A stretch of DNA of 57,344 bases, from contig DYAA01000106.1 in NCBI GenBank assembly GCA_019419405.1, forward strand, positions 1 to 57,344. The letters are read 5' to 3'. Under the pieces are notes generated by a model, which worked only from the letters and a program-made list of their open reading frames with translations, did no database searches and was not told the origin of the DNA. Below, one piece after another: positions 1 through 57,344 of the stretch. The stretch's first letter is position 1. Each line of letters begins with the position of its first letter. The translations under genes and the position numbers were made by a program. The stretch is from Collinsella sp. (lineage in GTDB: Bacteria > Actinomycetota > Coriobacteriia > Coriobacteriales > Coriobacteriaceae).

Positions 1-295
1 GTACTACGCCCACTCGAGGCTGCTGATCATCGACGAGCTCGGCTACCTCGACGTCGGCAGCGTGGGCGCGGACCTGTTGTTCCAGCTGATATTGACGCGC
101 TACGAGCAGCGCTCGACGATCATCACCGCCGACGTGGGGATCGGCGGCTGGGGCAGGGTGTTCGGGGACGACGTGGCGGCGAGCGCGATCGCGGACAGGG
201 TGTGCCACCACTGCCACCACTGCCACCTGGTCAAGATAGCCGGCAGGTCCTACAGGCTGAAGGACCTGCCGAGGGACGGACCCGTCAAGGCGTGA
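1..295 (+). CDS. istB: IS21-family IstB-like ATPase, 3' part (truncated by window edge)
   Basis: Open frame from base 2 reads LLIIDELGYL (Walker B)...LFQLI..RYE.RSTIIT...W..VFGD...A.AI.DR..HH...I.G.SYRLK, the characteristic IstB C-terminus. Confidence 0.93.
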   Translation, partial: YYAHSRLLIIDELGYLDVGSVGADLLFQLILTRYEQRSTIITADVGIGGWGRVFGDDVAASAIADRVCHHCHHCHLVKIAGRSYRLKDLPRDGPVKA

Positions 296-396
296 CCGGA
301 ATCGGTGAAAATACGTTAGCGCAAGCGGTGAAGCCGCCTTTGCGCGAACGGCGCGTTTGATTAGTGAAACTGGTGAAAATTAGATTGACGCTAACA
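1..396 (+). mobile_element. IS21-family insertion sequence, right end
   Basis: After the istB stop come repeated GGTGAAAAT motifs (304-312, 372-380), and the segment ends ...GACGCTAACA at 396. A terminal CA plus internal repeats is typical of IS21 ends. Confidence 0.8.
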
Positions 397-660
397 GGGG
401 CGTGCCCGTCGCGGCGTTTCACGGGGATGTCTCGCGCCATCCCCGGACCCCTTCGCGCCAAAGGGACGAGTCCCCTTGGAACCCCGGGCCGCCGCCGGCG
501 GGCCGTGAACGGCGGGACAATCACTCGGCTTCAACTCGCGATCGCCCCGCCGGCTCTCGCTCCGGCTCCGTTCGATGGCTCCCCTGGGTCGCCATCACTG
601 CGCCTCCGCTCACCTGTCCCGTTGCACTCCGGTCGATTCGGCCTACGCTTCTCGGGGCAT

Positions 661-775
661 GCAAGATATGTATTCCGTGCAACGGAATATCTTGCCCGGC
701 CGAAGCCGGGATGTGCGAACCGCTCCAAAGTCGCTCCCGCAGAACCGTGCAACAGGCTTACCGGCTGTTGCACGG
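661..775 (+). other. Putative origin of transfer (oriT), MOB_P-like nic at 694/695
   Basis: Inverted repeat TATTCCGT-gca-ACGGAATA (671-689) runs into TATCTTG^CCCGGC (688-700), one base from the RP4 nic TATCCTG^CCCGGC. A second IR, CCGTGCAACAG/CTGTTGCACGG, is at 745-775. Adjacent to the relaxase gene. Confidence 0.7.
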
Positions 776-791
776 ACCTCAGATATGAAAG

Positions 792-1727
792 TCAGTCCCG
801 GCCTCTTTCGTCATCCACACCCTCGCGAGCCAGCTCCCACGCGGCCCGTATGGCAAGGTCGATTCCTCTTGCCGTGAACCTCATAATCCGCCCGGTCGAG
901 CGGTTGACGGCGTAGCCGAGCCTCGCGCCGTTGATCTTCCTCGTCTTGCCGAGGGACTCCGAGTGATAGCGGTATTGCAGCGCCCCCCGCTTGGATCGGG
1001 CGATCTCGATCCCATCCGATTCCAACCGCCTTGCAAACTCTCCGAAGCGGTCGGGGCAGCTCTTGAGCCTCCCGACCTCCTCTGCCCTCTGGGCGACAAT
1101 CGCTCGGACCCTTGCGTTCTCGGATTTGTCGGATCTCCCCTTCTTTGCCATCTCGCGCTCCTCGCGACCGGGCTGGCGCGCGTGCACCTTCGAGTTCGAG
1201 AGGCCCCTTTCGAGCTGGCTCAGGCCGTACTTCGTATCGAGCTCCTTCACCGTTCTCACGCGGGATTTCGCCGCCGCCCTCGCCGGCCCGTCGTTCAGAC
1301 GCCGCCCAGTCTCGAGGTCCGTCCTATTGATGGCGAGGTGAGCGGCGAATCGGGCCGATCCATCCGACCTGCACCTCTCCTCATGCAGCACAATCACGAT
1401 CTCCTGGTTGGGATAGCGCTTGGCGATGTAGTCCCTCGCGTACTCCATGCAACGCGAGGGCGTCATCGGCCCGCCGTTGCAGGAGCACTCGTCCGGGTTG
1501 AAGCCGATCACCTGATGCTGCATGTACGTGCACCTTGAGCCCTGCTTCCCGGGCCGGTTGTGCCCGGCCGCCTCCCGGGTGGCGTCCATTTCCTCGAACC
1601 ATCGATCCTCATCGATGATGTGCTGGGTATCGTGGTCCAGGACTTTCTCCCTGTCCCAATCGAAATACCGCTTGAGGTTTTGGAGGTGCTCCCCGCTCAT
1701 GACGCTCGCCTGCTTGATTGCGGTCAT
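792..1727 (-). CDS. Relaxase/mobilization nuclease (MOB_P-like), ~311 aa
   Basis: N-terminal L.RY (putative catalytic Tyr), motif II HQVIGFNPDE, motif III IVLHEE...AAHLAINR..LETG. ATG at 1727 has a GGGAG RBS; the longer ORF call overlaps the T4CP gene. Confidence 0.88.
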   Translation of the reverse strand: MTAIKQASVMSGEHLQNLKRYFDWDREKVLDHDTQHIIDEDRWFEEMDATREAAGHNRPGKQGSRCTYMQHQVIGFNPDECSCNGGPMTPSRCMEYARDYIAKRYPNQEIVIVLHEERCRSDGSARFAAHLAINRTDLETGRRLNDGPARAAAKSRVRTVKELDTKYGLSQLERGLSNSKVHARQPGREEREMAKKGRSDKSENARVRAIVAQRAEEVGRLKSCPDRFGEFARRLESDGIEIARSKRGALQYRYHSESLGKTRKINGARLGYAVNRSTGRIMRFTARGIDLAIRAAWELAREGVDDERGRD

Positions 1728-1753
1728 TTTCCAACTCCCTTCAAAAACCGCCG

Positions 1754-3667
1754 TCAGTCGACGAAGAGGCCGGACCATCCGTCGGCAACAGGCGGCTCCG
1801 CGGCCTCTTCCTCGAATTCGGGAGTCCAGAGATCGACGCCGTCCTCCCGACCCATTTGCCTTGATATCAGCCTGGCCTGGTATTCCATCCTCTTGGCCGC
1901 CTCGTGCTCGCGCGTCCCCAGATCGAAGTGCTCCTTCGTCGGCATCCGCGTGCAATCGCAGACAGGGGCCCGGAAGCACCCCGCATGTTCCCTGCCCACG
2001 CCGTTCTCCGCGGTCTTCACCACGATGACGCCGTCCTTGTCGGGGGACATCTCCGTCCACTCCCAAGGATGAATCAGGTCGTCGGCGTGCTCGCTGTAGG
2101 ATGTCGACCCCGTACCGCCCGAAGGCCCCCTGCTCGAGCTGGTTCCCATGGTGTGCCGCGTCGTCTTCCCGACTAGCTCGGTGAAATACTGGCGGTCCTC
2201 GGCCTCGCCCAGTTTCATGGCGACCTTGACGCCGCAGTTTGCCAGGATCTTCTTCCGTCCGTCGCGCTCGCCGTACTTGTTCAGCTGAGAGATGTTCTGG
2301 ACTGCGCCCATCCAGAACAGGTCGTACGAGCGCCCAAGGCTGAGAAGGCTAGGCAGGCACTCGACCTTCGGCAGGTTCCCCCATTCGTCGCCGAGGATGG
2401 ACACCGGCCGCGGCAGCTTTCCACCAGCTGCGTCCGCGATGGAATACACGGCAGCGTAGAGCTGCTCGAACAGGACCGCCGCGATCGCGTTGTAGGGGGA
2501 GCCCTCGTCCATCACGTGGAGGAACAGCGCGGTCTTCTCGCTCAGGATTCTACTCGGATCGATATCATCGCCCGAGACCATTCGCGCAATCGGCGCCGAA
2601 GCGTAGATCCTCAGGTTGACCTTTAGCGTGGAAACGATGCTCCTCAGCTCGTTGCCGCCGCTCGAGATGAACTGTGAGGCACGCGAGCGGGCCGGATGCC
2701 CCTGCGGCAGGGAACGGAACAGGCCCTTCAGCGGCTCACACGGATCCTCGCCGGCCCCCTCCGTCCCCAGGCACATGATGTGGTAGACCGTCGCGAGGTG
2801 CTTGCAGCCCCGCGGGCAGCCCTCGTCCAGCACGACCAGAAGGATCGTCGCGGCGAGCAGCGACCGCGCGGATTCCGTCCAGTGGCTCGCCTTCGCATCG
2901 CCCTCCCCGGCGATGAGCGTACGGGCGACGGCATCCGCGGCCTGCTCAGCCCCCGGCAGATTCCCCCCGTTCGCGAGCCTATCGACCATTTCCAGTGGAT
3001 TGAACGTGTCGCTCTTCTCGGGATGCTGGGCGTCCAGCAGAAGCACCCGGTACCCGCGACGCTCCAGCTCGTCGCCCGTCAACTCGATGAGCTCACTCTT
3101 CACATCGGACACGATAATGGTCTGCGGCCTCGATTCCCCGTCATCCGCCCCATACGTCAGCAGATCAATTGTCGGGATCAGCAGCGATCTTGATTTTCCG
3201 GCACCCGTTGAGCCGTCGAGGAACATGTGCCGCCTCGGTTCGAACAGATACTTGGAGCCGAACAGCGTCTTCTCAAACCCGTACACGAATCCTCTGCTTT
3301 TCGGCTGTCCGTGCCCGTCCCAAATCTCCGAGCCCCGGATGGTCTCCGGCCCCGTTTTCACCCGCGCCTCCCCAAGTACACCTCCGTCGGCGGCTCGCTC
3401 CTTCGAGGAAGCCGATAGCTGCATGAGCACGAATACCGACAGGAACAGCGCGAACGAGGCGAGACAGCCAGGGACGCAATGAGGCCCCACGTTAATCCAC
3501 CACCAAATGGTGTTATCCACGCTCAGGGTGAATCCGATCGAGCTCAGCTCGATTGGAAATCCGAGGATCATGCAATCGAGGGGAATGGCGATAAGTGGCG
3601 CAAACCCCGCGGTAAGCAGCGCTGCGAAAACCAGCGCCATGACCAGCTTCTCCTTCACGAGAACCAC
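1754..3667 (-). CDS. Type IV coupling protein, VirD4/TraG family
   Basis: Two N-terminal hydrophobic segments, Walker A GSTGAGKS, DVKSEL, FNPLE, Walker B ILGDEWGNL, GRSY...QNISQL.KYG, ILANC. Confidence 0.93.
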   Translation of the reverse strand: MVLVKEKLVMALVFAALLTAGFAPLIAIPLDCMILGFPIELSSIGFTLSVDNTIWWWINVGPHCVPGCLASFALFLSVFVLMQLSASSKERAADGGVLGEARVKTGPETIRGSEIWDGHGQPKSRGFVYGFEKTLFGSKYLFEPRRHMFLDGSTGAGKSRSLLIPTIDLLTYGADDGESRPQTIIVSDVKSELIELTGDELERRGYRVLLLDAQHPEKSDTFNPLEMVDRLANGGNLPGAEQAADAVARTLIAGEGDAKASHWTESARSLLAATILLVVLDEGCPRGCKHLATVYHIMCLGTEGAGEDPCEPLKGLFRSLPQGHPARSRASQFISSGGNELRSIVSTLKVNLRIYASAPIARMVSGDDIDPSRILSEKTALFLHVMDEGSPYNAIAAVLFEQLYAAVYSIADAAGGKLPRPVSILGDEWGNLPKVECLPSLLSLGRSYDLFWMGAVQNISQLNKYGERDGRKKILANCGVKVAMKLGEAEDRQYFTELVGKTTRHTMGTSSSRGPSGGTGSTSYSEHADDLIHPWEWTEMSPDKDGVIVVKTAENGVGREHAGCFRAPVCDCTRMPTKEHFDLGTREHEAAKRMEYQARLISRQMGREDGVDLWTPEFEEEAAEPPVADGWSGLFVD

Positions 3668-4006
3668 CTACTCTCTCGCACGGGCGAGTAGGTCGTTGAC
3701 CCAGCCCACCGCCGTCGAGACGATTGATGTCGCCCGGTTGAGATTATTGAGGACGACCGGATCGGACCCGTAGGTGTTGAGGGCGCGGACCGCCTGGTTG
3801 AGGTTCGTGCCGATCTTCTTCAACTCAGTCCTGATACCGGCAAGTTCCCCCGCGTCGGCGACCCTGACCGGCTTCTCGCCGCAGAGCAGGGCGGCATCGC
3901 GCATGAAGGAGGACGCCGGCATGTTCATGGCCGCCGCCTTCTCCTCGATAGCCTTACGCTGCGACTCACTCATCCGTACGTTGATATGCGTATTCATGGA
4001 AGTCAT
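3668..4006 (-). CDS. mobC: MobC relaxosome accessory protein (ribbon-helix-helix)
   Basis: N-terminal INVRMSE..RK.IEEKA....S.FMR.AAL RHH pattern and the MobC signature ELKKIGTNLNQ. Start is uncertain (3997, 4006 or 4012). Confidence 0.85.
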   Translation of the reverse strand: MTSMNTHINVRMSESQRKAIEEKAAAMNMPASSFMRDAALLCGEKPVRVADAGELAGIRTELKKIGTNLNQAVRALNTYGSDPVVLNNLNRATSIVSTAVGWVNDLLARARE

Positions 4007-4053
4007 AACCATCCAATCCGAGCGGGGCCGACACATCGGCCCCGCCCCTTTTA

Positions 4054-4329
4054 TTAAGTTGAAATTGTTTGGAGCATCTGACCGATGCGCCCAATCCTCA
4101 CCCTCGCCCAGACATCGAAGGGGACTCCCGGCAAGCTGCCGAGATATATACGGTATGGTCGCCATTGTTCTCTATAGATATCGAGAGCATCGAGCAGGCG
4201 CTTCCATTCCCAAATGAGCTCATCGGCCGAGAGCAGAGGAAGATCCCTGTTCTCGGCGCGCGCGAGCTCATCGGACGACAAGCATGGATTGGGAGCCCGG
4301 TATCCACCAATGTAGGGTCCGGGCTCCAT
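4054..4329 (-). CDS. Small hypothetical protein (91 aa)
   Basis: ATG lies 2 nt after the helicase stop and the ORF fills the gap to mobC. Internal repeat LSSDELA/LSADELI. No recognisable family. Confidence 0.5.
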   Translation of the reverse strand: MEPGPYIGGYRAPNPCLSSDELARAENRDLPLLSADELIWEWKRLLDALDIYREQWRPYRIYLGSLPGVPFDVWARVRIGRIGQMLQTIST

Positions 4330-4331
4330 AA

Positions 4332-5198
4332 TTAGCCGATTTCGGTAAACATCGCTGCTGGTGCGTTGAACTCAAACTCGACAATACCGCAGGAACCGTA
4401 ACGGTTCTTTGTGATTGAAGCAATGACGGGCCGTTTTTTAAGCAACATATTGGCATTACGCTCTTCGGGCTTATCGCCCTTAATAGAAAGCGACATAACG
4501 AGATCTGCCGAATACTCGAACATGTTGCACCCGCCTATCGCCTGAAGCCCGGTGGTCTGTTTGTCGTAATTAACGCGGTTAATTGATGAGATAGCGAAGA
4601 GCGGACAATGGGCCTCATCCACGATTCGGCGGAGCTCGGAAGCGACGAGCTTGAGACCGATACGCTCGTCGGCAATGCGCAGTTCCTGCGGCAAAGAGAC
4701 GATTTGCGCGTAATCAACAATAACCAGTGGCGGTTCGCCATGTTTATCGGCAACCTCTTCGATTGCCTTTCGCATCCCGGCATATTTAATTTCACCAGGA
4801 ATGATATACATTCGCTCGGCGATGCTGCGGGCGTAAATGTCGAGAACCTTCTCGAAGAGCCCGCGTTTGTCCTCAGACATGCCATCGCCGTTCATATCAT
4901 CGTGCGTGAGCTCGCCGCCCGAGATGCGGGTGAGGCTCTTCGCGAGCATGCTGTCTCGCCCGAGCTCGCCCTCAAAGATGACCACCGGATGGCCAGCAAT
5001 GGCCCATCCGTCGGCGATTTGCTGCATAAACGTTGTTTTACCCGTACCGGGTCCGCCGGGGACGATGCACAGGTATTGACGAAGACCTCCGAGGATAGTA
5101 TCCAGCGCACCGTGTTCGATATGCCCAAGCGGCCTATTCTTTAAGATACGCAAGGCGGTCTCGTCGAGGCCGACGCTCATGGGATTTAAAGCCGGCAC
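4332..5198 (-). CDS. DnaB-like (SF4/RecA-fold) helicase, C-terminal domain only
   Basis: Walker A GGPGTGKTT, Walker B IVDYAQIV, AISSINR, FEYSADLV and KNRYG motifs. GGAGG RBS upstream of GTG. Confidence 0.88.
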   Translation of the reverse strand: MPALNPMSVGLDETALRILKNRPLGHIEHGALDTILGGLRQYLCIVPGGPGTGKTTFMQQIADGWAIAGHPVVIFEGELGRDSMLAKSLTRISGGELTHDDMNGDGMSEDKRGLFEKVLDIYARSIAERMYIIPGEIKYAGMRKAIEEVADKHGEPPLVIVDYAQIVSLPQELRIADERIGLKLVASELRRIVDEAHCPLFAISSINRVNYDKQTTGLQAIGGCNMFEYSADLVMSLSIKGDKPEERNANMLLKKRPVIASITKNRYGSCGIVEFEFNAPAAMFTEIG

Positions 5199-5440
5199 GG
5201 TTCGCTCGCCTCCAATTCATGGAGGTATGCAAAGAAGCTCGATTCAAGGATGTAAATGCGGCGGTGCAACGCAATCGCGCGCCCGCTCTCCTTCATCATC
5301 TTCGAGGCCGTAACCGGACTCAAGCCGGTTATCTTGCACACTTCAGCGATGCCAAGAAGGCGCTCGTGGCCCAAGTTGGAATCAGAAGAAACCGCAGTTG
5401 ATGCTTGTACGGCAGCGTACGGTTCAGGCTCTACAATCAT
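5186..5440 (-). CDS. Excisionase/AlpA-like helix-turn-helix protein
   Basis: 84 aa with an RLLGIAEVCKITGLS winged-HTH pattern. GAAAGGA RBS. First gene of the mobilization operon. Confidence 0.75.
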   Translation of the reverse strand: MIVEPEPYAAVQASTAVSSDSNLGHERLLGIAEVCKITGLSPVTASKMMKESGRAIALHRRIYILESSFFAYLHELEASEPCRL

Positions 5441-5687
5441 GGTAGAATCCTTTCAGGCTAGCTCGCCCCTCCCCCTTCGTCGCCAAACTTAGATAGGGAA
5501 GGGCGGGCGGCTTTTTAATCAATGACCGAAAATAAAATAACTCCTTTCAAACAAGCTGGTCAGGCGCTTACTGTTTATATTGTAACACTGTCTGTTGCAC
5601 AATCATATCTAGTTACAGTTCTAATTTCTAATTCACTTTCTGACTGTATAGACTTTATTGTCTGACTGATTTAATATATATACAACG

Positions 5688-6467
5688 ATGATTGGAGTGG
5701 TTATGGGACGTTTACCATTATCCGGAAGTAAGATGCGGAAAATTAAGTTCGGAACAACTGTTCAGGCGACGACCCCGGAGAAAATCGAAGAGCTACGCCT
5801 CAAGAACCCCGAATCAGTCAGAAGCACCGGCGAGGCTATCGACTATCTATGCAACCTGCTCACGGGGTTGCAGCCGAGGGTCGCCAGGGCCCTCGATGAG
5901 GCGTGCCTCAGGGAAGCTCGGCAAATCACCAATGAAATGAAGGCCCTTCCCGTTGACGGATCAGAAGAAATGAGTTTTAGTCAATTGGAACTTTATCGAG
6001 AGCAATTCCAGAGGCTCCACGACCATTTCTCTTTATATTGCGAGAAAGAGGAGAGGCCCCAGGGAATGAGACGGGTCGATCTCCTCGGCGGCGATTACGC
6101 TGTCCTCCCCTCCTCTTGGACTTTATTGGAAACAGAGGAATGCGCGAAGTCTTGCAGCCAGGTCGGAATTATCGAAATTCGCGGCGGCGCAAAATACGAT
6201 GCGCCTCATTTTGCCTTCTTCCATAACGGAGAGTACAGTCAAAAGGACAAATTGCAGCGCGCAACCAAACTCTGGCCCCGCATGACCGACGTGATGCGCG
6301 ACGAGGTCAAACTGGTCACAGATGATGAGGGACATTACCTAAATATGGACGAGCACCTAGCCGCCCCCATCATTTGTTATTTCAACCTTCTAGATGCCAG
6401 CTACTATCAGTCTATGGAGCTGGAGCCGCCATATGGCGCAATGATCTACCGAAACAATGTCGCTTAA
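5688..6467 (+). CDS. Hypothetical protein, possible element regulator (N-terminal RHH-like)
   Basis: Long ORF divergent from xis across an AT-rich gap and closed by a terminator. The N-terminus KIKFGTTV..T.EKIEEL...STGEAIDYL resembles a strand-helix-helix. Start may be 5703 or 5733. Confidence 0.7.
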   Translation: MIGVVMGRLPLSGSKMRKIKFGTTVQATTPEKIEELRLKNPESVRSTGEAIDYLCNLLTGLQPRVARALDEACLREARQITNEMKALPVDGSEEMSFSQLELYREQFQRLHDHFSLYCEKEERPQGMRRVDLLGGDYAVLPSSWTLLETEECAKSCSQVGIIEIRGGAKYDAPHFAFFHNGEYSQKDKLQRATKLWPRMTDVMRDEVKLVTDDEGHYLNMDEHLAAPIICYFNLLDASYYQSMELEPPYGAMIYRNNVA

Positions 6468-6496
6468 AAAAGAGGCCCCAAAGGGGCCTCTTTTTT
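6466..6496. terminator. Bidirectional intrinsic terminator
   Basis: AAAAAA-GAGGCCCC-aaa-GGGGCCTC-TTTTTT between convergent genes. Confidence 0.9.
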
Positions 6497-6504
6497 AGCC
6501 CTTT

Positions 6505-7782
6505 TTAGCCCTTCAGCAGATCATCCAGCACTGATGCTGCCTTCTGGTCATTTGCCTCGATAAAGTGGCTATAGATAGACAGCGTCGTCGATGGGCTAGC
6601 ATGGCCCAAACGCGCCTGGATCGTCTTAATGTCCGCATTGGCACCAACGAGCAAAGTCGCTTGCGTATGTCTAAGCTCATGAGGCTTCAGCCCGCTATAA
6701 CCCGTATAGCGGGTACGTTTGACGCCGTCACTCCCAATGACTTCCCTGCTCTCCTTAAAAGTACCGAAGCCGTTTTTCGCCGCAAACAGCCTAAACGCCC
6801 TTGAATAGTTATGTCCATCCATCCGGGTCACAAGAGCCCGTTTGCCGTTGGCGGCGTCAACGATCCCAATGGAATGGACAATGGGCGTTTCTCCAGTCTG
6901 CCCCACTGCAAAGGAATCGAACTCACTCCGCTGAATGGCTTTCCACCTGTCCAGATAGTCGGCAAGTTCATTTCCAACCGAAATCTTACGCCTGCTCATC
7001 TTTGATTTAGGCGGCCTCAATGTCCTGTCGTTCGTATATTGCTTTACTATCCTCAGAGTCTTGGCGTCGGGGTCATAATCCTCCCATGAGAGACCAAGGG
7101 CCTCCCCCTTCCTCAAACCGCAGAGAAGTAGAAGCATTGTGCATGTGATAAAGGAAGATGGCTTCTCCTCCAAAAGGACCGCAAGAAGCCTTGCCGCCTC
7201 ATCGGCGCTCAGCGCCTTACGAGCCTCGACATTCTGCTTGGGCAGTTTCACTCCCCTACAAGGGTTTTTGCCCACGAGGTCGTTATCGACGGCATCCTCC
7301 ATTACCTGTTTGAGCTTGATGTGGATGCGGCGAATTTCACTTTCGCTGAATCGGCCTTCTTTTCTAGCCTTGGCATAAGCAGTGCGAACGTCATCCGATT
7401 TAAGCCGAGTGAGATCGGGATTGCCGAACAGCTCGCGTATGTGACGAATGTCCAAACCTTCACGCTCATAAGCAAGAGGTGATCCCATGGTCGACTCCCT
7501 GTTCGCGTGAAACCTGTCCGCATAATCTGATAGGCCCAGAGGACCATTGCCACGGTTGGAAGCGCCCTCAAGTTCAGCTCTATAGGCCTCCAGCGCCTTG
7601 GCGACTTCACTCGGCCAGTTTTTCGGGTTCTTGCTTCTGCAGTGAACCCTGCGTGACGGACTACGGCGGTACCGTCCTGTCTCCGGATCTTTTCCCAGGG
7701 AAAAATAAATCCGATAGACGCCTTTGCTCTTATCGATGCATTCCGATGTGCCGCGAGCGGTCTTTTTTATCAATCCCTGCAA
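6505..7782 (-). CDS. Tyrosine recombinase/integrase
   Basis: Catalytic motifs GLRKGEALGL, PKS, PHELRHT, RLGHA...T..IYSH. N-terminal arm-binding-like and SAM-like regions. TTG start with GAGGGA RBS. Confidence 0.96.
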   Translation of the reverse strand: MQGLIKKTARGTSECIDKSKGVYRIYFSLGKDPETGRYRRSPSRRVHCRSKNPKNWPSEVAKALEAYRAELEGASNRGNGPLGLSDYADRFHANRESTMGSPLAYEREGLDIRHIRELFGNPDLTRLKSDDVRTAYAKARKEGRFSESEIRRIHIKLKQVMEDAVDNDLVGKNPCRGVKLPKQNVEARKALSADEAARLLAVLLEEKPSSFITCTMLLLLCGLRKGEALGLSWEDYDPDAKTLRIVKQYTNDRTLRPPKSKMSRRKISVGNELADYLDRWKAIQRSEFDSFAVGQTGETPIVHSIGIVDAANGKRALVTRMDGHNYSRAFRLFAAKNGFGTFKESREVIGSDGVKRTRYTGYSGLKPHELRHTQATLLVGANADIKTIQARLGHASPSTTLSIYSHFIEANDQKAASVLDDLLKG

Positions 7783-7800
7783 TCATATCCCTCGTTAGAT

Positions 7801-7857
7801 TTTCGATTAGGCTTGCTGGCAAAGCCTTTAAAGCTTTGCCAGCAAGCCTAATCGAAA
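7801..7857. repeat. Perfect 25-bp-arm inverted repeat upstream of integrase
   Basis: TTTCGATTAGGCTTGCTGGCAAAGC / GCTTTGCCAGCAAGCCTAATCGAAA with a 7-nt spacer. Confidence 0.95.
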
Positions 7858-8009
7858 CTTTTCACACTTTCAAGTCTCTCTAAGTGTGAAAATAGTGGGA
7901 AATATGATTCTAATAGCTAGCTCAATAATTGTTAGTTACCTATTTCTACCTGCGCTTCCTTTTAATTCAGTGAAATTGGCCTCATATCGTCAAATGCCGA
8001 ATTCACGTA

Positions 8010-8054
8010 CTCGTAAAGCGGGGGTCACCGGTTCGAGCCCGGTCGCTGGCTCCA
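8010..8054 (+). other. attR: duplicated 3' half of tRNA-Thr(CGT)
   Basis: CT-CGT-AA anticodon loop, AGCGG stem, GGGTC variable loop, T-arm ACCGG-TTCGAGC-CCGGT, acceptor CGCTGGC-T-CCA. No complementary 5' half upstream. Confidence 0.88.
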
Positions 8055-8065
8055 TTGCACAAGAT

Positions 8066-8088
8066 AGCCGCCTTCGGGCGGCTTTTTT
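8066..8088 (+). terminator. Intrinsic terminator (originally of the tRNA gene)
   Basis: AGCCGCC-TTCG-GGCGGCT followed by a T run, right after the CCA end. Confidence 0.85.
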
Positions 8089-8262
8089 GTTGCTGATTTC
8101 GGGCGCGCTTCCGCCAATCCAAGCACAACGCCGCCGGAAACTCTCCTACTCAACAAAAGCCCCGCCAACCGCAATCCCCAAAGGAACCGCGTTCAGCGGG
8201 GCCCAAGCGAGCTCCCCCAAGGGATAACGCTCGCAACACGAACAGCTCAGCCGAGCAGCGCG

Positions 8263-8736
8263 CTACTCCTCCCAGTAAGCATCTGCAAGCAGCTTAAAGC
8301 AAATCTTCTTGACCGGCTGCGCGCCATCGCCCTGGAACTCGAGCGTGGGCATGTGAGGCTCGCCGGCAACAAACAGCGCAAACTTGTCGTCAGCAAGATC
8401 GCCGGCGATCGAGGCGTCGGAATCGACCAGATCGTAGTCGTCCTTCTCGTCAAACTCCTGAACCAGCGTCAGGCTGCCCGTGGCAACCTTAAAGGCCTCG
8501 CGACCCTCGACGTCGATCTGCAGGTCGTGATAGCGCTGATGCGTCTCATAGTGAGCCTCGGCTTCGGGACGCGTCGTGGGAGCCATGACGTTCGCAAAGA
8601 CCTTGTCGCCCAGAATCGGATGGCTGCCGACCTCGAGCTTCGCCGGATCGTTCTCCTCGAGCCAGTCGATCAGCACGTCGAGGCCCTTGAGCATTCCACG
8701 GTACTCCTCGATATCGCCCAATGCACCGTAAATCAT
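8263..8736 (-). CDS. YhcH/YjgK/YiaL (DUF386) family protein
   Basis: YETHQRYHDLQIDVEGRE and F..GEPHMP...VKKICFK motifs. Lies in an amino-sugar cluster. Confidence 0.88.
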   Translation of the reverse strand: MIYGALGDIEEYRGMLKGLDVLIDWLEENDPAKLEVGSHPILGDKVFANVMAPTTRPEAEAHYETHQRYHDLQIDVEGREAFKVATGSLTLVQEFDEKDDYDLVDSDASIAGDLADDKFALFVAGEPHMPTLEFQGDGAQPVKKICFKLLADAYWEE

Positions 8737-8768
8737 CTAAATCCCCTCTCGGATCGTTTCTTTGGCGG

Positions 8769-8906
8769 CTACTCGGCAAACGCATTACCGACGCTGTTGC
8801 CACCCACATGCGTCTCGACCAGGGTAAGGTCGGGATTGAACACGACAGTGTCGGCGTCGCGCCCCGGCATAATGCTACTGCACTTGTCGTCGACATGAGC
8901 TGGCAA
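8769..8906 (-). pseudogene. Remnant duplicate of the nagA 3' end (~45 codons)
   Basis: Translates to PAHVDDKCSSIMPGRDADTVVFNPDLTLVETHVGGNSVGNAFAE*, versus the nagA end AHIEDKCGSIMPGRDADFVVFDHELTLVETYVGGQSVGNAFTD*. Confidence 0.9.
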
Positions 8907-8933
8907 CCGATGCCGGGGCCGCAGCACAAGCTC

Positions 8934-9869
8934 CTACAGCTCGGTCACGACAACGCCGTTGTAAACCTCGTCCCAACGATCCATAACCAAGTGGCCAGTC
9001 ATGGGATCCATGGCATTGAGTTTGCCGCAGGTGTTGGCGGTACGCAGCACCGTCTCGTCGTCGGCGCCGGCAGCAATCGCATGTGCGAAGCCGGCAATGG
9101 TCGAATCGCCAGAGCCCGTAGCGTTAACGGCGGGGATATCGGGGGTCTTGGCGCGGAACGCACGGCCGTTATGGAAACCAACGGAGCCGGCAGCGCCCAT
9201 AGATACGACGACCCAGGGGATATCGGAGAAGCGGGCGTCAGAGGCGAGCGCGGAACGGAGCTCGTCCACATCGTCGGTGGTAAAGCTCGTGCCCAGAAGG
9301 CCGTTAATTTCGGTCAGGTTAGGCTTAACCAGCTCAGGCTTGACCTCGGACTTGAGCGCAGCCTCGAGCGAGGCGCCCGAGGTATCGAGCAGCACCTTGG
9401 CGCCGGCGTTCTCGGCAATGCCCGTGATCTTGGCGTAGTAGTCCGCCTCGACGCCGCGGGGCAGCGAACCCGAGATGGTAACGACATCGGCCTTGCTCGC
9501 AAGCTCGGCGAACTTGGCGGTAAAGGCATCGAGCTCCTCGGGGGCAATCGTCGGGCCGCTCTCGAGCAGCTCGGTCTGGTTGCCGGCGTGGAGGATGTTG
9601 AGACAAATGCGAGTCTCGCCCTTGATGGGCACAAAATCATTCTTAATGCCGTTAGCATCCATGAGCTCGGCCATATAGGCGCCCATATGACCACCAAGCA
9701 AGCCGGTTGCCACGACATCGTCGCCCAGCTGGCCCAGGACGCGGGCCACGTTGAGGCCCTTACCGCCGGCGGTCTTTTCGGGCGTCACGCGGTTGACGTC
9801 GTCGATAATGAGCTCATCGAGCTGATAGCGCGTATCGACGGACGGGTTCATCGTAACGGTGAGGATCAT
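8934..9869 (-). CDS. lacC: Tagatose-6-phosphate kinase / 1-phosphofructokinase-family (PfkB)
   Basis: MILTVTMNPSVD, AGGKGLNVARV, KPNLTE, NATGSGDS motifs. AGGAG RBS before ATG 9869. Confidence 0.88.
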   Translation of the reverse strand: MILTVTMNPSVDTRYQLDELIIDDVNRVTPEKTAGGKGLNVARVLGQLGDDVVATGLLGGHMGAYMAELMDANGIKNDFVPIKGETRICLNILHAGNQTELLESGPTIAPEELDAFTAKFAELASKADVVTISGSLPRGVEADYYAKITGIAENAGAKVLLDTSGASLEAALKSEVKPELVKPNLTEINGLLGTSFTTDDVDELRSALASDARFSDIPWVVVSMGAAGSVGFHNGRAFRAKTPDIPAVNATGSGDSTIAGFAHAIAAGADDETVLRTANTCGKLNAMDPMTGHLVMDRWDEVYNGVVVTEL

Positions 9870-9928
9870 TTCTAGCTCCTTATCTCGCAGGCTCCTTATG
9901 CCTTGCAAAACGAATTGGCTACATGCGA

Positions 9929-10810
9929 CTACAGAATCTCGATTGTGAACGAGCGCACGATGGTTTCTTTGGGCTTGGCGATAAGGCAGCCGCGCTTGTG
10001 CTCAAGCACGTCGTCCTCATCGGAGCAGGTCGAAAGACCGCCCCAGGGCTCAACTGCCACAAAATCACCCTCGGGCTTGCTCCACACAATGAGGTACGGG
10101 AAGCCCTCAAAGCTCAGGCGAACACCCTTGTCCTCGCCCTTTTTGGAAAGCGTGACCTGACGGCTCTCGAGCACGTCAAAGATGGTCTCCGCAAAATCGA
10201 AGAGCTCATGTGACAGAGGCAGCGTCTTTCCCACCATGGGGTTCTTGGAGCGGTTGGTCACGTCAATCAAGCCAGTCGAGGGGACGGCAGCGCAAAGCTC
10301 AGCAGCCTCGTCTTTCTCAAAACGCAACTCGTAGTCCGTATAGGCCTCGCCCTCATCGAGCGGGCACCTAAAGCCGGGGTGTCCACCGATAAAGAAAGGC
10401 ATGTCCTCGGTGCCCTCGTTGGTAACCTCATAGGAGACGCGCACGGCGGCGTCCTCGAGCGTATAGCGGGCGACAAGCTTAAACGGATACGGATAATCGC
10501 TCAGCAGCGCGGCGTTATCCTCCGAAGCCAGGCACATCGCCAGCTCGTTCTCGCTCTGGCTCAGCAGCTTCCACTCCTGTTTGCGCGCAAACCCATGGCG
10601 GGCGAGCTTCACATGATGTCCGGCAAACGTCATGGCGCTGTTATCGCGCAAACCTCCGCAAATCGGGAAGCAAATCGGTGCCTGGCCGGACCACACGGCG
10701 GGATCGCCCTGCCACAAGTACTCGCGACCTCCAGCCTCAATCGAGGTAAACGAACCACCGGCCGTGGAGACCTTGATAGAAATCGAATCGTTGGAGAGAG
10801 CGTATTCCAT
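9929..10810 (-). CDS. Aldose 1-epimerase family protein (LacX-like)
   Basis: EYLWQGDPAVW..QAP..FPICG, RHGFAR, GGHPGF, FVAVEPW motifs. Confidence 0.9.
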   Translation of the reverse strand: MEYALSNDSISIKVSTAGGSFTSIEAGGREYLWQGDPAVWSGQAPICFPICGGLRDNSAMTFAGHHVKLARHGFARKQEWKLLSQSENELAMCLASEDNAALLSDYPYPFKLVARYTLEDAAVRVSYEVTNEGTEDMPFFIGGHPGFRCPLDEGEAYTDYELRFEKDEAAELCAAVPSTGLIDVTNRSKNPMVGKTLPLSHELFDFAETIFDVLESRQVTLSKKGEDKGVRLSFEGFPYLIVWSKPEGDFVAVEPWGGLSTCSDEDDVLEHKRGCLIAKPKETIVRSFTIEIL

Positions 10811-10966
10811 TGTCCATCCTTTCGAACAACTGCTTTTTGCTCGCAAGAACCCGTCTCGGCCCTGACCAAAGGACAAACCCGCACGTTCATCGATGCGTCC
10901 GGTTTCCCAGCCATGCAACGGGGTACCATACAGACATTGATGCAATTACAGCTGAAAGGCCTTCTT

Positions 10967-11551
10967 ATGCGAACCATCATCCTTTATGCCTCACACCACC
11001 ACGGCAATACGAAAAAGCTCGTGGACGCCATCGTCGAGGCGCACCCCGAGATCGATACCCTCGACGTGAAGTCACTCGGTAAAAACGAGTACCCCGACCT
11101 GCACGAATACCATCTGATCGGTGTCGCCACGGGCATCTATTACTCCGAGATCGACAAGGACATGGCACGCGTGCTCACGAACGTGCTGCAGCCGCAGGAC
11201 AAGGTGTTTGGCCTTATGACCTACGGTGGCAAAAACAAGTGGTACGGCAAGGATATCGATGGCATCTGCCGCATGAGGCAGGCCATCTTTATGGGCGTCT
11301 ACGGCTGTCCCGGCTTTGATACGTGGGGGCCGTTCAAACTCACCGGCGGCGTCCAGAAGGGACACCCGACCGCTGAGGAAATTAAGGGCGCCGTCGACTT
11401 CTTCGACAAGATCGAAGACGAGTATGGCGACATCATCGTCGAAGAGTACGCCAAGCGCGAGAAGCGTCTAGCATACGAAAAGGAGCATCCCGCGGGGGGT
11501 CTTGTGGCCGGCGTCAAGCGCACGGCAAAGAAGATCGTTAACAAGCTGTAA
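10967..11551 (+). CDS. Flavodoxin-family protein
   Basis: IILYASHHHGNTKK FMN-loop-like motif, IGVATGIY, GFDTWGPFKL.GG..KGHP. GAAAGG RBS. Confidence 0.85.
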   Translation: MRTIILYASHHHGNTKKLVDAIVEAHPEIDTLDVKSLGKNEYPDLHEYHLIGVATGIYYSEIDKDMARVLTNVLQPQDKVFGLMTYGGKNKWYGKDIDGICRMRQAIFMGVYGCPGFDTWGPFKLTGGVQKGHPTAEEIKGAVDFFDKIEDEYGDIIVEEYAKREKRLAYEKEHPAGGLVAGVKRTAKKIVNKL

Positions 11552-11626
11552 CTGTTAAGGTGCTTTTGAGCGTTTAACCCATACGGCGGGTCCGAGCAGA
11601 TTCGGGCCCGCCGTCTTTTTCTATCG

Positions 11627-12796
11627 TTAATCGGTAAAGGCGTTGCCGACGCTCTGGCCGCCAACATACGTCTCGACGAGGGTGAGCTCATGGTCGAACA
11701 CGACAAAGTCGGCGTCGCGACCCGGCATGATGCTGCCGCACTTATCCTCGATGTGCGCAGAGCGAGCCGGCACCTCGGTTGCCATGCGAATGGCGATATC
11801 AGCGCTGGCGATGCCCCAATCGACAATGTTCTTGACGCCCTGGGCAAGCGTGAGCACCGAGCCGGCAATGCTTTTGCCGTCGGCGAGCCAGCACAGGTTG
11901 TCCTTCATGATGACGTCCATGCCACCACTGGTGTAGCTGCCCTCGGGCATGCCGCCGCAGCCCAGGCAGTCGGTGATGAGCACCGTGTGCTGCCAGCCCT
12001 TTGCCTGCAGCAGTGCCTTGATGGCGGCAGGGTTTACGTGCTTGCCGTCACAGATGATCTCGGCGTAGGTCTCGGGCGTGGACATGGCAGCACCCACGAC
12101 ACCGGGCTCACGGTGATGCAGACCGCGCTGGCCGTTATAGGTATGCGTAAAGCAGCTGGCACCGGCATTGATAGCGGCGATGCACTCATCGTAGGTGGCG
12201 TCGGAGTGACCGATGCTGGTCACCACGCCCTTGGCGTTCAGAGCAGCCGCATAAGCAGCGGCACCGTCGCGCTCGGCGGCCATGGCGCTCTTAACGATGC
12301 GACCGCCCGCAGCCTCCTGCCACTGGTCGAAAACCTCCTCGGAGGGGTCAATCAGGTAAGCGGGGTTCTGCGCGCCCACGTGCTTCATGGTAAAGAAGGG
12401 GCCCTCCAGGTAGATGCCCTGAATGCGGGCACCGCAGAAGTCGGGGCCGCGGCCCTCGTCAGCCTGGGCGATGGCGGCGCAGGCATCCTTGATCTGCTCG
12501 ACGCCATCGGTGAACGTCGTGGGCAGCCAGCTGGTGGTACCGCGACGGGCGAGCTCGGTTGAGCTGATATCGATGCCCTCGGGATCGTTATCGGTAGTTG
12601 AGTGGTTGTAGAAGCCATGGATGTGAGTATCGACCATACCCGGTGCGATCCACGATCCCGTGTAGTCCTTAATCTCGCAAGAGGGCTCGTCGGCCTGCCA
12701 GGCGCCAAAAACGCCATCCTCGACCATAAGATAGCCGCCCAGTTGCGGGCCTGCCGGCAAGAAGAACTTGTCAGCCTTAATTGCGTACGTGCTCAT
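11627..12796 (-). CDS. nagA: N-acetylglucosamine/galactosamine-6-phosphate deacetylase
   Basis: PGMVDTHIHG, YLEGPF, GHSDA, THTYN, HHREPG, DGKHV, IAGS motifs. Confidence 0.95.
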   Translation of the reverse strand: MSTYAIKADKFFLPAGPQLGGYLMVEDGVFGAWQADEPSCEIKDYTGSWIAPGMVDTHIHGFYNHSTTDNDPEGIDISSTELARRGTTSWLPTTFTDGVEQIKDACAAIAQADEGRGPDFCGARIQGIYLEGPFFTMKHVGAQNPAYLIDPSEEVFDQWQEAAGGRIVKSAMAAERDGAAAYAAALNAKGVVTSIGHSDATYDECIAAINAGASCFTHTYNGQRGLHHREPGVVGAAMSTPETYAEIICDGKHVNPAAIKALLQAKGWQHTVLITDCLGCGGMPEGSYTSGGMDVIMKDNLCWLADGKSIAGSVLTLAQGVKNIVDWGIASADIAIRMATEVPARSAHIEDKCGSIMPGRDADFVVFDHELTLVETYVGGQSVGNAFTD

Positions 12797-12913
12797 ATGC
12801 ACTCCTCGCTTCTAAAGCAGTTGACTGTGGTAATGCTTATACCCAGCTCACGTAAAACAAAAAGCGCCCGCCCGCCGTTATGAGCGGACGGGCGCCCTTA
12901 CAGGGGGACGCGA

Positions 12914-14080
12914 TTAAGCGGTGAAGGGGTGAATCGTCACGCCCTTAACCACGCGGTTGACCGTGCCGGTGGGGCTCGGCGTATCGGGCGTGTTGCCCAC
13001 GCGGACGGAGTTGAGCAGGCTGATAGCCTGGGCAAACATCACGAACGGCAGAGCAAGGTAACCCTCGGGAAGTGCCTCGTAGCCCTTAAAGGTGAAGGAC
13101 TCACCCTCATAGACGGTGGCACCTTCCTGCTGAACGGCGATGGTGTGCTGAGCGATCTCGTCGCCACCGATCTCGTTGAGGATGTCGATGTCGTACTGAC
13201 GGGTGTAGGCGTCGTTGTTGACGAACACGAAGACGAGCGTCTTATCGTCGACGAAGGACTTAGGTCCGTGACGATAGCCCATGGAGGTGTCGTAGGAAGT
13301 AGCGACCAGACCGTGAGCGAGCTCGAGGATCTTGAGCTGGCTCTCCTGAGCAAGGCCACCGAAGGAGCCAGAACCCAAGTAGGTCACGCGGTTGAAATCG
13401 CCAGCCAGGTAATCGGCGATCTCGGGCTCACGGGAGATGACCTCCTCGCCCATCTTGGCAATCGTCTCGACCCACTCGGCCTTCTGCTCGTCAGAGGCAG
13501 TGTCGAAAATAAGGGTGGAGAGCAGGGTCATGCAGGAATAAGAACCGGTCATGGCGAAGCCCTTGTCGTTGGCGCGCGGAATGAGCAGCGTCAGCGCATT
13601 GGGATCATCGGCAGACTCGACGGCAAGCTTGCCCTCGGGAGCGCAGGTGATGTTGAGGAACTTGACGTTGTGGACGAGCTCCTTGGCAACGGCAACGGCG
13701 GCAAGGCTCTCGGGGCTGTTGCCAGAGCGGGCAAAGGAAACCACGAGCGTGGGATCCTCGGCGCGCAGGAAGTCGCGCGGGGCGCTCACGATGTCGGTCG
13801 TGGCGATGGGCTTAAAGTCGTAGAGATCAGTGTTGCCAGCGTGACGCAGGTACGGGGCGCAGGTATCGCCAACGTAGTCGGACGTACCGGCACCGGTGAA
13901 GACAACGGACAGACGACCCTCGCCCATAGCGCGAGCCTCGGCCAGGAAGGCCTCGATGGCCTCCTTGTTCTCGCGATAGATGTTGAGCGTATCACGCCAA
14001 AGCTCGGGCTGCTGAGCAATCTCGGCCGTGGTGATCTGGGCGCCGAGCTCGGTGAGCTCCTCGACACTCTTCTCGAACAT
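12914..14080 (-). CDS. agaS: Galactosamine-6-phosphate isomerase, double SIS domain
   Basis: EIAQQPELW, TGAGTSDYVG, SFARSGNSPES, FAMTGS, RHGPKS, PDTPSPTGTVNRVVKGV. Confidence 0.92.
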   Translation of the reverse strand: MFEKSVEELTELGAQITTAEIAQQPELWRDTLNIYRENKEAIEAFLAEARAMGEGRLSVVFTGAGTSDYVGDTCAPYLRHAGNTDLYDFKPIATTDIVSAPRDFLRAEDPTLVVSFARSGNSPESLAAVAVAKELVHNVKFLNITCAPEGKLAVESADDPNALTLLIPRANDKGFAMTGSYSCMTLLSTLIFDTASDEQKAEWVETIAKMGEEVISREPEIADYLAGDFNRVTYLGSGSFGGLAQESQLKILELAHGLVATSYDTSMGYRHGPKSFVDDKTLVFVFVNNDAYTRQYDIDILNEIGGDEIAQHTIAVQQEGATVYEGESFTFKGYEALPEGYLALPFVMFAQAISLLNSVRVGNTPDTPSPTGTVNRVVKGVTIHPFTA

Positions 14081-14141
14081 TTCTAATACCTCTCTCTAGA
14101 AGTAATCCTCTGACGTGCAATTATACACTTCGGTTGGTTAT

Positions 14142-14154
14142 CTGGTAGTAACCA
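14142..14154. promoter_or_regulatory. Putative GntR/HutC operator upstream of agaS
   Basis: CTGGTAGTAACCA pseudo-palindrome, with an identical copy at 18435-18447. Confidence 0.7.
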
Positions 14155-14194
14155 GTTAAATGCAAAGAATCACCATATGGAAACGATGCGAGCA

Positions 14195-14926
14195 CTAGTT
14201 ACTGCGCTGGTGGTAAACCTTGTATTTAAACTGATCGGCACGAGCAACCGAAAGTGTGTACTCCACTACCTCGTTTGACTCGTTATACGTAGTCCTGACC
14301 AAATCGAGCACAGGCGAGCCCTCGACAATTCCCAAAAGGTGGGCATCGGTGGGACGGGCTATGCTCGCATAGAACTCCTCTTCGGCCACGCGAATCTTTT
14401 GCTGAAAGTCCTGCTCAATCACATCGTAAAGCGGCTTACGCTCCAGCAGCGGTCGCTTTAGGGACAGAAATTGACGAACCGGTAGATAGCTGCGTTCGAC
14501 CATCATGGGCATGTTGTCGGCAGAGCGAAGACGCTTGAGCTTAAAAATGCGATCACCGATGCGCAATCCCATATGCTCGGCCAGATTCTTATCGGCCTCC
14601 ATCTCGCAAAACTCGAGAATCGTGGTCTCGGGTTCTCGACCCATCGCGCGCATCTGCTCGGTAAAGCTGTAGGACTGCATAAGATTGGTTGCTTTTGCCG
14701 AACGGTCGGTCACAAAGGTACCGCGACCGTGCTGCCGAACCACCAGTCCTAAACGCTCCAGTTCCTGCAGAGCCAGGCGTACCGTAGTGCGCGAGAGACC
14801 ATAGCGCTCCGAAAGTTCGCGCTCGGAAGGAATCATGTCACCGGCGCGATATTCATGGTCAATCTTTTCGGTCAGAATATCGACCAGCTGATCGTACAGC
14901 GGTTGCTTACGCGCTCCGATCGCCAT
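14195..14926 (-). CDS. GntR-family (HutC/UTRA) transcriptional regulator
   Basis: PSERELSERYGLSRTTVRLAL...HGRGTFV HTH, followed by SFTEQM and a UTRA-type C-domain. Confidence 0.95.
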   Translation of the reverse strand: MAIGARKQPLYDQLVDILTEKIDHEYRAGDMIPSERELSERYGLSRTTVRLALQELERLGLVVRQHGRGTFVTDRSAKATNLMQSYSFTEQMRAMGREPETTILEFCEMEADKNLAEHMGLRIGDRIFKLKRLRSADNMPMMVERSYLPVRQFLSLKRPLLERKPLYDVIEQDFQQKIRVAEEEFYASIARPTDAHLLGIVEGSPVLDLVRTTYNESNEVVEYTLSVARADQFKYKVYHQRSN

Positions 14927-15111
14927 CCTATCCTCCCTTTTGCTCGAATTCGGCTAACTACCTAGGGTGTTATGCATTATCTGTCTGCCACACCCGAATC
15001 ATTAAGAAAACAAAAGCCGCGCGCTCTTTCGAGCACGCGGCTTTTAACATACACATGGCTTAAGGGGTCGGGGTGTGAGCCGCGTAGGGACACACCCCTC
15101 AAGCTAGAGCC

Positions 15112-16194
15112 TTACCAGATGCTCGGCCAGAGACCAAGCGGGCCAGCGCCCAGGATGCCAAGGACGAAGAGCAGGAGAATGCCCTTGGTCGGGGTCCAGC
15201 TGTGCTTAGCGAACATGTAGTAAAGCAGCAGCGTAAGCATAAGCGGGACGAGCTTCGGGACGATGGTGTTGAGGGTGTCGGCAACAGAGAAGTTGACCGG
15301 ATCCTCGGTAACGGTGCCGTAGGTCACGGACTCCATGCCGTTACCCAGATCGGTGACGCCGCACTCGACAGCGTTGCCGTCGGCATCGGAAGCGGTAAGG
15401 GCGTTGCCGTCCTTATCGGTCATGGCGATGGTACCGGCCTCAGCGGTCTCGGTATCGATGCCCTCCATACCGGTGAAGTTCTCGGCCTCCTTCTCGGAGA
15501 CGATCACGGTAGTAGCGGAGAGACCACGGGTGGTGCCGTTGGGGATCTGGAGGTTGATCTGGGTGCCACCCATGGTGACGACCAGGCAACCGACGACGAA
15601 GACGCCCATGATGGAAGCGGCACGCGTGAAGGCCTGCATGTTGGCGGTCAGAGCGTCAATAGCGCTGGTGCCAAGCTTGTAGGACCAGTTCATGAGCCAG
15701 AAGCGCAGAGCGAACTGGACGACGTTGAAGATCACCAGGAAGATGATCGGTGCAGCGGCGTTGCCGTTGATGGCCATGTTGGAGGTGATGCCGGCCGTGA
15801 TAGGCACGAGCGTCAGCCAGAACAGGGCGTCACCGATACCACCGAGCGGGCCCATTGCGGCGACGCGGACGGCGCGGATCGTGGGGATGTCAACCTTGTT
15901 CTGCTCGAGCGAAAGCACGATGCCCATAACAAAGGTGACAAGGAACGGGTGGGTGTTGAAGAACTCCAGGTTGTGGCTCATGGAAGCCGCGAGGTCGTTC
16001 TTGTTGGTGTGGATCTTCTCCAGACCGGGGATGATGGAGTAAAGCCAGCCAGCGGCCTGCATGCGCTCGTAGTTGAACGATGCCTGCAGGAAGCAGGAGC
16101 GCCAAGCCATCTTGTTGAGGGTCTTCTGGTCGAGCTGCGGAGCAGGAGTGAGATCCTCGTAGTGCTCCGGGATCACATACTCATTAGATGCCAT
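15112..16194 (-). CDS. PTS mannose/fructose/sorbose-family IID component (GalNAc-type)
   Basis: QASFNYERMQ, FFNTHP, MGPLGGIGD motifs. Confidence 0.93.
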   Translation of the reverse strand: MASNEYVIPEHYEDLTPAPQLDQKTLNKMAWRSCFLQASFNYERMQAAGWLYSIIPGLEKIHTNKNDLAASMSHNLEFFNTHPFLVTFVMGIVLSLEQNKVDIPTIRAVRVAAMGPLGGIGDALFWLTLVPITAGITSNMAINGNAAAPIIFLVIFNVVQFALRFWLMNWSYKLGTSAIDALTANMQAFTRAASIMGVFVVGCLVVTMGGTQINLQIPNGTTRGLSATTVIVSEKEAENFTGMEGIDTETAEAGTIAMTDKDGNALTASDADGNAVECGVTDLGNGMESVTYGTVTEDPVNFSVADTLNTIVPKLVPLMLTLLLYYMFAKHSWTPTKGILLLFVLGILGAGPLGLWPSIW

Positions 16195-16984
16195 CTTCGA
16201 AGTCACCTCCGTCAGAAACAGCTGCACCCTTCAGCTCGGTCTGCTGCTGGAAGTCCCAGAAAGCGATGCCGAAGCCGATGAGAGCGAGGATGAGCAGAGC
16301 AGGGGTTGCCAGCGAATCGTTGGCAACGGTGATGAGCGCGAGGCCAAAGCCCATGAGGAAGAAGCCCCACATATCGCGGTTCATCATAACCTTGAGCAGG
16401 ACGGCGAAGCCGACGAAGCGCATCATGCCGCCTGCAGCGGAGAGACCGGTCTGCAGCCAAGTCGGGATGGCAGAAGCGATGGTCTGACCGATGGTAGCGC
16501 CAGCGATGAAGAACAGGGTGACGACGACAGCGAAGATCAGGCCGAGCAGAGCCATGGCGAAGTAGTTCAGGCGCTCGATGCCCTTGGTGTCCGCGTTGTG
16601 AGCCATGTTATCGGCCGTGGACATAAGCGGGGACATAAGCGTGAAGACCAGGGTAACGCCAAGCTGGCCAAGCAGAGCGAACGGAATGGCGAGGCCGACT
16701 GCCGCGTTGGGCTCGAGGCCCGTGGCGATAGCGAGAATGGCTGCCATGATGCCGCCGATGACGGCGTTAGGCGGCTGAGCGCCTCCGATCGGCATGTTGC
16801 CGATCGTCATGAGCTGATAGGTACCACCCACGAGAAGACCGGTGTTAAGGTCGCCAAGGATAAGACCGATGACGGCGCCGGTGACGATGGGCTGATAGAG
16901 AGACTCGAGGAAGTCAAACTGGTCGATTGCCGCGATGAACGTGACGACGAAGACCAGAGCGATCTGGATGATCGAGTATTCCAT
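16184..16984 (-). CDS. PTS mannose-family IIC component
   Basis: QPIVTG..IGLILGD, GGAQPPN, GGMMRFVGFA; multi-pass membrane protein. Confidence 0.93.
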   Translation of the reverse strand: MEYSIIQIALVFVVTFIAAIDQFDFLESLYQPIVTGAVIGLILGDLNTGLLVGGTYQLMTIGNMPIGGAQPPNAVIGGIMAAILAIATGLEPNAAVGLAIPFALLGQLGVTLVFTLMSPLMSTADNMAHNADTKGIERLNYFAMALLGLIFAVVVTLFFIAGATIGQTIASAIPTWLQTGLSAAGGMMRFVGFAVLLKVMMNRDMWGFFLMGFGLALITVANDSLATPALLILALIGFGIAFWDFQQQTELKGAAVSDGGDFEDGI

Positions 16985-17074
16985 CTTGCTCCTCCTTTCA
17001 AAATGTATGTACGCACTTTGGATTTCACGTACAGAACGTCAGGGTTTCACTCCTGACAACGTGGATCACGAGGA

Positions 17075-17557
17075 TTACGAGAAGAGCTTGCTCGTGTCCT
17101 CAACAGGCGTGCTCGGAACGCGCCTGATCTCCAACTCCACCCCCAATTCCTGCAGCTCTTTAAACGCAGCGACATCCTCGTCGTTAACTGCGACGGAGGT
17201 GGCGACTTGGCGCTTTCCTTCCGACATGTGCATGTTGCCGATGTTTACCTTCTTTATAGGCACACCGCCCTTGACGAGCGTAAGCACGTCTTCCGGTGTT
17301 TCGGCCACGATGAAGATCTTCTGGCGCGGGCTCGCCTTGCCAATGACGTCGATGGTCTTCTGCAGAGAGAAGAAACGCGTAGCGACGCCGGCGGGAGCGG
17401 CCATCTTCATGAGGTTCTGGCGCATGGTGTTGGACGCCACGTCGTCGTTGGCGACGAGGATGAGGTTGGAGCCCAGGGTGGAGTTCCACTGGGTGGCAAC
17501 CTGACCATGAACCAGTCGGTTATCGATGCGGGTAAGAAGAATGTTGGGTTCTGCCAT
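17075..17557 (-). CDS. PTS mannose-family IIB component (AgaV-like)
   Basis: RIDNRLVHGQV phospho-His motif and NIGNMH. Confidence 0.94.
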   Translation of the reverse strand: MAEPNILLTRIDNRLVHGQVATQWNSTLGSNLILVANDDVASNTMRQNLMKMAAPAGVATRFFSLQKTIDVIGKASPRQKIFIVAETPEDVLTLVKGGVPIKKVNIGNMHMSEGKRQVATSVAVNDEDVAAFKELQELGVELEIRRVPSTPVEDTSKLFS

Positions 17558-17593
17558 GTTGATCAGCTTCCTTTCGTTATTTGCTGACGACAG

Positions 17594-17875
17594 TTACTTG
17601 ATCTCCTGAATCGCGTAACGCGAAACATCTACGACGGCTCCGGATCGGACTTTGATCTGGACCTTCTCGCCTTCGATGCCTTTGACGGTTCCGTAGATAC
17701 CGCCGGCGAAAAGAACCTCTTGACCCGGCTTGAGCTCGGTGTGCAGCTCCTTGAAGTACTTCTGCTTCTTCTTCATGTTGATTTGCGACCAGATGGTGTA
17801 AATCAAGCCCATGATGACAAGCAGGCCTAAAAGGGCGACCGAGGAGCTCAGGACGTTGGCTCCGAAATCGGCCAT
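17594..17875 (-). CDS. yajC: YajC-like preprotein translocase subunit
   Basis: One TM helix followed by LKPGQEV..AGGIYGTV. YajC paralogues are known from aga/hyaluronate PTS operons. Confidence 0.85.
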   Translation of the reverse strand: MADFGANVLSSSVALLGLLVIMGLIYTIWSQINMKKKQKYFKELHTELKPGQEVLFAGGIYGTVKGIEGEKVQIKVRSGAVVDVSRYAIQEIK

Positions 17876-18318
17876 TAGATGCCGTCCTCGTCGCCGAAGA
17901 TATCCTCTTCCTCGGAGCCGGCAACGGATGCGACCGTCTGGGCGGTGACGCCCGTCTGTCCAACGGTCACGGCCTGCTCGCCAAGCTCGGCGAGCGTGGC
18001 ATTGCCTCGGAGGAACAGAAGCTCAATAACCATGGGAAGGTTGGTGCCAGTCAGAACCTCGACGTTGTCGACATCCTGGGCAATCATCATCGACTGGTTG
18101 AACGGGGTGCCGCCAAGCAGGTCGGTAAAGACGAGCACGCCATCGCACTCCTCGCGCATGGCGGTAATAGCGGCGCGGAGATCCTCACCGTAGGATGCGG
18201 CCTGGTCGCCCTCAAAAGGAACGACGGTAAAAGCAGGCTGGTCGCCGGCAACCATCGCGATAGCGCTTGCAAGGCCGGGTGCGAACTGTCCATGACCGGT
18301 AAGAATAAAGCCAACCAT
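17875..18318 (-). CDS. PTS mannose-family IIA component
   Basis: ILTGHGQFA, TDLLGGTPFN, GTNLPM motifs. Confidence 0.94.
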   Translation of the reverse strand: MVGFILTGHGQFAPGLASAIAMVAGDQPAFTVVPFEGDQAASYGEDLRAAITAMREECDGVLVFTDLLGGTPFNQSMMIAQDVDNVEVLTGTNLPMVIELLFLRGNATLAELGEQAVTVGQTGVTAQTVASVAGSEEEDIFGDEDGI

Positions 18319-18434
18319 TCAAATTTCCCTTCCGAAGGTGTGTACAATCTGAGTCCGATGATTTTCGGAAGCCAGCGGGCGCTCGCCCTTAAAGCTTCTT
18401 GGAAAGCGTTCTTTGAAGACCAGTGGTTTCTAAA

Positions 18435-18447
18435 CTGGTAGTAACCA
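18435..18447. promoter_or_regulatory. Putative GntR/HutC operator upstream of the PTS operon
   Basis: CTGGTAGTAACCA, identical to 14142-14154. Confidence 0.7.
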
Positions 18448-18964
18448 CGTGACGTGTTGTTGTCACTATATCACCCCAGAAGAGGTCGCTTTCCTTGATT
18501 CATACGGTAAAACGTTTTTGCACCGCTCACGGTGATAAATCGACCGTTTACCGGTCGTTAACACTTCTACCTGCGGTTTTGAAACCGTTTCGAAATGCTT
18601 TGGCAAAAGATCGGAACTCTTTTCGTGTCAATACAACGCAGGGCGGCTAAAAATAGCGTAAAGAAAAATTGCAGGTCATTGTGAAGATTTGTGAATTGGT
18701 CTTTTTGACTTAATACCAGTTAGAACCAGTTTAGAAATTATCGGTGAACGGTAGTTTTCGACCGTTCACCGGTTATTTCCAATCGTTTGCAGCTCTTTTT
18801 CCATATGAATTAGGGAGACCCGATGAAGCACTTGCGCGATCGTGCAATCTAACCTTCCAATCTCAAATGACAGCTCCACAATGCAAAAAGCCCGCTAGAA
18901 CGGTGTTCGTTCTAGCGGGGTCAATCAGATATTTCGACTTCGCGCTCGAAAGCTCAGGCAATCT

Positions 18965-20047
18965 TTACGCAAACAGGCCGTAGATGCTGATGTTGGCCTT
19001 GGCATAGAGGCCGTTAGCATACTCGGTCCACTTGGAGCTGGCGCTCGAAGCCTGCGAAGAGTACTGCTGGTAGGCGGTGTAATAGGCGGTCATGGCCTGC
19101 TTATAGGTAGCGCTATCGGCAGTAAAGGCATCGTCGGCAAAGGCCTTAGCGTAGGTGCTATCGGCGTCCTTCCAGGTGCCCTTCTCGCTATCCCACTCGT
19201 CACCGGCAAGGTTGATGATGTAGTCGGCGTAATCCTTGCTCGCGGTCTCCTCGTTGCCGTCGGCAGGCTCAGTCGGAGCAGTCGGCATGCTTGCGGAGCC
19301 ATCGCCCACCTTCTTCTTGTAGAGCTTCTGCAGCGTCGCGGACTGGCGGACGATCTGCTTGGCCTGGTCCTTGGACACGCCATACTGCGTGGCCATGGTC
19401 TTGTAGTCCGAAGTGCCGATGGAATCCTCGGCGTACTTCTTCATCTCCTTAGAAGAGACGGTGATGCCCTCGTCCTCGGCAGCATCGAGCAGGATCTTGT
19501 TGCGCACGTAGGACAGGATGACGTCGGCAGACGGAGCGGTATAGTTGCCGTCGTCGTCCTTGACGGTGTCGAGGCTATACTGGCTCTCGATGGCCTCGCG
19601 CGCGGTGATATCGCTCTTCTTGCCGTTGTAGCTATAGCTTGCCACGGTCGAATCGAGCTGGTCCTCGGTCAGGGTCGACGAGCCGACACCCTTGCCGCCA
19701 AAGCCGCCATTGCCAATAAAGAAGCCGACCACCGCAGCAATCACGATGGCGACCACAAAGGCGGCAATCATCGTCTTCTTGTGCTTGGATGCATGGTCGT
19801 CCGCATCGGAGTCGTCCTCGTCCTGCTCCTCGGGCATGAGGTTCTCGTCGGCGGCGTCCGCGGCGATCTTTGCCTCCAGGCGAGCATCCTCCTCCTCGGC
19901 CGTCGTGCCGGCGGCAATGTGCTCGGCAGACGTGCCGGCGACCAGGTCGATCTTCTCGTCCTCGTCACCGTCGGGGCCTTCGCCGCGCTCGATGATCTGG
20001 ATGCCGTCGATCTCGTCCTTCTCGTCCTTCTTTTGAATCAGACCCAT
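18965..20047 (-). CDS. Membrane-anchored hypothetical protein with SurA/PrsA N-domain-like segment
   Basis: Acidic N-terminus, single TM helix, then VRNKILLDAAEDEGITVSSKEM resembling the SurA-N chaperone helix. No PPIase motif seen. Confidence 0.7.
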   Translation of the reverse strand: MGLIQKKDEKDEIDGIQIIERGEGPDGDEDEKIDLVAGTSAEHIAAGTTAEEEDARLEAKIAADAADENLMPEEQDEDDSDADDHASKHKKTMIAAFVVAIVIAAVVGFFIGNGGFGGKGVGSSTLTEDQLDSTVASYSYNGKKSDITAREAIESQYSLDTVKDDDGNYTAPSADVILSYVRNKILLDAAEDEGITVSSKEMKKYAEDSIGTSDYKTMATQYGVSKDQAKQIVRQSATLQKLYKKKVGDGSASMPTAPTEPADGNEETASKDYADYIINLAGDEWDSEKGTWKDADSTYAKAFADDAFTADSATYKQAMTAYYTAYQQYSSQASSASSKWTEYANGLYAKANISIYGLFA

Positions 20048-20173
20048 ATCAATTACTCCTTGTTAGGAAACATAGTCCCCAATAGAATACGCCCGACGAG
20101 GCGCCGGGCGTATTCATTCTTAGGTTATACGCAAACACTTAAGTACTATTTAGGCGTTTGCAGCCTGCATGTC

Positions 20174-21259
20174 TTAGGCCAGGTGCGCGATAACGGCATC
20201 GGCAAAGGCCTGCGTGCCCACGGCGCCCTCGACGGAGCCGGTCTGGGCACGACGCACGTCGCCGGTAACCTGCTTACCCTCGTCGAGCGTGGCGGACACG
20301 GCGGCGCGGATACGATTGGCCGCATCGTTCTCGCCCAGATGATCGAGCATCATAGCCGCAGACAGAATCTCGGCCGTGGGGTTGGCGATATCCTGGCCAG
20401 CGATATCGGGCGCGGAGCCATGCGTTGCCTCGAAGATGGCGCAGTCGGCACCGATGTTGGAGCCGGGGGCCATACCCAGGCCACCTACCAGGCCGGCGCA
20501 CAGGTCGCTGACGATATCGCCGTACAGGTTGGGCAGCACCAGGACATCGAAGTCGTTGGGGTTCTGGACCAGGCCCATGCAGGTGGCGTCGACGATCTTG
20601 TCGTTGAACTCAATATCGGGATAGTTGGCGGCCACCTCGCGCGCAACGCGCAGGAACAGGCCATCGGTCGCCTTCATAATGTTGGCCTTGTGCACGGCCG
20701 TCACCTTTTTACGGCCGCAGCGGCGGGCGTACTCAAAGGCGTACTCCACAATGCGGCGGCTCTTGGCGATGGAGATGGGCTTAATTGAGATGGCGGAATC
20801 GGCGGCGAAGGTCTTCTGACCCGAGCGCTCGACAAGCTGTGAGAGCTCCTCGACCTCGGCAGCGCCCTCATCGAACTCGATCCCGGCGTAGAGGTCCTCG
20901 GTGTTCTCACGCACGATGACCAGGTCGACGTCGCGGAAGCGCGAGCCGTCGCCCGGCTGCGACAGGCAGGGGCGCACGCAGGCGTACAGGTCGAAGTGCT
21001 TGCGCAGGGCCACGTTAACGCTGCGGAAACCCGTGCCGACCGGCGTGGTGATGGGGCCCTTGATGGCAACCTTGGTCTCGGCGACCGCATCGAGCACGTG
21101 CTGGGGCAGCGGCGTGCCAAACTCGTCCATGACGCCGGCACCGGCCTCCTGGACGTTCCAGTTGATCTGGACACCGGTGGCCTCGACCACGCGGCGCATG
21201 GCCTGCGTAATCTCGGGACCGATACCGTCACCGGGAATCAGGACTACATCGTGCGCCAT
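20174..21259 (-). CDS. Isocitrate/isopropylmalate dehydrogenase family protein (probable isocitrate dehydrogenase)
   Basis: [60 protein letters not shown]. Confidence 0.93.
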
Positions 21260-21265
21260 AATCTG

Positions 21266-21964
21266 TTACTCCTCGTCTTCGGCGTCGTCAGATTTTTTTA
21301 CGCTAGCACGCTTCTTCTTTTTGGAGAGATCCAGGCCAAAACGTTTAACAAGCATTTCGCAAATCTCGCTCGAACGGGCCTTAAGATAGCTGCCCTTACC
21401 GTTCTCGGCATCGAACTTAAGGCGCAGCGCAAGCTTCTCGGCAACCTCGGCGTCGATCTCGCCCTGGCAAAACTCGTACAGGCAACCGAGCATGTCGCGA
21501 TACTCAAGGTCGCCGTGGTAGCACTGGATGGCCTCGTCCAGGATGGGCCAAGCCTCGCGCGAACGCTCGACGCTCGTGGCACCCCACACGCACAGCAGGC
21601 GGAAGGCGGCATAGCGCAGCGTGGAGGAGATCTCGTCGAACAGTGCGGTCTCGGCGCCCTCAAAGGCATCGCCCAGCTGCTCGGGGCAGGTGGTGGCGAG
21701 CGCCGTCAGGGCATCGAGGGCCTCCCAGCGGGTCTGCGCCTCGGGGCGGTCGAGCGCCTCGATCAACGCGGGCACGCAGGGCACGACGCGCTGCGGATCG
21801 CGCTCGGCAAGCAGGTGCAGCACGCGGGCGGCAAACTGGCGGATGCGGCGCGTGGGGCAGCCGAGCTCCTGGACCAGACGGTCGACGGCGTTCTCGTTCT
21901 CCTCTGCCAGCTGGAGCTGTGCCAGCTCCTCGTCGGTGAGCTGTTCGTCTTTGTTTTCTGCCAT
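21266..21964 (-). CDS. HEAT/ARM-repeat-like hypothetical protein
   Basis: Repeated helical units (VPALIEALDRPEAQTRWEALDAL), in operon context. Confidence 0.75.
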   Translation of the reverse strand: MAENKDEQLTDEELAQLQLAEENENAVDRLVQELGCPTRRIRQFAARVLHLLAERDPQRVVPCVPALIEALDRPEAQTRWEALDALTALATTCPEQLGDAFEGAETALFDEISSTLRYAAFRLLCVWGATSVERSREAWPILDEAIQCYHGDLEYRDMLGCLYEFCQGEIDAEVAEKLALRLKFDAENGKGSYLKARSSEICEMLVKRFGLDLSKKKKRASVKKSDDAEDEE

Positions 21965-21979
21965 AGTTACCTCTTCTTT

Positions 21980-22408
21980 TTATTTCTTGGCGTGCTTGCC
22001 AGCACCCTTGCTGTCATCGGTGACCGAGATGAGCTGCCGGTCGGCCGCGCCATTGCGACGTGCACGGCGGCGCTCCTCGGCGTCGCCCGCGTCGGCGGCG
22101 GCGCGATGAGCCTTGTTGACGTTAAAAACCTCGTCGTGCTTGCGCCATGGACCGACGGACTCGCCAAAGCTCATCTTAAGGCCGGCGATAAAGCCGCCGA
22201 GCCAGCCGATCGGCGCAAACTGCACCAGCGGGAACAGCGAGAACACCCAGGTCAGTAGGACGACCGCCGCCGCTCCTGCAAAGTTGGCAATCCAGTAGTC
22301 GCGCTTGGTGATGACACGCTTTTCGCACGCCCACTGGCCGCACAGAAAGCCGATGTAGATCGCAAAGAGAAAGAGTACCAGCGCAAGCACCACGAACGTC
22401 CAGCTCAT
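21980..22408 (-). CDS. Hypothetical membrane protein
   Basis: Two to three hydrophobic segments. ATG 5 nt after the upstream stop with a GGGGAG RBS. Confidence 0.75.
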   Translation of the reverse strand: MSWTFVVLALVLFLFAIYIGFLCGQWACEKRVITKRDYWIANFAGAAAVVLLTWVFSLFPLVQFAPIGWLGGFIAGLKMSFGESVGPWRKHDEVFNVNKAHRAAADAGDAEERRRARRNGAADRQLISVTDDSKGAGKHAKK

Positions 22409-22413
22409 GGGCG

Positions 22414-23493
22414 CTACTCCCCGTGATGGTGGCCGCAGCAGCACTCGTGGCCGTCGTCATGGCCGTGGCCGCCGCAGCACTCGTGGTCCTCGCCATGGTG
22501 ATGGCCACAGCCGCACTCATGGTCCTCGCCGTGCTCGCCGCAACCGCAACCTTCCTCGTGAGCGCCATGCTCCTCGGGGCGATACTGCGACCAGTCCAGA
22601 CCGGCGGCGATGGCGTCGGCCTCCTCCTTGTAGAGAACCGTGATGGCCTGGGTGCCCAGCTTGGCGCCACCGATGGCGTCGAGCATGTCGTAGAGCGTAA
22701 AAGCGACGTCGGCACCGGGCAGCGCGAGCTCGCGGTCATCGGCGTAAGCGAGCGCCAAGCGCAGGTCCTTAATGAAGTGCTCGACCATAAAGCCGGGCTT
22801 GTAGTCGCCGTCAAGCGCCTTGGGAGCCAGGCTCTCCATGGCGCCGGACTTGCCGGTACCGCCCAGGATCATCTGGCGGGTCTTCTCCAGGTCAAGGCCG
22901 CTCAGCTCGGCAAATGCCATGGCGTCTGCCATGCCGACCATGCAGGCGCCCAGCGACACCTGGTTGGCGAGCTTGGCAGCCTGGCCCTTGCCGGCGCCGT
23001 CGAAGCAGCAGATGTTGGCCGCAAAGGTGGCAAGGATGTCGCGGACCGGCGCGATGTCGTTCTCGGTAGCGCCCACGATAGCCGTGAGCGTACCGGCGAT
23101 AGCGCCCGACTCGCCGCCGGTGACGGGGCAGTCAAACGCCATGCGGCCGGAAACCTGGGCGGCCTCGGCAATGTCGCGCGCCAGCTCGGGCGAGCTTGTG
23201 GTGAGGTCGATCAGGACCGCGCCGGGCTTAGTGCACGCGAGCAGGCCGTCGCCCGCCAGGTAGAGCTCCTCGACCTCGGAGGGATAACCCACCATGGTAA
23301 AGACGACGTCGGCGTTCGCCACGGCATCTGCCGGCGTATCGGCCCAAACGGCACCGCGCTCGATAAGCGCGACGGCCTTGGACTTGGTACGGTTGTTGAC
23401 CGTGACGGGATAGCCGGCATCCAGGATGTGGCCGGCGATGGGGGCACCCATGATTCCGGTGCCGATGAATGCGACAGAGAGCTTGTTTGCCAT
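22414..23493 (-). CDS. NAD(P)-dependent 3-hydroxyisobutyrate/2-hydroxy-3-oxopropionate reductase family, with His/Cys-rich tail
   Basis: FIGTGIMG, DCPVTGG, GQAAKLANQ, F.VEHFIKDL motifs. Confidence 0.92.
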   Translation of the reverse strand: MANKLSVAFIGTGIMGAPIAGHILDAGYPVTVNNRTKSKAVALIERGAVWADTPADAVANADVVFTMVGYPSEVEELYLAGDGLLACTKPGAVLIDLTTSSPELARDIAEAAQVSGRMAFDCPVTGGESGAIAGTLTAIVGATENDIAPVRDILATFAANICCFDGAGKGQAAKLANQVSLGACMVGMADAMAFAELSGLDLEKTRQMILGGTGKSGAMESLAPKALDGDYKPGFMVEHFIKDLRLALAYADDRELALPGADVAFTLYDMLDAIGGAKLGTQAITVLYKEEADAIAAGLDWSQYRPEEHGAHEEGCGCGEHGEDHECGCGHHHGEDHECCGGHGHDDGHECCCGHHHGE

Positions 23494-23591
23494 GAAGCCT
23501 TTCCTTTTGGGTTGGGTGTTATTACCAGGTTGAATACTCGGTGCCAGCGTTTGGGCTGTGAGTTGGGATCGATTACGGCCGCGTTACTTGC

Positions 23592-24545
23592 CTACTGACC
23601 GCGCACGCGGCGGGCGATGCGGTCGGAAAGCGACGCCTTGTCGGCGCGGTTCTTACCCCAAAACGCGCAGGCCACCATGCCGGGGCCCACGTGCGAGCCG
23701 ATGGTAGGACCGACGGAGCTGCGAATGATCGTGACGTCGGCGCAACCCTCCTCCTTGCGGATGGCGGCTTCGAGCCAGTCGCCGTCCTTTTCGGCATCGG
23801 CCGTCATAATGGCGATGGGCATGGTGCGATCGGGCACATAGTTCTCGCGGAACGACTTGAGGATGGACTTGAGCGCCTTCTTGCGGCCGCGGTTGACGCC
23901 GATCAGCGACAGCGAGCCGGCAAGGTCGTAGGAAAGCTCGGGCTTGACGTCGAGTTTTGCCGTGAGCTGCGCCGCCGCGGGCGGAATGCGGCCGCCAGCA
24001 GCCAGTGCGTCGAAGCTCTCGAGCGTAAAGTAACCGTGGACATAGGTCTTAGCCTCGTTTACCCAGTCGACCAGCTGCTTGGCGGTCAGTCCCGCCGAAC
24101 GCTGGCGCACGGCCTCGAGCGCCAAGAGCGCGCCGGTCGCGCAGGGCAGAGCGTTGTCGACCACGTAGAGCTCAAAGTTGGGATACTCGGCGCGCACGGC
24201 ATCTGCCGCCTGGCACGCGGAGTTGTAGCTCGACGACAGCGCCGAGGTAAAGCACAGGTAGACCGTGGGCGTGCCCTCTTTGGCGCACTCGGTAAAGAAC
24301 TCGATATAGCGACCGAGCGACACAGCCGAGGTGGACACGCGGGCACCGGCGCGCATGCGGTCGTAGAACTCCTTAGGGCTCATGCTCGACCAGATGTCGT
24401 CCGTACGCTCCTCGCCATCGATAATGAAGGGGAAACCCAGGATATCGACATCGAGGTTCGCGGCGACCTCGGGGCTAAAGTCGCAGCAGGTATCGACGAC
24501 GATGCGGCAACGGTCCGAATGACCGGCGGATGCGGCCTTGTCCAT
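23592..24545 (-). CDS. DegV family fatty-acid-binding protein
   Basis: IVVDTCCD, STSA, SALSSSYNSA, GGRI, IGSHVGPG motifs. Confidence 0.93.
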   Translation of the reverse strand: MDKAASAGHSDRCRIVVDTCCDFSPEVAANLDVDILGFPFIIDGEERTDDIWSSMSPKEFYDRMRAGARVSTSAVSLGRYIEFFTECAKEGTPTVYLCFTSALSSSYNSACQAADAVRAEYPNFELYVVDNALPCATGALLALEAVRQRSAGLTAKQLVDWVNEAKTYVHGYFTLESFDALAAGGRIPPAAAQLTAKLDVKPELSYDLAGSLSLIGVNRGRKKALKSILKSFRENYVPDRTMPIAIMTADAEKDGDWLEAAIRKEEGCADVTIIRSSVGPTIGSHVGPGMVACAFWGKNRADKASLSDRIARRVRGQ

Positions 24546-24624
24546 CAAAGCGACTCCTTACGTAAAAAGGCGGCCACCCGCATGGGATGGCCGCCAGCCG
24601 TTAACTCATGCAAGTTAACGTATT

Positions 24625-25209
24625 TTACTCGTCAAGTGTTTCGATGCGGGGCTTGATGATGCCATATCCACCATTCTTACGGTGATACACCACATTGATA
24701 AGGCCGGTCGTCGCGTTCTCGAACACGTAGAAGTCGTGACCGAGCAGATCGGTCTGCACCAGCGCCTGCTCCTCAGTCATCGGAGTGACGTCGATAACCT
24801 TCTCGCGGACGAGCAGGTCGTCTTCCTCCTCGGGCAGCAGCAGGTCGGCCAGATCCTCGACGCGCTCGACCGGTGCGACATCCGCGGCGCTGGCACCACC
24901 CTGGCGGTTGTCCACGACCTTAGTCTTGAACTTGCGCAGCTGGCGGGTAACCTTATCGGCGGAGAGGTCGATGGCGGCATACATATCTGCGCCGTGCTCG
25001 GCAACGCGAATCACAGAGCCGCGGGCACGAACCGTGACCTCGACGATTGCCGGGTTGGGGTTCGAGGGGTTCTTCTCATAACGAAGCACGACGTCGACTG
25101 TCATGGGCTCGATATCGAAAACCTTGAGCGCCTCGCCGATCTTCTCATCCACATGCGCACGCAGAGCATCGGTTACCGTCGTCTTGCGTCCAGAAACCTT
25201 GATATCCAT
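24625..25209 (-). CDS. raiA: Ribosome hibernation promoting factor (long HPF/RaiA)
   Basis: VTDALR.HV.EK, DMYAAID, RQLRKFK, C-domain LLGHDFYVF...VVY.RKNGGYGII. Confidence 0.95.
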   Translation of the reverse strand: MDIKVSGRKTTVTDALRAHVDEKIGEALKVFDIEPMTVDVVLRYEKNPSNPNPAIVEVTVRARGSVIRVAEHGADMYAAIDLSADKVTRQLRKFKTKVVDNRQGGASAADVAPVERVEDLADLLLPEEEDDLLVREKVIDVTPMTEEQALVQTDLLGHDFYVFENATTGLINVVYHRKNGGYGIIKPRIETLDE

Positions 25210-25427
25210 ACGTGGCTCCAATCTGCCTCGGGGACTTACTGTACTGGCTATGTACCCATTGCCGTGCATTTAATCACGCGGATTCCTAAAGACCCGAATA
25301 ACGATTGCTTGATACCGCATACCGAAGTCTCGCACTTTTCTGTGGCAAAGTGCGCTATGGAAGAGCGACGGCGACTTTGCTTTTGCACCTAAAAAATGTC
25401 TTTGACCTGCTGGTTTTTTGGAAACGA

Positions 25428-25460
25428 AAAAGCCGGGCTCCCCTGTTGGGAGAGCCCGGC
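25428..25460 (-). terminator. Intrinsic terminator after substrate-binding protein gene
   Basis: GCCGGGCTC...GAGCCCGGC hairpin with a minus-strand T run. Confidence 0.75.
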
Positions 25461-25526
25461 GATGCGTGTTGAAACCGTGAAGAGGCGTCCCTCCTAGCGC
25501 GTAGGAGACGCCACCCCTAGCAATAA

Positions 25527-26552
25527 CTAGCTATTGAGCTTGTTAATGTCGTCGTCGGTGATAGTGTCTTCCTGGCTGGACGATTTGTCTTCGGAGGATG
25601 CGGTCTCATTGTTGGAATCGGAGGACTCGCTGCCGGAGGATGCGGTCTCACTGGACTCAGAGTCGCCCGGCTGCACGTTAGCGCCCGAAACCGTCTTAGT
25701 GGTGAGGTCGTAGGGCATCCTGCCATACCAGACAGAGTGGACCGCCTCGAGCGTGCCGTCGGCCGTAATACCGTCGAGGGCATCGCTCACGGCACGGCAC
25801 AGTTCGTCATTGGACGAGAGGCCCGCAACACCAAGCGTCGAGGGCGCCTCGAGCGAACCGGCATAGGAGACCTCGCTCATCAGGCGTGCAAGGTAGCCGC
25901 CGGCCGTGGAGTCGCAGATTACATAGTCGACCTCGCCGGACTCGAGTGCCTCAAAGCACTCGTTGATGTTGGAGTAGGTCTTTTGGTTGGCGGTGATGCT
26001 CTGCTTAGCAAGCGCCTCCTGCGAGGCCGAGGACATCTGGACACCCAGAGTAGACGTGTTAAGGGTATCGGTGGAAACGCTTAGCGACCCACCATCGCTG
26101 GTTTTACCGAACACGGAAGCGGCATCGTACAGGCAGGTGCCGAGCGAGCTAACGTCCCCATCCGTGGAGTTGATCTCGCCGATAAAGATATCAGCCTTTT
26201 TGTCACCGAGCGCGGAACCTGCCGAGGACGCATCGACAAAGGCGACCTTAAGGCCCATGCGGCTTGCGAGGGCGCGGGCAGCGTCGACTGCATACCCCGT
26301 GAGCTCGCCGTCAGCGCCCTGCATGGCCTGCGGCGCATCGGAGGTATCGAGGGCAACCGTCAGGGTACCGGGGGTGACCAGGGCATCATCCGACACCGCG
26401 GACGTGACGGTCTCGTACTCGATCTGGTCGATCGTGGGAGTCGTGAACGTAGACAGCGGGTTGAACGCGCATCCGCTCAGGCCCAAAACGGCGATGACCG
26501 CTGCGGTCCCAGCACCTAACCGAGCCGCGTGCATCAAGCTGCCCCTCACCAT
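25527..26552 (-). CDS. Amino-acid ABC transporter substrate-binding (PBPb/SBP_bac_3) lipoprotein
   Basis: Lipobox LSGC, GTLTVA, G.LTGY.VD, ALESGEVDYVI, Ser-rich tail. The upstream part of the long ORF call overlaps the ncRNA. Confidence 0.85.
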   Translation of the reverse strand: MVRGSLMHAARLGAGTAAVIAVLGLSGCAFNPLSTFTTPTIDQIEYETVTSAVSDDALVTPGTLTVALDTSDAPQAMQGADGELTGYAVDAARALASRMGLKVAFVDASSAGSALGDKKADIFIGEINSTDGDVSSLGTCLYDAASVFGKTSDGGSLSVSTDTLNTSTLGVQMSSASQEALAKQSITANQKTYSNINECFEALESGEVDYVICDSTAGGYLARLMSEVSYAGSLEAPSTLGVAGLSSNDELCRAVSDALDGITADGTLEAVHSVWYGRMPYDLTTKTVSGANVQPGDSESSETASSGSESSDSNNETASSEDKSSSQEDTITDDDINKLNS

Positions 26553-26611
26553 GTCCACTACCCTGCCTTCTGTGTCGTATACGATCCGTGCGTTGCACGA
26601 AATATCAGATT

Positions 26612-26876
26612 GTTCCCACCAGCTGACCTGGTATTTGACCCCACACTTGCGCACCGGGGTGTTTGCTCGGGAGGCCGCAGCCACCTTCACGACTGGCCCG
26701 CTCGCCCGCGAGGCGGTATTGCCCCAAAGAAAGTAGAACGGACGGTGCGGCTTACATCTAGGACGCGCCATGATCGCGCCGCGCGCACGCGGTCGCTTAC
26801 GTGGATCCCTTTGACCGCGTCTGTCTTGGACTAGGACGGGCATTTCGTCCGTCCGCAACCACAGCCTGGTAGGAAC
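26612..26876 (-). ncRNA. raiA-motif structured non-coding RNA (~265 nt)
   Basis: The minus strand has paired ends (GUUCCUACCAGGCUG / CAGCUGGUGGGAAC). It carries blocks I recognise from raiA-motif RNAs: UGUGGUUG, GAUCCACGUAAG, CAUGG.GCG..CUAGA.GUAAG, AGUGUGGGGUCAAA.ACCAGGUCA. Context is comFC - RNA - PBPb - raiA. Confidence 0.88.
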
Positions 26877-26883
26877 GTAGCGC

Positions 26884-26915
26884 ATTATAGCTAAGTTCAA
26901 GCTAAAGTTTAAGGT
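26884..26915 (-). promoter_or_regulatory. Sigma70-type promoter of the raiA-motif RNA
   Basis: Perfect TATAAT at 26889-26884, 7 nt before the RNA 5' end, with a TTAAAC -35-like hexamer upstream. Confidence 0.75.
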
Positions 26916-26984
26916 TAGGGGCGTCATTCGCATCGCGAGTACAGATTTCGCAGGTCGGAGTGGGCTATTCGTGCCTCTGTGAAG

Positions 26985-27032
26985 CCCGGAGCTCCCCTAT
27001 GGGGAGCTCCGGGGCACCCTTCCTAGGGTGCC
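26985..27032. repeat. Two abutting perfect hairpins
   Basis: CCCGGAGCTCCCC-tat-GGGGAGCTCCGGG followed by GGCACCCT-tcct-AGGGTGCC. Confidence 0.85.
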
Positions 27033-27033
27033 G

Positions 27034-27250
27034 TGGCCAAAAAATGGCAGATATGAGTACTGTCACCAATTTAGTAACAGGCAATTTTGGCCTCTCGGAC
27101 AGATTTTGCGCTCAATGTCGCTAACCTGATGCTTAGTTATTCCACATTTGTTTATTATCTTCTTACTTTATGCCGCCTCCGAGTCCTAAATTCCTTGATT
27201 TTGCTGTTACTGATTTAGTGACAGTACTCATATTTGCCATATTTTGGCCA
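27034..27250. repeat. MITE-like element, copy 1 (47-bp terminal inverted repeats)
   Basis: 27034-27080 and 27204-27250 are inverted repeats matching at 42/47 positions, around an AT-rich non-coding core. Confidence 0.85.
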
Positions 27251-27284
27251 GGGCATATGATTAACCCCCTATTTTCGACGTGAA

Positions 27285-28394
27285 TTAGACCGGCTTAAGC
27301 CCAAAACACGCCCGCAGCGTGTTAAGCAACGCCTCTTGCTTCTTCCTGCGGGCATCGACACGATTCCGGTACCGCTTTCGCATACGCTGGTGGATGCGCC
27401 ATGCGAGCGCTTCCATCGCTTCCATGTCGCAGAGCATTTCGTTGTTGACCGTCGCGACCTCGATTCCCATAGTAATCAAGCCCGTGTTGCGTTTTTCATC
27501 ATGGATACGTCCCCTCCGGGAGGAATGGCCCAGCTCACCGTTGTATTCAAGGTCAAACCGGGCTGCTTCCTGATACGCATCGCAAACTGCATGCGGCATC
27601 CCCGAGATTGCCTGCGCGCGGTCATCGAACTCGATCTTGTAGTCGGTCTTAAAGGGACCGCAGTCAAATCCGCCATAGGAAAACGGAAGCGAAAACAGAG
27701 CGAGCATGATGCACTCCATGGGCGAGAGCAGGTTTTCTGACAGGTAGGGACACAGACGCAGCAGCTGTTTGGCCACATTCCCCTTGCATGCCGCAAGGTA
27801 ATCTGCCAGGCGATCGGGCGTCAGCGCCGGCTCGACTTCAAAGTAGCCCACGTCTGCTGGCTGGTCCTTGTCCTTTGCAAGTTTATTCGTAACAGGCGAG
27901 GTGTAGGGAGGCAGATACTTCCCGCGGTCGCTCAGTGAAATCTTAGAGCACAGCTCCTGGGCCAGGGCAAATGCCTGGATACAGCCAAGTTCGCGCGCAA
28001 CGGCAAGGCAGAGGGCCTCGGGAGACAAGCTGTACACCCCCGGTTCCACCTCTAGAATCGAGCCGGCGGGCAACCCGGAACACACGGACCAGCCTACGCT
28101 AGGCATGCGGCGGCGCTGCGCCGCAGATCCCACCAGCAAGCACAAATCCTCTTGCACCTCGCCGCTTGCGGCTCCAATTCGCACCAAGTCGGGAAGATAG
28201 ATGTCCTCGGTCGAGGGCGACGACGTGCGCAGCACACGGCGCTCTTCATCGGGATTGAGGTCCTTCCAGCTGATATAGCCCATCTGCCGGCGCTCGGCGC
28301 GCATCATGCGCAGCGCTGAAGCGCCTGTTAGGATTACGGAAGCCGCTAGCTGTTCGCCTGTCGGCTCGTTGCGCCGCTCAATCTTCACTGCCAC
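27285..28394 (-). CDS. Hypothetical protein with C-terminal PD-(D/E)XK / DUF559-Vsr-like nuclease domain
   Basis: SPMEC...LP..YGG, then CD.Y......LEYNG..GH.......D..RN..L..MG..V..V, the pattern of actinobacterial AbiEi-like/DUF559 proteins. GTG start is uncertain (28388 or 28394). Confidence 0.72.
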   Translation of the reverse strand: MAVKIERRNEPTGEQLAASVILTGASALRMMRAERRQMGYISWKDLNPDEERRVLRTSSPSTEDIYLPDLVRIGAASGEVQEDLCLLVGSAAQRRRMPSVGWSVCSGLPAGSILEVEPGVYSLSPEALCLAVARELGCIQAFALAQELCSKISLSDRGKYLPPYTSPVTNKLAKDKDQPADVGYFEVEPALTPDRLADYLAACKGNVAKQLLRLCPYLSENLLSPMECIMLALFSLPFSYGGFDCGPFKTDYKIEFDDRAQAISGMPHAVCDAYQEAARFDLEYNGELGHSSRRGRIHDEKRNTGLITMGIEVATVNNEMLCDMEAMEALAWRIHQRMRKRYRNRVDARRKKQEALLNTLRACFGLKPV

Positions 28395-28404
28395 AAAACC
28401 ACCC

Positions 28405-29211
28405 CTACCAAACACGTGCGATAGCGAGGCCATCAACGGCCGCGGCACCGGCGCGCTTGAGTTCCGCCGAAGCCGCTGCCATCGTCGCACCCGTGGTGAT
28501 AACGTCGTCGATAAGCAGCAGGCGGCGGCCCCGCACGTCCTCAACGGTCTCGTACATGCCTCGGACGCGTTCACGGCGTTCTTCACGGCCGAGTTCACGC
28601 TGGTCGCCATGGCCGTATTTAACGAGGGCGTCGAGCAACGGAACACCCGACAGCTCGCAAAATGGGCGCGCGATGGCCTCCATATGATCGAAGCCGCGTC
28701 GCCGAAACGCCGCCGCAGTCGCGGGCACAAACACCACCGCATCGGCGCCGGACAACACACCGCCTAAGCGTTCGGGCGCCGCGACCTGGGCATGTAAGGC
28801 GGTGTCGTATAGCAGCTCTGCCAGATACGGCGCCAGGCGTCGCTCGCCCGCGTCTTTGTACGCTTTAATGATCCGCGGCAGCGGATGCGCGTAAACGGCA
28901 CATGCCAGGCACCGGTCGAGTGCTTCGGCCATCGCCGAGGACGAACCCTCGACCGAGCACTCGGTGCACAGCAAGTCTCCAAACGGGGCGCCGCATCGAG
29001 TGCAGCTATGCCGCGGGTCGATGAGCGCAAGCGCCGCCAAGCAGTCTTGGCAAATAAGCGCGCCGGAGCGCTCGCAGCCGGCGCATCGCGTAGGCGACAA
29101 CGCCTCAAGCGCCTCGTACGCCGCCAGCTCGGCAAACGGTAGCAATTCGTCCGCAAACGGCAGGATGCCGGCACCTTGCAGGCATCCCAACACATTCAAA
29201 TATCTCTTCAC
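28405..29211 (-). CDS. comFC: ComF family protein (double zinc ribbon + PRTase)
   Basis: CAGC..CQDC..CTRCG..CTEC, RRRGFDH, LLIDDVITTGATM. The true start is probably somewhat downstream. Confidence 0.92.
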   Translation of the reverse strand: MKRYLNVLGCLQGAGILPFADELLPFAELAAYEALEALSPTRCAGCERSGALICQDCLAALALIDPRHSCTRCGAPFGDLLCTECSVEGSSSAMAEALDRCLACAVYAHPLPRIIKAYKDAGERRLAPYLAELLYDTALHAQVAAPERLGGVLSGADAVVFVPATAAAFRRRGFDHMEAIARPFCELSGVPLLDALVKYGHGDQRELGREERRERVRGMYETVEDVRGRRLLLIDDVITTGATMAAASAELKRAGAAAVDGLAIARVW

Positions 29212-29313
29212 GACACAACCCTCCCTACGTTCGGTCGCAGGGAGGGTTGTTGATTCAGTGCTATGGTACCCCGACGCGTTTGGGGTCAGGCAGGTTAAAT
29301 CCGTTTGCGGGCG

Positions 29314-31014
29314 CTATTCGCCGGTAGGCGGTTGTGGTGCAGACGAAGACGGGGTCGAACCCTCGCCACCATCTTGACGCGGCTTGCGGGAACGACGACG
29401 GCGACGGCGCTTCTGGCCCTGGTCGGCCGAACCCTCGCCACCACGATCTTCGCGCGACTCGCGTTCGTCGCGAGCAGCGCCGCGCGCGGCCTTGGCAGCC
29501 GCCCCTCCGCCATCTCCGGGGCGACGACGCGTGACCTTGACCTCGCCATCCGAGACCTGATCGGCAACGGAGGGCACCGAGGGCTTTTGCTGCGTGCCCG
29601 AGGAATGGCGACGACGCGGACGCGGGGCGCGCTCGTCATCGTTGCGCTGCTTGCTACCCTTGTCGGCAGGCGTATCGGAACCCGAACCACCCTTGGGGGC
29701 GGCACCGGCTTCGCGAGCGGCTGCGGCGCGGAAGGCGTCCTCGCGCTCCTCGCTCGACAAATGGCGGCGGCGACGGCGCGTGGGATTCATGCCACCGCCG
29801 CGATTTTGCTGTTGAGGCTGCTGAGCTTCGCGCTCGCGGGGGGAATTCTTGCCTGCGGGAGCGGCCTCGCCGACATCGCCCGAGCCCGCGCGCTTGCGAC
29901 GACGACGGCCACCGGCGGCCTCCTCGGCCTCAGGCGTTGCGGCATTGCCACGGCCCTTTCCGCGGCCACGACCCTCGCCCTGCCCCTGACCGGCGCGGGC
30001 ATCGGAATCGGCATCGCGACGACGGCGCTTGGGCATCGACGTGCCAGCAAGACGGTCGGCGCTCGACAGGCCATCGCCCACGTCGACGCCGTTCTCGCGG
30101 TCGAGCTCCATGAGCGCCAGGCGCATCTCGGGCGACTCGATGCGCTCGAGCACGTCGCGCGTCACGCAGTCGGGGCGGCAGCTGCAGCCCTGCTCGGCGG
30201 CCTTCTTTTTGCAGCCCTCCGAGCAGGTCATATCAGCCAGGTTGACCTTAAAGACCTTGCCGTTCTCCAGGCGCAGCACCAGCTGCTCGCGCGGCGTGTC
30301 ATATTCCTGAATACGCGCCTTGCCGAGCGGCGTATCGATAAGCGTCTTCTTTTTGGGCGCGCGGCTCTTAAAGTCCTTGTAGGCCTCGAACTCGTAGCGC
30401 AGGCAGCACATCAGGCGGCCGCAAACGCCGCTGATCTTGGAGGAATTGAGCGGCAGGTCCTGCTCTTTTGCCATGCGGATCGAGACGGGCTCAAACTGTC
30501 CGCCAAAGCGCGTGCAACAGAGCTCCTGGCCGCACTGGGCATAGCCGCCCACCAGGCGAGTCTCGTCGCGCACGCCGATCTGGCGCATGTCGACGCGAAT
30601 GTGCAGCGTCGAGGACAGATCCTTGACGAGCTGGCGAAAATCGACGCGTTCCTCGGCCGCAAAGTAGAACACGGCCTTCTCGCCGCCAAACAGGTACTCC
30701 ACGCCGACCGGCTTCATCTCGAGGTCGAGCTCCTTGACCAGGCGACGGAAATCGACCATGGCCTCGTCGCCCTGGATGGCCAGATCATCGGCAAGCTGCA
30801 GGTCGATGTCGCTCGCCACGCGCAGCACGGGCTTGAGCGGCTGGCCGATCTCGTCCTGCGGTACCTCGAAGGGATCGGCCGTGACCAGGCCGATCTCGGT
30901 TCCGCGCTCGGTGGAGCAGATGGCATAATCGGCCTCGAGGATATCCAAATCCTGCGGGTCGAACCACAGGTCGCGCGAGGCGTAGGTAAACTTAACGGGT
31001 ACGACTAACGGCAT
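29314..31014 (-). CDS. PSP1-domain protein (RicT/YaaT family) with long low-complexity tail
   Basis: RVDFRQLVKDL, RQIGVRDE, CGQELCC, MAKEQDL, SGVCGRLMCCLRYE. Conserved tmk-holB-yaaT order. Confidence 0.92.
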   Translation of the reverse strand: MPLVVPVKFTYASRDLWFDPQDLDILEADYAICSTERGTEIGLVTADPFEVPQDEIGQPLKPVLRVASDIDLQLADDLAIQGDEAMVDFRRLVKELDLEMKPVGVEYLFGGEKAVFYFAAEERVDFRQLVKDLSSTLHIRVDMRQIGVRDETRLVGGYAQCGQELCCTRFGGQFEPVSIRMAKEQDLPLNSSKISGVCGRLMCCLRYEFEAYKDFKSRAPKKKTLIDTPLGKARIQEYDTPREQLVLRLENGKVFKVNLADMTCSEGCKKKAAEQGCSCRPDCVTRDVLERIESPEMRLALMELDRENGVDVGDGLSSADRLAGTSMPKRRRRDADSDARAGQGQGEGRGRGKGRGNAATPEAEEAAGGRRRRKRAGSGDVGEAAPAGKNSPREREAQQPQQQNRGGGMNPTRRRRRHLSSEEREDAFRAAAAREAGAAPKGGSGSDTPADKGSKQRNDDERAPRPRRRHSSGTQQKPSVPSVADQVSDGEVKVTRRRPGDGGGAAAKAARGAARDERESREDRGGEGSADQGQKRRRRRRSRKPRQDGGEGSTPSSSAPQPPTGE

Positions 31015-32132
31015 TTCAGTGCCTTCCTGATATCGAACAGCATGACCTCGATGGCCAGCTGGGGAGTAACGTTTCTGGCGATGTTGCGCTCGGCGGTTGC
31101 GACCGCTTCGAGCGCCTGGGTGGCACCCGCAACATTGGTCGCGGCGGCAAGCCGACCGATCGTGTCGCGCACATCCTCGTTCACGACGTCGGCCGCCTCA
31201 TCCTGAAGCGTCAGCAGCACGTCGCGCATGAGCGTCCGCGCGCTCGCCAGCGCTTCCATGATACCCGAACGCTCGCGCGCGTTGAGTTCGCGCTTGTTGC
31301 GGTCCTCAAGCTGCTTCAATGCTCCACGCGACAGGTAGTCGGCATTTTGCTCGAGCACCTTTTCCTGCGTGGACTTGACCTCGGCCAACGGCGCCTTGAC
31401 GGCGACGATGAGCGACTTGGCACGGCTGAGTACATCGGCCTCGTCGGCGGCAATGAGTGAGTCGATGGCACGGATCATCTGGCGACGGGCGTCCTGGCGC
31501 TCGGCGCTCTTGAGGAACTCGATACCACGCGTGGGGCTTCCCGCCACGGCGACGGCCATGCGGCAGCGCGCGGGATCCTGCCCGGTGGCGCGGCTCACGA
31601 CCTGCGCGGCCACGGTGGGAGACACCAGCCGAAACGGCACACACTGGCAGCGGCTCACGATGGTGGGCAGCATCACGTCTGCCGAGGTACCCAACAGGAT
31701 GAACATGACGCCCTCGGGCGGCTCCTCGAGCGTTTTGAGCAGCGCGTTGGCGGTGTTGGCGCGCAGCTGCTCGGCACGGTCGATGATGTAGACCTTTGCC
31801 TTGGCGCGGATGGGCGCCAGCGGCACGTCGTCGAGCAGCTCGCGGGTCTGGGCGATGAGGTAACCCGTGGCGCTCTCGGGCGTGTAATAGTGCACGTCGG
31901 GATGCGTATGTCGAGAGACGCGCACGCAGCTGTCGCATGCGCCGCAGCCGTCCTGCTCGCACAGGAAGGCTTGGGCGAGCGCCCACGCGGCGTCGAGCTT
32001 GCCCGCGCCGGGCGCGCCCAAAAACAGGTAGGCGTGCGACGCGCGACCGCTAGCGACGGCATTGGTCAAAAAGTCGCGCACGCGCTCTTGGGTGTCGAGC
32101 TTGGCCAGCAGGCTTGCCTGAGCGGGGGCCAT
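31005..32132 (-). CDS. holB: DNA polymerase III delta' subunit
   Basis: HAYLFLG.PGAGK, CGACDSC, HPDV, ANALLKTLEEPP, LPTIVSRC. Confidence 0.94.
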   Translation of the reverse strand: MAPAQASLLAKLDTQERVRDFLTNAVASGRASHAYLFLGAPGAGKLDAAWALAQAFLCEQDGCGACDSCVRVSRHTHPDVHYYTPESATGYLIAQTRELLDDVPLAPIRAKAKVYIIDRAEQLRANTANALLKTLEEPPEGVMFILLGTSADVMLPTIVSRCQCVPFRLVSPTVAAQVVSRATGQDPARCRMAVAVAGSPTRGIEFLKSAERQDARRQMIRAIDSLIAADEADVLSRAKSLIVAVKAPLAEVKSTQEKVLEQNADYLSRGALKQLEDRNKRELNARERSGIMEALASARTLMRDVLLTLQDEAADVVNEDVRDTIGRLAAATNVAGATQALEAVATAERNIARNVTPQLAIEVMLFDIRKALKCR

Positions 32133-32133
32133 G

Positions 32134-32817
32134 CTACTCGGCCTCCTTGGCAAGCGCGGCGGCAACGGCTTCCTGCGGAATGTCGAGACCATACGCGCGA
32201 ACCTGCTCGACCGTCTTCTCGAAGACTTCCTCGACGGTCGCAGTGGCGTCGATGAGCTTTACGCGGTTTGGCTCCTCGGCAGCGATTGCGCAAAAGCCCT
32301 GGTAGACACGCTCCTGGAATGCCACGCCTTTTGCCTCCATGCGATCTGCCGCGCCACGGGCTGCCATGCGCAGCGCCGCCTGCTCGGGCGCGATGTGATA
32401 GACGAGTGTGAGCGCCGGGTGCGTACCCGCGACGGCCAGGTTGTTGGCGTCGCGCACTATCTGGCGATCGAGGCCATCGGCAAACGCCTGGTAGCAGGTC
32501 GTGGAATCGTAGAAGCGATCGCACAGGACCACCTTGCCGGCAGCGAGGGCGGGCGCGATGACCTCGTGCACCAGCTGGGCACGCGCAGCCTCGTAGAGCA
32601 ACAGCTCGCAGGTATCGCCCATCGTCGTGTTGGCAGGGTCGAGCAGCAGGGCGCGAATCTTTTCGCTGATGGCAGTGCCGCCCGGCTCACGCAGGGTCAC
32701 AACCTGGTAGCCGGCAAGGTCGAGCGCACGGGCAAGCAGGCGCGCCTGCGTGGACTTGCCGGCACCGTCGACGCCCTCGAGCGTGATAAAGCTATGTTGA
32801 GCAGGCTCAAAAGCCAT
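32134..32817 (-). CDS. tmk: Thymidylate kinase
   Basis: FITLEGVDGAGKSTQ, REPGGT, CDRFYDS..YQ. Confidence 0.96.
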   Translation of the reverse strand: MAFEPAQHSFITLEGVDGAGKSTQARLLARALDLAGYQVVTLREPGGTAISEKIRALLLDPANTTMGDTCELLLYEAARAQLVHEVIAPALAAGKVVLCDRFYDSTTCYQAFADGLDRQIVRDANNLAVAGTHPALTLVYHIAPEQAALRMAARGAADRMEAKGVAFQERVYQGFCAIAAEEPNRVKLIDATATVEEVFEKTVEQVRAYGLDIPQEAVAAALAKEAE

Positions 32818-33057
32818 GGGCGCAGCCCCTTCCTACAAGGCGCGTAAATGCGAGTTATAGCAACCAAGCCATGATACCCCAGTGCTCGGCACGTCCCCAA
32901 TGGCTAAAGGCGCCTTTCCAAAGTTGCGGTGAAATAGGGACTGATTGAAGCTCTGAGACCGCCAAACAGTCCCTATTTCACCGCAACGTATGATGGGGAA
33001 TTTTGGATGCTGGGTATAATCGTCGTATTGCATTGAAATGTGGCGAAAGGAGTGGCA

Positions 33058-34041
33058 ATGTCTCGGTATTGCGCCTCGTGCGGCAAGCTTCTTGAAGATA
33101 ATGCCAAGTTCTGCACCTCGTGCGGTGCACCCGTTGAGCAAACAGCCGCGAGCGATAGCCAGCCCGCTTTTGAGCAGACCGGCTCCCTTGATACGCCGCA
33201 AGCCAAGGCGGACGACCCCCTCGCCTATAGCCCCGACCCCGCCGCAAGGACCGAAGCCGTCGAGACCACGCAGCGCATACCCGTCGCGAGCGGCTCGCCC
33301 CAACAGCAGCCGGCTCCCGCATACGCGCCCGCTTCGCCACAGACCCCCGCTCCCAAAAAGAGCGGCACCGGGCCGCTTATCGCCGTTATCGTTGTGCTGG
33401 TGGCGATCATCATCGCCCTGGTCATCTTCTTTGCGATCAGACCGTTCGACAACGCCGCCACGCAGACGACTGCCGAGGTAGCTAAGCTGCACCATGACGT
33501 CGACGACGATGACCTAAAGCCTCTCGGCAATCCCAACAGCCTGTACGACGATGATGACGATGACGACGAGGATGGCGGCGAAGCAACGCTCTCCGAGCAG
33601 AACCTCTACCGTCGCCTGAGCGAATACTACGACTTGCTCGAAGATCTCGACAGCCAGGTCCGTGGCTGCGCGCAGAACTTCAACGGCAACTATCTGGAAG
33701 AGGATCGAACCACCCGTCAAAATCTCGCCGACGTCGCCGAGCGCACGGAGGACACCATCGAGCAGTATTACGACATCGTCGAGGACCTGGACGTCCCGAC
33801 GAGCTCCAAGAACTACAGCTCCTGGAAGGATATCATCGCCCTGTACGACGACCTGGATCACCGCATTGACGCAATCTGTGATGCCTGGGAGATCAGCCTG
33901 AAATACGCCAAGCCTGCGGACCACAAGAATGAGATCGTGGCGCCGCTGTCGCGCGACAACGTGGCGGGCACCAATGACAATAAGTACCGCCTAGACTTTG
34001 AGGAGCGCTATCCCGGCGCTAAGCCTGTCGAGGTGAACTAG
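33058..34041 (+). CDS. Zinc-ribbon-domain membrane protein
   Basis: YCASCG....AKFCTSCGA, Pro/Gln-rich linker, one TM helix, acidic extracytoplasmic domain. AAGGAG RBS. Confidence 0.88.
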   Translation: MSRYCASCGKLLEDNAKFCTSCGAPVEQTAASDSQPAFEQTGSLDTPQAKADDPLAYSPDPAARTEAVETTQRIPVASGSPQQQPAPAYAPASPQTPAPKKSGTGPLIAVIVVLVAIIIALVIFFAIRPFDNAATQTTAEVAKLHHDVDDDDLKPLGNPNSLYDDDDDDDEDGGEATLSEQNLYRRLSEYYDLLEDLDSQVRGCAQNFNGNYLEEDRTTRQNLADVAERTEDTIEQYYDIVEDLDVPTSSKNYSSWKDIIALYDDLDHRIDAICDAWEISLKYAKPADHKNEIVAPLSRDNVAGTNDNKYRLDFEERYPGAKPVEVN

Positions 34042-34059
34042 CGCTTTGTCGTTCCCGAG

Positions 34060-34117
34060 CCGGCAGTTAGGGACGTTCCTAAACTGCCGGCAGAAAAGGA
34101 ACGTCCCTAACTGCCGG
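34060..34117. repeat. REP-like nested palindrome
   Basis: Perfect 21-bp arms CCGGCAGTTAGGGACGTTCCT / AGGAACGTCCCTAACTGCCGG with palindromic CTGCCGGCAG in the spacer. Confidence 0.85.
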
Positions 34118-34119
34118 TC

Positions 34120-34161
34120 AAAAAAACGAGCGAGGATCGCGGGGTCCTCGCTCGTTTTTTT
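34120..34161. terminator. Bidirectional intrinsic terminator
   Basis: A7-CGAGCGAGGA...TCCTCGCTCG-T7 between convergent genes. Confidence 0.88.
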
Positions 34162-34183
34162 GGGCAATGTTTCGACTGCGCCG

Positions 34184-36778
34184 TTACTTGTCGGCGGCTG
34201 CTTTCTTGGCAGTCGACTTCTTCGCGGTCGTCTTCTTGGCGGCAGTGGCTTTCTTAGCCGTCGTCTTCTTGGCCGCCGTCGTCTTCTTTGCCGTGCTCGC
34301 CTTGGTTGTGGTCTTGCGACCGCGGGCGGGCTTCTTCTCCTTGGTCGGGCAGTCCATGTTGACGCAGATACGCCACGGACCGCGCGCCGTGTTGACCACC
34401 ACGATGGGGGCGCCGCACTCGGGACAGGTCTCGCCCGTCGCCTCGAGCTTGCCACGCGCCGGCAGCGGATAGCTCACGCCGCAGTCGTCATAGTTGGTGC
34501 AGCGGATAAAGCGCTTGCCGCTCTTCTCGCTCTTGTGTGCGATCAGGTCGCCATGGCGTCCTGCCTCGGCGCACACCTTGCACTCGCCCACCTTAAGGTC
34601 AGGCTCGTAGTTGGTGGGGCATGTGGGGTTCACGCAGATCTCGAAAGCCTTTTGGCGGAACGGCTGGCACTTAATGCGCGGCGCACCGCATTCGGGGCAC
34701 ACAGCAGCCTCGCCCTCGAGCGGGCTCACCTTGACGCCGCTCGGCACCGGATAGGTCACGTCGCAGTCGGGCCAGCCCATGCAGCCGATAAAGCTGCCGC
34801 GGGTCTTGGCACTCGTCTTCATAACCAAGTCCTTGCCGCACTTGGGGCAGGCACCCACGCGCGCATCGGCCGTGACGGCGTCGCTGATGGCATCGCCCAG
34901 CTCCTGCGTATGCTTGAGCAGCTCGTCGAGCACGCCGGCCAGCAGCGCGCGCGAGTGCGTCACGACATGCTCTTCGGTGTCCTCGCCGCGTTCCACGCGG
35001 GTCATGTCGCCGTCGAGCTCGCTGGTCATATCGGGGCTCGTGATGCGCGGGGCAAACTGGGACAGTGCGTCGATGATGGCGATACCCAGCTGGCTCGGCT
35101 CCACGGGATCGTTTTTAAGGTAGCGCACGGCGTACAGACGCTCGATGATGCTCGCGCGCGTGGACTTGGTGCCCAGGCCGCGCTTTTCCATCTCCTGCAC
35201 GAGCTTGCCCTGGCTGTAGCGTGCGGGCGGCTCGGTCTGCTTGGCCTCGAGCTTAATGTCGAACACGTCGACCGTATCGCCCTGCTCCAGCGGCGGCATC
35301 TGCTCGTCGCGCTTGAGTCCATACGGATACGCCTCGCGGAAACCCGGGGTCACGAGCACATCGCCCGAAGCCACGAACGGCTCACCATTGACGTCGAGCT
35401 CGAGCTTGGTGTTCTCGATGGTCGCGGGACCCATGAGCGTTGCCAGGAAGCGACGGGCGATGAGGTCGTAGAGCTTGCGCTGGCCACCGTCGAGCGCGGA
35501 CGGATCGCCCTCGCCCGTGGGATAGATAGGCGGGTGGTCGGTGGTCTCGACCTTGCCGCGCGTGGGCTTCATGGGACCGGCGAGCACCTTTTTGCACACG
35601 GGCGCCAGCGCCGGGTTGATCTTTGCCAGGTCGCTCACCACGGCGCCCAGGTCGAGCGTCGCAGGGTACACGGTATTGTCGACACGCGGGTAGCTGATGA
35701 GGCCCGCCATGTAGAGGGACTCGGCGATGCGCATGGTACGCGCAGGCGAGATGCCCTCGGCCGCGGCGGCAGCCTGCAGCGAGGTGGTCGCAAACGGCGT
35801 GGGCGGCTGCTGCTTACGCGAGCGCTTGGTCACCGCGGCAACGGTCGCCGTCGTAGCGCCGTCAACGTGGCCGTACGCTGTCTCGGCAGCATCCTTGTCG
35901 GTAAAGCGTGCCGTCTTGTGCGCAATCTTAAAGCGGTCGTCCTCGGCAGCACCCTGCGCGGCGCCCATGCCACGGATCTGCCAATAGTCCTCGGGCACAA
36001 ACGCCATGCGCTCGCGCTCGCGCTCGACCACCAGGGCAAGCGTCGGCGTCTGCACGCGGCCGGCGGAACGCACGTTGCCAAAACCGCCAAACTTGGCGAG
36101 TGTTAGGTAGCGCGTGAGCACCGCGCCCCAGATGAGGTCGATGTGCTGACGGCTCTCGCCGGCGTCGGCCAGGTTCTGGTCGAGCGAGACGAGATTATCG
36201 AAGGCCTGCGTGATCTCGGCCTTGGTAAACGAAGAATACTGGGCGCGGGCGACCGGCAGGTCGGGCGCAACCTCGCGCACCTTGTTGAGGGCGTCCGAAC
36301 CGATCAGCTCGCCCTCGCGATCGAAGTCCGTAGCGATGATGACGCTGTCGGACTTCTTGGCAAGGTTCTTGAGCGAACGAATGAGCTCCTTCTCGGCCGG
36401 TAGCTTAATGACGGGCGCCCAGGTGAGATAGGGCAGGCTCTCGAGCTTCCAGCCCTTGATGGAGATGCCATCGGCAAGAAACGGCTTGCGCTTGGTGTCG
36501 TAGGGCGGACGTGCCAGGCCATCGGGTATGTCGGCCGGCAGCATCTCGCCGTCCTCGGTGACCGAATACCAGCCCAGCTTTTTATCGAACAGCACGCTGT
36601 CACAAAAATCGGGCGCGAGGATGTGACCGGCAAGGCCGATCGTCACGCACTCCTCGCCCTTCCACTCAAAACGGTAGATGGCGGTGTTGTACACCTTGTC
36701 CTTTTTGGGCTTACCCGTGGACAGACGCTCGGCGATCTGACGCGCGGCGTCGTTTTTCTCGGCGATGATGAGCTTCAA
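34184..36778 (-). CDS. topA: Type IA DNA topoisomerase with C-terminal zinc ribbons and Lys/Ala-rich tail
   Basis: IIAEK, ATDFDREGELIG (TOPRIM), SAGRVQTPTL, ISYPRVD (catalytic Tyr), GLGTKSTR, multiple CxxC ribbons. Confidence 0.94.
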   Translation of the reverse strand: MKLIIAEKNDAARQIAERLSTGKPKKDKVYNTAIYRFEWKGEECVTIGLAGHILAPDFCDSVLFDKKLGWYSVTEDGEMLPADIPDGLARPPYDTKRKPFLADGISIKGWKLESLPYLTWAPVIKLPAEKELIRSLKNLAKKSDSVIIATDFDREGELIGSDALNKVREVAPDLPVARAQYSSFTKAEITQAFDNLVSLDQNLADAGESRQHIDLIWGAVLTRYLTLAKFGGFGNVRSAGRVQTPTLALVVERERERMAFVPEDYWQIRGMGAAQGAAEDDRFKIAHKTARFTDKDAAETAYGHVDGATTATVAAVTKRSRKQQPPTPFATTSLQAAAAAEGISPARTMRIAESLYMAGLISYPRVDNTVYPATLDLGAVVSDLAKINPALAPVCKKVLAGPMKPTRGKVETTDHPPIYPTGEGDPSALDGGQRKLYDLIARRFLATLMGPATIENTKLELDVNGEPFVASGDVLVTPGFREAYPYGLKRDEQMPPLEQGDTVDVFDIKLEAKQTEPPARYSQGKLVQEMEKRGLGTKSTRASIIERLYAVRYLKNDPVEPSQLGIAIIDALSQFAPRITSPDMTSELDGDMTRVERGEDTEEHVVTHSRALLAGVLDELLKHTQELGDAISDAVTADARVGACPKCGKDLVMKTSAKTRGSFIGCMGWPDCDVTYPVPSGVKVSPLEGEAAVCPECGAPRIKCQPFRQKAFEICVNPTCPTNYEPDLKVGECKVCAEAGRHGDLIAHKSEKSGKRFIRCTNYDDCGVSYPLPARGKLEATGETCPECGAPIVVVNTARGPWRICVNMDCPTKEKKPARGRKTTTKASTAKKTTAAKKTTAKKATAAKKTTAKKSTAKKAAADK

Positions 36779-36832
36779 AAGAGGCTCCTATCTCGTATCT
36801 CTGCGGCTACGCCCGCCCGTATGGCGGCCGAC

Positions 36833-37516
36833 TTACGCCCTTGCTTGCTCAATCTGCCCGATGAGCCAATCGCACCAGGCATCCATGCCCTCGCCCTTGC
36901 GCGCGCTCACGGCAAACCGCGGCGCCTGCGGATTGAGGTCATCGAGTGTCTTAGTATACCTATCCATGTCAAAATCGAAAGCCGGGGCCACGTCAACCTT
37001 GTTGAGCAGCTGCGCGCCGGCGTGTTGGAAGATGCCCGGGTACTTGATGGGCTTGTCGTCGCCCTCGGGCACCGAGAGGATCATGATGGACAGGTTCTCG
37101 CCCAGGTCAAAGTCGACTGGGCAGACCAGGTTGCCCACATTTTCGATAAAGATGACGTCGATGTTATCGAGCCCAACGGCCTGGTCGAACGCGTCAACGG
37201 CTTCCATGATCATGTTGCCCTCGAGGTGGCACAGGCCGCCCGTGTTGATCTGGATGGCAGGCATGCCGGCTTCCTTCATGGTGATGGCGTCGACGTCCGA
37301 GGCGATATCGCCTTCGATGACGGCGCAGCGCAAGCCGGCCTTGTCGCGCAGGCGCTCGTTGGTGCCCAGAATCGTTGTTGTCTTACCCGAGCCGGGGCTC
37401 GACAAGACGTTGATCACGTAGGTGTTTGTCTCATTAAATCGCTGACGCAGCTGATCTGCCAGGCGCTCGTTGCGCGACAGGATCGGCGACGCGATATCAA
37501 TCGTTTTCTCGGCCAT
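36833..37516 (-). CDS. hypB: Hydrogenase nickel incorporation GTPase HypB
   Basis: SSPGSGKTT, IEGD, GGLCHL, ENVGNLVCP..FDLGE, EGDDKPIKYP, NKVD. Confidence 0.95.
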   Translation of the reverse strand: MAEKTIDIASPILSRNERLADQLRQRFNETNTYVINVLSSPGSGKTTTILGTNERLRDKAGLRCAVIEGDIASDVDAITMKEAGMPAIQINTGGLCHLEGNMIMEAVDAFDQAVGLDNIDVIFIENVGNLVCPVDFDLGENLSIMILSVPEGDDKPIKYPGIFQHAGAQLLNKVDVAPAFDFDMDRYTKTLDDLNPQAPRFAVSARKGEGMDAWCDWLIGQIEQARA

Positions 37517-37570
37517 ACTCGGCGCTCCTTACTTCTACCATTTATACCCCGTCCCCAGGTTGCTGGCGGG

Positions 37571-37927
37571 CTAATCGTCGGGGGTCTCGATCTCGATACT
37601 TGCGATGTCGAGTTCGCGGCCGTGCAGCAGGCGCACGTTGGCGCCGCCACATTGGGGGCAGCGGCAATGAAAGCGGTCGTGCTCGAAAACCTCGCCGCAG
37701 TCCAGGCACTCGCTTTGCGGATGAATCTCTTCTACAGCGAGCTCGCAGCCGCGCGTGAGCGGGTCCTCGTCGCGAAACGTCTCCCACGCAAAGTCAAGCG
37801 CCTCGCGCACAACTTCGGTCATATCCCCGATACGCAGCGTTACCAAAACGGCGCGCGAGGCCCCCGCCCCACGCGCCGCGCGAATCACTGTATCGAGTAT
37901 GCCGTTGACAATGCCAACCTCGTGCAT
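37571..37927 (-). CDS. hypA: Hydrogenase maturation nickel metallochaperone HypA
   Basis: MHE start, CLDCG and CPQCG, GREL.I.SIE. Confidence 0.95.
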   Translation of the reverse strand: MHEVGIVNGILDTVIRAARGAGASRAVLVTLRIGDMTEVVREALDFAWETFRDEDPLTRGCELAVEEIHPQSECLDCGEVFEHDRFHCRCPQCGGANVRLLHGRELDIASIEIETPDD

Positions 37928-37933
37928 ACCGAT

Positions 37934-38725
37934 TTACTCCTCGTCGTCCTCGTCGTCCGAGAACAGGTCCAGACGGCTCACGAACAGGCCCTCCTTGCCC
38001 TCGCGCGCGGTAATGACCACGCGGGCGATAGCGAGCGAGATCTCGTAGAGCGAGAGCAGGGCGCCGTACATAAGGCCCAGGGTGACGGGCGAGCCGTCGG
38101 GCGTGATCACAGCCGAACCCACGAGCAGGCCTACGTACACGTAGCGCCAGGCGCTGCGGAAGGCCGCGTAGGACACGATATGGAAAACAGACAGGTAGAA
38201 GATGATGAGCGGCAGCTCAAACGCCACACCAAAGCCGATCATAAAGAGCAGCTCCATGTTGACGTAGTTCTCCAGGTCGGGCAGCGCCGTAGCGACGGCC
38301 GAGGTCTCGCCGATGAGCCACTCAAAGCCCGCCGGGATGATGATGAAGTAGCAGAAGATGGCACCCAGGAAGAACAGAACCGTCGAGGCGAGCACCGTGG
38401 GCACAACCCACTTGCGCTCGTTGGGGCGCAGTGCCGGCAGGAAAAATGCCAGGATCTGCCAGATGATCATGGGCGTGCACATGACCACGGCCATCTTGAT
38501 GGCCAGCGAGAAGCGCAGGCCAAAGCCGCCGAGCGTGGTGGTGATGTAGAACTTACCGTCCGGCACAAAGGAGCGGATGGGGTCTTCCAGGATATCGAGC
38601 ACCACAGGCGTGGCGAAATACAGCACGATAGCGGCGGCAAACACCGATACGACCACGATAGTCAGGCGGCGACGAAGCTCTCCCAGGTGATCGAAGAGCG
38701 GCATGCGCGCAGGTCCGATCGGCAT
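37934..38725 (-). CDS. tatC: Twin-arginine translocase subunit TatC
   Basis: MPLFDHLGELRRRL, F.LPAL.PNE, FGVAFELP, ITPD, LYEISL. Confidence 0.95.
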   Translation of the reverse strand: MPIGPARMPLFDHLGELRRRLTIVVVSVFAAAIVLYFATPVVLDILEDPIRSFVPDGKFYITTTLGGFGLRFSLAIKMAVVMCTPMIIWQILAFFLPALRPNERKWVVPTVLASTVLFFLGAIFCYFIIIPAGFEWLIGETSAVATALPDLENYVNMELLFMIGFGVAFELPLIIFYLSVFHIVSYAAFRSAWRYVYVGLLVGSAVITPDGSPVTLGLMYGALLSLYEISLAIARVVITAREGKEGLFVSRLDLFSDDEDDEE

Positions 38726-39297
38726 TACTCATCGCCTCCCTTCGGGGCGTCGGCGGCAGCAGCCTCGGCATCGTCCTCGACCTCGAGCTCGCGAGCGAGC
38801 TGGTCGACGACGGCCTTGCGTTTGCGGGGACGACGGGCGTAGAGGTCAGCCGTCGTGGGCTCTGCCGGCTCGGGCTCGGGCTCTGCAGCAGGCTCGGGCT
38901 CGACGGCAGCAGCAGGCTCTGTACCCTCGGCCTCATCAACAGCGCCTTCGCCCTCAGCAGCACCCTCGCTTGCGGCCTTCTCGGCAGCAAGACGGGCGCG
39001 ACGCTCGGCAAAGGTCTCCTTCTTGGCGGGCGCTGCCGTCTCGGCGGCATCCTCGTCCGCATCGGAATCGTCGTCGGTCGCAGCGGCCTTCTTGGGCTTG
39101 ACCGGGGCCGACGCGGCCTCGCTCACCGGATCGATAATCTCGGACTGAACAACGGCCGTCATCTTTTCCTGCGTCTCGCGGAACTGACGGATGGCACGGC
39201 CGATCGTGCGGCCCATCTGCGGGAGCTTATCCGGGCCAAACAGCAAAAAGCCGAAGACCACGATGATCGCGAGCTCACCCTCTCCAATACCAAACAC
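38725..39297 (-). CDS. Twin-arginine translocase TatA/TatB subunit
   Basis: FGIGEGEL....LLFGPDKLP.MGR.IGRAIRQFR. GGAGG RBS before GTG 39297. Confidence 0.92.
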   Translation of the reverse strand: MFGIGEGELAIIVVFGFLLFGPDKLPQMGRTIGRAIRQFRETQEKMTAVVQSEIIDPVSEAASAPVKPKKAAATDDDSDADEDAAETAAPAKKETFAERRARLAAEKAASEGAAEGEGAVDEAEGTEPAAAVEPEPAAEPEPEPAEPTTADLYARRPRKRKAVVDQLARELEVEDDAEAAAADAPKGGDE

Positions 39298-39450
39298 ACA
39301 TACCTCCAAGGCTCGATGTGAGTCGAGCCCGCACCGCGCCATTCGGCCGGAACTCGTCTATTCATTCGGTCAAGTATAGCGCCCGGACGCCAAAACGTCC
39401 GAGCGCATCACAAACATATGCCAAACGGCACGCCCTTTTGGGGGCAAAGA

Positions 39451-39765
39451 TTATGCAGCGGTGATCGAAATCTCCTGGTCGACGCCCAACAGCTGAACCA
39501 CGCGCATCACCGGGGGCTGCACGTTGACGCAGCTAAAACGCTTACCATGATCAGCTGCGTGGTGTGCGGCGCCCACAAGCACGCCAATGCCCGTCGAATC
39601 GATGTAGCTCACCTGGGCAAAATCGAGCTCAACGGCCTCAGTGGGCTGCTCGAGCGCCAGGTCGATGGCATTGCGCAGGCTATCGGCGTTAGAGATATCG
39701 ATCTCACCGGTCACCTTAATGGTGTAGAGCTCTGGCGTGGGGTTGGTGGAAATACCCAAATCCAT
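39451..39765 (-). CDS. STAS-domain anti-sigma factor antagonist
   Basis: GEIDIS, LDF.QVSYIDSTGIGVL motif. Confidence 0.92.
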   Translation of the reverse strand: MDLGISTNPTPELYTIKVTGEIDISNADSLRNAIDLALEQPTEAVELDFAQVSYIDSTGIGVLVGAAHHAADHGKRFSCVNVQPPVMRVVQLLGVDQEISITAA

Positions 39766-39831
39766 GTATACGCTCCTTTACGTATCGAAAGTGCGGATAG
39801 TACTAGGCGCGGACTTGCGGGGCCCTACGCG

Positions 39832-41136
39832 TTAGGCGCGCTCGGCACGCGCAAGCTCGGCAGCGACGAGCTTGACAGCCAGCACCAGCACATCGAGCGC
39901 GGCCTCCAGGTCCTCGACCGTGGGATAGCTCGGCGCGATGCGGATGTTGGTGTCGCGCGGATCCTTGCCATAAGGCCAGGTGGCACCAGCCGGCGTGAGC
40001 TTGACGCCCAGGTCGGCACAAAGCGCGGCGACCTTCTGGGCCGAGCCCTCGGGGCCATCGAAACTCACAAAGTAGCCGCCATGGGGATGAGTCCAAGTGG
40101 CGCAACCCGTGTTGCCCAAGCCCTCGGTGAGTTTACGCTCAACGGCCTCAAAGCGCGGGCGCAGGAACTCGGCATGCTTTTTCATGTGCTCCTTGACCGC
40201 CTCGATGGTGGGAAGGAAACGCACGTGACGCAGCTGGTTGAGCTTGTCGGCGCTGATGAGGCCGGCCTTCAGGCGCTTGGAGAACTCGGCGATAACCGCG
40301 GGGCTCGCACCAATAAAGCCGATGCCGGCGCCCGGGAAGGTGATCTTGGACGTCGAGGCAAAGGCCACCACGCGATCCTCGGTGCCCGCCGCGCGAGCGA
40401 GGTCAAAGATATTTGCGAGCTCGTCGGTCTCGTCGTACAGGTCGTGCACGCAGTAAGCGTTGTCCCAAAAGATGCGGAAATCGGGCGCGGCCGTGGGCAT
40501 CTCGACCAGGCGGCGCACAGTGTCCTCGCTAAAGGTGATGCCCGTGGGGTTGGAATACTTGGGCACGCACCAGATGCCCTTGATGGAATCGTCGGCGGCA
40601 ACCAGGCGCTCAACCTCGTCCATGTCGGGGCCGTTGTCGGTCATCGCGACGGGGACGTTCTCGATGCCCAAGTCGGCGGTGATGCCAAAGTGGCGATCGT
40701 AGCCGGGAACGGGGCACAGGAACTTGACCTTCTTGCCGTCGTGCGCGGCCTCGTAGGCGTCCCAGGGCTCGCTGCCGCACGAGCCGCAACGCCAGAACAT
40801 ACCGGCGATGTCATGCTCAATCAGCAAACTCGACGAGCCCAGCACGAGCGTCTGCTCGGCAGGGCACCCCAGGAACTCCCCCGCTAGCTTGCGTGCCGAG
40901 GGAATGCCCTCAAAGCAGCCGTAGTTGGAGCAGTCGACGTTGCCGTCGTGCAGATCGGCATCGGCATTGAGGATATCGAGCATAGGTCGAGAGATGTCCA
41001 CCTGGGAGGGCGACGGCTTGCCGCGGGCCATGTCGAGCGCCAGGCCCTTGGCCTTGACCTCGGCGACCTCGGCTTTGAGCGCCTCGATGGCGGCATCGAG
41101 TTCGGTGGTTTCCATCTTCTGGTAGATCGTCTGCAT
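39832..41136 (-). CDS. PLP-dependent aminotransferase class I/II (actinobacterial aspartate aminotransferase type)
   Basis: LDMARGKP, PVPGYDRHF, VPKYSNPTG, WDNAY, STSKITF, NIRIAPS. Confidence 0.92.
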   Translation of the reverse strand: MQTIYQKMETTELDAAIEALKAEVAEVKAKGLALDMARGKPSPSQVDISRPMLDILNADADLHDGNVDCSNYGCFEGIPSARKLAGEFLGCPAEQTLVLGSSSLLIEHDIAGMFWRCGSCGSEPWDAYEAAHDGKKVKFLCPVPGYDRHFGITADLGIENVPVAMTDNGPDMDEVERLVAADDSIKGIWCVPKYSNPTGITFSEDTVRRLVEMPTAAPDFRIFWDNAYCVHDLYDETDELANIFDLARAAGTEDRVVAFASTSKITFPGAGIGFIGASPAVIAEFSKRLKAGLISADKLNQLRHVRFLPTIEAVKEHMKKHAEFLRPRFEAVERKLTEGLGNTGCATWTHPHGGYFVSFDGPEGSAQKVAALCADLGVKLTPAGATWPYGKDPRDTNIRIAPSYPTVEDLEAALDVLVLAVKLVAAELARAERA

Positions 41137-41285
41137 GGGTGCGACCTTTCGCGAAGCGGTACGTTGCAGTTCGTCTAAGTATAGACCGCCACCGCCACAA
41201 CGGTATGAAGCCGTGATAGATTAAGTTCATCGCAATGAATTACGAATCGCCGCGCATGGCGGCGTGGGGCGCCCAAGGAGGCACT

Positions 41286-41540
41286 ATGGAGTACGGATCG
41301 TTTAGGGCCGAGGAATTCGGCGACCTGCAGCGCCTGGTCGACGGGCTGTTTTACGACCGCCATGCCATCGACCGCCTGGACCTGATCGTACAGGCCGAAA
41401 TCTTGGACCTGGCGCCCGATCTCATGGAAATCGTCAACCTGCTACCGCCCGGCTATTACGACCGCCAGTCACTCTGCGACCAGCTCAACTCCGCCTTGGC
41501 CGCCCACGGCTGGGGCGCCGTCTACGGAACGGTGGAATAA
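41286..41540 (+). CDS. Small hypothetical protein (84 aa)
   Basis: Strong AAGGAGG RBS, GC3-biased codons, divergent from the aminotransferase. Confidence 0.8.
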   Translation: MEYGSFRAEEFGDLQRLVDGLFYDRHAIDRLDLIVQAEILDLAPDLMEIVNLLPPGYYDRQSLCDQLNSALAAHGWGAVYGTVE

Positions 41541-41600
41541 GCCTCGAGGCCGGCGATTTGGCCCGCTTCCCGACCTTGGCGAGGCTTGTTTTAGGGCTTG

Positions 41601-41828
41601 TGGCCAAAAAAGGGCAAATATGAGTACTGTTACCTTTTTAGTAGCAGCGATTTTTGGTCGAAATCGGCAAAACTCGACTTGAAACTTCCTAATCACCGTC
41701 AGCTAGCGCCAAATTGGAAGTCGATGGTCACTCATTAACGTACAGTTCTTATAACTTTGTTCATTATTTTCCGCACCTAAAATGATACGCCGTTTGTGAC
41801 AGTACTCACAAACGGCGTTTTTTGACCA
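41601..41828. repeat. MITE-like element, copy 2
   Basis: Left 47 bp match copy 1 (27034-27080) at 41/47. The right end GTGACAGTACTCA...TTTTTGACCA is the inverted counterpart. Confidence 0.8.
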
Positions 41829-41913
41829 CTGGCGTGTCTGGCAGGCGGCAAGCACCGCCAGAATCCGCATTTTGGACGCGCCCGAATCGGTTCTGGAGCC
41901 GGTTTTCGCGCTC

Positions 41914-43272
41914 TTACTCGTCTTTGGGCGAGGGATGCTTGCAGACCACGCTCATGTAGATCATGCCGAGCACGGCTGCGGTGACCGAACCGGCGAGAAT
42001 AGCGGCCTTGGCTGCAAGAACCTCAAACTGGGCCGTCGGGAAGGCAAGGCCGCTGATGAGAATCGACATGGTAAAGCCGATACCGCCCAGAATGCCCACG
42101 CCGGCAATCATGTGCCAGTTGACATTGTGCGGCAGCTCGCAGGCCTTAAGCTTAACCAGGGCAAACGTCATACCAAAGATGCCGATCGGCTTGCCCAGCA
42201 GCATGCCAAAGTACACGCCGAGCGTCACCGGATCGGTGAGCAGCGTGCTCATGTCCACGCCCACTAAACGAACCTGAGCGTTTACGAACGCAAAGATCGG
42301 CAGGATCACAAAGTTGACCGGCGTGGAGATCAGACGCTCCATGCGGATAAGCGGCGGGGTCACGCGGTGCATGACGCGCTCGACCTTGGTAGTCGAGACG
42401 GTAAAGTCATGCTGGCCCAGGATGTGTGCCTCGTCGTCGTAGCGGTCATCGAGCAGCGGCAGGCACTCGCCCAGCCAATCGGTGAGACTATCGAGCTTGA
42501 CGCCGCACTTGGCCGGAATGGTGAAGGCCAGGATGACGCCAGCAAGCGTGGCATGTACGCCGCTCTTGAACATGCAGAACCACAACAGCAGCCCCAGTAC
42601 CGAATACGGGGCAAGGCGGTAATGCTGCGTCTTGTTGAGCCACACGAGCGCGCAGGTCACAAGCGCGGCGGCGCCCAACCAAAACGGATTGGGGCTCTGA
42701 CCGTAGAAGATGGCGATGGCGGCGATGGAGATCAGGTCGTCGGCGATAGCGAGCGTCGAGAAGAACACGCGCACGCCGTTGGGAACGCGGTTGCCCAAAA
42801 GCGACAGCACGCCCAGCGCAAAGGCAATATCGGTTGCCATGGGGATGGCCCAACCGTTGCGGGCGCCGGCATGGTTAAAGATCAGGTAGATGCAGGCGGG
42901 AACGACGACGCCGCCCACCGCCGCCAACATGGGAAGCATGGCCTGACGCGGATTCTTGAGCTCGCCGACCGTCATCTCGTACTTAAGCTCAATGCCCACC
43001 AACAAAAAGAAAATCGCCATGAGGAAGTCGTTGACGAAAAGCTCAACGGTGAGACCAGCCGTAAGGTTGCCCAGGCCCACATACAGCGGGGTCTCCAAAA
43101 AGTGATGGATGGCCTCGTAGGCATCGGTGTTGGCGCAGATAACGGCGGCGATAGCGGCGAAGACCATGACGGCGGCGGAAATCGTGCCGTTCTCGGCGAT
43201 GCGCTCCCAAATGTCGTGACGTTCAAAGCGCTTGCGCTCACGAACGTTGAACAGCTGCTCAGTTGCTGCCAT
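41914..43272 (-). CDS. nhaA: Na+/H+ antiporter NhaA
   Basis: NDFLMAIFF..VG.ELK.E, GWAIPMATDIAFALG, LAIADDL, SGVHATLAGV, GIGFTMS. Confidence 0.96.
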   Translation of the reverse strand: MAATEQLFNVRERKRFERHDIWERIAENGTISAAVMVFAAIAAVICANTDAYEAIHHFLETPLYVGLGNLTAGLTVELFVNDFLMAIFFLLVGIELKYEMTVGELKNPRQAMLPMLAAVGGVVVPACIYLIFNHAGARNGWAIPMATDIAFALGVLSLLGNRVPNGVRVFFSTLAIADDLISIAAIAIFYGQSPNPFWLGAAALVTCALVWLNKTQHYRLAPYSVLGLLLWFCMFKSGVHATLAGVILAFTIPAKCGVKLDSLTDWLGECLPLLDDRYDDEAHILGQHDFTVSTTKVERVMHRVTPPLIRMERLISTPVNFVILPIFAFVNAQVRLVGVDMSTLLTDPVTLGVYFGMLLGKPIGIFGMTFALVKLKACELPHNVNWHMIAGVGILGGIGFTMSILISGLAFPTAQFEVLAAKAAILAGSVTAAVLGMIYMSVVCKHPSPKDE

Positions 43273-43539
43273 GGGCGGCTCCTTTCACGGGAAAGCTCCC
43301 GTCTTAAAAAAGCACGGCCCGCCCAAGTGGCGGCGCCGCGCTCTAACGTATTACGCTTGCATCTAGCCTACCCTGCACGACAAGCACGCAGGCGTGGCCG
43401 AAAAGCGGAACCACAGGTTGAACATTATTTGCTCAACGGCACGGGCACGCCTGTCCAAGAGACGACGCGGCGCCGTGCACAAAAAACGACCGGAGCGCGG
43501 GACGTCCGCGATCCGGTCGTGGCGTTTGGTCAACTAAAC

Positions 43540-44463
43540 CTAGCAGGCGGCCATGATGGGGGCAGCGACCTGCTTCTTACGGGAGAGGACACCCGGCATC
43601 CAGACGCCGTCGTGCTCGTCGGCAATGCCCAGGCCCTTCTGAGCGGCCTCGGTCTCGCCCTCGAGCAGGACCTGCGAGCCCTCCTCCATGATGTCGGTGA
43701 TGCACAGGACAATGCCATCGGCACCCTTCTCGGCGGCGTAGGCGCGCATGGCCTCGCGAATCTCGTCGATCATGCCGAGCGCACGACTCTTGTCGACGGT
43801 CTCGTACTGGCCGATGAGCAGCTTCTTGCCGGCGGGCTCGAACATCTTGATGTCGTTGCCGACCATCTCGGCTGCGGTGAAGGAGCCGGACGGACGGGTG
43901 AGGAAGACCTCCATGCCAAACTTGACCGGGTCGACACCCACCTGCTCGCCGAGCTTGGCGGCGACAGCGCGGTCGACATCGGTGGTGGTGGGGCTCTTGA
44001 GCATGAGCGTGTCGGTCATCATGGCCGAGAGCAGCAGCTTGGCCTGGACGTCGGAAAGCTCAACGCCGAGCACGCCGGCGAGCTTGGTGACGATGGTGCA
44101 GCTGGAGCCCCAGGGCAGGCAGATGTAATGCAGCGGGCCGGCGGTCTCGAAGTCGCCGATGCGGTGATGATCGACAACGCCAAAGACCGTGGCGTCCTTA
44201 AGGCCGGCGACGGACTGGGCAGACTCGTTGTGGTCGGTGAGGACGACGAGCTGACCGGCCTCGACGGACTCGATCACGCGGGGCTCGGCGATGCCGGCGT
44301 CGGCGAGCAGCTTGGCGGACTCGGCCGGAAGCTGACCAAGGGCGCAGGCCTCGTAGGTGTTGCCGGCATACTCAACCTGGTTGAGCAGCTGGGACAGGAC
44401 GACGGCGCTCATGATGGCGTCGTTATCGGGGTTCTGGTGACCAAAGACAAGAACGTTTGCCAT
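43540..44463 (-). CDS. ppaC: Manganese-dependent inorganic pyrophosphatase (DHH family)
   Basis: FGHQNPD.DA, LTDHNE..QS, VDHHR, DTL.LKSPTTT, GVLSRKKQV. Confidence 0.95.
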   Translation of the reverse strand: MANVLVFGHQNPDNDAIMSAVVLSQLLNQVEYAGNTYEACALGQLPAESAKLLADAGIAEPRVIESVEAGQLVVLTDHNESAQSVAGLKDATVFGVVDHHRIGDFETAGPLHYICLPWGSSCTIVTKLAGVLGVELSDVQAKLLLSAMMTDTLMLKSPTTTDVDRAVAAKLGEQVGVDPVKFGMEVFLTRPSGSFTAAEMVGNDIKMFEPAGKKLLIGQYETVDKSRALGMIDEIREAMRAYAAEKGADGIVLCITDIMEEGSQVLLEGETEAAQKGLGIADEHDGVWMPGVLSRKKQVAAPIMAAC

Positions 44464-44585
44464 GGATATCCTCCACTTGATATGTGTACTTGGACGTAGC
44501 TATGGTAGCACGCCGATGCCGAGCCTTCGCAGACGGAAGGGCTACGGCATATTTTGGGGCAGGCATGGAGGCCAAGGCTGTCCCT

Positions 44586-44628
44586 TTTGCACCATGTTGG
44601 TGCAAAGTAACCTGGCCCCCTTGCACCA
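44586..44628. repeat. REP-like TGGTGCA/TGCACCA palindrome
   Basis: TTTGCACCA-tgt-TGGTGCAAAGTAACCTGGCCCCCTTGCACCA; a related doublet is at 54717-54781. Confidence 0.7.
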
Positions 44629-44629
44629 G

Positions 44630-45583
44630 CTATTTGCCGGCGGCGCGCAGGGCTACGTAAGCGGCACCGATGATGCCGGCGTCGTTGCCGAGCGAGGCGA
44701 CCTCAATGGGCGTCTCGCGCGAGGCGGAAAGCGCGTAGTGCTTAAAGTGCTCGCGGACCTTGTCGAGGTAGACGTCGGCCGAGGCGGAGGCGCCGCCGCC
44801 GATCAGGAACATCTCGGGGTCGACCACGTTGGCGATAAGCGCCAGAGCGCGACCGAGATAATCGGCCATGGTATCAGCCGCGGCCAGCGCAAGCTTGTCG
44901 CCCTCGCGGCAAGCTTGGAACACGTCCTTGGAATCGGAGGGGCCGGTGAGCTCGATGGGCTCGACGCCCGCCTTCTTGCATTCGGCAAGGTAGTTGCTCA
45001 CCACGCCAGTGGCGCTGGAATACTGCTCCAGGTGGCCATGGCCGCCACAGCCGCAGGTGCGCTCCTCGTCGGGATTCAGGCACATGTGGCCAATCTCGCC
45101 GCCGGCGCCCACAACGCCCGACACCACGTCGCCGTTGACGATAACGCCGCCGCCCACGCCGGTACCGATGGTGACCATCACCACGTTCTGCACGCCCTTG
45201 GCAGAGCCGAGCCAGGCCTCGCCCATGGCAGCAGCGTTGGCATCGTTCTCGTACTTAACGACCGCGTCGGGGCAGTGCTCCTGAATGGCGATCCTAAGCT
45301 CGGGCAGGTTAATGGCAATGTTGGCCTTGACCTTGGCATCGCCCGAGGCCGGGATGGGGCACGGAACGGCCAGGCCAATGCCAGCCACAAAGGCACGCGG
45401 AATCTGCGCCTTGGCGACCACCTGGTCGATCGCCTCGGTCACCGCGGCAAAGCCCGCAGCGTCAACGATGGGAGGCGTGGGTACGCTGGCCTTGGCAAGC
45501 AGGTTGCCGTCCTCATCGAACAGGCCCTCCTTAACCGAAGTGCCGCCGACGTCGATGCCGATGTAGTACTGCTTAGGTTCCAT
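44630..45583 (-). CDS. ROK-family sugar kinase (glucokinase-like)
   Basis: GIDVGGT, ENDANAAA.GE, TIGTGVGGG, GEIGH, CGCG..G.LE. Confidence 0.93.
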   Translation of the reverse strand: MEPKQYYIGIDVGGTSVKEGLFDEDGNLLAKASVPTPPIVDAAGFAAVTEAIDQVVAKAQIPRAFVAGIGLAVPCPIPASGDAKVKANIAINLPELRIAIQEHCPDAVVKYENDANAAAMGEAWLGSAKGVQNVVMVTIGTGVGGGVIVNGDVVSGVVGAGGEIGHMCLNPDEERTCGCGGHGHLEQYSSATGVVSNYLAECKKAGVEPIELTGPSDSKDVFQACREGDKLALAAADTMADYLGRALALIANVVDPEMFLIGGGASASADVYLDKVREHFKHYALSASRETPIEVASLGNDAGIIGAAYVALRAAGK

Positions 45584-45824
45584 GGGAGCCCACCTTTCTC
45601 GTTTAAACATTGCCTGTATGGTACCGCTCCTAAGACAAAAACCTGCCAAAAAGGGACAGGTTTGTTTTGGCAGGTTTTATCTGGGAAAATGCGAACGCCC
45701 GCTCATCAGCTCGCGCAAGGCCTTCGCCAAATATAAAGGCGCCGGAAGGCGGAGGCTCCCGGCGCCCGTGAAAGGGACTGAATTGTCTGGTGGGCCGAAC
45801 GGTCCGTCGCGGCGATAACGCCGA

Positions 45825-46148
45825 CTAGGCCGTGCGCGCCTGCAGCAGCTTGTGGACCTCGATGAGCTCCGTGGCCATGACGCGCATGGTCTCGGTGCCT
45901 GCCATCTGGTCCTCGGCATGCAGCAGAATCAGCGGGGCCTCGCCGTTACGCTCGCCATTGGCCTCCTTTTTAAGGAGCCCCATGTGAACATCGTGACCAC
46001 CGTTGTAAGCCTCGTCACCCTGCTTGATAAGCTCCTCGGCGGCGTCAAAATCGCCCTCCTTGGCCTTTTGCACGGCATTGATGTACATGCTCTTGGCGGT
46101 TCCGACGAAACTGATGATCTCAAAGCAGGTCATCTGCAGCTCGTTCAT
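45825..46148 (-). CDS. PTS lactose/cellobiose-family IIA component
   Basis: FEIIS.VGTAKS, ILLHAEDQM. GGAGG RBS before ATG 46148. Confidence 0.93.
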   Translation of the reverse strand: MNELQMTCFEIISFVGTAKSMYINAVQKAKEGDFDAAEELIKQGDEAYNGGHDVHMGLLKKEANGERNGEAPLILLHAEDQMAGTETMRVMATELIEVHKLLQARTA

Positions 46149-46166
46149 ATCCTCCATGCGCTGCAC

Positions 46167-46469
46167 CTAGCCCATCACGCTGACGCAGTGGTCGATGATG
46201 CCAGCAGCGTTCATGCGGCCGTAGTCGACCATGTTGATGACCTCAACCGGGAAGCGGCCAGCGGCCTCCTTCTCAAAATCGCCCTTGGTGTAGCCAATCT
46301 GCGGGCCGAGCAGCAAGATATCGCACTCGTCCAGGTGATCGTGAGCCTCGTTCATAGGACGGGCCTCGACCTCGATGTCCAGACCACGGCTTGCGACCTC
46401 GGACTGCATCTTCTGGACCAGCAGGCTCGTGGACATGCCGGCATTGCAGCAAAGCATGATCTTCTTCAT
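46167..46469 (-). CDS. PTS lactose/cellobiose-family IIB component
   Basis: IML.CNAGMSTSLLV, LLGPQ, DYG.MN. Confidence 0.94.
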   Translation of the reverse strand: MKKIMLCCNAGMSTSLLVQKMQSEVASRGLDIEVEARPMNEAHDHLDECDILLLGPQIGYTKGDFEKEAAGRFPVEVINMVDYGRMNAAGIIDHCVSVMG

Positions 46470-46622
46470 GGTTTCCTCCTTATAACTGCGCGGCGCGCAG
46501 ACGACAACTGGTTTTATTCCTTGCGGCTACTGTACCCACCCCCTGCGTCTTTACGCAGGGAGAGCCGCGAGCACCGGCACCGCGTACCGGCGCCCGCAAC
46601 AATGAAAGGGAAAACGAACCGT

Positions 46623-47975
46623 TTAGGCGTTCTGCTCGGCAAGGGCCTCCTGCTTGGCGATGGCCTTCTCGGAGATCCTCATAAAGGGCAGGTAGACAAC
46701 CATGCCGATGACAAGCTCGAGGGCCTGCCATACGCCGGCGCGCCAGTCAAAGCCCGTGGCAAGCAGGGCGTTAATGACGGGAGGCATGGTCCAAGGCACC
46801 TGGGCGATGCAGGGGCTGATGATGCCCGCGCAGGTCAGGCCATAGGTGATGCCGATGAACAGGTCGGGAAGAAGCACGAACGGAATCATGAGCGGCAGGT
46901 TGTACACGACGGGGTAACCGTAGATGACCGGCTCGTTGATGTTAAACAGGCCAGGAACGATAGCCATCTTGGCAACGGTCTTGGAAGCCTTGTTCTTAGA
47001 GAACAGGAAGGTATCGAGCAGGAGCATGAGGGTGCAGCCCGAGCCGCCGATAAGGGCGAAGCTGTTGACGATCTGCATGTTCATGTAGTGATCGGGCTGG
47101 ATGGTGCCGCCGGCGGCAAAGGTAGCCATGTTGTCGACGATGAGCATGGTCAGGATCGGCTCGACGGTAGCGCCAGAGATGGTGGACTGGTGAATGCCGA
47201 CGCAGAACAGCAGGTTCGCAAGAGTGTAGATGAGGATAACAGCCCACGGACCGGCGTTCATGATGCTCTTGAGCGGGTTGGAAATACACGTGGAGATGAT
47301 GGTGCACAGATCGGTGCCGGCAAACACGGCGAGCAGCGCTGCGGCAACTGCGAAGATCGAGAGGTTGAGCAGCATCGGGATCATGACGTTAAAGGAGTTG
47401 GAGACCGCGGGGGGCACACCCTCGCCCAGCTTTACTTTAAGCTTCTCGACGCCGGAAATCTTGATGAAGAGCGTGACGGAGAGCAGGGCGATGATAATAG
47501 CCGCGAACAGACCGTTGGTACCGGTGTTGGCAGTCGAAAGGGCGCCCGTGACCTCGGCAGAGGTGATCTTGTCGGTGAGCAGCGGACTCGTGGCGGCAAG
47601 CGTGGCGGTGATCTGCTGCGGCATCATGATAACGAAAGCAGAGATAGCGACGACCACGCAGGCAAGCGGGTTATCGAAGCGCTCGTTCTTAGCGAGGCTG
47701 TAGCCGATCAATCCGGCCAAGACAATGGCAGAGACGTTGAGGGTGCCCAGCGTAATTGCCGAACCCCAGGTCTGAAGATTGGCAAGACCCGCCGCATCGA
47801 GCGGGAACAGAGGGAACACGACGTTGTTAATAAGAACCGCGATACCCGCAAGGATATAGAGCGGCGTGATGGTTGCGAAGGCATCGCGCAGGGAACGCAG
47901 GTGAACCTGGTTTCCCACCTTCGCAGAGACCTCGGCAAATTTGTCGAGGAAGCTCTTTCCGTTTTCACTGGCCAT
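46623..47975 (-). CDS. PTS lactose/cellobiose-family IIC component
   Basis: LRDAF, GVPPAV..SF, GIH, IGGSG.TL, FNINEPVIYG.P. Confidence 0.94.
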   Translation of the reverse strand: MASENGKSFLDKFAEVSAKVGNQVHLRSLRDAFATITPLYILAGIAVLINNVVFPLFPLDAAGLANLQTWGSAITLGTLNVSAIVLAGLIGYSLAKNERFDNPLACVVVAISAFVIMMPQQITATLAATSPLLTDKITSAEVTGALSTANTGTNGLFAAIIIALLSVTLFIKISGVEKLKVKLGEGVPPAVSNSFNVMIPMLLNLSIFAVAAALLAVFAGTDLCTIISTCISNPLKSIMNAGPWAVILIYTLANLLFCVGIHQSTISGATVEPILTMLIVDNMATFAAGGTIQPDHYMNMQIVNSFALIGGSGCTLMLLLDTFLFSKNKASKTVAKMAIVPGLFNINEPVIYGYPVVYNLPLMIPFVLLPDLFIGITYGLTCAGIISPCIAQVPWTMPPVINALLATGFDWRAGVWQALELVIGMVVYLPFMRISEKAIAKQEALAEQNA

Positions 47976-48095
47976 GATTGCTCCTAACTATCAAATCCGG
48001 CCTTTTCCTATGCGCACGGTGGTCTGTCGCCCTTTGCCACCAGATGTGCCATGTTTTGCGCGCGGCGGCGCGCGGTCTGGGCGCTCGCCCGGTCG

Positions 48096-49496
48096 CTAGT
48101 CAACCACGTGGGTCGTTGCGACCTGCTTGAGCCAAGCTGCAGACTTCTTAAGGCGGCGCTTGTAGCCGTCCATGAGGTCGACCTCGACAAAGCCGTAACG
48201 GTTCTTAAAGGCATTAGCCCAAGACCAGTTATCGATGACGGCCCAATAATGGTATCCGCGGCATTTGGCGCCCTCGGCGATTGCCTTGGCAACCCACTCC
48301 AGGTGCTGGCGCACAAAGTCGACGCGGTAGTCGTCCTGAATGGTCCCTTCGGCGTCACGGTTCTTGTATTCGTCCATGATGCCGATACCGTTCTCGGATA
48401 CAAACCACTCAAGATCGGGGTAGTTCTTAGCGCAGTCCATGCCAAAGTCGTAGAGGCCCTGCGGGTAGATTTCCCAGCCGCGGCTCTCGTTCATAACGGC
48501 GTCGGGCCATACGTACTCGTCGGCAAAGTGCGGCAGACCGTACTGGTCGATCTTGCTCGCCGGAGCCTGAACGCGCGTGGGATGGTAGTAGTTACAACCG
48601 AGCCAGTCGACAACGCCCTGCTTGAGGATCTCTTGGTCGCCGGCACGGAACGGAAGTTTAACGCCGCCCTCGGCCAGGCTGTCGAGCACGTCGGCGGGAA
48701 GCTCGCCCTTGGTAATAAGGTCGAGCCACCAGCGATTGTTGATACCGCTGGTCATACGCACGGCCTCGAGGTCTGCCTCGCTGGGGTTCTCCTTGGTATA
48801 GACCGGGGTAAAGCAGTTGATCATGCCGATCTTGGCGTCGGCGCGAACGGCGCCCTCGTCATAGGCGCGGCGGTAGTTGGCCACAGCCAGCGCGTGCGCC
48901 AGCGAGATGTGATACTGCACGGTGCGGGCGCGGTTATAGTCATGGAGCTGCGGGTACCACACGCCCTCCTGATAGCGCTGCTCGGGCTCGACGATGGGCT
49001 CGTTAAAGGTGAACCAGTACTTGATCTCCTGGCCAAACTCGCGGAAGGCAACGTCGGCGTAATGAGCGTACGCCTCGACGACCTCACGGCTCTCCCAACC
49101 ACCACGGTCAAAGAGGTAGGTAGGCATGTCAAAGTGGTACAGGTTGACGAACGGCTCCAGGCCGGCCTCGCGAGAGGCACGGAACAGCTCGTGATACCAC
49201 GCGGCGCCCTCCTCATTGAGGTTGCCGTTAGCATCGAGCAGGCGACTCCACTGGATGGAGGTGCGGTAGGTATCCAGGCCCAAGTCCTTCAAAATGCGAA
49301 GGTCCTCCTGGTATTTAGCCATAAAGTCATTGCCAGCATAAGAGCCAACGCGGTTATAGAACGAATCCAGATCCTGGATGGACCAGGTATCCCACAGGTT
49401 CTCGAGCTTGCCGCCCTGGTTCCACTGACCCTCAGTCTGCGGGCCGGACATAGCGGCGCCAAAGAAGAAGTCACGGGGCAGCTGATACTGAGCCAT
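48096..49496 (-). CDS. Glycoside hydrolase family 1 (6-phospho-beta-glucosidase/mannosidase)
   Basis: GAA.SGPQTEG, RTSIQWSR, TFNEP (acid/base), SENG (nucleophile), DNWSWANAFKNRYG. Confidence 0.95.
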   Translation of the reverse strand: MAQYQLPRDFFFGAAMSGPQTEGQWNQGGKLENLWDTWSIQDLDSFYNRVGSYAGNDFMAKYQEDLRILKDLGLDTYRTSIQWSRLLDANGNLNEEGAAWYHELFRASREAGLEPFVNLYHFDMPTYLFDRGGWESREVVEAYAHYADVAFREFGQEIKYWFTFNEPIVEPEQRYQEGVWYPQLHDYNRARTVQYHISLAHALAVANYRRAYDEGAVRADAKIGMINCFTPVYTKENPSEADLEAVRMTSGINNRWWLDLITKGELPADVLDSLAEGGVKLPFRAGDQEILKQGVVDWLGCNYYHPTRVQAPASKIDQYGLPHFADEYVWPDAVMNESRGWEIYPQGLYDFGMDCAKNYPDLEWFVSENGIGIMDEYKNRDAEGTIQDDYRVDFVRQHLEWVAKAIAEGAKCRGYHYWAVIDNWSWANAFKNRYGFVEVDLMDGYKRRLKKSAAWLKQVATTHVVD

Positions 49497-49798
49497 CAAA
49501 GTCCTCGCTTTCGTGTCTAGAGCTTTCGGTTGGAGACGGGTTTGCTTTGACAAGTTATCCGGCGCGGGCGCGCACCGGTTATCCAGATATCCAGCCCGCC
49601 AAAACAAAACCGTCCCCAAACGGTCGGCCCTGCCGGCGGCAGGGTTCCGTTCGTTGCGTACAACTATAGCGCTCTAATTTCTAAAGTAAAGCGTCTTTTT
49701 GTTTTTTCTTTCTCGGACTTCTTATATAAAAGTAATATGGGTGCCTCGTTGGGGGTTATACTTACTTGCGTATTCTTATATGTCGGAAAGGAGGTTCC

Positions 49799-50518
49799 AT
49801 GATTCCCAAATACGAGGCGATAGCTGCAGATATCCGTCGAAGCATCGAGGATGGCGCTCTTAAACCGGGCGACAAGCTACCCACCGTCGTTGAGTTCTGT
49901 GAGCTCTATAGCGTTTCCAAAATCACCGTCAAACGAGCTATCGAGCAGATCACCGAAGAGGGTCTTGTTACCAGCCGGCGCGGATCGGGCACCTACGTTA
50001 AAGACACGGCGGGGCTTCCCGACAAGGCGTTTTTCCAGGGCAAGAACGACCGCGCCCAGGGCTTTTCGTATGAGCACCGCGGGGAGAAGGTAACCTCGGT
50101 GGTCTACGATTTCTCGATTGTCAATCCACCGGCAGAGGTTGCGACTCAGCTGGGAATTGCCGAGGATGACTTTGCCTATCACATCGTGCGCGTGCGCCAG
50201 GTCGACGAGAAGCCCATCGTTATCGAGTACACCTACATGCCCCTCGAGCTGATTCCGGGCCTTAAAAAGAAAGACCTGTATGGATCGGTCTACAGCTTCA
50301 TCCGCGAGCAATGCGGGCTGAAGATTTCGAGCTTCCACCGCACCATTCGCGCCGTAGCGGCAACCGAGGAAGAGGCTGAGCGCCTGGACACCAAACCCGG
50401 CTCTCCCCTGCTCGAGCTCAACCAGATTGGCTTTTTGGATAGCGGCACCGCCTTTGAGCATTCGATCTCGCGCAACGTTGGTGACCGCTTTGAGCTGCAC
50501 AACGTAACGTTGGCATAG
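49799..50518 (+). CDS. GntR-family (UTRA) regulator, GmuR-like
   Basis: KYE.IA..IR, LP...E.CE.YSVSKITVKRA, RRGSGTYV. AAAGGAGG RBS. Divergent from the GH1-PTS operon. Confidence 0.93.
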   Translation: MIPKYEAIAADIRRSIEDGALKPGDKLPTVVEFCELYSVSKITVKRAIEQITEEGLVTSRRGSGTYVKDTAGLPDKAFFQGKNDRAQGFSYEHRGEKVTSVVYDFSIVNPPAEVATQLGIAEDDFAYHIVRVRQVDEKPIVIEYTYMPLELIPGLKKKDLYGSVYSFIREQCGLKISSFHRTIRAVAATEEEAERLDTKPGSPLLELNQIGFLDSGTAFEHSISRNVGDRFELHNVTLA

Positions 50519-50585
50519 TTTTGTAGTCATGCGGGCGCTCGTTATGGCTCGTTTAGAGTGGGCAACCGCACAACACCATGGGGGT

Positions 50586-51524
50586 ATGAACATGTCCGAT
50601 TTGATTAAACTGACGCCGATCTTCCACGAGAAGATCTGGGGCGGCCGCCAGCTCGAAACCGTATTTGGTTACGACATTCCCGAGGGTCCCATCGGTGAGT
50701 GCTGGGCTATCTCGGCCCATCCCAACGGCGACTGCCAGATTGCGGAGGGCCCGTATGCCGGCCACACGCTGTCGTGGCTGTGGGCCGAGCACCGTGAGCT
50801 CTTTGGCAACTGCGAGGGCAAGGAGTTCCCGCTGCTCATTAAGATTCTGGACGCCAAGGACGACCTTTCGATCCAGATTCACCCCAACGACGAGTACGCT
50901 GCCGAGCACGAGAACGGCAGCCTGGGCAAGACCGAGTGCTGGTATGTGCTGGACTGCGAGCCCGGCGCCACGATCATCGTCGGACAGCGCGCCAAGGACC
51001 GCGCCGAGGCAGCACAGATGATCGAGGACGGCCGCTGGGACGAGATGCTCAACGTGCTGCCGATTCACAAGGGCGACTTTTTCCAGATTGACTCCGGTAC
51101 CGTGCACGCCATCAAGACCGGTACGCTCATTTTGGAGACGCAGCAGTCGAGCGATGTGACCTATCGCCTGTACGACTACGACCGCCCCGGCACCGACGGC
51201 AAGCTGCGCCCGCTGCATATTGAGCAGAGCCTCGACTGCATCGATTTTGATGTTCAGGCGCCGACCGACGGCACCGTGACCGCGCCCGAGGTCGACGGCG
51301 TGACCGAGCTCGAGTCCAATCCCTGCTACACCGTCGATCGTGTGCGTGTCGACGGCAGCAAGACCCTCGACCAGCGCTGGCCCTTCATGTGCCTGTCGGT
51401 CATCAACGGCGAAGGCACCGTCTGCGGCGACCCCGTCCACAAGGGAAGCCACCTGCTGGCCCCGAGCACCGTCAGCTCCATCGACCTCGAAGGCAAGATG
51501 GAACTGATTATTAGCCACCTGTAG
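50586..51524 (+). CDS. manA: Mannose-6-phosphate isomerase, class I
   Basis: EKIWGG, GECW.ISAH, FPLLIKILDA..DLS.Q.HP, GKTECWY, GTVHA, ETQQSSD.TYR.YDY.R. Confidence 0.95.
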   Translation: MNMSDLIKLTPIFHEKIWGGRQLETVFGYDIPEGPIGECWAISAHPNGDCQIAEGPYAGHTLSWLWAEHRELFGNCEGKEFPLLIKILDAKDDLSIQIHPNDEYAAEHENGSLGKTECWYVLDCEPGATIIVGQRAKDRAEAAQMIEDGRWDEMLNVLPIHKGDFFQIDSGTVHAIKTGTLILETQQSSDVTYRLYDYDRPGTDGKLRPLHIEQSLDCIDFDVQAPTDGTVTAPEVDGVTELESNPCYTVDRVRVDGSKTLDQRWPFMCLSVINGEGTVCGDPVHKGSHLLAPSTVSSIDLEGKMELIISHL

Positions 51525-51567
51525 GTCACTGGTACCCGAGTGCTCGCCGGGATGGGCGCGGGGTTTG

Positions 51568-51648
51568 ATCGCCTGCTCGGGCAGTCCTGCTCGCACGGAG
51601 AGCACATTAAGTGCTCTCCGTGCGAGCAGGACTGCCCGAGCAGGCGAT
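51568..51648. repeat. Perfect 38-bp-arm palindrome between convergent manA and pcrA
   Basis: ATCGCCTGCTCGGGCAGTCCTGCTCGCACGGAGAGCAC-attaa-exact reverse complement. Confidence 0.95.
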
Positions 51649-51681
51649 GTTGCCCCATACGCCCGCCCAGGTCCGCCGGGA

Positions 51682-54576
51682 TTATGACAGCTTGACGATC
51701 GGAGCGAATCCCTTCATGAGCTTTTTGGTCTGGCCGGTCTTTTCGAACTGGACCTCGATCATGTCTCCGGCGACCGAGATCACGGTACCCGTGCCAAAGG
51801 TCTTATGGCTCACGGTATCGCCCGCGGCAAAGTCCTGCGATGCGCTGGCGCGATCGACCTTGCGCTCCACCGTCGGGGACACCTTGGACGACGGCTTTTT
51901 GGCTCGCGGCGCGCCCGAGCCAAAGGTCGAGGCAACACGGCCGGCGTCGGGCGAGACCCCACGATGGCGCTCGGTCCCGTAGCTGCTGCCACCAAAGAAA
52001 TCGTCAAAGCTCGATCCGCCGCGCGAACCGGAACCGCCAGTCGAGCGCGTATGCGAACCAAATACCTTGCCGCCGTACATATCCGAACCCATGCCCGAGC
52101 CAAAGGTGCCGTGACGGTCGCCGCGCTTCTCCCAACCCGTGCCTTCAAAACCGGCAGAACCGATACCGCTAAACTCGATATCCTCAAACGGAATCTCGTT
52201 GAGGAAGCGCGAGCGCGGGTTGGCAGAGGTCGAGCCGTAGGTGCGACGCGTGGCCGCATAGGTCAGGAACAGGCGCTTACGGGCACGCGTGATGGCGACG
52301 TAGGCCAGGCGACGCTCCTCCTCGAGCTTACCCGGGTCATCGCTGCCGCCAAAGTCGTGCACGTGCGGGAAGATGCCCTCCTCCATGCCGGCCACGAACA
52401 CCGCCGGGAACTCCAGGCCCTTGGCGGAGTGGATGGTCATCATGGTAATGGCATGCGTCTCGCCGGCCAGGGAATCCAAGTCGGAGCGCAGGGCCAGCCA
52501 CTCCATGAGTGCCGGTAGCGCCTTACAGGTGAGCGGAGCATAGGTGCGCTCAATCTCGTCGGCATGCACGGCACCCGCCGGCATCCCCGTCGGCGCGGCA
52601 TACGCGTTGCCCGCGATGGCGGCGGCCAGGGCATCCTGCGGCGAGAGCGCCGGGGCGGCTAGGCTATCGAGCGGATTGGAACCTGCGGCATCGCGCGCGC
52701 CGACGAGTGCCTCAAACGAGGATGCCGGGGCAAATGGCCCCGGTTCGGGCGCGGGCGCGCTCACCACGACGGGCTCGGCGCCGGCAGGCACGTCGGCAAC
52801 ACCAGCTGCGCGCAGCTCTTCCAAGCTCTCGAGCGTACCCTCGATGTCCTCGTGCGTCTCCTCAAATTCGGCAGCGACGCCCAGGAATTCCTGGATGTTC
52901 TCGGCACGGCTCTCAGACTCCATGGTGCCCTCGGCGCGAAACGCCTGCAGCAGACCCGTCTTATCGACAATCATCTCGACGACGTCCTTGAGCTCGCCGT
53001 CCATGCGGCGGCCCTCGCGCACCAGCGACACAAAGCTTGACAGGCCATTGCGGACCTTGGCGCTAAACATGCCGGTTTCGGCACACGCAATCTCGCAAGC
53101 CTGGAAGAACGAGCAACGGTTGTCGCGCGCCAGCTGCTCGATTTTTTGGATCGAGGTGGAGCCGATGCCACGGCGCGGTGTGTTGATGACGCGCTTGACG
53201 CTCATCTCGTCGGCCGGGTTCACGATCATCTTAAGGTAGGCCATGACATCACGGATCTCGGCACGGTCGAAGAATCGCGTGCCGCCCACGATCTTGTAGG
53301 GCACGCCCGCGCGCAGGAACATATCTTCGAGGATACGCGACTGGGCGTTGGTGCGATAGAACACGGCAATGTCGTCGTAGCTCGTGCCTTTGGCATGCAG
53401 CTTCTCGATCTCGCCGGCAATCCAGCGGCCCTCGTCGCGCTCGTCGCTCGCCTGGAAGGCCTGGATCTTCTCGCCATCGCCCTCGGCCGTAAACAGGCGC
53501 TTGTCCTTGCGCTGCGAGTTGTGGCGTACCACGGCGTTGGCGGCGTTCAGGATATGACCCGTGGAACGATAGTTCTGCTCCAGCTTGACGGTCTTGCAGT
53601 TTTTAAAATCCTTCTCAAAGTCCAGGATATTGGTGATGTCGGCGCCACGCCAGCTGTAAATGGACTGGTCATCGTCGCCCACGACCATGAGGTTTTGGTA
53701 CTTGGCGGCCAGCAGGTTGGCGATTTCGTACTGGACGTGGTTGGTGTCCTGATACTCGTCGACGCTAATGTAGCGGAAGCGCTCTTGGTACTTATCGAGC
53801 ACCTCGGGGCGGGTGCGCAGCAGCTCAAGCGCGCGCACGAGCAGGTCGTCGAAGTCCATCGCATTGGCGGCGCGCAAGCGACGCTCCAGCTCCAAGTAGA
53901 CCTGTGCGGCCTTTTTATCGTTGGGGCTATCGGCGCTCTTGAGCATGTCCTCGGGGCCGATCATGGCGTTTTTGGCCGAGCTGATCTTGCTGCGGATCAT
54001 GTTGATGGGGAACTGCTTTTGCTCGATGCCGAGCGCCTGCATAATGTCGCGCACCATGCGCTTTGAGTCATCGTCATCGTAGATGGTGAACTGGCCGGTG
54101 TAGCCCAGCAGGTCGGCGTCCTCGCGCAGCATGCGCACGCACATGGCATGGAAGGTGCACACCCACATGCCGCGGGTACCGCTGGGAATGAGCGCCGCCA
54201 GACGCTCGCGCATCTCGGCCGCGGCCTTGTTGGTAAACGTGATGGCAAGAACCTGCCAAGGCTTAACACCCAGGTCGCCGAGCATATGTGCGATGCGGAA
54301 GGTCAAGACGCGGGTCTTGCCCGAGCCGGCGCCGGCGAGCACCAGCAACGGACCCTCGGTGGACAGGACCGCCTCGCGCTGGGCGGGATTAAGGCTGTCA
54401 ATGTCGACGAGCGGCTTGGCGGGCTTGGGCGCCGGCGCGGGAGCGTCGTAGATGTCGAGCGGGACGAGCTCGGGCTCCGGCGCTGCAGGGGCGGTGTATG
54501 CATCGAGCGGCACGGGTTCCGGCGCGGGCGGCACGGGTACCGCGGCGTTCTTTTCCCAGGGCAGGGGCTGGGTCAT
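51682..54576 (-). CDS. pcrA: UvrD/PcrA SF1 DNA helicase
   Basis: AGAGSGKT, TFTNKAA, DEYQDTN, VGDDDQSIY.WRGA, LEQNYRS, TIHSAKGLEF, EERRLAYVAITRA, C-terminal Tudor-like domain. Confidence 0.96.
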   Translation of the reverse strand: MTQPLPWEKNAAVPVPPAPEPVPLDAYTAPAAPEPELVPLDIYDAPAPAPKPAKPLVDIDSLNPAQREAVLSTEGPLLVLAGAGSGKTRVLTFRIAHMLGDLGVKPWQVLAITFTNKAAAEMRERLAALIPSGTRGMWVCTFHAMCVRMLREDADLLGYTGQFTIYDDDDSKRMVRDIMQALGIEQKQFPINMIRSKISSAKNAMIGPEDMLKSADSPNDKKAAQVYLELERRLRAANAMDFDDLLVRALELLRTRPEVLDKYQERFRYISVDEYQDTNHVQYEIANLLAAKYQNLMVVGDDDQSIYSWRGADITNILDFEKDFKNCKTVKLEQNYRSTGHILNAANAVVRHNSQRKDKRLFTAEGDGEKIQAFQASDERDEGRWIAGEIEKLHAKGTSYDDIAVFYRTNAQSRILEDMFLRAGVPYKIVGGTRFFDRAEIRDVMAYLKMIVNPADEMSVKRVINTPRRGIGSTSIQKIEQLARDNRCSFFQACEIACAETGMFSAKVRNGLSSFVSLVREGRRMDGELKDVVEMIVDKTGLLQAFRAEGTMESESRAENIQEFLGVAAEFEETHEDIEGTLESLEELRAAGVADVPAGAEPVVVSAPAPEPGPFAPASSFEALVGARDAAGSNPLDSLAAPALSPQDALAAAIAGNAYAAPTGMPAGAVHADEIERTYAPLTCKALPALMEWLALRSDLDSLAGETHAITMMTIHSAKGLEFPAVFVAGMEEGIFPHVHDFGGSDDPGKLEEERRLAYVAITRARKRLFLTYAATRRTYGSTSANPRSRFLNEIPFEDIEFSGIGSAGFEGTGWEKRGDRHGTFGSGMGSDMYGGKVFGSHTRSTGGSGSRGGSSFDDFFGGSSYGTERHRGVSPDAGRVASTFGSGAPRAKKPSSKVSPTVERKVDRASASQDFAAGDTVSHKTFGTGTVISVAGDMIEVQFEKTGQTKKLMKGFAPIVKLS

Positions 54577-54716
54577 GGGCGACTCCTCATCTGACGGACG
54601 GCGCGCCTGCGGGCAGCGCCATAGTTTGAGCCGTACCAGTATACCGAGCCGCGCGGACACCGACGCAAATCACACCACGACTCCGTGCGCCGCCGTCAGG
54701 TCCGCCCCAGCGGATT

Positions 54717-54781
54717 TGGCGCAAAGGTGTCAGGTTAGTCTGCACCACGTTGGTGCAAAGAAACCTGACCCCAATGTACCA
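54717..54781. repeat. REP-like inverted doublet
   Basis: TGGCGCAAAGGTGTCAGGTTAGTCTGCACCA-cgt-TGGTGCAAAGAAACCTGACCCCAATGTACCA. Confidence 0.7.
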
Positions 54782-54932
54782 ATCACGGAACCGCCGATGT
54801 CATGGCCACGGTAGCGAGCGGCGGCCAGGGCGAACAAATTGGCATGAAAAGAGGGCGGCATAGACCTTTTGGTCATGCCACCCCCTTTGAATGACAAGTT
54901 GTCGCCCTGGCCGTCGCGCAGCGTCAACTAAG

Positions 54933-55907
54933 TTAGAGGCCGAGCATCGGCTCCAGGACAAAGAAGTACGCGAGAACCACGATGCCCAGGATGATGCGGT
55001 AGACGCCGAAGCACTTGAAGTCGTGACGGCGCACGAAACCCATAAGCCACTTGATGGCGATAAGCGAAACCACAAAGGCCACGATGCAGCCCACGCCCAG
55101 GATGGCGATCTCGTTGGTGCCGAAAGTACCGCCCTTAATAAAGTACTTGACCAGCTTGAGCGCGCTCGCGCCAAACATGACGGGAATGGCCAGGAAGAAC
55201 GTGAACTTAGACGCCACCGAGCGTGTGCAGCCAAGCAGCAGGCCGCCGATGATGGTGGAGCCGGAGCGCGATGTGCCCGGAATCAGCGAAAGCACCTGGA
55301 AGCAACCGATACCCAGCGCGGTCTTCCAGCTCAGGTCCTCGAGCGTAGTGATGGAGCCAAAGTCTAGGCTATCGTCATCGTCTGCAGCGGCAGTCGCAGT
55401 GGACGTGGCAAAATGCGCACCAGCGGGGCGTCCGCCCGTCACCACGGCACGCGAACCAAACGAACCGGCAAGAGCGGCCTGGTCGCGCTTGTTCGCGCGC
55501 CAGTTCTCGATCACGATAAACAGCACGCCGTACACAATGAGCGCCAGCGCCACGACGGGAGCATTATAGAAATGCTCCTCCATCCAGTCGTTAAGCGGCA
55601 GACCGATCGCCGCGGCGGGAATGCAGCCAAGCACAATCTTGCCCCACAACACCCAGGTGTCACGACGGCCCTCCTTGCCCTTGCTGGGAGAAAACGGATT
55701 AAGGTCGTAGAAGAACAGGACGCAGACGGCCAAAATGGCGCCAAGCTGAATCACGACCAGGAACATATTCCAGAACGTCTCGCTCACGTTCATCTTGACG
55801 AACTCGTCCACCAAGATCATGTGGCCCGTCGACGAAACGGGCAGCCATTCGGTGATGCCCTCGACCAGGCCCATGAAGGCAGATTTTAGAAGCTCGATAA
55901 TATCCAA
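54933..55907 (-). CDS. uppP: Undecaprenyl-diphosphate phosphatase (BacA)
   Basis: EGITEWLPVSSTGH, IQLGAILAV, PGTSRSGSTI, F.LAIP, F..YRI. TTG start with GAGGGG RBS. Confidence 0.95.
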   Translation of the reverse strand: MDIIELLKSAFMGLVEGITEWLPVSSTGHMILVDEFVKMNVSETFWNMFLVVIQLGAILAVCVLFFYDLNPFSPSKGKEGRRDTWVLWGKIVLGCIPAAAIGLPLNDWMEEHFYNAPVVALALIVYGVLFIVIENWRANKRDQAALAGSFGSRAVVTGGRPAGAHFATSTATAAADDDDSLDFGSITTLEDLSWKTALGIGCFQVLSLIPGTSRSGSTIIGGLLLGCTRSVASKFTFFLAIPVMFGASALKLVKYFIKGGTFGTNEIAILGVGCIVAFVVSLIAIKWLMGFVRRHDFKCFGVYRIILGIVVLAYFFVLEPMLGL

Positions 55908-56156
55908 AGGGACCCCCTCGTTAGACACCCGCCGGTAGATGTTCTGCGGACGATGCGGGCGATGTCCCATTATCAACCGTTGGCGGTGCGACCGCGCCTA
56001 CCCTTACCAAAAAACTCGCCCGTTCACAGAATTGCGAGCAGTTAAACCGAAATCCTTGGGTATAACTGCAACAAGATAAAGTGTCCGGCGGTCAACGCAC
56101 CCGCGCCCGCCCGACGCACGAGCCCCGCGCCCGTGCGATAGACCAAGGAGGAAACC

Positions 56157-56594
56157 ATGAACGAGGGTTACACCAAGGTATTTGTTTCACTCGACGGTAC
56201 TGAGCAGCAGGATTTTGTGCTCGCACGCGCCATCAAGGTCGCCGCGAACAACGGCGCCAAGCTGATTATCGGCCACGTTATCGATTCCACGGCGCTCGAG
56301 AGCGCCGGCTCCTATCCGGTCGATTTGGTCAACGGTCTGGAGGAGGCCTTTAAGAACTCCATCGAAAAGCAGCTCGAAGAGGCCAAGGCCAATCCCGATA
56401 TTCCCGAGGTCGAAGTCATGATTCGCGCCGGCCGTATTCGTGAGACGCTCAAAGACGAGATGCTCGACGTGGTCAAGCCCGACCTGGTGCTCTGCGGCGC
56501 CCGCGGCCTGTCCTCGATCAAGTATGCGCTGCTGGGTTCGATTTCGACGTTCCTGCTGCGCAATACGGACTGCGACATTTTGGTCGTGAAGTAG
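56157..56594 (+). CDS. Universal stress protein
   Basis: YTKVFV.LDG, DLV.CGARGLS....LLGS.S..LLRN..CDILVVK. AAGGAGG RBS. Confidence 0.94.
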   Translation: MNEGYTKVFVSLDGTEQQDFVLARAIKVAANNGAKLIIGHVIDSTALESAGSYPVDLVNGLEEAFKNSIEKQLEEAKANPDIPEVEVMIRAGRIRETLKDEMLDVVKPDLVLCGARGLSSIKYALLGSISTFLLRNTDCDILVVK

Positions 56595-56740
56595 CGTTGC
56601 TCCCACCGGCCGCGGGGCCTGCGGGGTTTCCACGGGCACGTCCTCGCCGCGTTGCGGCTGCGGGATGTGCCCTTAGGAAACCCCTCCCGGCCCCGCGGCC
56701 TTCGCAGCCTTACTTCAGCGAGTTGGCTGATAAAAGATGG

Positions 56741-56770
56741 CGTGCCGCCCCGTTTGGGGCGGCACGTTTT
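56741..56770 (+). terminator. Intrinsic terminator after usp
   Basis: CGTGCCGCCCC-gttt-GGGGCGGCACG followed by TTTT. Confidence 0.8.
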
Positions 56771-56815
56771 GTTTTGGCTGCACGTTTTTGTTTGGGTGGG
56801 CGTCTGCCGCGTGCG

Positions 56816-57344
56816 TTACTCGAAATATTGAAACTTATTCGTTGAAAACGCGAATGTTACGACGAAGCCTTCGCCGGGCTCGGATGCCGCGGTGACGTCG
56901 ATGCCCATCTTGGAGCACAGGCGCGCCACCAGGTAGAGGCCGATGCCCGTTGCGCGCTTGGTGGTGCGGCCGTTGTCGCCGGTAAAACCCTTCTCGAACA
57001 CGCGCGGCAGGTCGGCCGCGCTCACGCCGCAGCCGTTGTCCGCGACGGTAAGCTCGATGCGTTCGCTCGCCAGGCCCTCGTCCAGCAACGCGCCCGAAAA
57101 CACGATCTTTGCGCCGTCCTCGCGCGCATATTTGATGCTGTTCTGAATAAGCTGGCCTAGAATAAACTCGAGCCACTTCTCGTCGGTAAAGACCTCAAAG
57201 TCGAGGTTCTCGCACACCGGAGCCACGTGCGCCGCGATAAGCTCGCGCGCGTTGGCTTTAATCGCGCCCGTCACCAGGGTCTTGAGATCCCAACGGCGAA
57301 TCAGGTAGTCGCGCTCCACGACTTCCGAGCGCGCATAGTACAGC
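56816..57344 (-). CDS. Sensor histidine kinase, C-terminal part (BceS/GraS-like), truncated by window edge
   Basis: LYYARSE...DYLI, TDEKWL.FI..Q...NSIKY, DNGCG, RVFEKGFTG.NGR, ATGIGLYL. Confidence 0.92.
   Translation of the reverse strand, partial: LYYARSEVVERDYLIRRWDLKTLVTGAIKANARELIAAHVAPVCENLDFEVFTDEKWLEFILGQLIQNSIKYAREDGAKIVFSGALLDEGLASERIELTVADNGCGVSAADLPRVFEKGFTGDNGRTTKRATGIGLYLVARLCSKMGIDVTAASEPGEGFVVTFAFSTNKFQYFE

Follow-up and report, generated by a model that had tools for sequence, protein, structure and literature searches.

We consider it virtually certain that this Collinsella sp. genome carries, on the minus strand of the 57,344-nt stretch analyzed here (the window), a genuine and full-length raiA-motif (ModT) RNA that is an ordinary member of a known family. 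The first-pass annotation had recognized the family from its known traits and expected a strong hit of the Rfam raiA model at about 26612-26876 on the minus strand. That search returned RF03072 at 26614-26874 (145.9 bits; gathering score, 101.3; E 3e-36), with model positions 1 to 209 of 209 covered, as the sole Rfam match in the whole window. The RNA extends from 26876 to 26612 (265 nt), its ends pairing as an 11-bp helix (26876-26866 with 26622-26612), and both family blocks (GAUCCACGUAAG and GUGUGGGGUCAAAUACCAGGUCA) are present in it. The raiA-motif identity is thus borne out by the covariance model and by covariation among relatives.

Family membership and anatomy

The case for an RNA had also been built on complementary ends and several internal hairpins. 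The closing helix stands, but the hairpins alone are at chance level: the minimum free energy (MFE) of this GC-rich sequence has a z score of -0.91, and 42 of 200 shuffled sequences fold equally well. Since the MFE is unremarkable against shuffles, hairpins by themselves are not evidence, and folding energy was dropped as an argument; the support for the RNA is the covariance model together with covariation. Nor should the MFE fold be taken for the native one, since the phylogenetic nested structure reaches -85 kcal/mol versus -110 for the MFE.

Using the numbering of Ns-raiA, the solved example from Nocardioides sp. Iso805N (PDB 9E74; PMC12968392), we could place every element of the family, namely P1a/b/c, P2, P3a/b, P4, P5, PK1, PK2, the linker, and P6 to P8 (Table 1). 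All pairs of the core helices P1a-b-c, P3a/b, P4, P5, and P6 are canonical in the window. The linker reads CUAGAUGUAA, with close variants in 82 of 82 parsed cores.

Table 1. Features at the raiA RNA locus, in coordinates of the window
Feature	Position	Strand	Basis or remark
raiA-motif (ModT) RNA, P2+P7/P8 subtype	26612..26876	-	Rfam match 26614-26874, stems, covariation
P1 5' strand	26855..26876	-	P1a 26876-26866, single-G bulge 26865, P1b, P1c; partner strand 26632-26612
P2 hairpin, optional subtype element	26834..26854	-	Parsing and alignment of relatives
P3a/P3b core, PK1 loop (26821-26816), P4 5' strand (26804-26801)	26801..26831	-	Parsing
PK2 5' strand, PK1 3' strand, linker	26752..26771	-	Numbering mapped from PMC12968392
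PK1 3' strand	26762..26767	-	Six Watson-Crick pairs
Conserved single-stranded linker	26752..26761	-	
P6, P7, P8	26650..26749	-	P7 with pyrimidine-rich bulge 26738-26726 and distal hairpin
P4 3' strand and PK2 linker	26633..26644	-	Parsing
-10 box TATAAT	26884..26889	-	7 nt ahead of first paired base
Imperfect direct/palindromic repeat	26890..26914	-	Abuts the -10 box upstream; once in genome
Spurious 5' extension of lipoprotein ORF through RNA and promoter	26553..26933	-	Frame breaks in relatives
SBP_bac_3 (PBPb) lipoprotein gene	25527..26552	-	True start ~26552-26558, ~60 nt after the RNA
Intrinsic-terminator-like hairpin after lipoprotein gene	25432..25460	-	First terminator downstream of the RNA promoter
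hpf/raiA, long ribosome hibernation factor	24625..25209	-	Own terminator 24595-24569
Polymorphic 1.4-kb insert between comF and RNA promoter	26959..28352	-	Not part of the RNA
comF(C) gene	28405..29211	-	Upstream of the RNA

For comparison, 90 loci were gathered, comprising 30 relatives and 60 of the 146 matches in the order Coriobacteriales, the latter chosen across genera and irrespective of their neighbors. An initial pattern parser took 75 of the 90; 14 of the 15 missed loci belong to family f3 and have an A-U pair in P1c, and their later inclusion gave 89 parsed loci with 82 distinct cores, one locus (L087) staying unparsed and outside the counts. In these cores, 2124 of 2132 core pairs are canonical, a figure to be read in the light of the search pattern, which fixes some letters. 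Two-sided changes occur in P1c (G-C in 68 cores, A-U in 14), in PK1 (C-G in 54 and U-A in 26; C-G in 69 and A-U in 13), and in PK2 (U-A in 69 and C-G in 9, the other 4 of the 82 having C-A).

Because the pattern fixes some letters, pairing was recounted independently on a plain MAFFT alignment of 70 sequences, from which 19 near-identical loci and L087 were excluded; the results are counts rather than probabilities, the related sequences being non-independent. Pairing in PK1 is complete (100%), and 41 of its changes are two-sided, compared with 0 when the register is slid. The corresponding figures are 100% and 36 (at most 9 when slid) for P7, 92% and 31 (at most 3) for P6, and 93% and 119 (at most 34) for P2. 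The P8 base is 99% paired. The distal P7 hairpin is 51% paired at register 0 and 74% at +1, where the alignment register slips, and the order-level P1a is shifted in this alignment by the bulge indel. Compensatory pairs are present in PK1, PK2, P1c, P2, P6, and P7, and the RNA core is almost invariant across the order.

Several peripheral traits were observed along the way. Family f3 loci (e.g., L065, L068, and L069) carry the compensatory change from G-C to A-U in the highly conserved P1c in 14 of 16 cases, and their P8-region hairpins are shorter. Two loci, L061 and L078, have very long P2 inserts of 71 and 86 nt. The unpaired pyrimidine-rich stretch of P7 (26726-26738, minus strand) is loosely kept in family f1 and forms a second single-stranded surface beside the linker. 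Over the 90 loci of the order, pyrimidines make up 93% of the 7 nt that open P1a, although the sequence itself varies, and the 3' strand is accordingly Shine-Dalgarno (SD)-like, a strand bias. An anti-SD switch operated by the 5' strand of P1a was considered and dropped, the P1a 3' strand probably being the nearer and better partner.

The peripheral stems had been described as expanded, a description that does not hold, since the combination of P2 and P7/P8 is a published subtype and the length of 261 nt lies near the median of the rest of the order. P2 is found in 42% and P7/P8 in 68% of known raiA members, and the solved Nocardioides example, which has both, measures 253 nt (PMC12968392). 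Among 75 parsed sequences (range, 220 to 321 nt), the median is 261 nt in family f1 versus 253 nt in the rest of the order, and P2 is present in all 75.

The locus RNA shares with the raiA/ModT family (RF03072; PMC5737381, PMC10861870, PMC11706538) the P1 to P8 helices, PK1, PK2, the linker, the single copy, a housekeeping-type -10 box, and a comF gene upstream with PBP and hpf/raiA genes downstream. It has no intrinsic terminator after P1 (C. difficile has one, C. acetobutylicum has none), and it also differs in the 1.4-kb insert that its clade carries between comF and the promoter. Ns-raiA is of the same subtype (253 versus 261 to 265 nt) and, mapping by position from the published text, has in common with the locus RNA the U19-G20-C21/U59-A60 junction at P1c-P2, the six-pair PK1, the purine-rich P3 internal loop, and the long P7. 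The two differ in the bulge (G alone versus GU), in the PK2 pair (U-A versus C-G), and in the linker, which in Ns-raiA is UUAGA(C/A)GUAA. OLE, ROOL, and GOLLD are likewise large and highly structured orphan RNAs, but they belong to other Rfam families without a match here and form multimers, unlike the monomeric raiA RNA (Kretsch 2025, PMC12286853).

Promoter, transcription unit, and neighbors

A perfect TATAAT just upstream had been taken as a sign of independent transcription. The window contains 4 copies of this hexamer and the 1.99-Mb genome 87, corresponding to about 2e-4 for a 10-position slot, and its position is conserved, with a TAnnnT site 5 to 13 nt before the Rfam start in 88 of 90 loci. 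A promoter of its own is supported for the RNA, and transcription likely starts at A26878 or G26876. An extended -10 is usual in relatives, its T occurring in 51 and its G in 57 of the 60 distinct sites; the clade of the locus carries AG where most relatives have TG. A sigma-70 scan of the window did not list this promoter, and no good -35 box was seen on reading the sequence.

Upstream, the repeat abutting the -10 box is kept in the close clade, which is the clade that has lost the extended -10 TG, and recurs in a similar form in L041; it is a possible activator or repressor site. Of 19 assessable near-identical loci, 18 carry the 1.4-kb insert, and L019 cleanly lacks it; it was not found in the other loci and looks like a small mobile unit. 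Its gene encodes a hypothetical protein (about 370 aa) that neither Pfam nor NCBIfam matches and that has two distant paralogues in the host genome; the Atlas places it in clusters of hypothetical proteins from Actinomycetota, in one of which 16% of the members contain DUF559. Inside the insert lies a pair of 52-bp inverted repeats (27029-27080 and 27204-27255; 88% complementary, with an AT-rich 123-nt spacer), whose arms have relatives at 9 other places of the host genome, mostly paired, and which is possibly a MITE- or REP-like family, perhaps tied to the insert gene. The insert also contains a perfect 13-bp hairpin (26985-27013), whose sequence resembles that of the terminator at 25460-25432 and which may insulate the RNA promoter from read-through.

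A 468-aa open reading frame (26933-25527, minus strand) runs through the RNA, and the first-pass annotation had called its 5' part spurious. Were the stretch the real N-terminal coding part of this protein, the RNA match would be incidental; the frame is open from 26933 and stays open in 18 of 20 loci that are at least 95% identical. However, it is broken in the other 2 close loci and open in just 4 of 68 diverged ones (2 loci being unscorable), its ATG precedes the -10 box, a signal peptide and a lipobox-like motif follow the start at 26552, and base changes in the stretch preserve base pairs. The frame breaks already refute this explanation, to which we assign a negligible probability.

The RNA lies near comFC, PBP, and hpf/raiA genes, as the family leads one to expect. 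The comF/hpf neighborhood is conserved even where the RNA is absent (Soares 2024, PMC10861870), so the neighborhood is weak evidence on function. The lipoprotein gene and the terminator at 25460-25432 stand between the RNA and hpf/raiA, and the earlier argument against a simple cis-riboswitch for raiA is supported. Between the RNA and the lipoprotein gene, in turn, we found neither a terminator nor a second promoter-like site; therefore, any cis role would concern the lipoprotein gene. The independent transcription mentioned above stands as far as the promoter goes, but the same finding makes cotranscription followed by processing likelier than a discrete unit. We think that the RNA is probably cotranscribed with the lipoprotein gene, which may still have a weak or alternative-sigma promoter of its own. 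A promoter-like site exceeded the threshold in 0 of 69 spacers, versus 56 of 64 upstream regions, a partly circular comparison, as the matrix was trained on upstream sites. Four family f5 loci with long spacers have an extended -10-like site there, which is below the threshold in the 3 that were scored. Reads from two wastewater runs, whose type as RNA was guessed, fall in 28 and 24 of 30 bins at similarly low depth, intergenic stretches and the insert included, a DNA-like pattern that speaks neither for nor against expression; two further RNA runs yielded no reads on the stretch.

Of 89 assessable loci, 88 have the lipoprotein gene downstream of the RNA (86 identified by tblastn and 2 as ORFs), with a median spacer of about 54 nt and at most 100 nt in 81 of 88, the start-codon calls being heuristic and some of them wrong. 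Among the 16 loci of family f3, 13 have comF in the opposite orientation and none has hpf in the fetched flank, yet the lipoprotein gene stays; the RNA-lipoprotein link outlasts the comF and hpf links. This raises the question of whether in Coriobacteriales the RNA is also, or mainly, a cis leader governing read-through, stability, or translation of the lipoprotein mRNA, a role in line with the cis-regulatory type under which Rfam files RF03072 and with the PBP association noted at the discovery of these RNAs (Weinberg 2017, PMC5737381). The tight link fits a cis role and a trans role equally well. Speaking against the former, we found no conserved expression platform in the form of a terminator or an SD-sequestering stem: one of the 90 loci has a terminator-like hairpin after the RNA, and spacers vary in length and sequence. 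The lipoprotein gene has its own SD-like site in the spacers inspected, and L061 has lost the gene but kept the RNA, which there directly precedes hpf. Family-wide, neighbor distance and orientation vary, the knockout left flanking mRNAs unchanged (PMC10861870), and in vitro tests of small-molecule binding described with the discovery were negative (PMC5737381). A cis leader thus appears fairly improbable to us.

The best solved relatives of the lipoprotein are amino-acid-binding proteins (E 5e-19), although all of its matches are far under the NCBIfam cutoffs. In such proteins, the Arg of a T-x-E-R motif binds the ligand carboxylate. In the alignment to solved relatives, this position is Asp in the lipoprotein, and no conserved Arg was seen in the T-x-E-R stretch of 58 aligned downstream proteins, 2 or 3 of which are apparently in the wrong frame. 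Going by sequence, a standard amino acid is probably not what the lipoprotein binds, if it binds a ligand at all. Farther along the minus strand, at 22414-23493, a gene of the 3-hydroxyacid dehydrogenase family (Pfam NAD_binding_2/11) ends in a His/Cys/Glu-rich repeat tail that is possibly metal binding.

Distribution and the bulge variant

All 30 relatives and 146 of the 149 Coriobacteriales genomes carry a single raiA RNA; it was found in none of 14 control genomes, and no match occurred among 50,697 phage records. The three genomes lacking it may reflect assembly gaps. In one (G042), about 250 nt separate the end of the lipoprotein match from a contig end; G087 has no lipoprotein match, and G117 has distant ones only. 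No truncated RNA was found in any of the three.

The GU bulge between P1a and P1b is described as highly conserved, its G10 making a base triple (PMC12968392). Here the G is kept and the U is absent. This G-only bulge is found in 38 of 38 family f1 loci versus 4 of 51 other loci of the order. The published alignment of Soares et al. contains 201 G-only rows, versus 1218 with GU, before the same motif, as well as rows that share the 5' end and the P2 start of the locus RNA and 3 truncated rows that start exactly like it; as its rows are accessions only, the variant was counted by motif, and a name search for "Collinsella" or "Coriobacteri" in the supplements gave 0 hits. The missing U does not exclude membership, since the same variant was accepted in the defining alignment.

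When named genomes were scanned, the variant turned up in at least 116 stretches, and 71 of the 80 among the matches listed are labeled Collinsella, in keeping with the lineage Coriobacteriia proposed from sequence. Six others among these 80 are Enorma, Limicola, Coprousia, and unnamed family members, which we take to be Coriobacteriaceae; 3 bear further labels. The G-only bulge is a true lineage mark. We found no paper that discusses it, and the supplements of He 2026 may treat bulge variants.

Possible functions of the RNA

That raiA RNAs have no established biochemical function, as previously stated, still holds, but knockout phenotypes, trans complementation, and cryo-EM structures have since been published. 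In C. acetobutylicum, the raiA RNA is the fourth most abundant besides rRNA and tRNA; its knockout lowers sporulation and aggregation, and a plasmid copy rescues the mutant (PMC10861870). In C. difficile, its loss delays the transition to stationary phase and raises c-di-GMP, again with rescue in trans (Lence 2024, PMC11706538). Both species with knockout data are spore-forming Clostridia (PMC10861870; PMC11706538). In the literature searched, no paper testing the raiA RNA in Coriobacteriia was found, and supplements may hold more. The Collinsella host is not known to encode a sporulation program.

With a little better than even confidence, we favor a single-copy, vertically inherited, and abundant housekeeping-type RNA that acts in trans, is bound by protein, and tunes the growth-to-stationary-phase switch. 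Action in trans is in itself quite likely, and we lean slightly toward a protein-bound scaffold rather than a catalyst. The RNA would be made as the 5' part of an RNA-plus-lipoprotein transcript of about 1.45 kb ending near 25432, from which a species of about 265 nt might be released through cleavage together with trimming of the 3' end as far as P1a or, alternatively, through Rho-dependent termination. Such a primary transcript is compatible with a discrete mature RNA, since C. acetobutylicum makes a single discrete species with no predicted intrinsic terminator (PMC11706538). Published work on Clostridia describes a rigid double-pseudoknot core from which the P1 arm protrudes. On the folded RNA, P1 and the conserved single-stranded linker may be presented for binding by a partner, conceivably KhpA/KhpB-type proteins or a translation or RNA-processing factor. 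The raiA RNA binds KhpA-KhpB with a Kd of ~2 uM, both being nonspecific RNA binders (He 2026, PMC12968392), and Lence et al. state that binding of ModT to KhpB or Hfq was not seen in their earlier analyses (PMC11706538). The host genome encodes KhpA, Rho, and a KhpB-like protein with KH and R3H domains (R3H as read from sequence) and no Jag_N match. The tuning of the stationary switch would operate separately from sporulation and cyclic dinucleotides and upstream of both.

Soares et al. proposed from the single copy and the more than 50 highly conserved nucleotides that the RNA is a ribozyme (PMC10861870). It would then act in trans, like RNase P, on one invariant substrate with proteins as accessories, which agrees with the increase of tRNA and 5S levels in the C. 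difficile mutant (PMC11706538) and with the nearly invariant core across Coriobacteriales. The portions of the Soares report considered here mention no activity and state that self-processing was not seen in vitro (PMC10861870), and the results and discussion of He et al. describe no active site (PMC12968392). We regard catalysis as a doubtful, albeit serious, contender.

A receptor or an enzyme of cyclic-dinucleotide signaling was also suggested by Soares et al. (PMC10861870), and the c-di-GMP rise explains the sporulation defect of the C. difficile mutant (PMC11706538). The host genome has 8 GGDEF matches and 1 DAC match. However, the fold is unlike that of c-di-GMP riboswitches (PMC12968392), and the distribution of cyclases in the order does not follow that of the RNA: GGDEF matches occur in 86 and DAC matches in 84 of 149 genomes, and among the 146 RNA-bearing genomes, 60 are without GGDEF, 63 without DAC, and 19 without both, counts that stand for the absence of a match to these two cyclase domains only and come from non-independent kin. 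One of the RNA-bearing genomes with neither match (G032) is a single contig that is 99% complete. The DAC domain has no match in families f3 (0 of 32 genomes) and f5 (0 of 9), and GGDEF ranges from 0 to at least 22 matches within the order. Owing to the 19 RNA-bearing genomes with neither match, the conserved job is unlikely to be the handling of c-di-GMP or c-di-AMP, and we give this receptor or enzyme little credence. No paper comparing the range of the raiA RNA with cyclase genes was found, and supplements may do so.

The family, the subtype, the neighborhood, and the sequence variant of the clade are all already in print or in a published alignment; the locus by itself brings nothing new, and its value is comparative. 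Beyond the preferred trans-acting RNA, a bolder and unlikely idea is that the Coriobacteriales RNA is necessarily made as the leader of the mRNA of an orphan, degenerate substrate-binding lipoprotein, one that lacks a conserved carboxylate-binding Arg, and that both form one functional module, in which an abundant cytoplasmic RNA would be dosed with an envelope sensor and kept in cyclase-free genomes of 1.2 to 2 Mb. If this were true, the core job would be envelope or nutrient sensing coupled to translation, the clostridial effects on sporulation and c-di-GMP would be secondary, and the G-only bulge would be a natural variant showing that the near-invariant U is dispensable. The terminator-free lipoprotein link and the one-base bulge offer cheap natural tests of how the 3' end forms and of which P1 contacts matter. 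Finally, the near universality of the RNA (146 of 149 genomes), while cyclases come and go, narrows the range of its likely functions.
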